The notes beneath the pieces are model-generated. The model did not search any database. It was not told where the DNA came from and saw only the letters and a list, made by a program, of their open reading frames with translations. Below, in pieces: positions 1 through 64,000 of a DNA stretch of 64,000 nucleotides (position 1 is its first letter; every line of letters starts with the position of its first letter). The stretch lies in contig JBPGPT010000001.1 of the NCBI GenBank assembly GCA_051047955.1, positions 682,001 through 746,000 of the forward strand. The letters are read 5' to 3'. Both the position numbers and the translations under genes were made by a program. Origin of the DNA: Cystobasidiomycetes sp. EMM_F5. Lineage: Eukaryota.

Positions 1-770
1 GCTGCGCGGTTCAAGAGTGAGTATCAACTAAACAGATACCTGCCTGACCTTGCATTGTTACTCACCTGTTTGCCTTATTGTGTGTCATTGCCGCCGCAGC
101 CGAAACACCCATAGATTACGACGTACAATGCGGTGTACTCAATGAAGATGATTTGCCATGCCGCAGGTCGTTGACATGCAAGACGCATGGCATGGGAGCA
201 AAGCGAGCAGTCCAAGGGCGTTCAAAATCATTCGATACCGTTCTTGTCGAGTTTCAAAAGACGAAAGAAGCCAAAAAGGCCAAGCAGCGAGCAGAGAATG
301 AACTTCGAGAGAAGCAACTTGCGGAATCTTCTGCCAATGGTACTAGCGCACCTGTTGCTGGTGGATCAAAATCGAAAGGAAGTGGTGGTGGTGGAAGCGG
401 GACGAAATCTGCTGCTGGCGCAGTTGCTGGAGAGCCTTCTTCCGGCAAAAAGAAGAAGACGGGAGAGGGCAAGAGTAGCAAAAACAAGGCTGCTGCGCGT
501 AACAAAGCAGATCTAATATTGGGCGAAGTCGACGATCCGCCTGTGGCGGCATTGGTCGACAGCTACTCTGCCAATAATATAGAAGAGGAGGCACCGGACA
601 GCGAAGACGAGGTCGATCAACTGCTTCTTGCAGTCTTGCATACCCGGCCAGAACCTCTGGCTACTCATTCTTTCCCCTCGTATATCCGCAATACGTCAAA
701 GGTTACAAGATATCGCGATACGTTTGAGACAGCCTTTACGGGACGGACACTATCCTCTGCAGCAAGCTGA
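1..770 (+). CDS. SGF73: SAGA deubiquitination module subunit Sgf73/ataxin-7 (SCA7 zinc finger); 5' end lies outside the window
   Basis: PIDYDVQCGVLNEDDLPCRRSLTCKTHGMGAKRAVQGRS matches the SCA7 Zn-finger; the later DSEDEVDQL..RPEPLA segment is typical of fungal Sgf73; intron GTGAGT..CAG at ~18-99. Confidence 0.9.
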
Positions 771-900
771 CGCGTTGAATGGCAATGGGCACCAACATTG
801 TATTTTAAGATTTCCATCAGTACTTGTAGCCTGTCTACTTTGTATTATGCAAATATTGCCATGCGGTAGTATATGATGATATCCGAGACAGCCTGATACT

Positions 901-1928
901 TCACGCATCCTCCTTCTCGTAGAGGTCACCACGGTCGTCAAGCTCTAGTATACTTTCGAACTTCGCTTCCACCTGTTCCCAGACCTCGTCTTTCGGCCAT
1001 TCAGCAGTAATCTGAATCACTCAACTCAGTATTCCGCGAATTGCTTTGATTTGCTCAGACCGACCTCGATGATATTGCCCTCCAATCTGTATCGCTTGAC
1101 AATGGCTTCAGAGTCTTTCGTAAACTTGGCCCAGGCAGCTTTTGCTGTTTCTCGCGCATCTCCTTCTTTCACCCTCGCTAAGGCTTTGTCTTGGTCGAGG
1201 TCAAGGAAGATCACAAGGAGGACCCGAACGACCTGAATCCAAAGATGATTAAAACGAAGTGGGTATGATAATCTCGCAACAAACCCACCTCCTTTTCGAA
1301 GGCTTGTGATTCTGAGAGTGTTACGGGAAAGCCTTCGACGATGAGACGTGGCTTTTGCTGTCCAGTGTTGCTTGATATACGATCTTGCAGCTGTTGTTTT
1401 AGATTGTCCGCACCTGAACGATAGTTCATCATGAGCTTGTCATTGGTAAGACCGAACGACTTACTCTGAAGATGCTCCAGCCCGAAGCGCTCGACAATAT
1501 TTCGTATTTGCGTACTCTTCCCAGATGCTGGTCCACCTTTTACGACCGGTCAGTTTTGACCCGGGATTCTAGAAATTTGATTTGTAAATACCTATCACGC
1601 AAACGAGGCCAACTTCGTTCTTGGTGAATGCTGGATTTGCTCCCTTTGATGAAGGTGAGTCTGCTCGAAGCGGAGTCGCAAAGTATAGGCCTGTTGCGGC
1701 TAACAGCAAGCCAATCGCACCGAAAGTGAGGGGTCTTCGCCTTTGCTTCAACGAAGCAGAGAATATGCTGGTACTAGAAGAATAATATCGTGACGATTGG
1801 AATGCCGAGCGGGGCAATATACGATGGGGATGTAAGCGTGATGTCATGGAAGAGGGAGTTGTGTAGACGCGACACATATGCGATGGGGAACATGAAAGTT
1901 TTCGAAACATGATATTGGAAGCTACCAT
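901..1928 (-). CDS. Adenylate/UMP-CMP kinase-like protein with putative mitochondrial presequence and TM anchor (degenerate, 4 introns)
   Basis: Spliced reading: VGLVCVIGGPASGKSTQIRNIVERFGLEHL (ADK P-loop), LIVEGFPVTLSESQAFEKE (DGFPR-like), VIFLD. N-terminus is Arg/Ser-rich, followed by FGAIGLLLAATGLYFA. Confidence 0.75.
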
Positions 1929-2187
1929 CTTGCTTTGATTTGCAGAAGCGGTGGATAGAGGCAACAAGCTTGACGCGATTTAGAAAGTCGTGATCACTTC
2001 CCATGAGTTTGTGGCAAAGACAGACGGCCACTCATTCAACTGCTGCGTTGGGCTCGGCAAGCGTTCTGGGCAGCCTGAACCAATCACAACGGATTCCAGC
2101 TAAACAAATTTACAGCCTCAACTTTGACAAAAGCCCGACGCCATCAAACCAAACATCGGAAATCGGACAGCTACAAGTAGAATTGGG

Positions 2188-3348
2188 TCAGACTACGATG
2201 GATGCGTCTGGTTTTGCCATCGCGGCAGAGGGACGTGACACGTTGTACATCTCTGTGGCATCTACGTCTGGAGTGAGTTCCCAATCTAAGAAGGCCAGTT
2301 CAGTTCTATTGTATGTTGGCAACAGGAGGGCGAGATGACATACAGTGAATCCAGTGTAGGACGCGATAGAGTAAAGCGGCCAAGACTGCTCCCAGCGACG
2401 GTCCTACCCACTGCACCTCGAAATTAGCGCCTGTCTGCAAGATTCGGACCGTTGACGCACATATATCCAGTGAGATCCCACGAATGTTGCAGTAGCGACT
2501 GCTGGACCGAAAGCACGTGCAGTATTCACAGCACCTCCAGTGTAATGTATACCTGCGAGCTGTGTACCGAAGAGAGCGAGACCAATGGCGATGGGTCCGA
2601 GAGGGGTTGTAGTGTGCTTCTCCACTGCAATCATGGCTACGCAAATGCATAAACCGAAAGTCAAAAACATCTCTGCAAAGATCGGAACATTATTAGCCCC
2701 GGAACGTCTTCGTTGTGTATCGATTGTATGCTTGCCCAAGAACAGGGCTTGGACAACGCTGGTACCGTTCGACGGTGCGCAATTGACTTGCAGATCTCCA
2801 GGCAGCAGACCGGACAATGCTGCTGCTGCACAGATAGCTCCGAGTAGCTTCAGGTAAATGACATATCAGAAATGCCTACCAATCTAGCAGTTTATAAATA
2901 AGCTTACCTGCGCGAGAACATACATCGCGAAACGTAATGGAGTTATGGCTTTCAACAGGCATAGCATCAAGGCCTGTATACGAAGGTGCACCCATTCTAA
3001 CGACCGACCGTGAGATGCATAGGCTAAGCGGACTTACCACCTGTGGGTTGAACGCTGCCCCGGTTATGCGATAGAATATCCAGGCGGAGAAGAGCAGCGA
3101 AATGCCAAAAGATGTAGCTGCCATCAGAAGGAAGACGGTCGAGTTGTCCGAGGCACCATTAAGACCGTCTCTTGCAGCTTGGACACCGCAGAAAGCAAAG
3201 AAGAGGTAGACGAATGTACCGAGAAACTCGCCTACTGCAGCCTGCGCACGGAGATCAGCAAATTCCGAAAAAGGCGGAAATGGAAGAGACGAACCGCAGC
3301 GTCGGCGCGCCAGTCGTTGTGTTTGAATAGGCGCGTCGGATGTGTCAT
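2188..3348 (-). CDS. Aquaporin (MIP family), copy 1
   Basis: MTHPTRLFKHNDWRADAA|AAVGEFLGTFVYLFFAF, ITGAAFNPQV, FAEMFLTFGL, YTGGAVNTARAFGPAV, HWIYWVGP; multiple GT-AG introns. Confidence 0.9.
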
Positions 3349-4055
3349 TGTGGAAGCTGTGCTCCGGCGTAATAGGTGAAGATATCCCGGATGATGGAAC
3401 TTCAACCTGCCTTTGCACGTCGAACTCTGCTACTAAAACGAGAGAAACGAAGCCGACAGCGCTTCCCCAGCGTGGATCAACCCGCTTGCTCGCTTCCGCC
3501 TCCGCATCGAAAGATTTCGTGTTCAACCGATGTGTCAGGCGACCGTCAAACGCCAAACGGAGCTGGACGGAGTGGAATCAGAGACACGGCCCGTTGTAGA
3601 TTGAGATTTTCCATATTGATAGGAGGTCTATGCTGGCTTCTATCCCATTTGCATAGCCCTTCCTGGTGAAATTGTTCTCCTCAAAGCAAAATCATTGTAG
3701 GAGACGAAAGCCTTTCCGGCAGAGGGTAGCCGCTATCTTCGTTGCAGGGTGTATCTGACGTCAGCAATAGTACACGTTGTGTAAACAAGCCGCTGTAATT
3801 CAGGTTGGTTAGTCTGTCAGAATTAAAAGCCAATAGGTTAACGCAGATCGCCGAACCAGGCTAAGTAAAACGTATGCGCGCAGAATAATTATCGCTACAC
3901 TAGAAGAGAAAGGCAGAAGATGTGAATCCCGATGACTCAGGGTAAAAGTATAGATATTGTCTAAGGACTGCCGGAATTGTGGACCCTTATGCGCGCTATT
4001 CGCTTTGGGCGAGTCTCGGAGACTGTGTCGAACTGAGACTGCTTTCAGTCAGAAT

Positions 4056-5345
4056 TTATACCCTGTTGGCTCCTGCTTGCGGATGGTCATTTTGCGCCTT
4101 TTCAGCAGTGCTGTTAGTCTGAGCATCTGCTCCTGGCGTAAGTTCCCAGTCTGGGCGGTAAGATCCACTGTCAGTACACTATTCTAGCCACGACAAGACT
4201 TCATACGCACAGTGAACAGCGTGCATGACTTTGTACAAGCCAGCAGCCAGTAAAGCACCGAGTGAAGGACCCACCCACTGTAAACGGGTAAAGAATACGA
4301 AAAGCTCAGTACGATACCAACTTAGGTCTGCACATAGTCATCAGCTCACATAGATCCAGTGGGCTCCAGTAAAATCCTTTGAGGCAACGGCCGAACCAAA
4401 GGCACGAGCTGTATTGACGGCCGCTCCGGTGAATTGTATACCCGCAAGCTGGGTAGAGAAGAGCGCCAATCCGATAGCAACAGGTCCTAGGGGAGTTGTC
4501 TTGTTCTTCTCAACAGCAGTCATGATTACCGCCATACACAAGGCAAAAGTCATGAACATCTCTGGTGTTGACAAAGCAGTCAGAAGAAATGCCGATGTTT
4601 CGTGCCCATCACAACAGACTTACCATAGAACAGACCCTGTGCGATTCCTGTTCCATTAGATAGCTCGCAGTTGACTTCGAGTGGACCAGGCAGTAGACCG
4701 CTGAGAACGCCTGCAGCTGCCATTGCACCGAGTAACTGGTAAGCAGGCAAGTAAAGGTGAGCGAGCTCAGAGCGCTGCCCAAAAGGAGCGAACGCACTTG
4801 CGCTACCGCATACATGACGAAACGGACAGGGGAGATAACGCCAATGACACAGAGCATGAGAGCCTTCCGGGCGCAATGAAGAGAACGGTGAGTAGGGACA
4901 TAAATCGCCGTTCGAAAATAAGTATATCTCACAATGTTGGGGTTAAAGGCGGCTCCAGTGACTCTGAAGAATATCCAAGCGGAGAAGAGGAGGGCGATAC
5001 CCATCGACGTTGCCGACATGAGCAGGAAGACTGTCGCGCCCGACGGACCAGCCGCGGCTGTCGCAGAACGAGCCGCTTGAATACCGCCGAGGCCCAGCAG
5101 GAGAAAGGTGAAGGTGCCTGTGTGAATGAGGAATCCGTGTCAGCCATCGACATCATCAGGATATGCGAGCAATCAGGTGCGCACCGATAAATTCACCCAT
5201 TGCGGCCTAACAGGTCCACAAGAGAGTGCGATACTGTTAGGATACTACATCCCCACCTCGACACGTACTTCGGCAGAGGACTCACAATACAATCAGCCCT
5301 CCAATCTCCCTTTCCAAACAAGCGATGTCTGGGTCTGTCTGGCAT
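4056..5345 (-). CDS. Aquaporin (MIP family), copy 2, tandem paralog
   Basis: MPDRPRHRLFGKGDWRADCI|AAMGEFIG, VTGAAFNPNI, EMFMTFAL, FTGAAVNTARAFG, HWIY|WVGP; closely collinear with copy 1. Confidence 0.9.
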
Positions 5346-6145
5346 GATGTGGATGTCTGGACGTGAGAGGGTGTTTCGCTACAGCCGAGTGCAATTCGTG
5401 TGGTGATTTGAATGCGACGATGAGAACGTCGTGTATTCGTTCTGTAAGATAATTGCTTGAGGTCACAGTTTTGGAAGGAACGGCTACGCGATGTTGGCAG
5501 ATTGCTGCACCTTTCTAGACTGTGATCGCTGTCGAAGTTCTGGCCCGTCTTTCAGTCTGACAAACCCTTACGTACGTTCTTCTCGGGTCCATCGGAACCC
5601 TGAAACGGTCAGTGAGGTCAGCGCGCGACAGCTTATACGCGTGAGGACATGAAAACTGCATATCTCCCGATGCGCATGAAACGGGGGATTCCTCCTGTCG
5701 TGCTGCGAGGCGATTGGTCGTCTACGCGAATTTTGCAACGTCAGAGACACTGTATTCTTCAAGGTTTGCAAAGGCATTCGGATTAGAATTTGGAGGGAAT
5801 GACGTAGGATCCGCAGAGGTAAGGAAAGGGAAGAGGGCAGTCACGGCGGTTCAAAGGTAGTCGCGTCCTAGTCAGGCCATGTCTGCTGGCTTTGCGGCCT
5901 TGTTGACGTGTCGTTGCGATGTGTCTGTAGCGAGCAGATGTCTCATATGCTCGAGGAGGCGTTGACCGTGTATAGTGCTGGACCCGCCGCAAAGTGTCCG
6001 CAGGGAACACAAACAAAGACAGCGTTGACCACTACTTGCGATCATCGTGGTGTAGCAGGATGTGGACGCAGAATGTCCGTTGACTGATCGATTGTGCGAC
6101 GCCAATTACGGTACTTGTTGTCAACCGTGCCGATCTGCTCCCAAC

Positions 6146-7414
6146 ATGACAAATGCAACCTCTTCCAATGCTTCAAGCAGTAATGAGTCTTCCCAGCATG
6201 CGTCCTCGAGCTCGTCAACGTCTCCGTCTCATTACAAGCCTGTCCAACTGACGCCAGAACAGCTACAAAAGTCGACAGCGGAGATTTACCAACAAGAGCT
6301 GAATGGTAGTAACGCTGAGGACATCGTTAACTTTGTCGGAGCACATGCATATCTGTCGGCACGACTTCAATCTACCTACAGAGAGTTCTGCTGACATCGT
6401 AGCAATGCCATCATCAGACGGACGCAACTCGACTACACATATCATAAGGTCCCTACAAAGGACAGACAGAAGCTCCAAGATGGGCTGATGCAAGAGATAC
6501 TATCACAACGGACAGAGGAATGCCAAGCGTGTCATGACGATTTCGACCATCCTCAAGTCTTGTTTACTGCCGGAGCAATGGCGAGCGGGAAAGGGCATAC
6601 ACTTCGACTCTTCTTGAAGAACGGCAAAGCGTCTCTCCCGAAAGATTTTGTTTGGTGAGAAACACTCCCCCGCTGCTGTGCAAGTTTTTAAATTAACATG
6701 AGCCGCACCAGGATTGATCCGGACAAGCTGGCGAGAATGTTGCCGGAAAGACAGCAGTACTTTGACTTTGACAAAGCCAAAGCGCCGATGAGATTACATC
6801 CAGAGGCTTCGATGATGCAGGAGATACTGTGCCTGTACGCGAGGGAACAGAGGAGGAGTCACGTCGTAGACGGCAGTCTAAGTGATGGCGAGTAAGTCGA
6901 GGACAGGTGTCAGCAACATCATTTATTGCTTGTGCTGACTGACGTTCCGTCTTTGCTGGCTTAGATGGTTCAAACAAGTCATGCACCAATATCGCAAAGA
7001 TGGCTACTCCATCGAAATCTTCTTTGTCTTTGCGGATGAAGATGTCATGGAGCGACGAGCCAAAAGAAGAGAAAGGGAGACTGGTCGTAGTACGGACAGA
7101 AAACACGTAGGCGTGACTTTTTCCGACTCTCCACGTTTTCCTACTGATACATAGGGGATGCCTAGATTGAGAGATCAGCACAGGAAGCGCCAAGAAGTGT
7201 ACAAGAGCTAGCCAAGAGGGAACACGTACATCGCGTACGAATTATCGATAACTCGCAAGACGATGACGAGCCGGTAGTGTGCTACGATAGTCAAGGAGAT
7301 GACTGTTTCGAGCAGGACGGAGGCGTCGTGGACGTCTTTAAATGGGTCAAAAAGGGAAATGATGCACGGCACCATAAAGAGGAGGAGCTGAAACAAGGAA
7401 AGAAGCTTGCTTGA
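6146..7414 (+). CDS. Zeta-toxin-like P-loop kinase (spliced)
   Basis: Exons give LDYTYH..RQKLQD, VLFTAGAMASGKGHT (Walker A), WIDPDKLARMLPE, LHPEASMM, VVDGSL, IFFVFADEDVMERRAKRRERETGR; this motif order matches zeta toxin/AAA_33 kinases. Confidence 0.75.
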
Positions 7415-7582
7415 CAGACAGTGATGTATAAAATATCGCAATGCAAAACCCACGAATAAGGCGGTGATCGTATGCTACATGCCCGAACAGCTGGCTCAAC
7501 ACACCTATGCTACAGAACGAAACGCAACCATCACACTGGCATGCATCGACGCATGTGGCATCTTGCGTCAGACGCAAGTCCC

Positions 7583-9590
<2,008 letters not shown>

Positions 9591-9957
9591 GGCTGCAGCG
9601 AGCAACGCAGAGGGCGGTTTTGTAGTGAACGAGAGGGCAAGACACTCCCATCAGAGGGAGCACAGTCTGGCTGACTAAGCAGTAGTAACATCCCTAGTAT
9701 GCGGATGCACGGCTTTGTTAAACTACCAACTAGATGCTCATTAATATTTTGATAATCTTCATTACCATTCTCCGCATTGCATTATTATAATCTATTCCAG
9801 ATAATTGGACTGCTCAATCCATTGTCGCCACTCGCTTGGACACGGTCCGACAGTCTGTGCTTGACTTGACGTTGTCCAATAATTGACAATGGCAATCCAG
9901 CCGTTGCTTGAATATTCCTAACACCCCACTCCTCCCACTGCAGCAAGTCCAACAGCC

Positions 9958-12900
9958 ATGGCAAATCCGTCTCTGGAGCGCAAGATACAGCGACTGCTCG
10001 AGCTGGGGTGCACCAGAGCAGCAGCAAAGAGTGCGCTGAGGGCGAGCAGACTGGACGTTGAAGAGGTGGGGACTCGTAATGATTCGCTAATTGACATACT
10101 ATGTACTGACATGCACTCAAAGGCCGCCGTGCTGATCTGGGACGACAAGCATGCAGACGCCATGGACGTGCCATCCGATGACGAGGGTCTGGGCGAGAAT
10201 AATGGCAACACGACAGCCAGCACGTCCAGAGCGAGGACAGTATCAAGCACATCTCAAGGAGCAGTGGGCGTCGCAGCCTCCAGCAAGGGCAAACAACCTG
10301 CAAAACAGCCGGTGTGTACACATAGGTACCCCTTTACTCGCCAAACGCGACATACTAATGTCTTACCGTACCGAAAGACGCCCGCTGCAGACAGTGATGA
10401 AGATCGACACAACGAGTCTGATGATGACCAACCTGCAAACGACTCGGACGACGACTACCTCCACGACGACGATGATGCCATCTTATCCGACAATGGGAGC
10501 CTAGACCGTGCGTGCAATTGGGTCATTGTTGGCTCACAGATTGCATGTAGACTAAACATCCTCCATCGAATGACAGACGGCGACGGTGACGCGTATGGTT
10601 TCGTGAATATGGCCAAGGACAGAAAGGAAACAATCACAGAAGTCGAAGAACCAGTCAAGCGCGTCTACATTAGTCTTACACAAAGAGGTCAAGCAAACAT
10701 AGCTACAGCGGTGTATACTGAAGAAGCCGAGCTCGTCGGGCAGCAGAGATGTGCGTCACATCCATTCACATTCCATACAACGCTGAACGGAGCGACCCGA
10801 ACTCAGGGATGAGCGGCTGTCCGGAAGGTATGCTTCCTTCCCGTCTTGATGATAGTCTCTGCTAATGAGTTGTTGAAAGGCAATGAGCAGCAGCAACTTT
10901 TTCCCCTGTACAACATGCTAGCAGGCAATCCACTAACCCCGTCAAAATGCGTGAGCGTATCAATTCTACCCTTTATACTCTACGCACGTCTAACATTCCA
11001 CACGGTCAGCCGTACAACTGCGGAGCAGATATCACGCACTACGAATCCGATTTCTTTGCCATGCTTCCCAAATTCAAGTCTTACCTCTCCCGCCTCGCCC
11101 GGACTTGCGTGACGAAGTGCACAAAATGCAGTCAGAGTGTCTGTCTGGCATGTAGCGAGCCCACAACCGTGTCGTGTATCCCAGCGACAGAGGATGTAAT
11201 AATCGACTCCGCCCCGCCAGTGCTCTTGCACTGCCCGAATATGCAGGCTGTCATTCTCGGTGTCGGTCTGTTCAAGGCCAATAATCTCTGTACGTCTAAG
11301 TAATATTGTAGATGTATCGCACGACTGACAAGCTCAAGTATAGGGGACGACATGGTCTCGGGTGCTTCAACCTCAACAGCAGGTGGCGTGACGACCAAGA
11401 AGCGACAACGGGAAGAAACGAATGGTCGAGGTGTGCGTATACGAAACGACGGAATCGGATATGCTGGACCTGGCAATGGAGGGCGCGAGGATGATTCCGG
11501 ACAAAAGGCAATGATCAAGATACAACAGGATCGAGATAACGCTCTGGCAAAATTGTTGTCGCGGGTTCGTGTCTATCTTCCGAACCGCGACAGACCTGGC
11601 GCATTCATGAACTCGGATCAGTGCGTATATTCGAAGTGCAGCAGATAGTGCAAGTTTGTTGAGTGATTCCTGTCGGTAATTTGAATAGCATGCCGGCTGG
11701 TCAGACGTTGGCTCATCTGAGAAGACGATTCAATCCTATCGCCTCGCTACTGCTCAGTGCCGAGTCACTGAGCGACATGAGTGAACGAAAGGAGCTGTGT
11801 AGGCCATTCACGTCACATGTGTAGAAATTTTCAGGCTGACGTTCATTTTTGTGATATCGTTCTTGTGATGTTTCTGCAGATACTGAATTCATGGCGTGGC
11901 TGGAGATAATGAGCGCTCATGAAAATCTCGCTGGCTTGATGGCGCAGGTATGTGGACGATTGCTGCTCAAATGATCGTAAGGCTCATAAATCCATTGAAG
12001 CCAATCATGCGAGCCTCGTCGGTCACATACAAGGACAGTCCAAGCATCGATGCAGTAGCAACGTCGTCAGCAGCATCATCTTCTACTGCAACTGCGCCAA
12101 CGAATCGCGAAAAGGTCATGTGGGTTCCTGCCAACGTTGACGGGGTGCGGAAGCCTGCAATCTAATGGAAACATATACAGTGTCTTTGAAGCCAATCCAG
12201 GACCCCGAGAGCTGCTAGAAGCAATTCTCAAGCAAGTCCAAGTAGCCAAGAAGGTTTCCGAAGCCGCAAAAGCTCGAGATGAGATGCAAGCCGCTGCAGC
12301 TGCCGCAGTTACCGCTAACACCGGCCCAACGCAGCCAACGCAGCCAACACAGAACCCCAATGCCAATCCTGCATTACTCCCTAGTGCCGCCCTCCCCACC
12401 GGCACCCTTGAATCGAAAAGACTCCTCGATTTCTGCGACACTATCACTAAAGCAGTGACACAAATCGATAAGGCGCTCAAGCAGACTCGGCATGGAAAGT
12501 CTGCTCTCAAAGGCATGAACGACATGTCTGGTGGCGAGATTGCATTTGCAAACGCAGATAGTACGATCCGAGGTGAAGCTGCCAATAATATTACGACACT
12601 ATCGGATGAAGTCATCAAGGAACGTTATGTGGCATGGGCCAAAAGCTGCAACTACAGTTACCACGATTGGGAGTTTACCAACGGAGAGTCTGCACCTGGG
12701 ACATTGACAGTGAATTATAAGCATGTGTACTCTGATGATGCAGGCAGGATCAGCTCGTACCCGGCCAGAAACACAGCTTTGATGAAGGAGGTACGCTACC
12801 GCATCGCAAGGGTTGAGCTGGCAACTGACCGACGGCATAATGCACGTAGCACACCGCACTATTGTCGTCGCTGCCAGCTACTTGGGATTCGTCTGTCTTT

Positions 12901-14066
12901 CTGAAAGTGGACGAAAATCGGCCTGACATTATCAAGGTGAGCCCTCGCACAGTGTCGCAGCCTTCATGCTTAGAGCGTCCCACACTAGGGCCTCATTATT
13001 GGTCCAGACAATACTCCTTATGAAGTAAGGTCAATGATTCTGCAAGAGCAATTGAGCTTATTGACCCTGCGATGCCTCGTTAGAACGGTTGCTACCTATT
13101 CGACATTCTTCTCGGCCAGGATTACAACCAGAGACCACCAACAGTCAAAAGCATGACAACTAAGCGTGGACAGTACAGATTGAACCCCAATCTGTAAGTT
13201 CCAGATAATTCTTGATAGAACAGGGATGACGACTGCTGACTGAGCTACGCCCAGCTACGCCGAAGGCAAAGTCTGTCTGTCGCTGCTGGGAACATGGTCT
13301 GGTAGGCGCACTCTTTGCTTAGCATCATTCATACAGACTGACCCACGTTGATGCAGGGCCTGGTTGGGTTGCGGGCAAGAGTACACTTCTGCAAGTCCTT
13401 GTCTCGATCCAAGCCATGATTCTGTGTACTGAACCAATCGGAAATGAACCAGGTGTGATTCGCGTATATCTCACAAAGTGCAGTATCTAATTCACATGGC
13501 TCTGTCTGGCAGGCTTCGAGAAGGATTTAGGCGGGCCTCGTTCGAAAGCGTACAATTGTAACGTTCGACGAATGGCAGCTCACATTGCCATGCTAGAGTA
13601 TCTGAAGTCCCCGCCAGAAGGGTTCGAGGACATCATCGAGACACATTTCCGATTCAAGTCTCGGTCACTACGAGCGCAATTGGAGAAATGGCTCGCCGAA
13701 GACGACGGGAAGCCGTTGATCAGAGTGAGAGCAATTGTCTGTCATGCTTGTCCTCAGATTGACAATCGACGGGTTTCTCTGCAGGACTCCATGTCATGCA
13801 TCCATTCACATTCTCAAAGCTACGCAATGCCTGCCTGGTCAGGACCACCAGGTTCTGCCAATCCGCCTATCGTGCCTGCAACTACCGCAACTGCCGCCAC
13901 CGGTGCCACTGCTCCATCAGCAACTCAGGCAAGTCAGGCTGCGCAGCCACCACCGGCGGGCGGTAGCGGATCTGCTTTCGCAAAGGACGTCACTGCAATC
14001 AAGCAATACCTGTCGCGATTGGAGAAGGGGGAGTCGTTGGCAAAAATCAACGCGTCAGCTAATTGA
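9958..14066 (+). CDS. Large ubiquitin-conjugating enzyme (BIRC6/UBE2O/UBE2Z-like UBC) with N-terminal UBA-like helices and a Cys-rich region; many introns
   Basis: C-terminal exons: LIIGPDNTPYE|NGCYLFDI, RLNPNL|YAEGKVCLSLLGTWS|GPGW..STLLQVLVSIQAMIL..NEP. N-terminus IQRLLELG..AKSALRASRLDVEE. Also CVTKCTKCSQSVCLAC and a GIGYA motif. Confidence 0.85.
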
Positions 14067-14470
14067 ACGAGCCGCAAGGGAGTGGGGCTTATGGCAAGCC
14101 CAACAGCAAGGTTGGGTTTAGCCGCAGAGTCCTCTACGTAGTGGTGTGGGATTCGAAGGGAACGCAGTTTATGAGTCAGGAGGGACCGCAGGGTCTGTGC
14201 AGTGTCTAGCTTCCAAGTGCAGTGCAGTGCAGTTCAAAGGTGTTTTGACATGCCAACATACTGTTTCCGATTGGGCGTGACGGCTTCCAATCCGGGCCTT
14301 TGCGATGTGACAGCAGGTCACGCTTTGTTTTGGAAGCCAACTATTATGACTGCCTGCAAACGCAACAAGTGACACATGCGCTTGAAGAAACCGATGCATC
14401 AAGCAAAGTGCAGACCAGCTGCTGGACAAGAGTGAATGTTCCCCGCAAAGAGGGCAGTCCAGGCAGCAGT

Positions 14471-16634
14471 ATGAGTCCAGAATCAGCGAGCGGGTCCAAT
14501 CCGCCATTAGCAAACGGCAACAACGCACCTGTGCACAGTACGCTTTTGGATCAGGACGAAGATGTCGACAAGGTGAACGAGCTTTTGCATTCTTTCGCCA
14601 TGCAGACAGCATAACCTTTTTGCCGTAATATGCTGATTTTTGTAATAGCCGAAGAAGCGCAAGAAGGCAGCTCGAGCGTGCAATCATTGCCAGACTGCAC
14701 ACCTAACATGCGATGACAGTGGGTCTTCGTATGCACGAGCCGTCGCGAAGGCTTTGCTGAATGCTGGCTGTATCTCCCCCGCAGATCGGCCTTGCCTGAG
14801 GTGCATTAAGCGGAATCTGGGCGAAACATGTCAAGACGGCAGTCGAAAGAAAGCCAAGTACTTGCGTGACATTGATGATGCTGGTACGGTCAAGGCCGTC
14901 CGGTTTCAAATTGGCTTGCTTTCGGTGCTGACGTTCTTCCAACACCAGTTGTCAATCAGGGCAAGACACACCCTACACCGTTTACATCAAGTTCAGACAA
15001 GCCGTCGAAACGTAGAAGCAGTCCATCGCAGTCCGAAGTCCCGGAGCCTCCGTCCATCAAAGTACCAGACCCGCTCCCAGATACTCTGTTTGATAACATA
15101 TTCGCGCAAACCGTCGCAACAATCGAGCCCTCACCGAACAGCGTCAGTAATCCAGAGCAGCCATCACCGATGCAATCCATAAGCACTTCAGGGACGGTCG
15201 CGACAAATATTGACGATATCTTCACGGGATATGATCAGGCCGCCAATTCGGCATTTAATCCAGCTAATCATGGCCAAAACCCTGCCTCTTCCGCTCCCAT
15301 GCTGTCGCCGTTCGGCATGTTCACCGACTTCTCTACTACTGGAGACTTTGGCTCGCAGAGTGCCAATTTAGAATATGCGGTATTATCCAGTATGCTGCAA
15401 AATTCCGGGTGGAATGCTTCGCCGACATCGGTGGATCAGAAGCTTCCGGGAGCGTCGTCCACCGCGAATCCAGCGCAAACTCAGTCGTCGTCACTGTATC
15501 CCTCTATTTCAACAGGCTATGCCGACTTCGGCACGGGTAGTGTACCCACCAGACTATCATCATTCGGTTTACCCTTAGCTGCATTTGAAGGCGACCCTCG
15601 ACAGCCCACGCTTGACACCGAAACGCCCTATTTTTTCAACGGGAACATCCAGCCACACCCTCCGCCGGAGCAGCAATCGATAAATCCCATGGATGCGTTT
15701 CCCAATAACGCTTGGTCAACCACAACACCTGCTATCTCGCATCCCCTGCCCTCGTCCATACAGCCGTTAATGAATCCTACTCCCGTTACTGACGGCACAG
15801 CAAGTCCCACCAGAGTACTTGTTTCCGCAATGGGCACTATGCGTGCGGAAGATGTGTACAGGCATGTCAACAAGCCGTATGTACGTAGCTGACATTCTCG
15901 TTGAACTTTGATGTTGGTCACAGGGCTGATGTGTCCTTTCCTACAGAGTCACCTCGAAGGCTATCACGCACTCATTCGGCACTTGCAAAACAACTTCAAG
16001 AACAAGTCGGACATCTTGAGAATTATACGGGCTCTGTCAATATATCGTCCATCTATCATTGCCTTGCAGATGCCACTGACGCTCGACGATGAAATTTTCG
16101 TAGAGCGGTCGTTTCAACGCACGCTCATCGAGCTGGAAAAGCTCATATCGTTCAGCGGCACCCCGACTGTGGTATGGCGACGCACAGGGGAGATCACCCT
16201 GGCCGGGACAGAGTTCACTCTACTCTCCGAGTGGAGTCGCGAGCAATTATTGGGCGGCGGGGCTCGTCCAAAACGTAAATACATCTTCGAGATTTTCGAT
16301 GACAAATCTACTGTGGCATACTACGAGAGTTTCGCAGCACACGCATTCGAGAGCTCAACAAGCGTGAGTACAGATTCTCCGGCCAATCAGGAGGCATTGC
16401 CTGACGACGGCTTTCGGAATGTTTATACAGACTATCACAACGACCTGCAACATCGTTACGCCCAATGGCAGACGCGTCCCCTGTACATTTGGTTACAATT
16501 TCAAACGCGACATATTTGGCCTTCCTAGCATGATTGTTGGCCAATTTCTCGTGAGACATCCGCATCGATGTAGATCTAATCACATAACTAATGTCGAGCC
16601 ACAGCCTATACTCTCGCACCACGCATCACATTAG
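14471..16634 (+). CDS. ERT1: Zn(II)2Cys6 transcription activator of gluconeogenesis (ERT1/acuK family, C-terminal PAS)
   Basis: [49 protein letters not shown]-terminal [51 protein letters not shown]. Confidence 0.9.
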
Positions 16635-16715
16635 AGAATTATTTAATAGTACCCCAACAAGCCAATTGTGCACGCTGAGGCCAACATCATTGTGCCCAAC
16701 GAAGAAACAATCCCA

Positions 16716-18336
16716 TCATGCCTGCCCATTCATGTACGAGTTCAAGAAGTAGTATGGTACAGGCCCCACCGGCGGGGTGTCGCTATCGGTTGATATCGAG
16801 GAGACGCGGTCCACAGCTTCGAACCCTTGACGGTCGCAGATTTCGGTCTGGAAATCTGAATCGCTCTTCCAGGACGCGACTGCAGCTGCTCGGAGCCGGG
16901 CTCTTTTCAAGTCTTCTGGAGGAATAGCGTAGCCAGCTTCCAGAGCCATGTCAGAATCAGCTATACGACACTATAGAAGGCGCGAGCTCAGTCCTGACGA
17001 TGAAGATGGTTAGAAAAGCAGCCGGAAGTCTTACCAAACAATCGTTGCAAAAAGCGACCTCGTCCAAGATGTTCTTGGCCATACCGCCATCGCACGAATC
17101 GTAAGCAGGCAACTGGACTGAGGACAGCATGCAGCAACAGGACGACATAATGGCATCTCCAGTATATTTGATCTCCCGTTGCTGCTTCAAGGGATTGTTC
17201 ACGAGCGGAGTGAAGCGTAAGATTACTTGAAGTTGATGAGAGACACGTATGCCAGTTATGCTACGCTCTGCCGTACTTGGTCGAATAGCATCATCGTTTG
17301 GCAAACGGAATTGACGCGATAGATGGAAGTCTCTGCCAGGACGAAGGGTGCCGACATCTTCCTGCGCCTTCAGTGTCCATAGGGGCGTTATCTGATTGAC
17401 AGCTGATTTCATATGCGGCTTTCTCAAATTTTGTAGCTCATACTTTTGTAGCAAGTTGACGCATATGTCGTCCAATTGGACTGGCTGCGATATTATGGGC
17501 ATGGAAACGTTCAAGCGTAGATACCCGCTGACGATCAAGTATTTAGACGTTAGCGCAAGACCGACGGGACCCAAGTGTGGATTCTCGATTTCCCGCTGCA
17601 TTTCAAATCCGGGTGGGACTCCGCCATTTGTACTGTGGTTGGCGACTGTTTCGTGTGTCAGAGGGTGCGACAACCCGTGCTAAAATGCTGTGTGCCTACT
17701 GAGGTAGAATGGCTTTTCTGCTATGAGATCTTTGCCGAACTTGCCCAGACCGGTAGCCGTTGCTACACACTTGTGATACGTTCTGCCACTACAGCTAATT
17801 TGAGCGGTGTTGACGCGGAAACTGCCATTTGACCTACTATGGACCTCGGTCATATGGTGCGCTGTTTGATGGTACGACGAAGCTAAAAGCATAGCTTTAG
17901 GTACACATTCAGTTATACTTCTCTGCATATATATGAACGCAAGACACCACCCATACCGATGTTCACCGGGCGATAGCAGCTCAGTTTCCTTATCAAGCTC
18001 GAGCGTCTCATGCAGTAGCTCGTATGTATCATATTGACCCTTGATTAGTATGTTCTGGCGGCCAAGCTGGACGAGCCACGGTATCAGCGTGTCGCAACAA
18101 GCCATAGAGGGATTTTGAACACAAACCAATTCAACCTGGAGGCGCTTGATACGCTTGACGTCCGGAAGGTCTAGCGTAACATAGCCGTCGACGACGGTGT
18201 CATAGCGTGGAGCTCCGTCTGGGTTGATTTCGAGGATATCGTCGCCGTCGAGACCGGAGTGTCCAGGATTCAGTAAACATACGCTCGTTCCCACGACATG
18301 GAGCTTTAGGGTAGGGGTTTTCTCAAAGACCTTCAT
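16716..18336 (-). CDS. Arrestin-fold-like protein, copy 1
   Basis: VVDGYVTLDL..IKRLQVEL, LSPGEH, beta-rich C-domain, RLPNDDAIRPST..TGIRVSHQL, LPAY (PY-type motif); spliced. Confidence 0.65.
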
Positions 18337-18775
18337 TTTATCGTATCTGGTTTTGACAGAGAGGAGTGCAGAAACGCATAGCTACGTGCTGGCAAATGGA
18401 ACGGAATAGATTGTCATGGAATGATTGATGATTGTTCGAGTCATCTTTGAAAGCCACGCGCCCGGTGTCGGCCTTCGATATGGCCGACAGATGACTAACA
18501 TGGCGCGGTAAATTTAAAGTAGGAAGGGCAATGCGATCGCGAAGACGCTTCCATCGAGCGCTTTTGATGCATAGCTCTCGACGCGTTACAACTATGCTAC
18601 ATTTCGCTTTGGTGCGGCTAGACAAATGTAGTCCTAATTTATGACTGCCATTGCATTTCTTTTTCGACAGCTGTGTAAACCGCCTCCACTTCGCTCATCT
18701 ATCGGCTTGATCTTCAGTGTACTTTACTCATTTGTATAGACCACTTGCACTACTTCCGGGCTATATCGTGCTGTC

Positions 18776-20210
18776 TTATTTGGCAGCAGTGAATGCCCGT
18801 GCGTATGGCACGCCGCCTCAGACATCATTGGAGTGTAGCCCTCAACAACTTCGGCTTCCGGCCGATTGCACTAGTCAACAATGAGACGTCAGATATGCTA
18901 CTTTTTTATTCATCAATGGGGGCTCACCAAGCAATTGCTAATAGACGATCTCCGACCAGAAACATATTGCGGTGGAGGTGAAGCATCGTCTTCGCTGTAG
19001 GCTGGCAATTGCAGCATATCCAAAGTACATAAGCATGACGACACGGTCGCTCCACATGCAACGCGAAATTCTCGAGCCTCCCGCTTTGCTTTGCCGTGTA
19101 CAGGAGTGTACAGAATGATCACCGCCACTTTGTGCGAAATTTTCATGCCAGTGACAGCTCCTTGCGGCGTTGAGGCACGCAGAGTGCTCTCGTCCGGCAA
19201 GCGGATCCTACGAGCTACATGATAGCTCTGCCCAGCTTCGAGTCGGAATGACCTTTGACCGGTACTCGCTTTCATAGACCACAAAGGTACGCTAACGGCG
19301 CCAGTAGTGCAATAGAAATTGGGCTCCTCGATGGAATGCAAATCAATAACCTCCTCTATGGCGACTTTGATGTCTTCAATATTGACCGATTGGTCGACAG
19401 AGGGTAAACGGAGGTCGAAATCCAAAAAGCCACTAACGATGAGATAGCTGGTGCAGACATGCGCTTCCAAATGGCCCAACACCTTATTCTCCACAGTAGT
19501 GTCCATATCGAAGCCAGCAGGCGTGCCACACTGATCGGAATGATTCGATACTAGTGCCGTCTTGCGTCAGTGTGGTGCTGGATTTATTGATAGTGTCTCG
19601 CTTACCAATGGTCACCCAGCAGAAGTTCTTCGACGGTCTCATCGTGCTGGACGATGTGATCGTCGTGGCGACAACTCGATACGAGGTACGGCCGCTGTAT
19701 GCACGAAATTTAGTAGCAACCCGAAGTAACGCTGTTTATACCTACACAGGCGTCTTTTCGCTTGGTGCCGCATTCCAGGGAATAGTAATAGCAAAGGCAA
19801 AGCTGCGTAGTTGAGTATAAGTGCATATTCCATGGACTTCTTTATGGGCCTGCACGTACTCTGAATTGCCGAGAAAGCCACTGGAGTTGACGGCCACATC
19901 GTGCCGCCCAACGCGCACAGTGCTGGTATGTTGAAAGCCGCCTATTGTCACGCAATGTCTGGCAAGCTGTCCGGTCTGAACTTAGTTCGGTCAGCTTTGC
20001 GGACGGCATTAAGCTTACCAGCTCTACTCGAACAGTGTGGACGTCGGTTGCCCGGGCCGCACTTATTCGTACGGTACCAGTAAGCAATGTGTTAGATATC
20101 ATGCTGGCGGAGCCAGTGTCTCCTTGGTCGATTTCGGAGTTTGGCCTGGGCGGCAAGAAATACACGTCTGAATCCGTCTCAACGGTAAGCTTGATGCCTC
20201 GACTGAACAT
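18776..20210 (-). CDS. Arrestin-fold-like protein, copy 2, tandem paralog
   Basis: LLTGTVRISA..VRVEL, FAFAITIPWNAAPSE, RLPDESTLRAST..TGMKISHKV, SSCLC..LQLPAY; collinear with copy 1. Confidence 0.65.
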
Positions 20211-20737
20211 TGTCGTGTTCGAGTCTTCTAGGAGGTCGTTTCACGTTGCTTGGTGATGGTCGGTTTTAAGGTGCACGCCGTGTACCTGGTGGCAACAAGC
20301 ACTCCGCAGCGGGTCTTGGTGGAGACGCGTTTAGATGAAAGCAAAGCGGCGTGCAGCTTCGAGCATACGTGCAGCACTCTACGAGGGCACAAGTATGCTC
20401 AGCCGTGGCAGTGCTCGTTTGTGCTTCGGACTTCGGCTTGAGCGGGCGAGCCAAGGGGTCCAGTGCCAAGGATCGCGATTGTCGAGTTTCCTTGCGTACT
20501 CTGAGCCGCATCATCAATGGTGCCAAAAGCGCTCAATGAATATTGTCTGAGTATCTATGTAGCGGAAGAACGATACTCCAGCTGGAGATTAAGCCGAAAC
20601 AAGACATTCGACAGCGGACGCCCAGCTCGGTGGCGACCCCTCAAAAGAAAAAACATTTCAAGCCGCCCATCGTACGCCGTGGTCCATGCGTTCCAATGCA
20701 TGCCTTGTTGTGACTTCTTCGGCGGAGGCAAGCCGTA

Positions 20738-23351
20738 TCAAACGAGGAAAATCGACTGTCGACCATTCATGGCATAGAAAGGACTGAGGTTGCGTTTCTC
20801 GCAGGCCTCAGCCAGGTCGGCCCTACCCAGAGTGTTGCAGCAGCTAGCCAGAGTGTCCCAAAGTATGGAAGATTCTGTGTGACTACCGCTCGCCGGCGAC
20901 TCAATGGGTGTGCCAACATCGGCGTCTGTATTCTGCTGCGTGGACAACGCTTCGAGAAGATATTGACCCGCTTCTCGGTACTCTTGCATACTCATGCATG
21001 CGATCGCAAGGTTGAAACTGGCAAGATCCGTCAGACGGGGAAAAAGAGGTACAAGGTTTGGATCGCTTACGTCGCTCTGGTGAACTCAGGCTGAAGCTCC
21101 AGAGCACGATGATAGTACGCTACAGCGTCGGCCGCTTGACCAGAATTGGCGTAAGTGGCACCCAACCGGTTGTATAGATGAGGATCCTGCACGACGATTC
21201 AACTTCAGCACTAATCCGCGGAAAATGTAACACCCTTCGTACATCTGGTCTGACCGATAGGGCTGCGCTGAAACAGTCGGCTGCCTTTTCGTATTCTTCA
21301 CTCGCGTTGAAAAGAATGCCCAAGGCGATCTGTACTTCCGCGTCAATATGATGATCGTCTCCGGTGCCGGCACGCGCCATGTCTACGAGCAGACCAGTAA
21401 GATAGTCGTGCTTGCGAGAGGTGCTAGTGCTCTGCTCCTCGACACTGCCGTGATGTAATCTGTACTTTTGCAATACTTCACTATACTCTGGCTTGCAAGC
21501 TACCCAACGATCGATAGCATCATGGGCTTTACTGCGCAGATTGTCGTTAGTGTAGCTAACTGCCAACGCAAGCCAAGCCTCCTTCATCGAGGGCTCAAGC
21601 TCTATAGCTTGTTTCAGGGCTTGTATGGCTAGCGCTTCCCGCTCGTTTTCTTGCTGCTTCAGACCCAAGCTGAGCCAGGCTCTAGAGTTCAGTGGGTCTC
21701 GCTGTACGTCGGCTTCTCTAGCCAGTAATGAGTCTGGAGTAAATGAACGTGTAGACGCAGGGTCTAGCAAATACGGATTTCGCGTGTGGAAAGCGTACTT
21801 TTCTGTTGTGGACGTGGGCCGTGCCATTGTGGCGGGTTCCGCGTCATGGCGTTCCCACTGATCTTGGAATGTTGCCCATTCTTGCTGCTGTGGGTTGACC
21901 TCGAGCATTTGCGACATGGTCGGCGGAGCGGGACCATTGCGCAGCAGTGCATCGTCCAGCGCAAAATCATTCGCGTCATCCTCCTGCAACATCGCAGCAT
22001 CGCCTACAAAGGCTCTTTCTGCTTTGACCTGCCGCTCCATTACATCTCTATCGAGTGTAGCATTCATCTCGTCGTACGCAGCCTGCAGATCCTCGGCTGA
22101 CTCTACAAATGATGATTGCTGATTCGACCGCATTGCTGCATCAAGTGTCCCTTCGTGTAATGATAACGGGGTTAGACATGTTGACTGCACAGGTGTTCTG
22201 GCTGCCAGCGGCGCTGCATTTGCAAGTGCTTGGTTCATCAAACCCGAAACCGAGGGCCGAGTTTGGTTGTTGCCCGACTGCGCGACCATCTGATTGCCTT
22301 CTACGACTACGTCTTTGTCGCGCAACTTTTGCATGAGACTCATGAAGCCGGATTCTCTCATCTTTGTATTCGTAGTCAGATCATGCGAAACACTTTGAAG
22401 CAATTCCCTTGCGGTCTTTGACAAGAGATCAGCGTCATGCCCATGTTGCAGCTGGGAAGGCGAAGTTGGACGAGCCGTCAAAGACTCATGACTTTGGACG
22501 CTGTCAGTCTGCATGGCCTTATCCAGTTGTGTGCCCGTCTTCTCTAGATGTTTCGCGAAAGCGGTCTCCCACGACACCTCATCTATATTCCTGATCATTT
22601 CGCTCGCACGAGTCTCAGCAGTAGCATGCATATGCGGAGGTGGGTACGAATACTGCTGTTGCGACTCGGAATAACCGGGCTGCATTAACGGTAACTGGTT
22701 TTGCATGCCGGTATAAGGCAAACCGTTGGCCGTGCCGAGACTCGGAATGAAATGCGGACGATGTGAGTCCATAGTTGCTACGGGTAGAGATGTTGAAGCC
22801 ATAGGACCTGAAGTGAAAGCGTGATTGTCGCGCTGGAACTCGGCTGCCCATGATGGTATATCTTGATCTATAGCCGCATGACCTGGCGTATCTCGCAGTC
22901 TGCTCTTCTCCCATGTGCGTTGACTGCCTTCGCGGTGCTGCAAGGTAGCTGCGAAATCCTTCGAGGATTTCGCCCAGCCTGGTGCAGGCGAAGCGATACG
23001 TGGCAAAGCACCATGGACTGCTTCAAAGTTGTACGGCGACCCGGCTTGAGATCTGTGATGAGCTTGCTGCTGGAAGAATGCCTGAGCTGCGGCGTTTGCG
23101 CTGGCTTCAGGTTGTTGCAAGGTATTTGTCCTGAAGCTCGAATTGCCTGATGAAGGGCCAATACCGACAAAGCGGTCCTGCAAGCCCGAAGCATCGTTAG
23201 GAATTGCTTGAAGAGGTGATGATTATATCCAAGTGCTCACTCTGCCCAATTGGCTGCCATCGCCAGCGAGACCTTTGCTCAGTGCGGATAACGGGTTGAC
23301 TGGACCGCAGGCGTCGTCACTGCTGACAAGTGATTGCAGGAACCCGCTCAT
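20738..23351 (-). CDS. PEX5: Peroxisomal targeting signal receptor Pex5 (TPR), long form with Pex7-binding-like box
   Basis: N-terminal Cys ([10 protein letters not shown]); WxxxF motifs (WAAEF, WETAF); YAFHTRNPY; TPRs [40 protein letters not shown]. Confidence 0.92.
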
Positions 23352-23544
23352 GGTGCATCCAAGGCATATATGGGATACATTTGGTGCATGCTGTCAGCAT
23401 TCAAAGGGATGCGACTTCAATTTGTAAGAGTGGCAGAGACCTGCCGGCTTTTTGAAACACCGGTCGACAACATGGAGAAAAAACTTATAGGGACAGCACA
23501 CTCCGAACAGCTGTATGGACATCTCTTCCCTGTACGTGAGTCCG

Positions 23545-23961
23545 CTACAAACCCAGCATCTTGATATTGGCAGCCATGACTCTGTCCACTTCGAGTATTT
23601 CCGCTACCTGCCTTTCGTGTTCCATCCTCTGCTCCGTCGTCATTGCATCGAGCTTCTCTTGCATTGCCTTCTCTCGGTTGGCAGCGGTGTCTTTAGACCT
23701 TTGTATGAGCTTTGCCAGAAAAGATCCGGGGCATAGTCGACAGATGGCCTGCACAAAGCTCGACATGTCTTCAGGTCTGGCATGATGTATGGGCCCGAGG
23801 GGCGACAGCGGCAGCGCAGTTGTGTAAAGAGGAGGAGTGGCATCCGATGCTGAGCATGTGTATGGGCTGTCGTATGCTGGTGGACTTAATGCGCGGTACG
23901 CGAGAACAGACGGTGCCAGCGAGCTGTGCGAAGGAGACGCGATTCGCTGTACACAAGCCAT
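23545..23961 (-). CDS. Small hypothetical protein (138 aa) with PPAY and PPLY motifs and a C-terminal helix/coiled coil
   Basis: ATG ORF directly preceded by a canonical 5'-UTR intron (GTAGGG..CTGAC..CAG, 24030-23970). Confidence 0.5.
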   Translation of the reverse strand: MACVQRIASPSHSSLAPSVLAYRALSPPAYDSPYTCSASDATPPLYTTALPLSPLGPIHHARPEDMSSFVQAICRLCPGSFLAKLIQRSKDTAANREKAMQEKLDAMTTEQRMEHERQVAEILEVDRVMAANIKMLGL

Positions 23962-25183
23962 TGGCAGATCTGATGTTGAGAGTGTCAGTGCATGTATCGG
24001 TACGAGAACCGCCTGACGTTCAAGCCCTACCTTTGGCTAAAGGTGTTGGGCGACAAGCTCAGGAGTCGAGGTTCAAACGATTATGACGGGAGCGTGGAGC
24101 TGCAGAGAAGTAGGAGCAGGTGTAGCATTGCCTTAGAATTAGTCGTCAGCTTCAGCTGTGATTATGATGCGACTCGGATGTGGCCGTTGCGATGTGATGC
24201 GGATGTGATTCGTCGGGTGGCTGAGACACGGGAGGATGGGCCTGGGCTTCAGGACTGTTAGCTGCATGTTGGTGATGTATGTGTGCTGGCATGCAAGGTG
24301 TTGCAGTTTGCTTGAGTTGGATGCATCGATGATTGCAATAAAAGTAAAGCACCTCATCGTCAAGTCTCTTTGCTTTGTTCCGTTTCAGCGAAGTCATTAC
24401 AAACAACCATGAACGGGCTGTGGAACAGGCAATGGCCTAACATGTACGTCGTCAAGGACATCAAGCGGAGGGAAGCAGTAGCTTCCTCGGAGCTGCTGCG
24501 TCGAGCATATCTCTACCTGGCTCGCTCGGAGACCTTACCAGCAAGGGTAAGCAGAAGTGCAGTCGTATGCTTCGCATTGCATCTCGACTAACGTGGATAC
24601 GTTCTATGCTCCTGCACCACGCAGGTACGCCAACAAGCTCAAATGGCACTCGCGAGCAGATCCATCTTCCCAAATATGACACGGCCAACATCAGTCAAAG
24701 AACGGTGTACAGCGACGGGGAGAGGGAGGGGAGTCCTCAGCAGCGGACTAGATCAAGGACTCTGCCGGGTAAGCTGGCCCACTGCTTCAGGAACTATGCC
24801 TGCTGAGACGCCTTGATCAACCCAATAGCACCAATTTAAGCTGAAAGCAACCAGGGGCGAGCTCGAAGGCTGGCATAAAGCATCGTGGTGACTATGGTCT
24901 CAGTGCATATATTGTAGCATATCAACATCGCGTCCGTGCATCCTTTAGTCGTGTGTTCGTCTTCAAGCAGTCGCATCAGTCGCAACTTTTTCGGAGCTCA
25001 AGAAGCGTACGCGTGTTGTTCAGCCATGTGTGTTCAGTTCGAACCTCGCATAAACGTAAGCTGTCGTTCAGCCCCTGTGGTGTGCTCGTTGCCTGTTTTC
25101 ATCGTGGGCCAGCAGGAGGCACGTGCATTCTTTTCAAAGACCAAGTTGCTCTCTTGACCATCTGCGACGCTGCGAAGACTGCC

Positions 25184-25190
25184 TATAAAT
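25184..25190 (+). promoter_or_regulatory. Putative TATA box upstream of ADE6
   Basis: TATAAAT ~240 nt upstream of the ADE6 ATG; motif match only. Confidence 0.3.
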
Positions 25191-25424
25191 CGGAATCTGC
25201 TGTGACTGCTGGACTTCACATCCATGCTGCGTTGGAGCTTCAGCGTTCCGGAACTTCATTCTCCTTGACTCGCGTTCTGAAAATTCCGTTAGTAGAGCAA
25301 AGAGATATAGACATTGGCAACGGCCGTCCTAGTAAGAACCAGCATTCCATCACTATCGAATCGCGCTCACTTTGACATTACGTATCCTCAGATTCCAGCA
25401 AATCGCGATAAACTTTGCAGCGTC

Positions 25425-28400
25425 ATGGTCATCCTGGTGTTGCAAGGCGCATCAGCGCTTTCAGCTTCTAAGCGCGCTTTACTACTCAAGCAGATTCAAA
25501 CCACTTCTTCAGAGATATCTAGTGTCGACGCTGTCTTCCTGCACTATGTGTGGACTGCTCGCGAGCTGGACGACGCAGAAAAAGCAATTCTTGAAGCTCT
25601 CCTGCTCTACGGGGACGATGTTGCCAATCCAGCTAGTCGTGCTCAACTCTCCTCACTCATATCTGGCGGCAACACAGCCCAGAACACACTCTGCATCTGT
25701 CCACGACAAGGCACGATATCGCCCTGGTCTACCAAAGCTTCAGAAATTGCGAGAATGTGCAAGCTTGGGCACTGTGTCAGACGCATCGAGAGGGGGACTG
25801 CCTTTGTCTTTTCTACTCCGGAGACTAAGGGTGTGGAAATGACGGAATCCTTCCTCTCACCGTTTGTAAATAAACTGCACGATCGAATGACACAACGGAT
25901 TCTGACACGACTTCCAACTGAGCAAGACATCTTTACACAAAGTCAGCCTGCGCCCCTACGTACGGTGGACCTAGTCGGACCGCTAGAACAGGCGCAAGCA
26001 AAGCTCGCAAGCGCAAATAAGGCTCTTGGCCTTGCACTTGCGCCCGATGAGATAGCCTACCTGGCGAAGGCATTCTGCGGCGATCGGAATCCAACAGACG
26101 TTGAGTTGTTCATGTTTGCTCAGGTTAACTCTGAGCACTGCCGCCATAAGATTTTCAACGCCGAGTGGACGATTGATGGAGTCAAGCAGGATCACTCGCT
26201 CTTCAACATGATTCGTAATACACATCGCCTAGTCCCTCAGCACACGATATCGGCCTACTCAGACAACGCAGCGGTGTTGGAAGGTTACAAGACGAAGCGT
26301 TTTGCGCCATTTGATGGGTCATATTACTCGGAAAAAGAAGAAGATGCGCCGATTCTTATCAAGGTGGAGACTCATAATCATCCAACGGCAGTATCACCAT
26401 ACCCAGGAGCGGCCACTGGCTCCGGCGGCGAGATCCGAGACGAAGGTGCCGTAGGGCGTGGATCGAAACCAAAAGCAGGTCTGGCAGGCTATACCGTCTC
26501 CAACCTGCTCATTCCCGGCTTTGAACAGCCGTGGGAATCAGATTTCGGCAAGCCAGGTCATATTGCCTCCGCACTGGATATTATGCTAGAAGCACCACTC
26601 GGATCTTGCGCATTCAACAACGAGTTTGGTCGGCCTGCACTGGCTGGATACTTCCGCACATTTGCGGAAAGTATTCCCGCACCCACGGGAAGTGAGGTTC
26701 GAGGCTATCACAAGCCAATCATGATTGCTGGCGGTTTGGGTAATGTCCGCCCGCAATTCGCCCTGAAGGACAATATCACTCCAGGCGCCAAGATCATTGT
26801 ACTTGGCGGCCCAGGTATGCTAATTGGCTTAGGCGGCGGAGCTGCCTCCTCAATGGCGTCCGGTGCAAGCTCTGCGGATCTCGATTTCGCATCCGTCCAA
26901 CGCGAAAATCCCGAGATGCAGAGACGGTGCCAGCAAGTTATTGATGCTTGCTGCTTTGCCGAGAATAATCCCATTCAGTCGATACATGATGTCGGCGCCG
27001 GGGGTCTTTCCAACGCCCTGCCGGAACTGGTCCATGATGCTGGGCTCGGCGCACGCTTCGAATTACGTGACGTCCTGGTAGACGATCCGGGCATGTCTCC
27101 CATGGAGATCTGGTGCAACGAGTCGCAAGAGCGTTACGTGCTTGCTGTCGACCCAGCACAATTACCTACTTTCGAGGCGATCGCAAAGCGCGAGCGGTGT
27201 CCGTACAGCGTTGTAGGCACTGCGACCTCAGAGCAAAATCTCATTGTCACAGACCGTCTGCTTGGAGTCAAGCCCATCCACTTGTCAATGTCGACCCTCT
27301 TCGGCCGAGCTCCAAAGATGTCCCGACACGCTAACTCTTTGCGCCCAGCACGTCACCCTTTCGATACGACTCTCGGTTCCTACCTTCCTGATTTCGCTAC
27401 TGCAGACCGAACAGCCTTGCTGACTGTTGCAGTCTCGCGCATTTTGCGTCTGCCGTGCGTAGGTTCAAAATCGTTTCTAATTACCATTGGCGATCGTACA
27501 ATTACTGGCTTGGTTGCAAGGGACCAGATGGTCGGACCGTGGCAAGTGCCAGTCGCGGACGTGGCTGTGACGCAGACTTCGTACGGTTTCGACATTATCA
27601 CCGGCGAGGCAATGGCTATGGGCGAAAGGACACCGCTCGCGCTCCTTTCCGCAAGTGCATCGGCCAAGATGGCTGTCGGCGAAGCTCTTACCAATCTTGC
27701 CGCGGCATCATTTGAAGACCTTGCTCGAGTGAAACTGAGTGCCAATTGGATGTGTGCAGCTACCCATGGCGATGAAGGAGCTAAGCTATACGAAGCCGTC
27801 CAAGCGATTGGGATGGAGCTCTGCCCCGCTCTCGGCGTAAGCATACCGGTTGGCAAAGACTCCATGTCGATGGCCATGCGATGGAAGGATCCTGAAGGAG
27901 AGAAGCAAGTCACGGCACCTCTATCGCTCATCGTCACTGCTTTTGCTCCTGTAGACAATATTCGTCAGACTTGGACACCGCAATTGCAGACAAATCTGGA
28001 GCAGCAATCGGTCTTGGTCTTCGTCGACCTCTCCGGCGGCAAACAGCGTGTAGGAGGTTCGTGCTTGACTCAGGTCTTCAAGCACATTGGCGCGACTGCG
28101 CCTGACATCGAGAATCCCAAGATTCTGAAGGCTTTCCTTATCGCCTGCCAGCAAATACGAAAACACTACCCAGAATGTGTCTTGGCTTATCACGATAGAT
28201 CAGATGGCGGTCTTTTCACAACACTAGTTGAGATGGCATTTGCAGGGCGTACTGGTATTAACATTTCTCTGGATGCTATACCACAGCATGACGACATATT
28301 GGCCACTCTTTTCAATGAGGAATTGGGCGCCGTTTTCCAGCTCAAACAGGCAGATCTCTCCAACTTCACGGCCACATTCCTACATGCAGGTGTACCGTCT

Positions 28401-29468
28401 TCAGCCCTTCATGTTATCGGTGCGCTGGCGGAGTCAAGTGAACTTATAAGCATCACTTCGGGAGGTCAGTCTGTTTGGTCCGCTACAAGAGCATCTCTTC
28501 AAGAAATGTGGGCGGAGACTAGTTTTCGCATGCAAAGCTTGCGCGACAACCCCGAGTTGGCCAAAGAGGAATACGAGAACATAGCTAGGAAGAGCGATCC
28601 TGGCCTGAGTTATGACCTGACATTCGATCCTGCTGGTTTCCCGCTCTCATCAACGGCATCACTGCTCGACCGGCCGAAAGTAGCAATTCTGCGCGAGCAA
28701 GGCGTGAACGGTCACGTAGAAATGGCATGGTCTTTCTCAGCAGCCGGGTTTGCTGCCGTCGATGTGCACATGACCGATATCCTTTCCGGCAAAGTCAGCC
28801 TGGCTGGCTTCAAGGGCATTGCAGCCTGTGGAGGCTTTTCTTACGGCGATGTATTAGGCGCGGGCAGCGGGTGGGCGAAGAGCATTATATTACACCAGCG
28901 AGCGCGGGAAGAATTTCGTACCTTCTTTTCTGATCGCAAAGACACTTTTGCTCTTGCGGTCTGTAACGGTTGCCAGCTTTTTGGCCAACTCAAAAATCTG
29001 ATACCCGGCTGCGATGATTGGCCTACATTTCAGCCGAATTTGAGCGAGCGGTTCGAAGGTAGAGTATGCATGGTGGAAATCGACCCTAGTACTGCATCAT
29101 CCGTCTTCCTTGCGTCCATGGGTGGCTCGAGATTACCAGTAGCTGTAGCACATGGTGAAGGACGAGCACACTTTACGACAGCGGCGTCTGGTACCGGCTG
29201 TGCTGCTAAGGGTATGATACCAGTACGATATCTAGATCCAGTATCCGGCCAAGCCACGACGCGCTACCCATATAATCCGAACGGAGGTGAGAATGGTGTT
29301 GCAGGTGTCCAGTCGCAGAACGGTAGGGTGCTGGCTTTGATGCCCCATCCAGAGCGAAACGTGATTGCTTCCTCAAATTCCTTTATCCCGCGCGGTGCCG
29401 TAGACAAGTGGACTGGACGTGGACCGTGGTTCCGACTGTTCCAGAATGCCAGATCTTGGGTTGGCTAG
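25425..29468 (+). CDS. ADE6: Phosphoribosylformylglycinamidine synthase (large PurL, FGAM synthase); single-exon CDS
   Basis: [58 protein letters not shown]; glutaminase motifs [19 protein letters not shown]; first in-frame ATG at 25425. Confidence 0.98.
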
Positions 29469-29479
29469 TGTCCGCCGCA

Positions 29480-31011
29480 TCAGTCAAAGGGTATGACTCG
29501 TACATTAGACGACATCGGGATGGAGGGGAGACCCTTAGCCTGTTCCGCCCGCGCGGCCGCAAAGGCGCTCGGTATAGGTATACCGCAACAATCTCCGAAT
29601 CCTTCGCCTTTGACATGCACGTGGCCGTGATCGTCAACGTGAACAGATGCATCCTGCGCTATTTTGGCAGCATCCACCGCACTTTCAGGAAAGGGCAAAA
29701 GGGGTGTGAAGAGAAAGTGTTGCGCGACAGGCAGTTTGCCAAGGACCTCCACCCTGTACATCTTGATCATACCGGAATTCACCTTGTCCCATGTCTTCAC
29801 CTAGATGCGAATCAGCAGCCATTTGAACGAGGGGATGTATATCGCCTACAGCGGAGATGTCATCGAGCATGGGCGAATGCCAACGTAGCGAAGCAGTCTT
29901 AATCTATAAAGAAGAGGAGCGTCGAAATTTAGGCCGAAGTCTAGATCTGCTGTTGCGTACACTCACCGAGTTTACGAATTTGATGCATGCCAGATACATG
30001 TAGTCTTTGGCATATTCGTCCACCACATCCTTGTCATGTATAGCCTTTGGCTTGATAAATCGGTGCCCTAATCAGGTTATTCAGCGAGTAAAATCGACGT
30101 GGTGGATGCGATCAATCTACCCCTCAGCTGTGCGCTGCCGAAGACTTGGCATGCCATCATTTTGAGTGACGCTTCAATCGCAGAATGTATGGCCGAACTC
30201 ACCAAACGGTAAGAAATGGTAATCATCCAAGCCATACGCTCCGTGAGAACCTGTATCGGGGATCAGTGCAAGCGATTGGTATCGGCACGCGCCTTACCAG
30301 CAGGTTCTAGCCAGTATGATGACTGCAATTTTCGCATAACCGATATATACTTCCAAAAGACTTGGATGACTGTTGCGGTGTAGTCACTCGGCTTCAGTAG
30401 CTCCAATTTTTTCAGGCAGAGTCTGCAAAAGAGTTGAGCAATGTCGATCTAAACGTGTGCATCAGTGACTTACAGCCAGCATAGAAAATGGAGCTCCATG
30501 CCACTACCGTAGTCAATTCGAGTGCTGTTTCCCCAAGCTTCTGAAAGGTATGCCGAGACTGAAGGTATATGGTCTGCTGCCACTCCAAGCCTTCGATGCC
30601 AGGTGACGACATGCTGATTTGCACACTGTCAGTACGCGAAGCGAGCGCGAGATTTAGCGAAATGTTCGCGAACTTCATTGACTAGCCCGTAGAAGGTGCG
30701 GAAAGCAGGATTCCCGAAGCGAGACTTTTCATTGTCGACTGGTGGAGTCCGGTCTGCCAGAGCTTCGATGTCATCCAGTATGCCCAGTATGGTCGTTATG
30801 ATCTGAAAGTGTAGACCGCTGATTAGACAAAGTCATCACGGCGGGCGCTGCTTGCAAAGAAGCGCACACTGCTGCCGTTGCATGTCTGACGCAGTGATAT
30901 CCCGACAGTGGCCGTGTTCAGGGTCTCAATAAATTTGACCACGTCCGCATGGGTCTGGCCGTTGGTGAAGACATCCAAATGTTGGCGAGATATCACTCGC
31001 TTTGCCGCCAT
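29480..31011 (-). CDS. RRD2: PP2A phosphotyrosyl phosphatase activator (PTPA), Rrd2/Ypa2 type
   Basis: [77 protein letters not shown]-like tail (FGDCCGIPIPSA). Confidence 0.93.
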
Positions 31012-31207
31012 ATCAGTGTGTAGTTGGGGCAGGTTCGAAGGGCGTCCCTATCAGGTACGTAAACATAATGCCATGCGGACCAGACCAAGAAGGCCGCTTT
31101 GATGCTGTACTGCACGAGCAACGACACATTGGAAGCACACTGATTACCGGCAAACTTCTACAGCTCAATGTGACTTTACGGTAGTTGTTCCCGACCTGCT
31201 AATCTTT

Positions 31208-33865
31208 TTACTCGGCTAAGAATCTTTCTACACGTGCTAGCCAATCCTGCAGTCCGTTATCAAGGAAGACTGGCAGGTGTCCTGCATTTGGTACTTCGTA
31301 GAAATCCACGTCCCGTCCCTCTGAAGCTAGCTGGTCAGACAGCTTCTTCAAGCCTTCTGGAAGCTTGCCATCGCGTTCGCCGGCAATGAGGAGCGCCTTC
31401 TTGCCCTTGAGGGCTTCGGAAATACCATGACTCAAGTCATACCCTTGTAGAGCTCGAGCACCCGCGATAAAACCCTCGAGCCTCGTATTCTCAACCATTG
31501 GCCTGACGAGATGCGATTGCGCACCGGAAACCAAAGGAGACCCGCCGGGGAACCACCTTGGAACGGTGGCATCTGCCAGCGCTGACATGCCCTTCTCTTT
31601 TGCCAGTGCAATGCGGTCGTCCCAAGCCTTGATATTCGCCTCAGGCGACTTGATCTGTGTATCGCACACAACAATCTTCTCATACTTGTCTGTATGCCTG
31701 ATGGCGAAGTTGAAGGTCGTTGCGCCACCCTGAGACACCCCGATTACGGCTTTGACAGGAGTACTAACACCGACCTGGTGCAATATCATTGCAATATCGT
31801 CTGCAAGCTGATCAAGGGTACACGCAGTAGGCGGAACGGACGACTGCAAAGCAAGACAGAGTTTACCTTGTGTCGACGGACAGGCACTCTCACTCACCTT
31901 TCCATGTCCTCTCTGGTCGTATGCGATTAAATTATAATTGACAGACAGCCTTGCCATCGCACCCTCCCACATTGTATAGTCTGTCATCAGCGAATTGACG
32001 AAAACCAGCCATGGCTTGTTTTCCTCGGCATCGTGCTTGACCACGTAGGCGTTGATCGTGACTCCAGGAGCAACAAACAGCGTCCTCTCTTGGCAATGAG
32101 CGGATGGGAAAGGCATCATGACGCGAGCGTGATCATCAACATCCGCAGCAAGGAGAAAGCGCGAGACCATATTGTATGTTCCAGTAGTAACGAGGGCTTC
32201 GGTAAGCTGCTGCTCAACTGTGATTCCCTTGGGCAATTGCTTCTCGAACTCAGCCCGGAGAGCTTGGTATACACGGTCCGAGATTTTGCTGTGTCTGGTA
32301 GATTCATCGGCAAAGGCGAAGGCAGCCGCTTGAAGTGCTGTAAATGGCGAGGGAGATGCTACTGCGGGCGCCTCAATTGTCAGATCTCGGAGCAACGCCA
32401 ACTGGTCCGTTGTAAGACCAGCATCTCGACCGACATGCTCGTGGTGAATCCATTCATACGCAGCAGCATTTCGCGCTGCTACTCGCAGTATCTGCATAAA
32501 ATAATAAGGATATATCGACTGGAGACAAGACGATGACTTACAATGAGCTCGCGGACGTCAGCTGGTAATGAGTTCCGATTTCTGACGGCACCGAGTAGAG
32601 TATTCCAGCCGTTCTTTGCGAACTATGTCAGCCAACAAAGCTATAGGAAGGGTAGCAGCCACTGACAGCAATCTCTGGAGCATTAAGTAGCGCGCCATCG
32701 AGCGGTGTGAGCCCACGGGTACCTCTCCTCAAGCGAACCTTATCGCCAATCTCGGAGGTGCCTGGTGCAGGATAAGCTGGCTTCAAGCGTTGAGGTGGAG
32801 CTCGACTGGTATTATCCCACGCCTTGAATAGCTTCCACGTGCGATGCACGATCCTACTGCCACCTCCAGCAGCTTGTAATAGGCCGGCTGATGGTACGTT
32901 GCTCTCAGACTTCTCAGCGTCGCTTTCGGAGTCCCATTCTACAGGAGGTCGAGTGTGCGCGCAAATGGAGATCGTCAATACGGCGAATATAGATTGTATG
33001 ATGTGCGAGACTGTGCATACCGTTGACTATGAGCCACTTTTCAGCGGAGTTTGTGCGAGGTTGCTTTCCAACGCTGGTCTCGAGAGAGTCTAGGACCTGA
33101 TGACGGGCTGTTCTTCTCCACCCTTTACTGCTCCTCATGGCTGGCAGATAGTATTTTTCGAAGAAGGTCTCAAAAGACTGCTCTGTTATTGTATGATTCG
33201 AGGGGACGGGATTTACGAATAAGGTTGTTATTGCGCCAGCAGTGTCACTAGCGCCGGTGTTGACTCTGCCGGTGTCAGAGACGGTCTTGCACGCTCTCCG
33301 GTCTAATGTCTCCAGTCTCTTCACCAAAGCTGCTTCTCGCGGAGACCGGTTTGCTCGAAGTTGCGTGTACTTTTCATGCGAGAACAACCCGTAGTCGGTA
33401 ATTTCGTACAGTGCAGAGTAGGTAGGCTTCTTCCCATCTGCAGCAATGTATCGTGCGCCTGTTTCGAAATCAGGGAGACTGTTTGTGGTGCAAATCAGCA
33501 AATGATATTTCCCAGGAGTATTCATGCTGTAGACATACTGCCCTAGTCGGATGGGAACGTGCTCATTGGAGTACCAGTCTTTGCGAAAGGTTAGCCCTCA
33601 AAGCATGCGAAATGATCTAGAGAAAACGCCCACCGTTAAACTCCTCGTCTGTACATTGCTCTCCAGTCTCCGCTGCCACCCAGAGGAAAGCGGGCTGCAG
33701 AATTTCGTGCGGAGCAACGTGCAATGTTGTTTGTTGGCTGGAGCCTGTCATCACTGGCAGAAATCCGAGCGAGTCTTTCAAACCGGGCCACCGTTTCAAG
33801 CTTTCGGTTAGGAGGAAGCTAGCTATAAGCGGGAGGGCCAGTGCCGTTAGGACGAAGCGCAGCAT
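31208..33865 (-). CDS. Multidomain fusion: hydrophobic leader + tandem EthD-like dimeric alpha-beta barrels + carboxymuconolactone decarboxylase (CMD/AhpD-like) + 3-oxoadipate enol-lactonase-like alpha/beta hydrolase
   Basis: EEFN|DWYSNEHVPIRL and FETFFEKYYLPAM..GWRRT (barrels); RRGTRGLTPLDGALLNAP..GWNTLLGAVR..RELI|ILRVAARN..YEWIHH (CMD); FVNSLMTD, YDQRGHG, IGVSQGG, AGERDG, AGHLP (hydrolase). Confidence 0.85.
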
Positions 33866-34159
33866 CACTCGTCAGGCGGAATCAGGAATGCATGGCTTTT
33901 GCGAGTCCAAGCAAGCCCGACAAGCACCTCCAAGCTGTCGGCAAAACGATCAGGGCGCTCGGGTACCCGGGATGTGTCGTAGACAATATGCAGCACTCCT
34001 GCCTGCAATGCAACAAGAGTGAAGCAGCTGTATGGCCTCGCCTGATTTTGGGAGATCTACTTGCGGCTCATAACCCAATGTCTCATGTTTTGACGATTCG
34101 AAGCAGCCCGACAGCGTCATCGGAACGCGTCCTTGATTTCTGCCAACCGCGACTTCAGC

Positions 34160-35288
34160 ATGTCCAGTAGCTCGGCAGTCAGCCATAACGTTTTCAGCAG
34201 CCATGAGACTGGCTCTGCCCTAATCTACGGCAGTTCTGGAGCCGTGGGAAGGTCCGGGCACTCTGGCCACTCGTCGGAATATATCCTGACGATGTTGACC
34301 TGCAGACAGCTGATGTACAGTCTACTGACCCAATCAAACTACTCCCGTGTCATCGAGATTGGACGCAGAGCTACTTCCTATCCGCTTCATGGTGTCACAA
34401 CGCCATCAGTCACTCATCTTGCCAAACAGAAAAGCATCGTCGTCCCCACTGAAGACTTCGGAGATACTGCAAAGCTACGCAATTACCTGTCCCAGAAATC
34501 GTCGTCCGCTTCAGGCACATTGCCCACAAATGACTGGTCCGCCGTCTACATAACGCTCGGCACGACAAGAGCCAATGCTGGCGGTGCAGCCGCTTTTGAG
34601 AAGATAGATAGGGAATGTACGAAGATGTCTCCGATGGCAGAAAAAGGTTGCTTTGGCTGACGTCCTTGCCCGGTAGATGTTCTTAACGCAGCTCAGTCAG
34701 CGAGGATTCCCGAGTTGTCGCAGACTGTTATCTACTGCTCTGTAAGGCTGCTATGATATGGATATTGTTGATAAGGATAAGAAAGGCTGAAGCTTTCGCC
34801 AGTCGCAAATGGCCGATCCAACATCATCTATGCTATGTAAGCGTTGGCGCGATACTGAATAACCGGAGTCATGACCTGAAATTACAATCCAAGATACTCG
34901 ATCTAAGGGCTTGACGGAACAGGGTCTTGCCAGTATGGGATATGACAAGTGTATCATATTCAGACCGGGCTATCTCCGTGTCAAGGACGGCCGCGACAAG
35001 CCTCGTTGGGTGGAAACTTTTTACGGCGGTATCACTCGGCAGATGCAGCGCTTTTACGCGGGCATGGAAATTGAGACAGACGTGCTGGCTCGGGCGATGT
35101 TGAGAGCTGGCGAAATGGGTATCGAGCAATGTATCAATCGTGGCATTGGAGCAAAAGCCAAAATTGGTAAGGATGGAGAAGAGGTAAGTCAGAGTCCAAA
35201 TTACCATTGTTGTCCTGCTGATAACAATAGACAGGCTCTAGTGATTAACAACGCGGCTGCTATTAAGCTGGCCAATCTCCAGCTGTAA
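34160..35288 (+). CDS. FMP52: FMP52/HTATIP2(TIP30)-like NAD(P)-binding SDR protein
   Basis: ALIYGSSGAVGR, IEIGRR, ITLGTTRANAGGAAAFEKIDRE, SKGLTE, IIFRPGYL. Confidence 0.85.
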
Positions 35289-35675
35289 TGTTCGCCTGCA
35301 GTAGGCAGTGATATTGTCTTCCTCGAGTCACTTCATGTTCGTTAGCAGTCTCATCGTCCGAGCAGTCGCGCACTTACTACCTGGGATTCATCGCGCAGGC
35401 TTATGTACCCTCCCAAGTTTCAAGCTGTATTAGAGAAAGTCAGTGATGTGAAGCAGTATACTCAAGCTATAGGAGAATCACAAAGCAGCGAAAACAGCGT
35501 GTGTTGGGCAGGATGCGTCACCTCGCCAAGATGAGACCCGCTGCAGACGTGCGGATAGTAGACAAAGATGCATCGCCCCGACGTGAAGCATCGCAAGTGT
35601 TGTCTGTGCTGAAGAAATACGTGCAGACTATGCTTGCATACAGACCATCTTGGAGCTGTATTCCCCAGACGAGTT

Positions 35676-37221
35676 ATGGCTGCTAAGGTGATGTCGGGAT
35701 ATCGCGAGCGTCACCTGGCTGGCCGACAATACGCCCCAGCGCCTTTGGTGCTCGCATATTCCATCAACAGGAGCAGCGCTGCTATCAGTCTCAACGGCGG
35801 AGCTCTCATCAGTCCAGTCCCTCAGCAGCTGCCCACCCCGAGACGCAACGCATCAACAAATGTCCGGATTCACAAAGCCATGTCGACGTCCGGAGGCAGT
35901 AGTGCCGACGCAGCCATAGTACCGCCGACGCCAATGAGTGCGAGACGATATAGCATGCCAACGCAGCACGAACAGCAGTATTTTGAAACGCTATGCCGGC
36001 AGCGGTTCTACGAGTCCTCGAGCACGGCAGCAGCCGATATTGAGCGAATCCTGCGCACCGCTGCGACAAGCGCAACAGCACAATCATGTTATAATCGCAT
36101 TCTTTCCAGCGTGCGGTCGAAATATCATGATGATATGGCGCGAGAGAGACAGGCCGCCCTGTCTGTTACTCTCGAGCAAGCCGGACCTGACGCGTTCATG
36201 ACTAGAGACGAGCGACGCAAGTCTTTCAAGCAGTTCTTTGACGCACACGTCAGCAAAGAAATGATTGGAAGCCATCCCTTCGCGAAAGGGCTATACAGTC
36301 TGCTGCTGCTGCAAAGCGCAAGATCATCAAAAGGCGGGGCTGGTGAATACTGTATCGATTGGACATTGGACGAGGAGGTCAGTTGCTTTGAATAAGACGA
36401 GGCGTCTGAGCTTATAAGAGTAGTCTAGGTCTTCATTGAAGCAGGACCTGGAGCGTGGACGCGCGACAGTATTGCTATTCTTAAAACCGTGCGTTAAGCA
36501 TCGACCGAGATTGATGCTCAACCTGATTCCCTCACCGCACGTCACAGGCTCTCAGAATGGTCAACGTGTCGGCCACAGTGCTTGCGACCACCGCCAGTAC
36601 TTCGTCTGCGCCTAACGAGGCTGTCGTCCCGCATCGCGGCGCGTTAACTGCAAGTCTTCGGATGTCTACGGACGCCCGGCGTTCAATAGATAGAGAGCAT
36701 CAGCTTACCACGGACCAGGCGAATGACCCGCATGAAGAACAGCAACTATCACAACCGCCCATATCAGCCAAACTCAGTACTTTCGGCGATATAAATCGTG
36801 GCAATCTGACAACACAAGCAGGGGTGCTTGCCGAAGGCCAGCAGCATACTTTTCGCTTTACCAGAGACATGGGAAACGCGGACATTGTGGAGTAGGTCGT
36901 ATTGCTGATGTTGCATGAGCCAAGCCTTATGTGCTGCACAGTCTCCTCAGCGTGTTCCCAACATGGATATCAACACCATCTGTACGATCATTGACGTTTA
37001 TTGCCTCGTCGACGGATGCCCGCAAAATGCAAGAGCCATCACTAGCAGACTTGGAAGATGGTATGCAGATACCGCCTGGTGGGGAACACCCTACAAACAA
37101 GCTTAAGGTCGGGACCGGCTTTCTGACTATCAGTCGAGAAACGAGATTGGCAGGCTATGAGGCTACTTTGGTTGAACGAGTCAAGGATTGGCTAAAACGG
37201 ATATTAGGCCTACAAAGCTAG
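35676..37221 (+). CDS. Hypothetical protein (spliced); start uncertain (35676 or 35880)
   Basis: Long exon 35676-36378 joined by canonical introns to exons 36430-, 36557- and 36941-37221; no family recognised. Confidence 0.6.
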
Positions 37222-37481
37222 TCGAATCCATCAGTTGGCTTTGCTGAGAACGTCGCAGTATAGCAGATATCTTAGTCTACGTGTGTGTAGCAGTGTCCGT
37301 GTTGTTGATATGGCATACCGACAACACTCAGACGCGTTGAGAGCGTCAGGTTCAGACGCGTTCCTGGCCGGCACCGTTCGGATCGGCGTGTGGCCGGTAT
37401 TGGTTCCTACTCAGACTGACGCAAGTCCGACCTCGTCTACTCCAACTGCTACAGGGCAGGCGGGTTGTCGCCTGGATCTGC

Positions 37482-39778
37482 ATGGGATTTCCCCGTCGAC
37501 CGCGCCCTCGACCGACACAGGCTTCGTCGAGTGGATCTAGCTCCCAATCTGGTTCACAACGATCCAGCAAGCGACTCCGTCTAACAAAAGATGCCATCTT
37601 TAATCCGGAACATGTCAAGATATTCATCATCACAGCCAAGCTGACGCCAGACGAAGTCCGGGATCTAACACGGAAAGCCGAAGAGAACGGTGCGCTAGTG
37701 GTGTCCCGCATCGAGGACGCCAACATCGTAGTCAGCAAGACTAAACTGTGGAATAGGCTCAAGAAATACCTCCCTGATGCTGACATTGCAAGTCTATTTC
37801 TCTTGTTGAAGGGCTCCGTTTGTCAGGCTGATTTCGACAAACCCGATAGAATCACAAGCGGATTGTTCTTACAGAATGGCTAGAGGATTCTATATCTTCT
37901 GGGGCTCAAAAACCATTTAGCGATGCTTACGTTGTCCGTAGACCGTCGCCTCTAGATCGTGTGAATCTCGACGATGCTCAAGCCAGTATCCGCTCAGTAT
38001 CTCCCACGATCTCCGATGTGGGATCAATAGCGAGTACCGCAACTGTCGAACCTTCGAGCGACCAGACGGCGGCGCTTACGGAACCTCCTAGCGACCTTGC
38101 CATCTACCCGACACCAAGTACGGCAATTTGGGCAGGAACGAGGACAGCGCCGCCTAAATGGCGGAACAAACGCTTTGCGTATGTGTTAGATCTTTGGAGC
38201 TGGAGCGAGCCTGCTGCTGACTATCAGGCCAGCTGCGAACGCTGGCACCCATTAATATGCGTGAACCAATCATTGTTGCAGGAACTGAAACATATCAAGG
38301 AGTACAACAGGATGGAGGGGGAAGAGCGACGATCTGCAACATATGGCAAGGCTATGGCAGCCATCAAAGCATATCCGTACCTCTTGAGATCGGTGAAAGA
38401 AGCAGCTGGAATCCTCGGAGTTGGCACAAAAATTGCAGCCCAATGCGGAGAATTTATAGCTTATGGCAGAATAGAGGCAGCGGGTGCGTTTGTTGCGAGC
38501 CTGATAACCGTACGGCTGTTCACCTCTCCCGTCCAGAGCGAATCAAGAATAGCGAAAGGCAGCAGATCCTGCTGCAATTTTGCAAGATACACGGAGTTGG
38601 CCCTAGCACGGCACGCGAGTTGTACGAACGGTACAAATGCCGTACTATCGAAGACGTGGAGCAACACGCTCACGTTCTGCCGTCTATGGGCGAGAAGAGC
38701 ACGATGTGTATGAATTAATTTCCTGCTTGTCTCGTTTTTGCTGAAGATGATTACGACAGATGTGGATGAATTTGATATAAAGTGCGTGAGTGGTAGCGCT
38801 TCCTTGATATAAGCTGACACATTGTGCAGAATTCCTCGTGCCGAGGTAGAGGAGATAGCAGATATAGTCGACCAGCATTTGCAAAGATTGATAGTAAGAA
38901 AACATGCGTGTGAAGGCATCGCACTCTTCTGATGTCATCGAGCAGCCAGGCGCAGAGTATACTATTGTTGGTGGCTACCGGCGCGGAAAGGCCCAGTCAA
39001 ACGATGTGGATATCGTTTTCACGCACCCTGAAGCAGGTCGGGAAAAGGGCGCTTTGCAAAATGTCTTGAAGACATTGACTCAGTCTGGTTATGGTACGTA
39101 TGGCATTGCAAGCTGGACAGATCGCTCTAGCTGACATGCTGAAGCAGTGACGGAAGTGCTATACCAAGCCTTCACCGATTCTCAACGCGATGCCTCAATG
39201 CAGCACTTTCACGCGTAGGGTCCCGGTTCGGGTGTTGCTCCGAGTTCTAGTCTGAGCCTTGATACATACACGACAGATCTCACATGGATCCGCTCGATAA
39301 GGCTTTTACGGTTTGGCTAAGCCCAGCCAACGGAACGGATCGTCCACAAGCCATTCATCGCCGGGTGGACCTGATAGCTGCACCTGCACGATATTACGCT
39401 TGCGCAGTTCTAGGGTGGTCGGGTTCCACCAGTATGTACGGGTCTACCGGAAGTCATACTGCGCAGTTTGACGCCTCCTATGTTTAGCTTTCGAAAGAGA
39501 CCTTCGTCACTATGCAGATAGAGTTAAAGGGTGGGTCTTGCTGTACATTTCCACACCGTTGCTGGAGTTACATTGATGCCGGACAATTAGCTACAAGTTC
39601 GACTCCGGAGGTCTGTGGCGCCGGTCGGACTCCAAAGAAATCATTGTCAATACGGAAGAAGACGTCTTTGAGGTGCTTGGACTAGAGTATATACGTAAGT
39701 CTGGGCGCAAAATTGTCCATTTGTAGGCATGTCTGAACGATTTGCTCAGCTCCAGAATGGCGAAATGCAGACGTTTAG
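37482..39778 (+). CDS. POL4: Family X DNA polymerase (Pol mu/Pol4-like) with N-terminal BRCT
   Basis: BRCT EWLEDS; HhH GVGTKIA and GVGPSTA; catalytic VGGYRRGKAQSNDVDIV, HRRVDLI, LGWSGS, EEDVFEVLGLEY. Confidence 0.92.
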
Positions 39779-39933
39779 TAAGGGTAATGGCGGCCGAGTA
39801 CGGTATTCTCGCTGAAGGATGCAATGTTTAGTCTGTATGTCGTTGTACAAAATCAAACCCGGGTCACGATAGCGATAATACTGTACATGGATACGATCGA
39901 TGATACCGGTTTTGCAGACGCCAACAAGTCAAC

Positions 39934-40719
39934 ATGCGCCAATTGAAGCACCATGAGAAGTGCGCCGCCGCACCTGATTCATAACGATGTCGCTGAACCG
40001 AGCTGGCTGTTGTTCACAGGAAACTACTCAAGAAAGTCGATTTCTTACAATGGAAACAGGATGCCAACCTCAGGGAGATCAAGGTGATGCGGACATATCA
40101 CATTCAAGGAAGGTTGGTAGAAAGATCAATGTAGTTTTTGCGCAAACGCTGCTGACGACACGACTCCGCTTGCAGGGAGGACTATCAAGCATATAATCGC
40201 CTTTGCGGATCCATTAGAGGATTAGCGCACAAAATGGCACAACTACCCGAGCGAGATCCATTCAGAACTAAGTATGAAGGCATGCTGCTCTCGAAACTCT
40301 ACGACATGGGCATACTCGACACCACAGCCAAAATTCGAGATGTCGATTCGAAGGTGACAGTCAGTTCTCTGTGTAGGCGGCGCTTGGCAGTTGTTATGTG
40401 TCGCATCAAGATGTGCGAGACAGTCAGCAAAGTAAGCAAAGCAAATCATTGCTCCGTCTATAGGCTGCTGACATGCTCTGTGCTTATAGGCCGTTCAATA
40501 CATCGAGCAAGGACACGTCCGAGTCGGGCCAGACCCTATCACGGACCCTGCATTCCTTGTGACTAGGTGAGTACTGCCGGTCTGTTCTTGATAGTTAATT
40601 TGCTCAAGGAGACATCTTGCAGGCATATGGAAGATTTCGTTACATGGGTGGATACAAGCAAGCTGAAGCGGACAGTCATGCGTTACAACGACGAGTTGGA
40701 CGACTTTGATCTCATGTAG
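39934..40719 (+). CDS. IMP3: U3 snoRNP protein Imp3 (S4 domain)
   Basis: [71 protein letters not shown]. Confidence 0.97.
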
Positions 40720-40963
40720 CTATCGTCTCCTCGAGTTGCGGCATCCACTCGGGAAGGTCCGTACATCCCCTGAACAGCGCTCTGCCAAATGGCAATCGCA
40801 CTATCTTCGGAAGTCTCGGAACTCTTGACAATATAGTAGCAGTCTGTTGTTGTAACAGTGCTGATGGCGGTGTATACAGCGCCCTAGACCCAACAAGTTG
40901 AACACATCTCTGAAACAACCATGTGTACACGCATAACGTGTCGCCTTAAACGCCTGGATTTCT

Positions 40964-41616
40964 TCAGAAGTAAGGATGCTTCGAAACTGTCTGCTGTTTC
41001 ATCGTGCTCATTGCGTCCCCTGCGGAAAATAAATATATTCAGTAAGCAAGCGTGGCATGCGGAATAAGGAGATGGCACACAATGTTCGATGATGCAGGTG
41101 CCTTGCAAGCCAAAAACGTCGTAAACCAGCATCTTTGGACCACCAGAAAACCTTGCTTCGACTTGTACCAGAAAGCCGTTCTCGCCAAAGAACAAATTGT
41201 GTATGACGAAGGACGTTTTCGGGTCCGCCCAGAGCGATCTTAGGCCATTAATGGCAGCTTGTCGTCCATCGCCTGTTTTGGGAGCACGTCAGCTACATCT
41301 GTACACCCGCCCGATACTCAAGCAATGCTATCACCTATATCAGGGTTGTGTTGGATATAGTCCGCTGCAACATATTTGTTCATGGCGGAATCAAGGTTCT
41401 TATTGCTGGTTTGTTATCAGTCATCAGTCATCAGTCATCAGAGAAGTGCGTGTGGCGGGAGACATACTTGTAAAACTTCTTCGCGAAATCCCATGCAGCG
41501 TCGTAGACCTCACCTTTGTTTGGGTTCGATTTGGTAGACTTGGGGCATTGACTGCTTCCACTGACGCACTGGATGGCTATTACCACGACGCTTGTCAGAG
41601 CTAGACTGAATCGCAT
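40964..41616 (-). CDS. Secreted SnoaL/NTF2-like protein, copy 1
   Basis: Signal peptide MRFSLALTSVVVIAIQCVSG; YVAADYIQHNPDI|GDGRQAA; VYDVFGLQGTCIIEH|WD; ends SKHPYF. Confidence 0.85.
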
Positions 41617-42380
41617 AGTGTTATGACAGTGTTGTGCGAGGCGAGCAGTAAGTGTCCTTTCGTCCTGCGCTGTGAAGACCAGAATTGCAAAGGAGTGTGA
41701 GCCGTAATGAGGTGGGCGAGGAGCTTAGAGAAGATCTGTATAGAGAAGATGGTCTGTGAAGCAGACATAAGTCAGATTGGGACCTCGTATTTCGTTCAAT
41801 CTGCCAAGCATGTGCCGGCAGACGGCCGACATCTTCCCTCAGCCTTCTGCAGCTAGTGCAAGTCAAGCGAAGTGCGAGGAGGGCGAAGTGCGCATGTCGC
41901 ATCATCGGAGGTCGTGGACGGCTATGGTCCGCTGGTTATCTGCAGACAAAGTGCATGCTGAGGCAACGGTAGGATGAGACGATGGGACGCAATCAGCTTC
42001 AGGCCAGCAGGGCATTTGCAGCAGGATACGGGAACATGCGTTCAAGGACAGGTTGGAGGCAGTCAGAAGAACTAGCTAGTATCGGAACGTAAGCGAGATC
42101 CCAGGGTCTTGTCGAAGCGATTGTAACATAATACTCGCAACACGGCCATCAAGATCTGACTGTCCTTCGCTGCAACAACTGACTGTATCGGGCCTATAAT
42201 TCTGACCGCGAAGCAATTAACGGCATTTGCCGTGCAGATGGGCATATAAATATGTAAAACGACAACGAAATCAGATTTTATGAGCATCACAATCCGCAAA
42301 GAGGCTCCATGTCCAGCTTTGACTGGGCGGCATCGGGACGGAGAAGGGATTGTCAGGCCACTTTCCGGACAGCTGATGTA

Positions 42381-42955
42381 TCAGAAATAAGGGTGTTGAG
42401 AAACGGTGTTGCTCTTAATGGCTTGCATATTGTCCCCTATCGCGAGATATGTCTTAGAACTGTTTCTCGAAAGTCCTAGCGAACACTCACAGTGCTCAGT
42501 GATGCAGGTACCTTGTAAGGCGAAAATATCATAAACTACGGTTCGGGGACCGCCAGCAAAGGAGGCTTCAGACTGCACAACAAAGCCATCCTCGCCGAAG
42601 AAGATGCGATGAATAGCGAAGGACGTCTTCGGGTCGGCCCATAGCGACTTCAAGCCATCAATGGCTGTTTGACGGCCGTCGCCTAGATCCGGATTGTGCT
42701 GAATGTAGTCCGCAGCGACGAAATTGTTGAATGCGCTATTGAGATCCTTCTGACTGCGGCATGTACAAGTGTCAGCATCAGGAGCCATGGAACGTCAGGC
42801 TAGGCTACATACTAATAGAAACGGGTCGCAAAATCCCAAACTGCCCCGTATACTTCTCCTTTGGATGGGTTGGGCTTAGTATTGGGAGGACATTTGAACG
42901 CAGATACGGGTAAGAGTAGGGCGAGCGTGGCGACGAGCGGAACACGGAACCACAT
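42381..42955 (-). CDS. Secreted SnoaL/NTF2-like protein, copy 2, tandem paralog
   Basis: Signal peptide MWFRVPLVATLALLLPVSA; FVAADYIQHNPDLGDGRQTA; VYDIFALQGTCITEH|WD; ends SQHPYF. Confidence 0.85.
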
Positions 42956-43477
42956 AACGTTAACGCGAAGAGATCGTGGTGACAAAAGTGAAGTGAGTGT
43001 GTCTGTGGTATCAAGGACTGAATGAAAGTCGGTTGGATGTAAGCAGACCAAGCCTCACGGGAGTAGCCTGCAGCTGGACTGGTTTCAGTCAGTGCAAGAG
43101 GCGGCCGGTACGCTGCCGACAGCTTCGATATTGCTGACACAATTATCGCCACAAACGAGTGTAGCTTACGAGAAAGATCGGATAGCACCCCCGCTGATCA
43201 TTTTGCCCAAATTCTTGACCTTGCGCAACCTGTAGCGTAGGCATGAGTGCAGGTCAGCTGACCTCAGCCTAAGACCCGCTTCTCAGTTCAGTATGGCAGC
43301 GATAGGTACGTTAGGGGATGCAGACAGCGCATACGGTACCGTCAGCGCACAAACTTAGTGAACCGGCTACGTACAAAGCATTAGGAACATCGGTTCACAA
43401 ACCTGTCGGAACTTTCAGTGAATTTTAGCTATATCAAGTCTAACAAGTCTCGCATTGTCTCCCGTCGTGCCCTGTGC

Positions 43478-45861
43478 CTATAGGGAATTATCGCGGCAGG
43501 AGAAAGCGCTAGCAGCGCCTCCTGCGTAATCTTCTATGATCGCTTCAATTGATGTCCACAAGCCAGGTCCAAGCATGAGCAAGCCGGCCGCAAAGCTTGA
43601 AACAGATGGGGTCTCAGCACCTATAGCCGACGGAATAGACTGTCTCCAATAGCATCGCTTACATGACAACGTTGAGGGCGAAGAGGACAGTCTGTCGCGT
43701 ATTGCTGAAGTAGCGGCCGGAATTAAGCTCAAACCATGCCGCAGCCCCTGTAGGAGCATAGTTCAGATATGGCGAAACGGCACAACGTTCCAGATGGCTT
43801 ACAGAAGATGTAACCAAAGAAAGAGTCAAAGGCAGCAGACACTGTACACGCAAATTGTCAGTATCTTGGCTCTCTGGTTTATTGCTGGGTGCACTCGCTT
43901 ATGCCTGTACGAGAAGAGGACAAATAAGTCAGGATTATCGAGAACGGTAAGTCATCAGAACCCACCCAAGAAGTCGCCTGTGGAAAGTAAAATAAAGCAG
44001 TCAGTCAGTAAATGTTGTAGGGCACTCTTTTGTGTAGGCCGCACCCATTGACGGAATGGTCTCCCCGAGCACCCATGCCAACTGCGTACCAATAATTAGC
44101 GATGTAAACAGTCATTGCAAATTCTAAGCTGACCACCCAGAGGATCGCCTGTATTCCGATCCATGTTCCCCACCCGGTGACCGAATGCGAGTGTGCGTGG
44201 CGGGAATCGCGCATGATGCGGCGGAAAATGTACTTGCCTGCAACGTTGGCGTACAGACTTCCAATCACAATCGTTGGCAAAATCACGAATGCGAACGCAG
44301 ACTTCTTCTGCCAAGGTTGTTGTAAGGAACCGATAAGTGGCGCGGTACTGTATTGTCCGTTGTACGTGTAGCCAACACTTGCGGCAATGGTGAATATCAC
44401 GACCTCCGCAACTGTGAGCACTGCCAGAGCCTTGGGAAAGTCCTTTGGCTCTTTCATCTCTGCAATAAAAGATGGATAAAGCTATAAAAGCCGGAGTCAG
44501 CAGCAAGACGACGAATTGGGAAAAACGTGCCGTACAATCTGTCCAATAAACAAAAAGGTGATATTGCTAGCAATTCGAATTATTGTTAGTGTTTTCTCTG
44601 CGAGGTCCTCGAGAAGCTATCTCACAGCGTCGCGTTGAAAGCCGGGATGAAGGTAACGCCTGCTTGAGCTCCGGCGGTAGTGAAGATGGCTGCACCGGCC
44701 TTAGGCCATACACCGCCATAGCCGTAAACAGGGTGATCTTGAATTCCCGAGTATATGAGCGTGAGCAACATAGCGATGGCCATGGCAATTGCTGACCTGA
44801 ATACAGACGGAGTTAGAACCAATTCCACAACAGTGCTCCCGCACTGTCATAAGCTTTGACACTCACACTATGCCCATCAGCGAAACATGTTGCAAAGTCC
44901 TTGGAATGGAGAAGACGAAGGAGATGAGGGCAGTGACGACCTGGAACACCACGGTGCACTGCGAGTGGTCGGACAGCGTGTTAAGAATCTTGCTCCCAGT
45001 AAGGACATGGAAGCCCATCAAAAAGACATTGTTGAGGCTACGGTCGTCAAATCAGTTTCACTGCGATTACAGCCTCCTGTAGAGCCCATTTCGAGTCACT
45101 TACAGGAGCATGATAGCAGTGGCTTCCGCTGCAATCTTGCTTCCGCCACTAAGTTGGTATGCAATGTCAACGATATCTCTAACGTCTGAGCAAGACATGC
45201 CGATAAGATCAGTTGGCTGCGTTTGCTATCTACGCATTTTAGAACCTACGCGGATGTTTCATGCAATATTGCCAGCAAGTGTAAGATGTGTACCAAGTGC
45301 TGACAGCGAGTACAAAGGTAACACTGATGGTAACATCAGCTGCTGATACTGTACAAACGCCACTCAAAGTGTGCACTGACAGTATTCCTCCGACCCATCC
45401 GAGCACCATGTACGACCAAGAGAGTGCCAACATTGCCAAACAGATGTACTCCGTCAATAACAGCAAAGCCGTTTTCTGCCACGATAGTGTCCGGAACTTG
45501 ATATCATGGTCCTCTGCATTTCAGATTAGACTCGAGGCCAGATGAGTCGAGAGCACTGCTGACTTACTCTCGCTCTCCACCAGCTGAACAAAGGCATCGG
45601 AGCTATCGTTGACGGTATCGAACTAAACGACGGGATAAAGCCAAGTCACTTGCATCAGCAGCATATCCAGCATATCGCGAAAAGGATGTGGGGCTGCGGA
45701 AGGCTGTTGAAGGTGTTCCCTGTGTGTGCAACACGAAGAAGAACACACATGGGTCCTTGACAGCAGCTTCGAGCTGTACCGGCTTCTGCACGTGTGCGAA
45801 GACGCGAATGTCTCGATGCACTTACGCCCTTCTTCTCGTTGCCATATTTGTGGTCAGCCAT
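43478..45861 (-). CDS. Neutral amino acid permease (AAAP/Aa_trans family, Mtr-like)
   Basis: KFRTLSWQKTALLLLTEYICLAMLALSWSY..LGWVGG, NITFLFIGQI, MKEPKDFPKAL, HSHSVTGWGTW; many TM segments. Confidence 0.9.
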
Positions 45862-46371
45862 GGCAGACGACTAGTTTCAGATCAGCGCGATGTTGTGATA
45901 CGTGGGAGAAAGCAGTGGAGATGTCGCTAATCTCAATGCGTGACCGAAGCTTCTCAGAATTATCTTGATCAGCCTGCAAGAATTTCAGAGGCCAGCTTGA
46001 TGAGATGCGCACGCCATAAATGCCTATAATCAACGAGTTCCGGGCAGCTTTGTAGATCTTTCTCAGCGAGGTGCGATGGCGCAAGGCCCTCTTCAGAAGG
46101 AGGGTTTCGGGCATTCGGTCAGTTTCTGCCCGGCACGGTTACTGGCAGATTTTGCATCTGATAAAGTGTCGTTGACCGCAAGGCGCAGAGGAGATGTTGC
46201 TTCGCAGAGAACAAGTCACAACGACAGAAAGAGTGATGTAAGACCCAAACATTGTGTGAAATGCTGTTTCTTTGGTACATTTATGCGACACCTGCTCGCC
46301 TAATTTTTGCGTGGGGGTTCGCCACTGAGGCCTATAGCAAGTCATCTCCGCATCACAATGTGCATCTTGGG

Positions 46372-47745
46372 CTAAGCAGACGCGGACAAGTGGTACAGCC
46401 GTCTTAGATACCCTTCGACCCTGTTTCAAGGTATAGGTTACTCAGCAATTCAGAGCCGATTGCCGCGCATTATCGCACCTCTGCTTTATGACCATCGTTA
46501 CTCCGTGGGCAAGGAAGCCCTTGATGATCTCTGCACGAGGAAGTTTAGCTCCAGAATCCGATAAGATGCAAATACATCGACTGACGCGCTTGCAAGCCAA
46601 CGTATAGGCCCGTGATTCCACTTCGAGCGATAGTCTTCGTGAAGACGTCCAACATATTCCGATAGAGCTGCCTGCCGCCGGGCGACTTCCACTGCATCCG
46701 AGTCTTTGACAAGATGAGAGGATAGCAGATGCTCGAGGCTGATGTTTTACGAGGATGTCAACAGGCAGTAGTCAGCAAACAGGGCGTCTTCAAAACGTAC
46801 GTATTCACCTATGGCAGAGGCAGAAGCAGAAATGAAGAATGTTTGGTATGCAGTTGGCTTCCCTCTGTAACGTCTGGGCAATAGTGTGTTTTTGAGCGTT
46901 GCGATCAGGAAGAAAGTAATAGCGGGGTTGACAGTCTGGTTCAGCAAGCAACTTAGCATGACCAGTCGAACGCAGAAGTTCTACTTCGAATTCTACCAAA
47001 GCGCATGCGGATCCGTATCCCCTCCAGAATCCAGATATGCCGTACGTTTGGTAGATGTCTTTTGCGATTGCTGTGGAAGAATCAGCGGAATACTCGCTGT
47101 CTTCGTGTTCCTCATCTTCTACAGTGGCGAGATTCTTGTCTTCTTCTTCGTCTTTGCTCCTTGATTTAGCGGCAGTCTGTTTGCGTACGGTGATAGCGCT
47201 CAGAGGTGTCGTGACTGCGCGGCTGATGATGCCTGCGATACAGCCTATAATTAATTCCTCTGTTCCGGTAAACGGCTGTGCGAGTTTGATGTCCCGATCC
47301 TTGTCGAGAGCAAGCTTTCTCCTGAGCAACAGCTTGTGCAACGCGGAATAGGCGTAGAAGTATAGGAAGTTGGACAATGCTGTCGCAAGCGTATCGGCGG
47401 CCAGACCTTGGTAGAATCCGGCTATGCCACCTGATGCATAGATAGTCTGGAGGGCATTGTATAACGAGGAGTACGAATCGGCTTTTCTCTCGTGCTGCTC
47501 TCTGCTTGTCTTTGTATTCTTAGCTTGCGGCGTCTTGGTTTGAAGTCTCGCGGTCGTGAGATCCAGAGGGTACAGTAACACATTGGCAACTGCTGCCCTG
47601 CTCTACAATCAGACTTGACATCTGGCCATAAAACATCTTTCGCGAAAGCATTCGACACCCACCCTACGCTGCCAGACAGGGCCTCCACGACAGGCGGTAC
47701 GCTTCGAGGTCCGGGTAGCCGGGCGTCATCACTCGCGGAAGTCAT
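46372..47745 (-). CDS. ANT1: Mitochondrial carrier family protein, peroxisomal adenine nucleotide transporter-like
   Basis: Three carrier repeats: YPLDLTTARLQ, TPLSAITVRKQT, YPLILSKTRMQ; SNFLYFYAYS and TVNPAITF are typical of the Ant1/PMP34 group. Confidence 0.8.
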
Positions 47746-48601
47746 CGATATCAGGTGGCAATCAGTAGGGGCAAAGGAAAGCGAAAGCAGCTGACATCCC
47801 GTATCGCTTTGGCTTGAACTATTCATGGATGGTGATTCACTGCCTCTCCGATGCACGCACACCGGCATGCGAATCTGCTACATTTCCTTTCTTCACATGC
47901 ATATGCATATGCCCCGCAAGCTACGTGCTTCTGTCGGATTCGGACGATTCCCGGGCTATACCTTCTCTACCAGTGCTGACACGATTATTGTCAAGCAAAT
48001 CTCCATCAGCCCGATGTGCCTACGCAAAGCTTTACGAATAGTACCAACCCAGGAGATCCATCGCCGTGCTGAGTTGTCTTGAGTTCAGAGGGACGGCCTT
48101 CCAGTGCTCCTGCAGCTACATTACTAGCGATTGAGGCTCTCATCGAGTCGGTCTGTGCCGCTCCGTGAGAAGGATCCTGCGAAGGCGACGGTCCTGTCAG
48201 CTATTGGCAAGGCACGATTTAGTACGCGTGGGCGCCGGCCTATTTTGACAGACCTCACTCGAGGTTCCTGCTGCGCTGGCCGTGCGCTTGCCTCGATGTG
48301 CCAGCATGGCGGCGTAGGCGAGGCGCATCTCTGCGACTTTGGGATCGACCGGGCGTGTCGCGGACATGCAGAATGGCCAGAGCGTACAAGCGATTGTTCG
48401 TTGTCCTGGACGTGCAGATATATGCTGAGCCGTGCCTCCGCTGACGGACCACCATTCCGGATACTTGAAGGGGGGAACAGGTCGTTGCCGGTCATGTTTG
48501 ACAGAAGACGCAGTCCGTTACGGTGATCAATCAAAAGAATGAGCGGTAACCGTGGAATACCAAGGACAACATGACAAGTAATGCTTATCGCATCTCAAAA
48601 A

Positions 48602-50746
48602 TTACAATCTCAATGCTGATGTCTCCGGTACGGTATCTGATCTCGCCCAGTCTGGCAAAGGGCTCGAGTAGTCCCATTCATCCGTGTCTGGACAACACGT
48701 CGCTTTTGTATCAGCCAAAGCACCATCAACGTCTCGCACGATGGCTTTGAAGACTTACAGTATCTTATAGCGTGTAGCCAGATTTCAAGCTGCTCTACCG
48801 TTGGATCTGGCAGCAGCGGTATGCCACAAGCTTTACAGTACACTCCGTTTGCGTCTTCCGCAACGTACCACAGAGGATCGTCTTCTGCTTCCGGTGGAGG
48901 CGGGAGTGCGTGTTGGTGTGCTAGCACTTCGCGCTGAGCTTTCGACAGCATTTGCACGCCTCGTTTCGCAGATAGAGACGGTCCTTGACCTTTTGCCGAT
49001 GGTGCATCGTTCGGTCCGCGCGGCGGGTCTGACGACAAGGTGTGCGGACCGCTAGACACGGGCAGAGGTGGCCGAGCCATGTCCTTGACTCTGGCGTAGT
49101 TGTCTTCTTCGTCGCGAGTTTTTCGAAGTTCCGTGATTGCTCGAACGGCGTCAGCATTGAGGTCCGTCTCGCTTCCACCACCTAAAGGATCCAAAATCGC
49201 TCTCCGCTTTTCTATCCGTTCTTCGACAGCTTGACAGCGTTGAGCCCGTTTCTGAGCGTATGTCTCCGAACTTGATAATCCGTTGGGCTCGTGGGATGCT
49301 TCTTGTTCCTTTTGTACGAACGTCGTATCGCTGTTGATACTCTTTGGGACTCCGTCTGCAACGCTAATGGAAAGGTCATGCGAGCTCGATCGCCCGAAAG
49401 AAGGTTGTAAGGGATGCTGGCGTGCCTTCAGTCCATGGAAAATTCCGCCCTTTCCCCTACTTTCTCCCCACGCTAAAGTACTGTTGTATATGGGATCATT
49501 CGCAATCGGATGGCCTAAAAATTGCAGATGGACGCGCAACTGATGTGACCGGCCTGTGATAGGCCTGCACCTGACTATGGAAGTGTTCGTCCTTGCGCAA
49601 TACGAGATCCGCTTGAAAACAGTCTTGGAGGGCTGCATGACAGTGTCACTTAGCTAAAGCCTCAAACGAATATCAGTTTCCGCTCACTCGACCGTCCGGA
49701 TGTACGACATTTACTCCCATCTGCTTATCTATGGTAAGGAGCGGCTCGGCGCAGATCACCTCGCCTTCTTGAGCATCCGCATCTGGCTCTGGTGTGGACG
49801 AAGCCATATATGCCGGAAATTTCCCCGTAACACGAGCAACGTATTCCTTCTTGACGCGACCCGGTGTGCTGAAGTCCTTGCCTAACGCCTGAGCTGCGCT
49901 CTTCCGAGTCGCAATCAAAATGACACCCGACACTAATCGGTCCAGTCTGTTACCGGCTTTAGAATTGTGCCAATGAAAGGTTAGCCTGACCAACAGATCC
50001 TCAAGCTTACTACTTACTGGACACAATGTCCAGGCCGTGCTCATGCTTGAGTACTTCCAACAGTGTGTTGTAACGGTATCGTCCGGTAGAATGGATCGGC
50101 ATGCTGGCTTTCTTCTCCACTGCCCATATGCCCCTCTCGTCATCCTGCTGGAATATTTTGATCGGACCCCCAATAATGGGCGGCTCATGCCGGTGAACAA
50201 CGTTGGAAATCAAACTGAAAACAGATCGTTAGTTTATAGCTTGTTTGCTTCGGTTTCAGTGAGGAATATTGCGTACTCGCCATTTCGCACAATGTACGAG
50301 CAATCAACAACGTTTCCGTTCACAAGGACTGTCCCGCTCGATATAGCCCACTCCTGTTCTGCAATTCAGCCTTCGAGTAACAAAGACAGCCCGCAAATTG
50401 CTCAATTACGTAGAAATCTTTGCTCCGGTCGCTACGTCCGAAAGTGTCGTCAGGCCTTTCTGTTCAGTCTATATAATCTGGCGGCCTTACCGAAACTCGG
50501 TCGTGAATATTTCAAGCAGAGTTCGTCCTCTCCAGCGTTCTTTTGAATAGGTAAGATATGTATGACTTTGTCGAGTTGCATTAGCTTTGCAAGTCTGGCT
50601 GGACATTCATGGAGTGCTACTTACTTGTAGGGATGAACCTTACGAAGTGGTCCATCAATAAAGTATGGCGACCGCTGCGAAGTTTGGGCTGATTCCTCAT
50701 CGACTGCGATTTGCGACGTCGAGGCGACGCAGTCCAGAATTGTCAT
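48602..50746 (-). CDS. RluA-family tRNA pseudouridine synthase (Rib2/Pus9/RPUSD2-like), without a deaminase domain
   Basis: [30 protein letters not shown], catalytic [58 protein letters not shown]. Confidence 0.9.
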
Positions 50747-50968
50747 TTTTAGTAGATTAGCTACGTATTCGTGGTCGGAGCATGGATTCGTTTCGGAGCG
50801 TTATGCACTGCTCGGATTGGGGATTTGCAAACCGTACATCGTCGTCATGCGACTTGATTGCTGTTGCCGTCCTGCCATCAACCCAGCTGCACCAACTATT
50901 CGGCGTCCGTATACACACTGCAGGCAGGAGCCAGCTACCGACAGCTACACTCGCCAGTCCTGCGAACA

Positions 50969-51879
50969 ATGTCGGGCTGGTTCTCGTACTTTACCGGAAA
51001 GCGAGCGCCGCCAACCAAAGACGCAACTCGGGATGCCATCATTGACCTGCGGGCGACGCTGTTGACGCTCAACAAGCAGGAAGAGTTCTTGAACAAGAAG
51101 ATTGAGGAGGAGGTCTCCAAGGCAAAGACTGCACTGGCCCAGGGCGGCGCGAACGGCAAGCGTGTAGCGACAAACGCAATCGCCCAGAAGAAGCGGCATG
51201 AGGCGCAGCTCGACAAGATTGCTGGTACGAGGACAAACCTGGAAGCGCAGGTGGGATCACATCCAGCCTGCCCGGCTTGTTGCGCATATCGGGCTGACTT
51301 GGGTCGGTCACTGCTACGCCTACAGCTCAACGCGATAGAGAACGCCAACATGAACATGGAGATGATGAACGCGATGAAGAGAGGCAAGGATGTGCTGAAG
51401 GGGATACATGGCAGTCTGTGCGTTGTGGGATGGATCTGCAGGTTTTGTGGCTGAACATTGAGCTTATCGCTATGCATAATCATGCCCCCTCGACTATTGT
51501 CAATACAGCAACATCGACTCTGTCGAGCAGCAGATGGAGGACATTCGGGAGCAAATGGCGCTGGGCGACGAAATCTCCAATGCAATTTCCAATCCAGTTG
51601 GAATGGGTCAAGAATTCGACGAGGATGAACTCAAGGCAGAGTTGGATGAGCTCGAGCAAGAAACACTTGATGCGCAACTTGAAGGTGCGCGCCCTGTGCC
51701 CATGCACAGCCCCACACCGGCCACAAGAATCGGCGCTTTGCCTTGTAAGTTCAGACTCACGATGGTGTGTCCGAATGTTGCTGAAATCTTTCTGCTTTCC
51801 AGCTGCTCCAACAAAGACACGAGAAGAAGAAGACGAGGACGCCGAGTTGCGCGAACTGCAAGCGGCACTGGCTTCGTGA
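50969..51879 (+). CDS. SNF7: ESCRT-III subunit Snf7/Vps32
   Basis: MSGWFSYF..RDAIIDLR, LNAIENANMN, MEDIREQM..EISNAISNP..DEDELKAELDELEQE, C-terminal MIM EDAELRELQAALA. Confidence 0.95.
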
Positions 51880-52157
51880 TGCAAGACTCTTCTACGCCTG
51901 GCCAGCCTGTGGCTATTGCGTAATATAACTATCATTCTGTATTCGAGGTTGCTCTGGCCCGTCTGCAAACCCCATTGTATCGAGTTACGAAGCCTGCTTC
52001 CTGATGCACTCAGTAGCCTGTATCTGTACTTGTAGTGTACGTCGCAGAGTGTTCCGTGCGTTAATGTTGAGAATAGGAGTGGATGTCATTTCAAAAGCGG
52101 GTGAAACGGGTGCGAAAACCTCTTCCGCAGCAACATATTTGCAATCATCATATGACA

Positions 52158-55100
52158 TTATGAATTTGCTACGCTAGACTTGATCCTTTTCAAAGGCGCC
52201 GGAAGCAGTACAGACATTTTGCCTGGTTCTTGGCTATACGAGGCAGCGCCGATTCCTAATCCATTCGCTATAGATGCCGAAGCAGCTGACGGCCCCGCCT
52301 GCGACAAAGCGCTAGGCGCTGAGGCGCCGGTGCCGATTTCCCGCTTTCGCTTGCCAATGAGCACCCGGCCTGACGATGATGATACTTCTGGCCTCGTCAA
52401 TACTACCCTTCGCACTTCGTCAGCAGCATGCCCTGTTGGTGCATCATCGTCATCCCATAGATCGAAGGAAGTGAGTCGTCTAGCTTGCAGAAAAGGCCGT
52501 AGAAGCCCAATCTGATGTCGTATCCCGTCGGCTGATAGCGGCACGGTGGGCGGCGGTGGATCAAATGGCAGTGGAACGTCCAGTCTGCAGTATGAGATAA
52601 GCACGGTCACATCAGGGGACACACTGCATTACTTGCACTGACTCGTTATGAAATAGTTTACGCAGCGTATAATTCCGCAACTCTCGCAGATCGAATGCAG
52701 TCTCACCAGAGATGCCGAGATCTTCAAAGCGGTAGTGGTCGTGTTCTGACATGACTGTTATACGCATTCTACAAAACGAAAGCTGAAGCGTAAGCAGTTT
52801 TCGCCAGATCACATCTATACAGACGCAAGCTGGATTTGGCGCTAAACTCACATATTGCGATAGTTATCGTTATCTTCGTCGTCGTCGTCTTCATTTGTAT
52901 CATTGCCAATTAAATTTTCGTCAACGTAGATGCGCCTGTCGGAAGATGATATATCTACATCCAGTTCCTTCAGGTATGTTTCTTGCAGCCGCTCCGCTAA
53001 CGAGGTGATCCGCTCGCTTTTCCGTGGCAAGGTTCGTCGAATGTATCGCCGTATAGGGTCAATAGCAGTTGCATCACCAGCGTTGTTGTGCAAAGAATTG
53101 TCCGCCAGAATCTTTGTTATGAGATGCTATCAAGGGAATCAGTGTTCCTCCCTCATGATCCTCAAAAGTAATTGAGCTCACGGCGGATGACCAGTGCCGC
53201 CCGTGACGTTCCCTGTAGAAGGCGGCCGTTTTTCCCAAATTCTGCAGATACTGCACGACCATTGAAGTCATAGTAGCCAATGCACCTTTCCTGACGCCTA
53301 CAGTAGCAAGTTTGGTCAGTAATGTATATCTTCCACTAAATTTCGGCCATGAATGCTCCGACTGACGGTCAAATCCAGTATGTTGGCACATTGACCGACA
53401 GAACGAGTGAACTTCCTGGTCCGCTGCTCCCATCGCCAACGTCGCATCTAGCAATTCCTGAGGTAGCTCAAACAGACTTTTCATCCGTTGATCAGGCACT
53501 AATAGCTTCGTTTCATCATCCGAATCCTCATCTTGCTCGTCTGACGATGTAGATGCTGAAATGACATCGGAGTCCGGCCTCCGTAACCGATGGATGCGCC
53601 TGTGCAGCCTTTTGATCGTTTGTATTTTGGCGAGGTCCTTGCGGAAAACACTGGGCTTTTGACTGCCGTTCAGAAGTCGTGAAACGACGATGGGATCAGG
53701 CGGCTTTTGTGGACTGGCATGCGTAAAGGGAACCGCGGGTAGGCCAGCTCGGGCCAGACTGTCCGAAGACACAGCTTGCCAGTATAGCATATCTGCCCCA
53801 TCGATTGTAAACAGCATGCTGCGAGACCTACTGCGCACCATCTGACCTTGTGACTGACCTTGTGACAAATGGGGATCATGGCCATTTTGATATATCTCCG
53901 GCATCGGCGAGTGGCAGAGGCTTGCCAGAGGTGCCATGATCGCAGTCGCTTCGACCGGGCGTTGTAGAGCCTTCGGCGATGCCGACTTTATTTTCTCAGC
54001 TGACGTAGCTGTACGATATGCTTCTGTCGCTTCGGGACCATTAAGTTCAAGGCGAGTGACCTGCTCGTCCAGTGCGCTAAATTTTGCCATATTCTCCGGC
54101 GTACGTTGCAGAGCCATTCTGTCTGAGAAACTCGCCGGCTGCACAGGCGGGGGGAGGGACGGCGTCCGCCGCTGTGGTTTACGCTCGCGCGGAACGTGGC
54201 TAACATTGTGATTAGCAGTCGCTCGCCGAGCCACAAGCGCGTTGCCTTGACCTGGATAAGTACCTGGAACGTTGGGTATACTAAGCAAGGCGGAGGATGA
54301 GGACGCTCTGTCTCTCGACAGCGGACTATGCGAGCGGTGCCGCAACGCGTCGGCCGGGTCGAGTGAGCCATGACGGACAGTCCCATTTGACAGCACTGAT
54401 GGCTCATTCTGTGCTGCCACGCCTTGCAGTAGATGTAAATTCCTGCCTCCGCCTGGATGGCTCTTTAAGCTTGTCAGGCCTTTTCGCGTTTTTATGGAGT
54501 CATCCTCCTCATCCTCGTAATGATCTTGAAAATCGTCCTCTTCATCGCTAAATAGACCATCTTCACTCGCAGGACGAAGGATATTGGTGTTGTCGTGATC
54601 CATCACGTCAACACTGACACCGCGTCCTGGCACTATAGCATATGCAGTCTCTGGGGTACCATTCAAGGCGGACTGCAAGTCGTCGCCGAGCAGACTGGAC
54701 GGGTGGAGGTATGTGCCAGCTGTGCTGTTTACGGTATGCGAGGCGTCCAGAGCATCGAGCCGTGACATGGATCGATTGAAGTGCGAAAATGCCGATGGTC
54801 TATGCAGAGGCGGAGGAGGAGCGGCCACGGGATCTGTCACGAATTCGAGCAGATGATCAGCCCGGTTGCGAAGGATACCCGCAGACTTTCGAAGCGGATG
54901 ACTCTGGAAAGGGATAGCGTCCGTGCGGACAGTGTCAACTCGATCGACAGCAGGATGATACTTCGTGCAAACACTGACCGGAAGTGTGTTATAGGTATAG
55001 CAATTATCCCATATTAGATCTAGATCGGCCTTGAAGGCGGCTTTGTCTTTGTACTGTGATGCCTTGACTTTCTTGAGCACTGTCCCTAAATCCATTGGAG

Positions 55101-55680
55101 TCGTAATGACTGCGAATGGACAAAATCAGATCCGAGTATCTCATAGCGTCTAGAAAGTCACCATTGTAATAGTCTGGCGCATCAGATTTCCTAACGCGAT
55201 TCAAGAATGCCGTCGAGTGTTCCTGTTACGCATTTTAGTGATTGATACTTTGGTGAATCCCTCCGAGCTCAACTTACCGTCATTCCTCTCAACTCCATCG
55301 TAATACGCTCCAATGTTTCGAAGAACTCGTTTGTCGTGTTCTTGATTTCCTGTGTACGGACGCTCAATTTCCCGAATATAAGCGGCATGCTGGACAGCAG
55401 GCACGACGGACCAGTCCTTCCTTGGCATCCGTGAGGATCTGCTTGAGGTCTGCTGTGTCGACAGCAGTAGCATGCTTCGGAGTTGCAGCCCGAACGGCAG
55501 AGCTTCCACTCGTACTGGCGACGGAACCTCCAGCATTATTTGGGACCGCCGAGTGATCATCGATGAAGCTCAGCAGATACTTAACACAGAAAGGGCGTCA
55601 GTCGAGCACCGACAAGCTCTGACAAGCTTCGCCTACTTTGAATGACATTGAAACGTGACGATGCCGGCCAAGTCGCTATC
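52158..55680 (-). CDS. SPT7: SAGA subunit Spt7 (bromodomain + histone-fold Bromo_TP); extreme 5' exons not resolved
   Basis: HSTAFLNRVRKSDAPDYYN|VITTPMDLGTVLKKVK..YKDKAAFKADLDLIWDNCYTYN; histone fold HTGFD..YLQNLGKT; late QIGLLRPF. Confidence 0.85.
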
Positions 55681-56515
55681 GCTGCTTTCACCGAGCTGAG
55701 ACCTGGTGCACGAGTATTGAGCCTCATGCGAGCATGTCGGGCATTCTAGCATGGTGTACCATATTTTCAACAGGTGTATTGGTCAAAGCCAGGCTGTCGG
55801 TTACTGAAGCTCGCTCAGTGACGCTGATCGAGTTGCACCCGTGGACGCGACAATATCGACGTCGGTCCTTGCTTTTTAGACTCATTGTTGAGTGTAACTA
55901 TGGTGCATGATGCTCGAGTCATGTCGCGTTGTTCTGATATCAACATGCCATGTTCAAACTTCGAAAGTCATACCCGACAACCTAGCCCGATGTAGCGACA
56001 ATACACATCCAACAGGCTGCTGTATGGAGCCTGACTCTATCTAGCACAATGCCGCAGCTTGAGCTATCCCGACGCGTGTTGCGGTGTCTTCATGAGAAAT
56101 ATTCCGGGTATAGGCGATTGGGTCGTCGCCCGCCAATGAGAGCCGCGCGCCAACACGACTGCATAGCAGATACAGCCAACGAACACTGAATCAAATGCAC
56201 GGTCAAAGACCACTATCCAACACGAATTCCAAGACCGAGTTGCTGACTGAAAAGTAGCCGAATCGCCACCGAAAACCTGTCTTCAGGGGGACACTACAGC
56301 AACCTGTCTTTGCTTGACTACAGACACTCTCGCAAAACTTGATACAGACTAACCCATTCACGCTGCCTCGCCAACTACGCTCTTTTGCTCTCCTACTGGG
56401 CTTCCTCATCCTGGCTATCGCTATCGGCCGGCGAAGTTTCACCGTGGCATTCCGCTCTCTACGCCCGCAGTTCGACCAGAACACAGTAATAGCACCTACT
56501 ACTGCTCTCTCCAAA

Positions 56516-57268
56516 ATGTCCGCTGTAATTGCAAATAACTATGATGCCAACGACAAGCGATGGAATAAGATGGGCGACCACATGCAGCAATTTCACAACT
56601 ACTTTCGGCTGGAGTTTCGGGAGATATACGACTTAGCGGACTGTTACGAGAAGAAAGGGAGAATGACTCTATCGGCGTACTTGCGGCACGCCCGTGGTCT
56701 ATATGAGCGTGAGTGGCGTGCCATGAGCTGCCTCACTCGAAATGCAGACTGACAGACTTGAATACAACCAGATCTAAATATGCACCATGGGATAGAAGAA
56801 CGCTTTGTCTTCCCAATGCTCGCTACCCGAATGCCGGAATTCAAGAAGGGGACGGGTGACCATATAAAGCAACGTGCGTACAACAAAAATATCAGAGATA
56901 TGCTTGCTGAAACCGCTGTGGTCTTCTAGACGAAATTATCCACGATGGTTTGGTGCGCTATAATGCCTACTTGAACAGTTGCGCTTCAGCGCCATCAAAA
57001 TACCAGCCAGAAGAATTGCGGAGTATAATGAGTAGCTTCGAAAAGGTGCTGTTTTCGCATCTCGACGAGGAGGTCGAGACTCTGATGGGTGAGGTCTGAC
57101 GCTCTTTCTAGTGAGCGTATGATGCTAATCGTCGCCTTTTCTGTTTTATCGCACTAAGGCCCAAATATGTCTAAATAGTGAGTGATTGTGTTATGTCCGG
57201 ATGTCATACATTGACCACATTTCCAATATAGCTGGACTCTCGACGAAATCATACGCATGAGAATGTAA
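56516..57268 (+). CDS. Hemerythrin HHE cation-binding domain protein
   Basis: MQQFHNYFR, LNMHHGIEERFVFPMLA, H(E)IIHDGL, LFSHLDEEV..WTLDEI; 4 introns. Confidence 0.88.
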
Positions 57269-57315
57269 ATCATCCTTTCTTTGCCAGTTCTGTAGTCAGC
57301 TTTCATGATTTTGTG

Positions 57316-57981
57316 ATGAAGTCGTTGTTGCCACCTTTACTCTTTTCCGCACAAACCGTACAAAGCATGGGTACTCCTTCTGCGACTCCCCTTATACGCG
57401 TACAGTCGCACATCATAAACCTGCCTACCTCCGGCCTGCCCGAATGTTTGCTGCAGCTCGTCATGCTCCAATCGCAAATGATGATCTATGTCGGCCAGAA
57501 TGGGGCCCCGGCGAGGCTTGCTGGCGATTGGAGCGTAGCTATGCCAGGAGATACCTCTTCGTCAAATATGGTAAGGCAGACCATATTGACTGTCCCGGTC
57601 GTCGCCCGCTAAAATCAGTCGACAGCCCCCAGCAACATCCCTCGCGATGTCGTCTACAAGCGATATTTCGCTCTCTATGACTAGACGTTTTGGTAAGTTT
57701 CTGGTTCTAATGCTTTCCGCTTGAACCTTTCAATTTCTCTGACGCGTTCCCGCAAAGCTCGGAGATTTAAACAACCCGTCTTCATTTCGATAGATCTCCC
57801 ATTCCTAAACGCAAGCAGCGTCGGCGAGGAAGTCGCTGGTCGTTGGGCGCTGATGCTCGAGAAGAGCATTGTCGACCACGTCAAGGCGGCCCTGGCTGAA
57901 TCCGTGCAGTCGCTTCAACAAACGAAACAAGAGATGTCCACGCCGCATATGTCACTACAGGGGGAAATGGTCGGCCGTTGA
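57316..57981 (+). CDS. Proteasome assembly chaperone 4 (PAC4/PSMG4)-like; start at 57316 or 57367
   Basis: MMIYVG..WSVAMP..PATSL..SLSMTRRL|ARRFKQPVFISIDLP..LEKSIV pattern. Confidence 0.7.
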
Positions 57982-58825
57982 GACGACATTGATGGTGTCG
58001 TGCTTTCTATGCCCCCGCGCCAATACACATGTATGTTGCATCTCCTTACGACGCGATTCTGATAGCCCATCCATGCTGGCATCGAGGACGAGGGTGGAAC
58101 AGCTTTCTCGGCACACCTATTGCCATTGGTCTCAAGTAAAAGCAACAGCATATGGACACATCTAGCTGCCAGAAGTGACGTCCAAGCCTTGACGGACGGA
58201 CCTAAGGACCGTGGTCTCTGCGCCAAAGCAGTACCAACTCTGATGCACTGCAGCCTACAAGCGCGCTCACCCAGAAGTATTGCTGTACATAAGGAGGCCG
58301 CCTACGGAGCAATTGATGCTTACTGTTTTGTAGGCTGTGCAGTCTTTTCGAGCCGTATGGCGATCTAGGAAATGGTCGCATAAGAGCAGCATTGTTGACC
58401 AATCAGCCATGTATTGTGGAAGAAGGCTGAAACGCTCGAGGTTGAGTGCATCGAGATACAATATTTTTTGCAATGGGAAAATGATTGTTATGGAGTGTCA
58501 GGATCGAGCGCGCGTGTCAAGATGCCTTTAACCTCTCCGCTGTTGGCAGTAGACAGCAAGGCAAGCAGAAGCGCGTACGTCAGTCTTTGTTGTATCGATC
58601 CGAGACCTCGGGCGAGTAAACGCAGAATACTTCTAATGTCTCCGTCTCGACGCGCTAGCAAATTGATCTACGCTTACACGGAGTGACTTTTTTATTCGCA
58701 ATGATTTGAACGAAAGCGCAATTCCTCCCAAAATTCTCCATCCTGAATTTCAACTCATTCTTCCACGAACCCTGACCACTCGCCTTCTAGCATCACGCCA
58801 GGAAATTACAAACGCAGCTGGCGGT

Positions 58826-60048
58826 TCACAGAGAAGTCTCGTTTCCGGAGCGGCGTTGGACCTGCAGGTGATTTGCATACGTCTCGAAGCGTTGACGATG
58901 TTCTGCTGGGAAATACTTGTGTAATTGCTCGACCATGTTGCGGTCTAGTCTAAGCGAGCGGAGATAGAGGGCATCAAAGTCTGGGTCCATGTTGTAGATG
59001 CGGTTGGCAATGAAGGGAAGGTCGGCGGTGCGAATCTTGTACGAGCTCGAGAGGGCAAATTCGCCATTCGGGTCGGCAAAGAGCTGTCGTTATGCGAGCA
59101 TGTTCAGTATGGCTTGCAGACTGATGACACGATTTACTCACCTTCGGAACCATGACTGAAGCCAGAGGACCACTCAGAGGTATGGCGTTGCCGAGCGTTT
59201 CTCGGATGTAGCCTCCAAGCCAAGATTGACCAGTGCTGGCGGGAGCAGCCTTTCTGATAGATCCACCGAGGCGGGTGTCGTCATACTCTAGACCGTTATG
59301 CTCAAACCTGCCTCCTCCGAGCAGATACTTGGCAGCGAGTTCTGCATTCAAGAGTGTGCGATGACCGGTCGCGTACGTAAGAGGGGGGAGAGGAGTCTCA
59401 ACATCGCGTCCCATGTCTGCAGCGACAGACCGGCGACGGTGAGGAATGTTGTTGAGAGCACCCAAAATTGTAGAGGCACTCGTAGCGGAGCAGCAGTAGT
59501 TGTTGCCGACAAAGTTAGCTCTACGAACCATTTACATAATGGGCGTATTTGAATATTGATAAGCGATTGTCAGAAGCTAGAAAGGACATGGCTTACAATA
59601 CTTCGTTAGAGGCACAGCATCCCTCCCTAGTATAAGCATCGTGCTGGTCTCGAGTCAATGGGATTGTCATCCGTTAAGCAAGCCAGTACGAACTTACCGA
59701 TCTCTGGGTTGGACAGCACTGGCCAGAGCGGTCGTACTTTGCACTTGCACAAGAAGCAGTCGAAGGTGCAGGCGCAACAGGTGCCTGGGGTCCGTTACCC
59801 TGATGTCGTTTAACCTTTCCGAAAGCTCGTTTCTCGCGTAAGTCCTGTGCGCTGACCTGGCGGCCAGCTACGAGGTGTCGCAAGTCGGTCTTGGACAGAT
59901 GCGCCTTGCCAACGACATGTCCATTAGCACCCGTCAGGGGTTGAGCGAGCACAGGGAGCGGCGGCAGCGCAACGTCTATTGCGTAGGACAGGGATGGGAG
60001 GATAGCGATGCCAAAGATGGCTAGGGAAGCGAGTGTGGGTGAGAGCAT
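58826..60048 (-). CDS. Secreted Cys-rich preproprotein with dibasic (Kex2-type) sites; unknown family
   Basis: Signal MLSPTLASLAIFGIAILPSLSYA; three canonical introns give a continuous frame with EKR, VKR, C..CC..CC..CC and HRRR, then a Cys-free C-terminal domain. Confidence 0.7.
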
Positions 60049-60644
60049 GCTGGAGGAGCAGTGCAAGAAGTCTGGTCCGCAATTATGAGTGGGAGGGCTG
60101 AAGGGAGTGTGGGTCGAATGACAGTGTGTTGGGCGTGCGAGGCTGCAAGGAGATGCTGCGCAAATGGACGTATATCTGCTACTGATTGAAGTGAACGGAA
60201 GCAGAGCCACGCAGTGCGCCGTTCAGATGTGATGTTGAGGCTGAAATATCTCTCAGGAGACACCTTGCGCAGGGGCAAAACATCAAAACTCCGCCGAGCG
60301 AGGATCTGACTGCAAAAGGGGGCTGCAGGGGCAGGCAACGCCGTCTTTTCTGCATCGAAGTTGGCTTCGTCTTCTTGATACTCTTGCGTATGCTCATCAC
60401 TCCCGGAATGCAAGACAATTAGATAAATCGCAACCAATTGCGAAGCCAATCAGCATCGTTCGGTTTCAGCTGAAACAACTTCGGATTGAAATTCAGGCTT
60501 TGGTTCAAGGAGCAAACATCAGTGCAGGCTGTGAGTATATGTTAGCGAGTGAGAGTCCTGATTGCGATGCATACTGGGAGTTGCGGCAAAGAAAAGCTGC
60601 TTCTTCTGTGGCGTTGTCGGCTTTTGCGAACTTTATGCGTCGCC

Positions 60645-63420
60645 ATGTTTTGCAATACGCCAAGTGAAGCTGCCCATACTTCTGCACTCATGCCTCTGGT
60701 CATGGACGCGCCGGGACCATCGACCACTTCCACCGTCTCAGCGTCCGGCGTGGAAGCCATTACGACTGAACTCGACGTGAATCCGCTGGTACAGACAAGC
60801 GAATTGTCCTTGGAGGAAGTCTACGATGTTGTGGGGACGTGTAGAGAGATCAGAGAACGTGGCTGGACGAGGGTTAGTCTCCTTCTGTGCGGCAATCTTC
60901 AACGCTGATTCATCTGACTTGAACAAAAAACCCAACAGGTCTGTTTGCAATTCCCAGACGAACTGCTGCATGATTCCGTATCTGTCTTCAAGGCAATCAG
61001 GAAGCGTCTTCCAGACCACGTAGAAATGTACGTGATGGCAGACACTACTTATGGAAGGTAAGCTTGCGGATGCACTGCAGCCAGGTGGTGATGCTAACGG
61101 CATCAATCATATACAGCTGCTGTGTCGACGAGGTAGCAGCGCAACACGTGGATGCGCAAGCCATAATCCACTACGGGCATGCCTGCCTGACTGCGTGAGC
61201 TTTGATTACGGCCACTCGTCACTCGCTGACTACAATTCTTGGCAACAGATCCTCGCGTCTGCCGGTGCTATACGTGTTTCCCAAGATGTCTATCGATACT
61301 CGTCACGCCCAAGAATCAATACGCACGTATCTCCGTTCGTCGGACGTTAGAAGCATTCTCGGAGACCGTAGCATCCTCGTTCTGCGAAGCGACGTCGCAT
61401 ACTACTGGCAGCTAGAGGAGCTATATCAACAGCTCAAACAAAGTCTAAGCCAGCAGTACACCTTATACAAGACGGACATCGATACCAGCGCATACCTGCA
61501 TCCTGACGCTTCTGCAGTGCCTAAAGTCATAGCGACACCCGAGCAGCAGACAGCGCCAGTGACAGATTCTGTCAGACAGACGACTCGCTCACGGTCTCGC
61601 TCAAAGTCTCATTCAGGCAAATCATTGCCCATCGTAGCAGCACCCGCTCCAGTCGCGCTGGCACAAGGTTTCTGCTGTGCCCTGCACGCATCGTCTGCCG
61701 ACGGACCCAGTGTCTGTGGATGTCGACCTGGTGATGCTATAGCTGGATGTTCAGCGAATTCCGGCGAAGCTGTCAGTCTCAAGACAAGGAGGCGGACTGC
61801 CCTCGCAACTTCGGCCAAGACGAAAACATCGACAAAGCAAGCTCTGTCGAGACCAGCACCAGTTGCTCTTGCACAAGGGTTCTGCTGCGCACCGCATGCC
61901 TCTGATCGTGACGGCCCGACCGTATGTGGGTGTCAACCTGGAGACGCGATTGCGGGTTGTTCAGCCAATTCCGGAAAGTCGGTGTCACTCAAGAAGCGAA
62001 CGCATAGCACCGGAGCAAGAAAGCCGGTGTCTGCTAAGGAGCCAGTCTCAGCTCCGGTTGCTCTAGCACAAGGCTTTTGCTGTATGCCCCATTCGACCGA
62101 TGGTCAGGCTGTCTGTGGCTGTCAGGCCAGCGACAAGATCCCAGGATGCACTGCTCATAACGCGACTAATCCAGATACTCCTCCGCGACAAGCTCCGCCC
62201 GCTCCACTCATGGAGTCCGCAACACCCCGGAAAGACACGAGTATTCACATCGTCAACGATTCAGCACCTGAAGGCGCTCAAATGCCTTCCAACAAAAACC
62301 TGCAGGAGAACGGTGTCATCATATACATCGGCGGAGAGTCTCTGACGTTGTCAAACCTGCTGTTAACGAATTCGACTACCCCAGTCATTTCGTATGACCC
62401 AAAGAGCAAGATCTGCAAAGTAGAGTCGGAGCGGACAAACAAGATGCTCATGCGCAGGTACGGTACCATTCAGCGTGCTAAGGATGCGGACGTATTTGGC
62501 ATCGTAGTCGGAACATTAGGGGCAGGTAAGCTAACCTCGATATCTGTGCTGCGGTGTTTTGCTGATATGCCGTGTTTAATTCAAGCTGCATACCTCCCAA
62601 CACTTGCCTATCTTCGAAAGCTCCTGAGACAGCACCGCAAAAAGTCGTACACCATGGCAGTAGGCAAGCTCACCCCGTCAAAGCTCGCCAATTTCCTCGA
62701 AGTGGAGTGTTGGGTACTAGTCGCGTGCGGCGAGAACTCCTTGGTGCAGGGTCACAAGGACTTTTATAAGCCCATCATCACTCCGTATGAACTGGAAGTA
62801 GCGCTTGGCGCACGTGGTTGGCTAGGTTCAGCAAGCGACGAGACTTCCACGGCGGGCATCGACGATGGCTATACTCTCGACTTTGCAAGTGTTCTCAAGC
62901 AAGCACAAAGTCGGCAGCAGACCATCGAGGATGATGCGGACCCGCATCGTGCTGAGAAAGACAGAGAAGCCGGCGATGATGCCGATGCTCCCGTCTACTC
63001 GACCGTCAGCGGAACGTATCGATATCGGCGAAACTACGGCGATAATAAGGAAATTGCGGGTATGTGGCGCCACTCGATACGCACTGTGTCTTGAACGCTG
63101 ACAGTCTGTATCAGATGCTCACGATCTAGCGAGCCAAGTTTCCGCTCTGGCTATCCGCAACAATGATTCTGCATTGGCCACAGTATTAAACGCTGCGGGC
63201 GGTAAGTAACTTTCGTAATCCACGTCAGTGGGCCACATCTTGATTACTACATCCTCCAGGTCAACACTTGGCTACGAGAATCTACAAAGGCCTCGAACCT
63301 CGGTATGGTCAAGACGAGCCGGCGGTGCTGGAAGTCGGGCGTAGCGGTATTGCAAGCCGGTATAGCGGGGATCTTGAAGCTGCAACGACAAAGTCCGTCT
63401 CGGACGGTCTCGACGAGTAG
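60645..63420 (+). CDS. DPH2: Diphthamide biosynthesis protein Dph2 with a large Cys-rich repeat insert
   Basis: [100 protein letters not shown]. Confidence 0.95.
61646..62161 (+). repeat. Three coding repeats of ~37-46 aa inside DPH2: [37 protein letters not shown]
   Basis: Copies start at ~61646, ~61856 and ~62051; amino acids are near identical while third codon positions differ. Confidence 0.95.
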
Positions 63421-64000
63421 GCCTATTGAATGCCAAGACGAGATGCCGTCATTCAATGGTGGTGTAAGCATTAGAGTTGAGATGACAACCCGTATACAGC
63501 CTAGCTTGGAATTTAGTTGATACCCGTTCAATTGTTGTCCGGCGACAAGGTGTTTGGTGGTCATGAGACGGTCTGTGCAATTTGTTTGGGCGACGAGAAG
63601 GTGGATGCACAAGTTCGGAAGACACGCCGGGTTTTCGTAGCGGGTGTTCGCAGAAACGCGCTTGGTCGGCAGAAGTCGAAGCAGCTGCGGGGCGTCGCAA
63701 ACAGCCTGACAAAGCGATTGCAACTGATTCGCGGGAGCACCGGTGCACGTCGCCGCATGAGCGAAGCGGTGTATCCGTCGTTCTGCGGCTCTCATTAACA
63801 TTGCGATCTGTGAACTCTGCATTTTCTGTCGTCGCCTCCCATATCCGGACATCTCTAAAGTCGGCATCCGCGACAAACTTCGAGCTTAGGCGTCGGCAGA
63901 AACTCTGTCAAAGCAAGTCTCTACGAGGAGGGCTGAACGAGTAAAGAGATTACTTTGCATTGTAGAGTGGGTTGTTGCGCTGCGCGTCGGTCAGTTGCGC

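Follow-up and report, generated by a model that had tools for sequence, protein, structure and literature searches.

Our results show that the DPH2 gene of Cystobasidiomycetes sp. EMM_F5 encodes a true Dph2, the non-catalytic subunit of the eukaryotic Dph1-Dph2 radical SAM enzyme, and that this protein carries an insert of 254 residues with three units of a five-cysteine repeat. The repeat is undescribed: no family, fold or paper matched it within the databases and literature searched. Judged by their substitution pattern, the units are coding, selected at the protein level and conserved as tightly as the enzyme core. According to homology alignments, the insert occupies the loop in which archaeal Dph2 and Dph1 have their second iron-sulfur ligand; eukaryotic Dph2 appears to have lost this cysteine. 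The most likely reading of the units is a built-in metal-binding module.

The gene lies on the plus strand of the window, by which we mean the whole stretch of 64,000 nucleotides that was analysed. Residues are numbered as in P0013, a public 792-aa model named Dph2 from a Cystobasidiomycetes yeast. The features are as follows.

60645..63420, plus strand: DPH2 gene, seven exons; the exon model yields one open reading frame
60645-60872, 60939-61057, 61117-61194 and 61249-62525, plus strand: DPH2 exons 1-4
62586-63059, 63115-63201 and 63260-63420, plus strand: DPH2 exons 5-7
61118..61123, plus strand: tandem Cys102-Cys103, from sequence and anchor columns; corresponds to yeast Dph2 Cys106/107
61184..61186, plus strand: Cys124, corresponds to yeast Dph2 Cys128
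61511..62272, plus strand: whole insert, residues 215-468, a low-confidence segment between well-predicted parts of the Dph2 middle domain
61646-61759, plus strand: unit R1, CC-x12-CGC-x8-C, then a conserved SGxxVSLK[TKS]R tail
61856-61969, plus strand: unit R2, CC-x12-CGC-x8-C, then the same tail as after R1
62051-62158, plus strand: unit R3, CC-x10-CGC-x8-C, the older, divergent type
62270..62332, plus strand: return to the core before the YIG strand; aligns with the archaeal GQVLGC and Dph1 GEILGC loop, second-ligand Cys absent
62726..62728, plus strand: Cys600, corresponds to yeast Dph2 Cys362

The product is 807 aa long from the first ATG and 792 aa from the second; the two in-frame ATGs (60645-60692) are 15 codons apart, and P0013 begins at the second. 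All six introns are GT-AG, measure 54-66 nt and, except for the last, contain a branch-like word. P0013 falls into the same 90% cluster as the window protein, its junctions are identical to those of our seven-exon model, and it retains the repeats, which sit within the 1277-nt exon 4. The window protein scores 294.7 bits against TIGR00272, the DPH2 equivalog, where the cut-off is 184.05. The top Foldseek matches of its predicted structure are archaeal Dph2 (E about 1e-15), and the Pfam domain match (PF01866) is split in two around the insert. All four core cluster cysteines are kept (Cys102/103, 124 and 600). The protein shows the CC-x21-C ... C ligand pattern, with no Cys at the middle-ligand position of Dph1 and archaea; this pattern and the yeast Dph2 ligand assignments (Cys106/107, 128, 362) come from passages of PMC11048331.

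Genes for Dph1, Dph3 and Dph4 are all present in the same genome. The Dph1 partner is encoded at a separate locus (G000:C68) and has the motifs YGACC, GEILGC, GRQG and CPR, while the Dph3 gene has both CSL cysteine pairs, with CPCG at the finger. The Dph4-like gene (J-domain plus CSL finger, L005:1429-1701, G000:C112) reads SRCG in place of CxCG: one of the four finger cysteines is apparently Ser, and an extra Cys follows a few residues past the CxxC pair. PF08608, the Tyw1 wyosine-formation domain, has no match in the whole genome, which may reflect loss of the domain, an exon interrupted by an intron or a gap in the assembly.

The initial annotation had placed three Cys/His-rich modules at 61560-62300. 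The three peptides that it quoted exist, in frame, in the long plus-strand DPH2 exon, and both their 15 cysteines and the basic K/R/S/T linkers are confirmed. The span itself is an envelope around the units rather than their edges (R1 begins at 61646 and R3 ends at 62158). Each unit has the general form PVALxQGFCC-x10/12-CGC-x8-C, with five Cys, and the array spans 513 nt. The linkers between units are Cys-free, basic and Ser/Thr-rich, with Lys and Arg making up 8 of 32 and 7 of 27 residues. A run of RSRSRSKS (61584-61616) stands before unit 1, and RSRSR occurs at the same place in the ortholog P0003; it is possibly a phosphorylation or localisation signal. The histidines are a different matter. 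Their distance to CGC is 9, 9 and 7 residues and not the 7 or 8 given earlier, and the three conserved His hold within the window gene only: P0003 has Leu in units 1 and 2. Hence the His is replaced in 2 of 6 units and is not invariant, and the aligned units do not support it as a conserved ligand.

How strongly are the units conserved? R1 and R2 agree at 33 of 38 residues, but only 12 of their codons are identical. Between the three copies pS is 0.77, 0.88 and 0.88 and pN 0.08, 0.21 and 0.17, which means that silent sites are saturated. The difference between pS (0.77) and pN (0.08) for R1 and R2 has a Fisher p of 3e-12, and the other two pairs have p <= 4e-10, a contrast that is slightly inflated because the unit edges were picked by conservation. 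P0003, from an ENA assembly, carries all three units and is the sole other such protein among 11 matches. Its identity to the window protein is 78, 71 and 83% in the units and 77% in the C-terminal core, compared with 10 and 29% in the two linkers and 26 and 18% in the flanks. Across all six units of the two proteins 19 positions are invariant: the five Cys and 14 others (P, V, A, L, Q, G, F, D, G, G, D, I, G, A). P0003 also keeps most of the VSLK[TKS]R tail that follows R1 and R2 (6/8 and 5/7). R3 matches R3 of P0003 at 32 of 41 positions and the R1/R2 units at 20-25 of 41. Because R3 is nearer to its counterpart in the other organism than to its own neighbours (23-25 of 41), the split between R3 and R1/R2 predates the split of the two organisms. 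The earlier view that codons differ mostly at silent positions, and that these are old repeats under protein-level selection, is therefore borne out by saturated pS, low pN and conservation in the ortholog.

The location of the insert is equally informative. In a profile alignment the archaeal GQVLGC, which precedes the strand that matches YIG, falls on the Dph2 motif GRxYxL. Counted from the alignment, the cysteine of that loop is residue 199 of chain 3lzc, which is Cys163 if 36 leading residues are removed (the chain has 378 residues, compared with 342). In archaeal Dph2, Cys163 binds the cluster, and its counterpart in yeast Dph1 is Cys239 (passages of PMC11048331). In the Dph1 of our genome GEILGC is equally far from the aligned strand, and a Cys-rich insert is absent at this place. 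Eukaryotic Dph2 retains only the first and third ancestral ligand positions, according to passages of bioRxiv 10.1101/2024.09.16.613322. From the end of the insert, at about residue 468, it is 18 residues to Tyr486 in the strand. Taken together with the ligand-loop alignment, this places the base of the insert where the ancestral ligand loop lines the cluster cleft, and we infer from homology that the base sits at the rim of that cleft.

Within the searches made, the ordered five-Cys unit was found in two orthologs only, the window protein and P0003. In its own genome the unit pattern matches three times, always within DPH2, and no further copies were found; a loose codon pattern, applied at the nucleotide level, has 52 matches compared with 17 for the control and includes the three units. 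A word search with the array among proteins of 745-2125 aa, weak and crowded as it was, returned nothing at E <= 0.1. The HMMER search of 1.84 billion representatives used a 638-position profile of the whole Dph2, with matches listed down to 129 bits. Since two units score 164-255 bits against themselves, near-identical arrays of at least two units would have appeared among the matches listed. Single or diverged units would escape this search, because one unit scores only 71-104 bits; single diverged copies may hence exist elsewhere. A local profile of the unit matched no other protein among 161 entries (best E 0.77) and none of 114 further Dph2 proteins. Among JGI metagenomes, 3 of 162 pattern matches passed tblastn, but these are short frames with an incomplete Cys pattern on contigs of 57-63% GC, and we attribute them to chance. 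For viral contigs the corresponding count is 0 of 45, and phages gave no match.

The initial annotation had also asked whether the repeat is already a described Pfam domain. Pfam and NCBIfam hold no family for the unit, only sub-threshold matches (TNFR_nem, E 0.23), and no metallothionein family model is among the Pfam matches up to E 10 / E 1. In the ESM Atlas neither the array nor a generic loop had a usable match, which is no evidence of novelty. In the literature, searched by titles and abstract openings with few subscription journals included, nothing describes a Cys-rich insert in Dph2. Passages of papers on Dph2, including bioRxiv 10.1101/2024.09.16.613322, mention no such insert, and the words "insertion", "loop" and "cysteine-rich" are absent from the main text of PMC11048331. 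The supplementary alignments of these last two papers may show the loop in model species. As a possible origin of the unit we considered and rejected Dph2's own YGSCC motif, which can be aligned only by force and has a unit-profile score below zero.

The insertion site is a hotspot for Cys-rich loops in eukaryotic Dph2. We surveyed 160 aligned Dph2-like proteins (163 less 3 duplicates), 145 of which cover the site. In 36 of these the loop contains four or more Cys, and in 33 a CC pair; both array proteins and one same-cluster pair are among those counted. Among 134 representatives (149 less 15 that do not cover the site) about a quarter, 33, carry a Cys loop and 101 have fewer than four Cys there; loop length ranges from 0 to 268. 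Leaving out the two array proteins, Cys accounts for 256 of 4677 loop residues in 143 proteins (5.5%), compared with 27 of 4198 residues in 138 proteins (0.64%) for a second variable loop that serves as the control. The odds ratio is 8.9, about a 9-fold enrichment; as the rows are related, its p-value cannot be read literally. The commonest Cys spacing is the adjacent pair (56 cases), flanked mostly by G/S/A/T. Across five Mortierellales loops, 108 of 124 aligned pairs preserve Cys and 92 of 286 preserve Ser, bearing in mind that aligners favour C-C matches. The carriers are scattered over fungi, Capsaspora, Ichthyophonus and an amoebozoan. Those named, from 20 proteins looked up of which 19 were picked for their Cys loops, are Naganishia, Thecaphora, Violaceomyces, Wallemia, Puccinia, Actinomortierella, Mycoemilia, Polychytrium, Geranomyces, Capsaspora, Ichthyophonus and Dracoamoeba.

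One could argue that such loops were recruited by the cysteines in our profile. When the insert was removed from the profile and the Dph2 proteins were rescored, all 33 Cys-loop proteins still reached at least 130 bits. They were hence not recruited by their cysteines, and the bias is small. A second set, dominated by Agaricomycetes (114 proteins, 100 parsed) and biased against loops by its retrieval with a loop-less profile, has the loop in 4 of 100, all four Mortierellales, which shows that whole lineages lack it. A FastTree phylogeny was built from 104 cores after excision of the loop columns. On it the 94 labelled rows (30 with and 64 without loop, 10 further, intermediate rows being unlabelled) imply a minimum of 21 changes of the trait, a count from unshuffled data in which gain and loss are indistinguishable. 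The window protein groups with P0003 and P0162 in a clade of 100% local support; the loop of P0162 is an ordinary CC loop. Because the Cys loop is widespread and occurs in this close relative, the best reading of the array is an ordered, triplicated version of it that is peculiar to this lineage; the units would either descend from the loop or have replaced it, the sequence being compatible with both. The initial annotation knew of no Dph2 with such repeats and regarded their being common in Dph2 as evidence against its proposal. That proposal is half affected, since the ordered unit is rare but the unordered CC-rich loop is common.

What could the units do? We lean, still tentatively, towards a tethered metallothionein-like Cu/Cd/Zn trap that guards the exposed cluster. 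The units would have arisen from a Cys-rich loop that eukaryotic Dph2 repeatedly gained and lost, with the loop base at the rim of the Dph2 cluster cleft. Each unit, probably a small hairpin uniting CC and CGC, would fold only around bound metal. The modules would hold Zn(II) at rest and capture soft metals, Cu(I) and Cd(II), before these displace iron from the exposed Dph1-Dph2 clusters. Diphthamide synthesis on eEF2 would thus persist under metal stress, and three units would triple the capacity, as Cys boxes do in Cryptococcus and Tremella metallothioneins. In the reported passages on CnMT1/2 and TmMT, modular boxes with spacers bind Cu additively (PMC4755600). Cu and Cd block diphthamide synthesis in Arabidopsis, and in human cells it is Cu-sensitive; the authors relate this sensitivity to surface-located clusters (passages of PMC9273596). 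We favour the metal trap because CC pairs stand among small residues and cysteines are kept while spacers drift, because Cys-free linkers separate the boxes as in the metallothioneins just mentioned, and because of the loop position combined with the published Cu/Cd sensitivity. The 19 positions invariant in six units, with five Cys each, and the enrichment of Cys in this loop over the control loop are further points in its favour. There are also points against it. The seven-Cys box of fungal Cu-thioneins of the Neurospora/Cryptococcus/Tremella type, CXC-x5-CXC-x3-CXC-x2-C (as given in part of PMC4755600), is unlike the five-Cys CC-x10/12-CxC-x8-C of our units. Only 15 of 254 insert residues are Cys, and most Dph2 proteins do without the loop (101 of 134 representatives have fewer than four Cys, as do 96 of 100 in the Agaricomycetes-dominated set). 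With its invariant hydrophobics (V, A, L, F, I) the unit looks less like a sponge than like a module that folds or docks.

It is rather unlikely, but worth considering, that the units bind Fe or [2Fe-2S] like the cysteine-rich regions (CRRs) of HapX and Yap5. They would then feed the Dph2 cluster, either by storing iron locally or relaying electrons in the repair of clusters, or by sensing iron as one unit after another is filled. Each unit contains GFC and CxC, parts of the HapX CRR-B motif CGFCX5CXC, but the motif itself is absent: its first Cys is Gln in 6/6 units and the spacer is 10-12 rather than 5 (motif from passages of PMC4232046). HapX has several CRRs that fill cumulatively in an otherwise unstructured region (PMC12390756, in part), the insert sits in the ancestral cluster-ligand loop, and the role of the Dph2 cluster is "far from clear" in passages of PMC10669111. 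Dph3 supplies electrons and iron, according to reference titles in that paper; its gene is present in our genome with both CSL cysteine pairs, which speaks against this reading and makes it unlikely that the units replace Dph3. The unit profile gives the genome's HapX-like ORF just 2.2 bits in total, and homology of the unit to HapX is thereby rejected; CGFC-x-CxC occurs 5 times in the genome and 7 times in the control. Adjacent CC pairs with free spacing, the arrangement seen in the generic loops, are more typical of Zn, Cd or Cu binding, which we count against iron. In that HapX-like ORF (L027:1363-2490, G000:C135) the CRRs have CSLC and CGLC in place of CGFC, and the GGSVPLRTPRR that follows them resembles by eye the SGxxVSLK[TKS]R tail, a likeness that is not significant by profile.

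An unlikely alternative to cluster protection is that the units are small Zn-stabilised folded modules for regulation or docking, either binding a partner or acting as a metal- or redox-sensitive degradation signal, for which the Pca1 degron is an analogy. The 14 non-Cys invariants with their hydrophobics and the conserved tail after R1 and R2 would fit such a module. Throughout residues 215-468 pLDDT is below 50, which is no proof of disorder because the underlying alignment had almost no depth there; single-sequence AlphaFold predicts a two-strand hairpin in each of the three units (pLDDT about 47-60, compared with 29-38 in the linkers). This array model is of low confidence (mean pLDDT 44.7), and a fold search with it, uninformative in itself, returned no match at Z >= 2. 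The stability of Dph1-Dph2 depends on Cys motifs (PMC11048331). A Zn module leaves unexplained the unordered loops of other lineages, that of P0162 included, all of which have Cys and no conserved scaffold. A tolerated, near-neutral expansion in a permissive surface loop would agree with the patchy distribution, with its at least 21 state changes, with the absence of the loop from most Dph2 and with its variable length. We consider it improbable, as the units are conserved like the catalytic core between orthologs and the linkers are not, pN is far below pS, and Cys enrichment is confined to the insert loop. That the array is spliced out or otherwise missing from the mature protein is hardly credible. 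Two GTATG donor-like words do lie inside it, at 61922 and 62082. The frame is open, protein-level selection is seen in two organisms, no donor-like site precedes unit 1 in the loop, the real introns (54-66 nt) are far shorter than the array (513 nt), and P0013 keeps it.

What would it mean if the metal trap, or its iron counterpart, were correct? It is possible, though we hold this larger claim with some doubt, that eukaryotic Dph2 has a previously unnoticed accessory metal-binding loop where the second ancestral ligand was lost, with at least about twenty gains or losses, which in this fungal lineage became a fixed three-unit domain. Metal at the mouth of the Dph2 cluster would then control diphthamide on eEF2, either as a Cu/Cd guard or as an iron/[2Fe-2S] station. 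A non-catalytic subunit would gain a regulatory job, and translation fidelity would be tied to metal status. The role of the cluster in the Dph2 subunit is an open question in the field (PMC10669111, in part), and Cu and Cd toxicity is known to act on diphthamide synthesis (PMC9273596, in part). Nature supplies pairs of alleles that differ in having a Cys loop at the cluster rim, and together with the site they make the role of Dph2 testable. The window gene is the cleanest version: with three discrete 38-residue units, the question whether Dph2 senses or buffers metal can be put directly in yeast. New here is a selected five-Cys repeat in a true Dph2, a small Cys module without assigned family or fold, and it draws attention to a broader trait of eukaryotic Dph2 that had gone unnoticed.

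Cys-rich appendages as such are well known, and the ordered unit rests on two sequences. CnMT1 and CnMT2 of Cryptococcus and TmMT of Tremella also have tandem Cys boxes with spacers in a basidiomycete host, with three boxes in CnMT1 as here (passages of PMC4755600). These Cu-thioneins are stand-alone proteins with seven-Cys CXC boxes, whereas our units are of the five-Cys CC/CxC/C type, have hydrophobic invariants and lie inside an enzyme. HapX and Yap5 share with the insert several short Cys modules in a disordered region and the words GFC and CxC, but their CRR has four Cys (CGFCX5CXC) and our unit five, with QGFCC-x10/12-CGC in 6/6 units. The loops of other eukaryotic Dph2 proteins (Naganishia, Wallemia, Mortierellales, Polychytrium, Capsaspora, Ichthyophonus, Dracoamoeba) resemble the window protein in site, CC pairs and small-residue flanks; they are of low complexity and free spacing and none matches the unit profile, while the window units are ordered. 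With eukaryotic Dph2 in general the window protein has the fold, the family score and the four cluster cysteines in common, and to these it adds the 254-residue insert.
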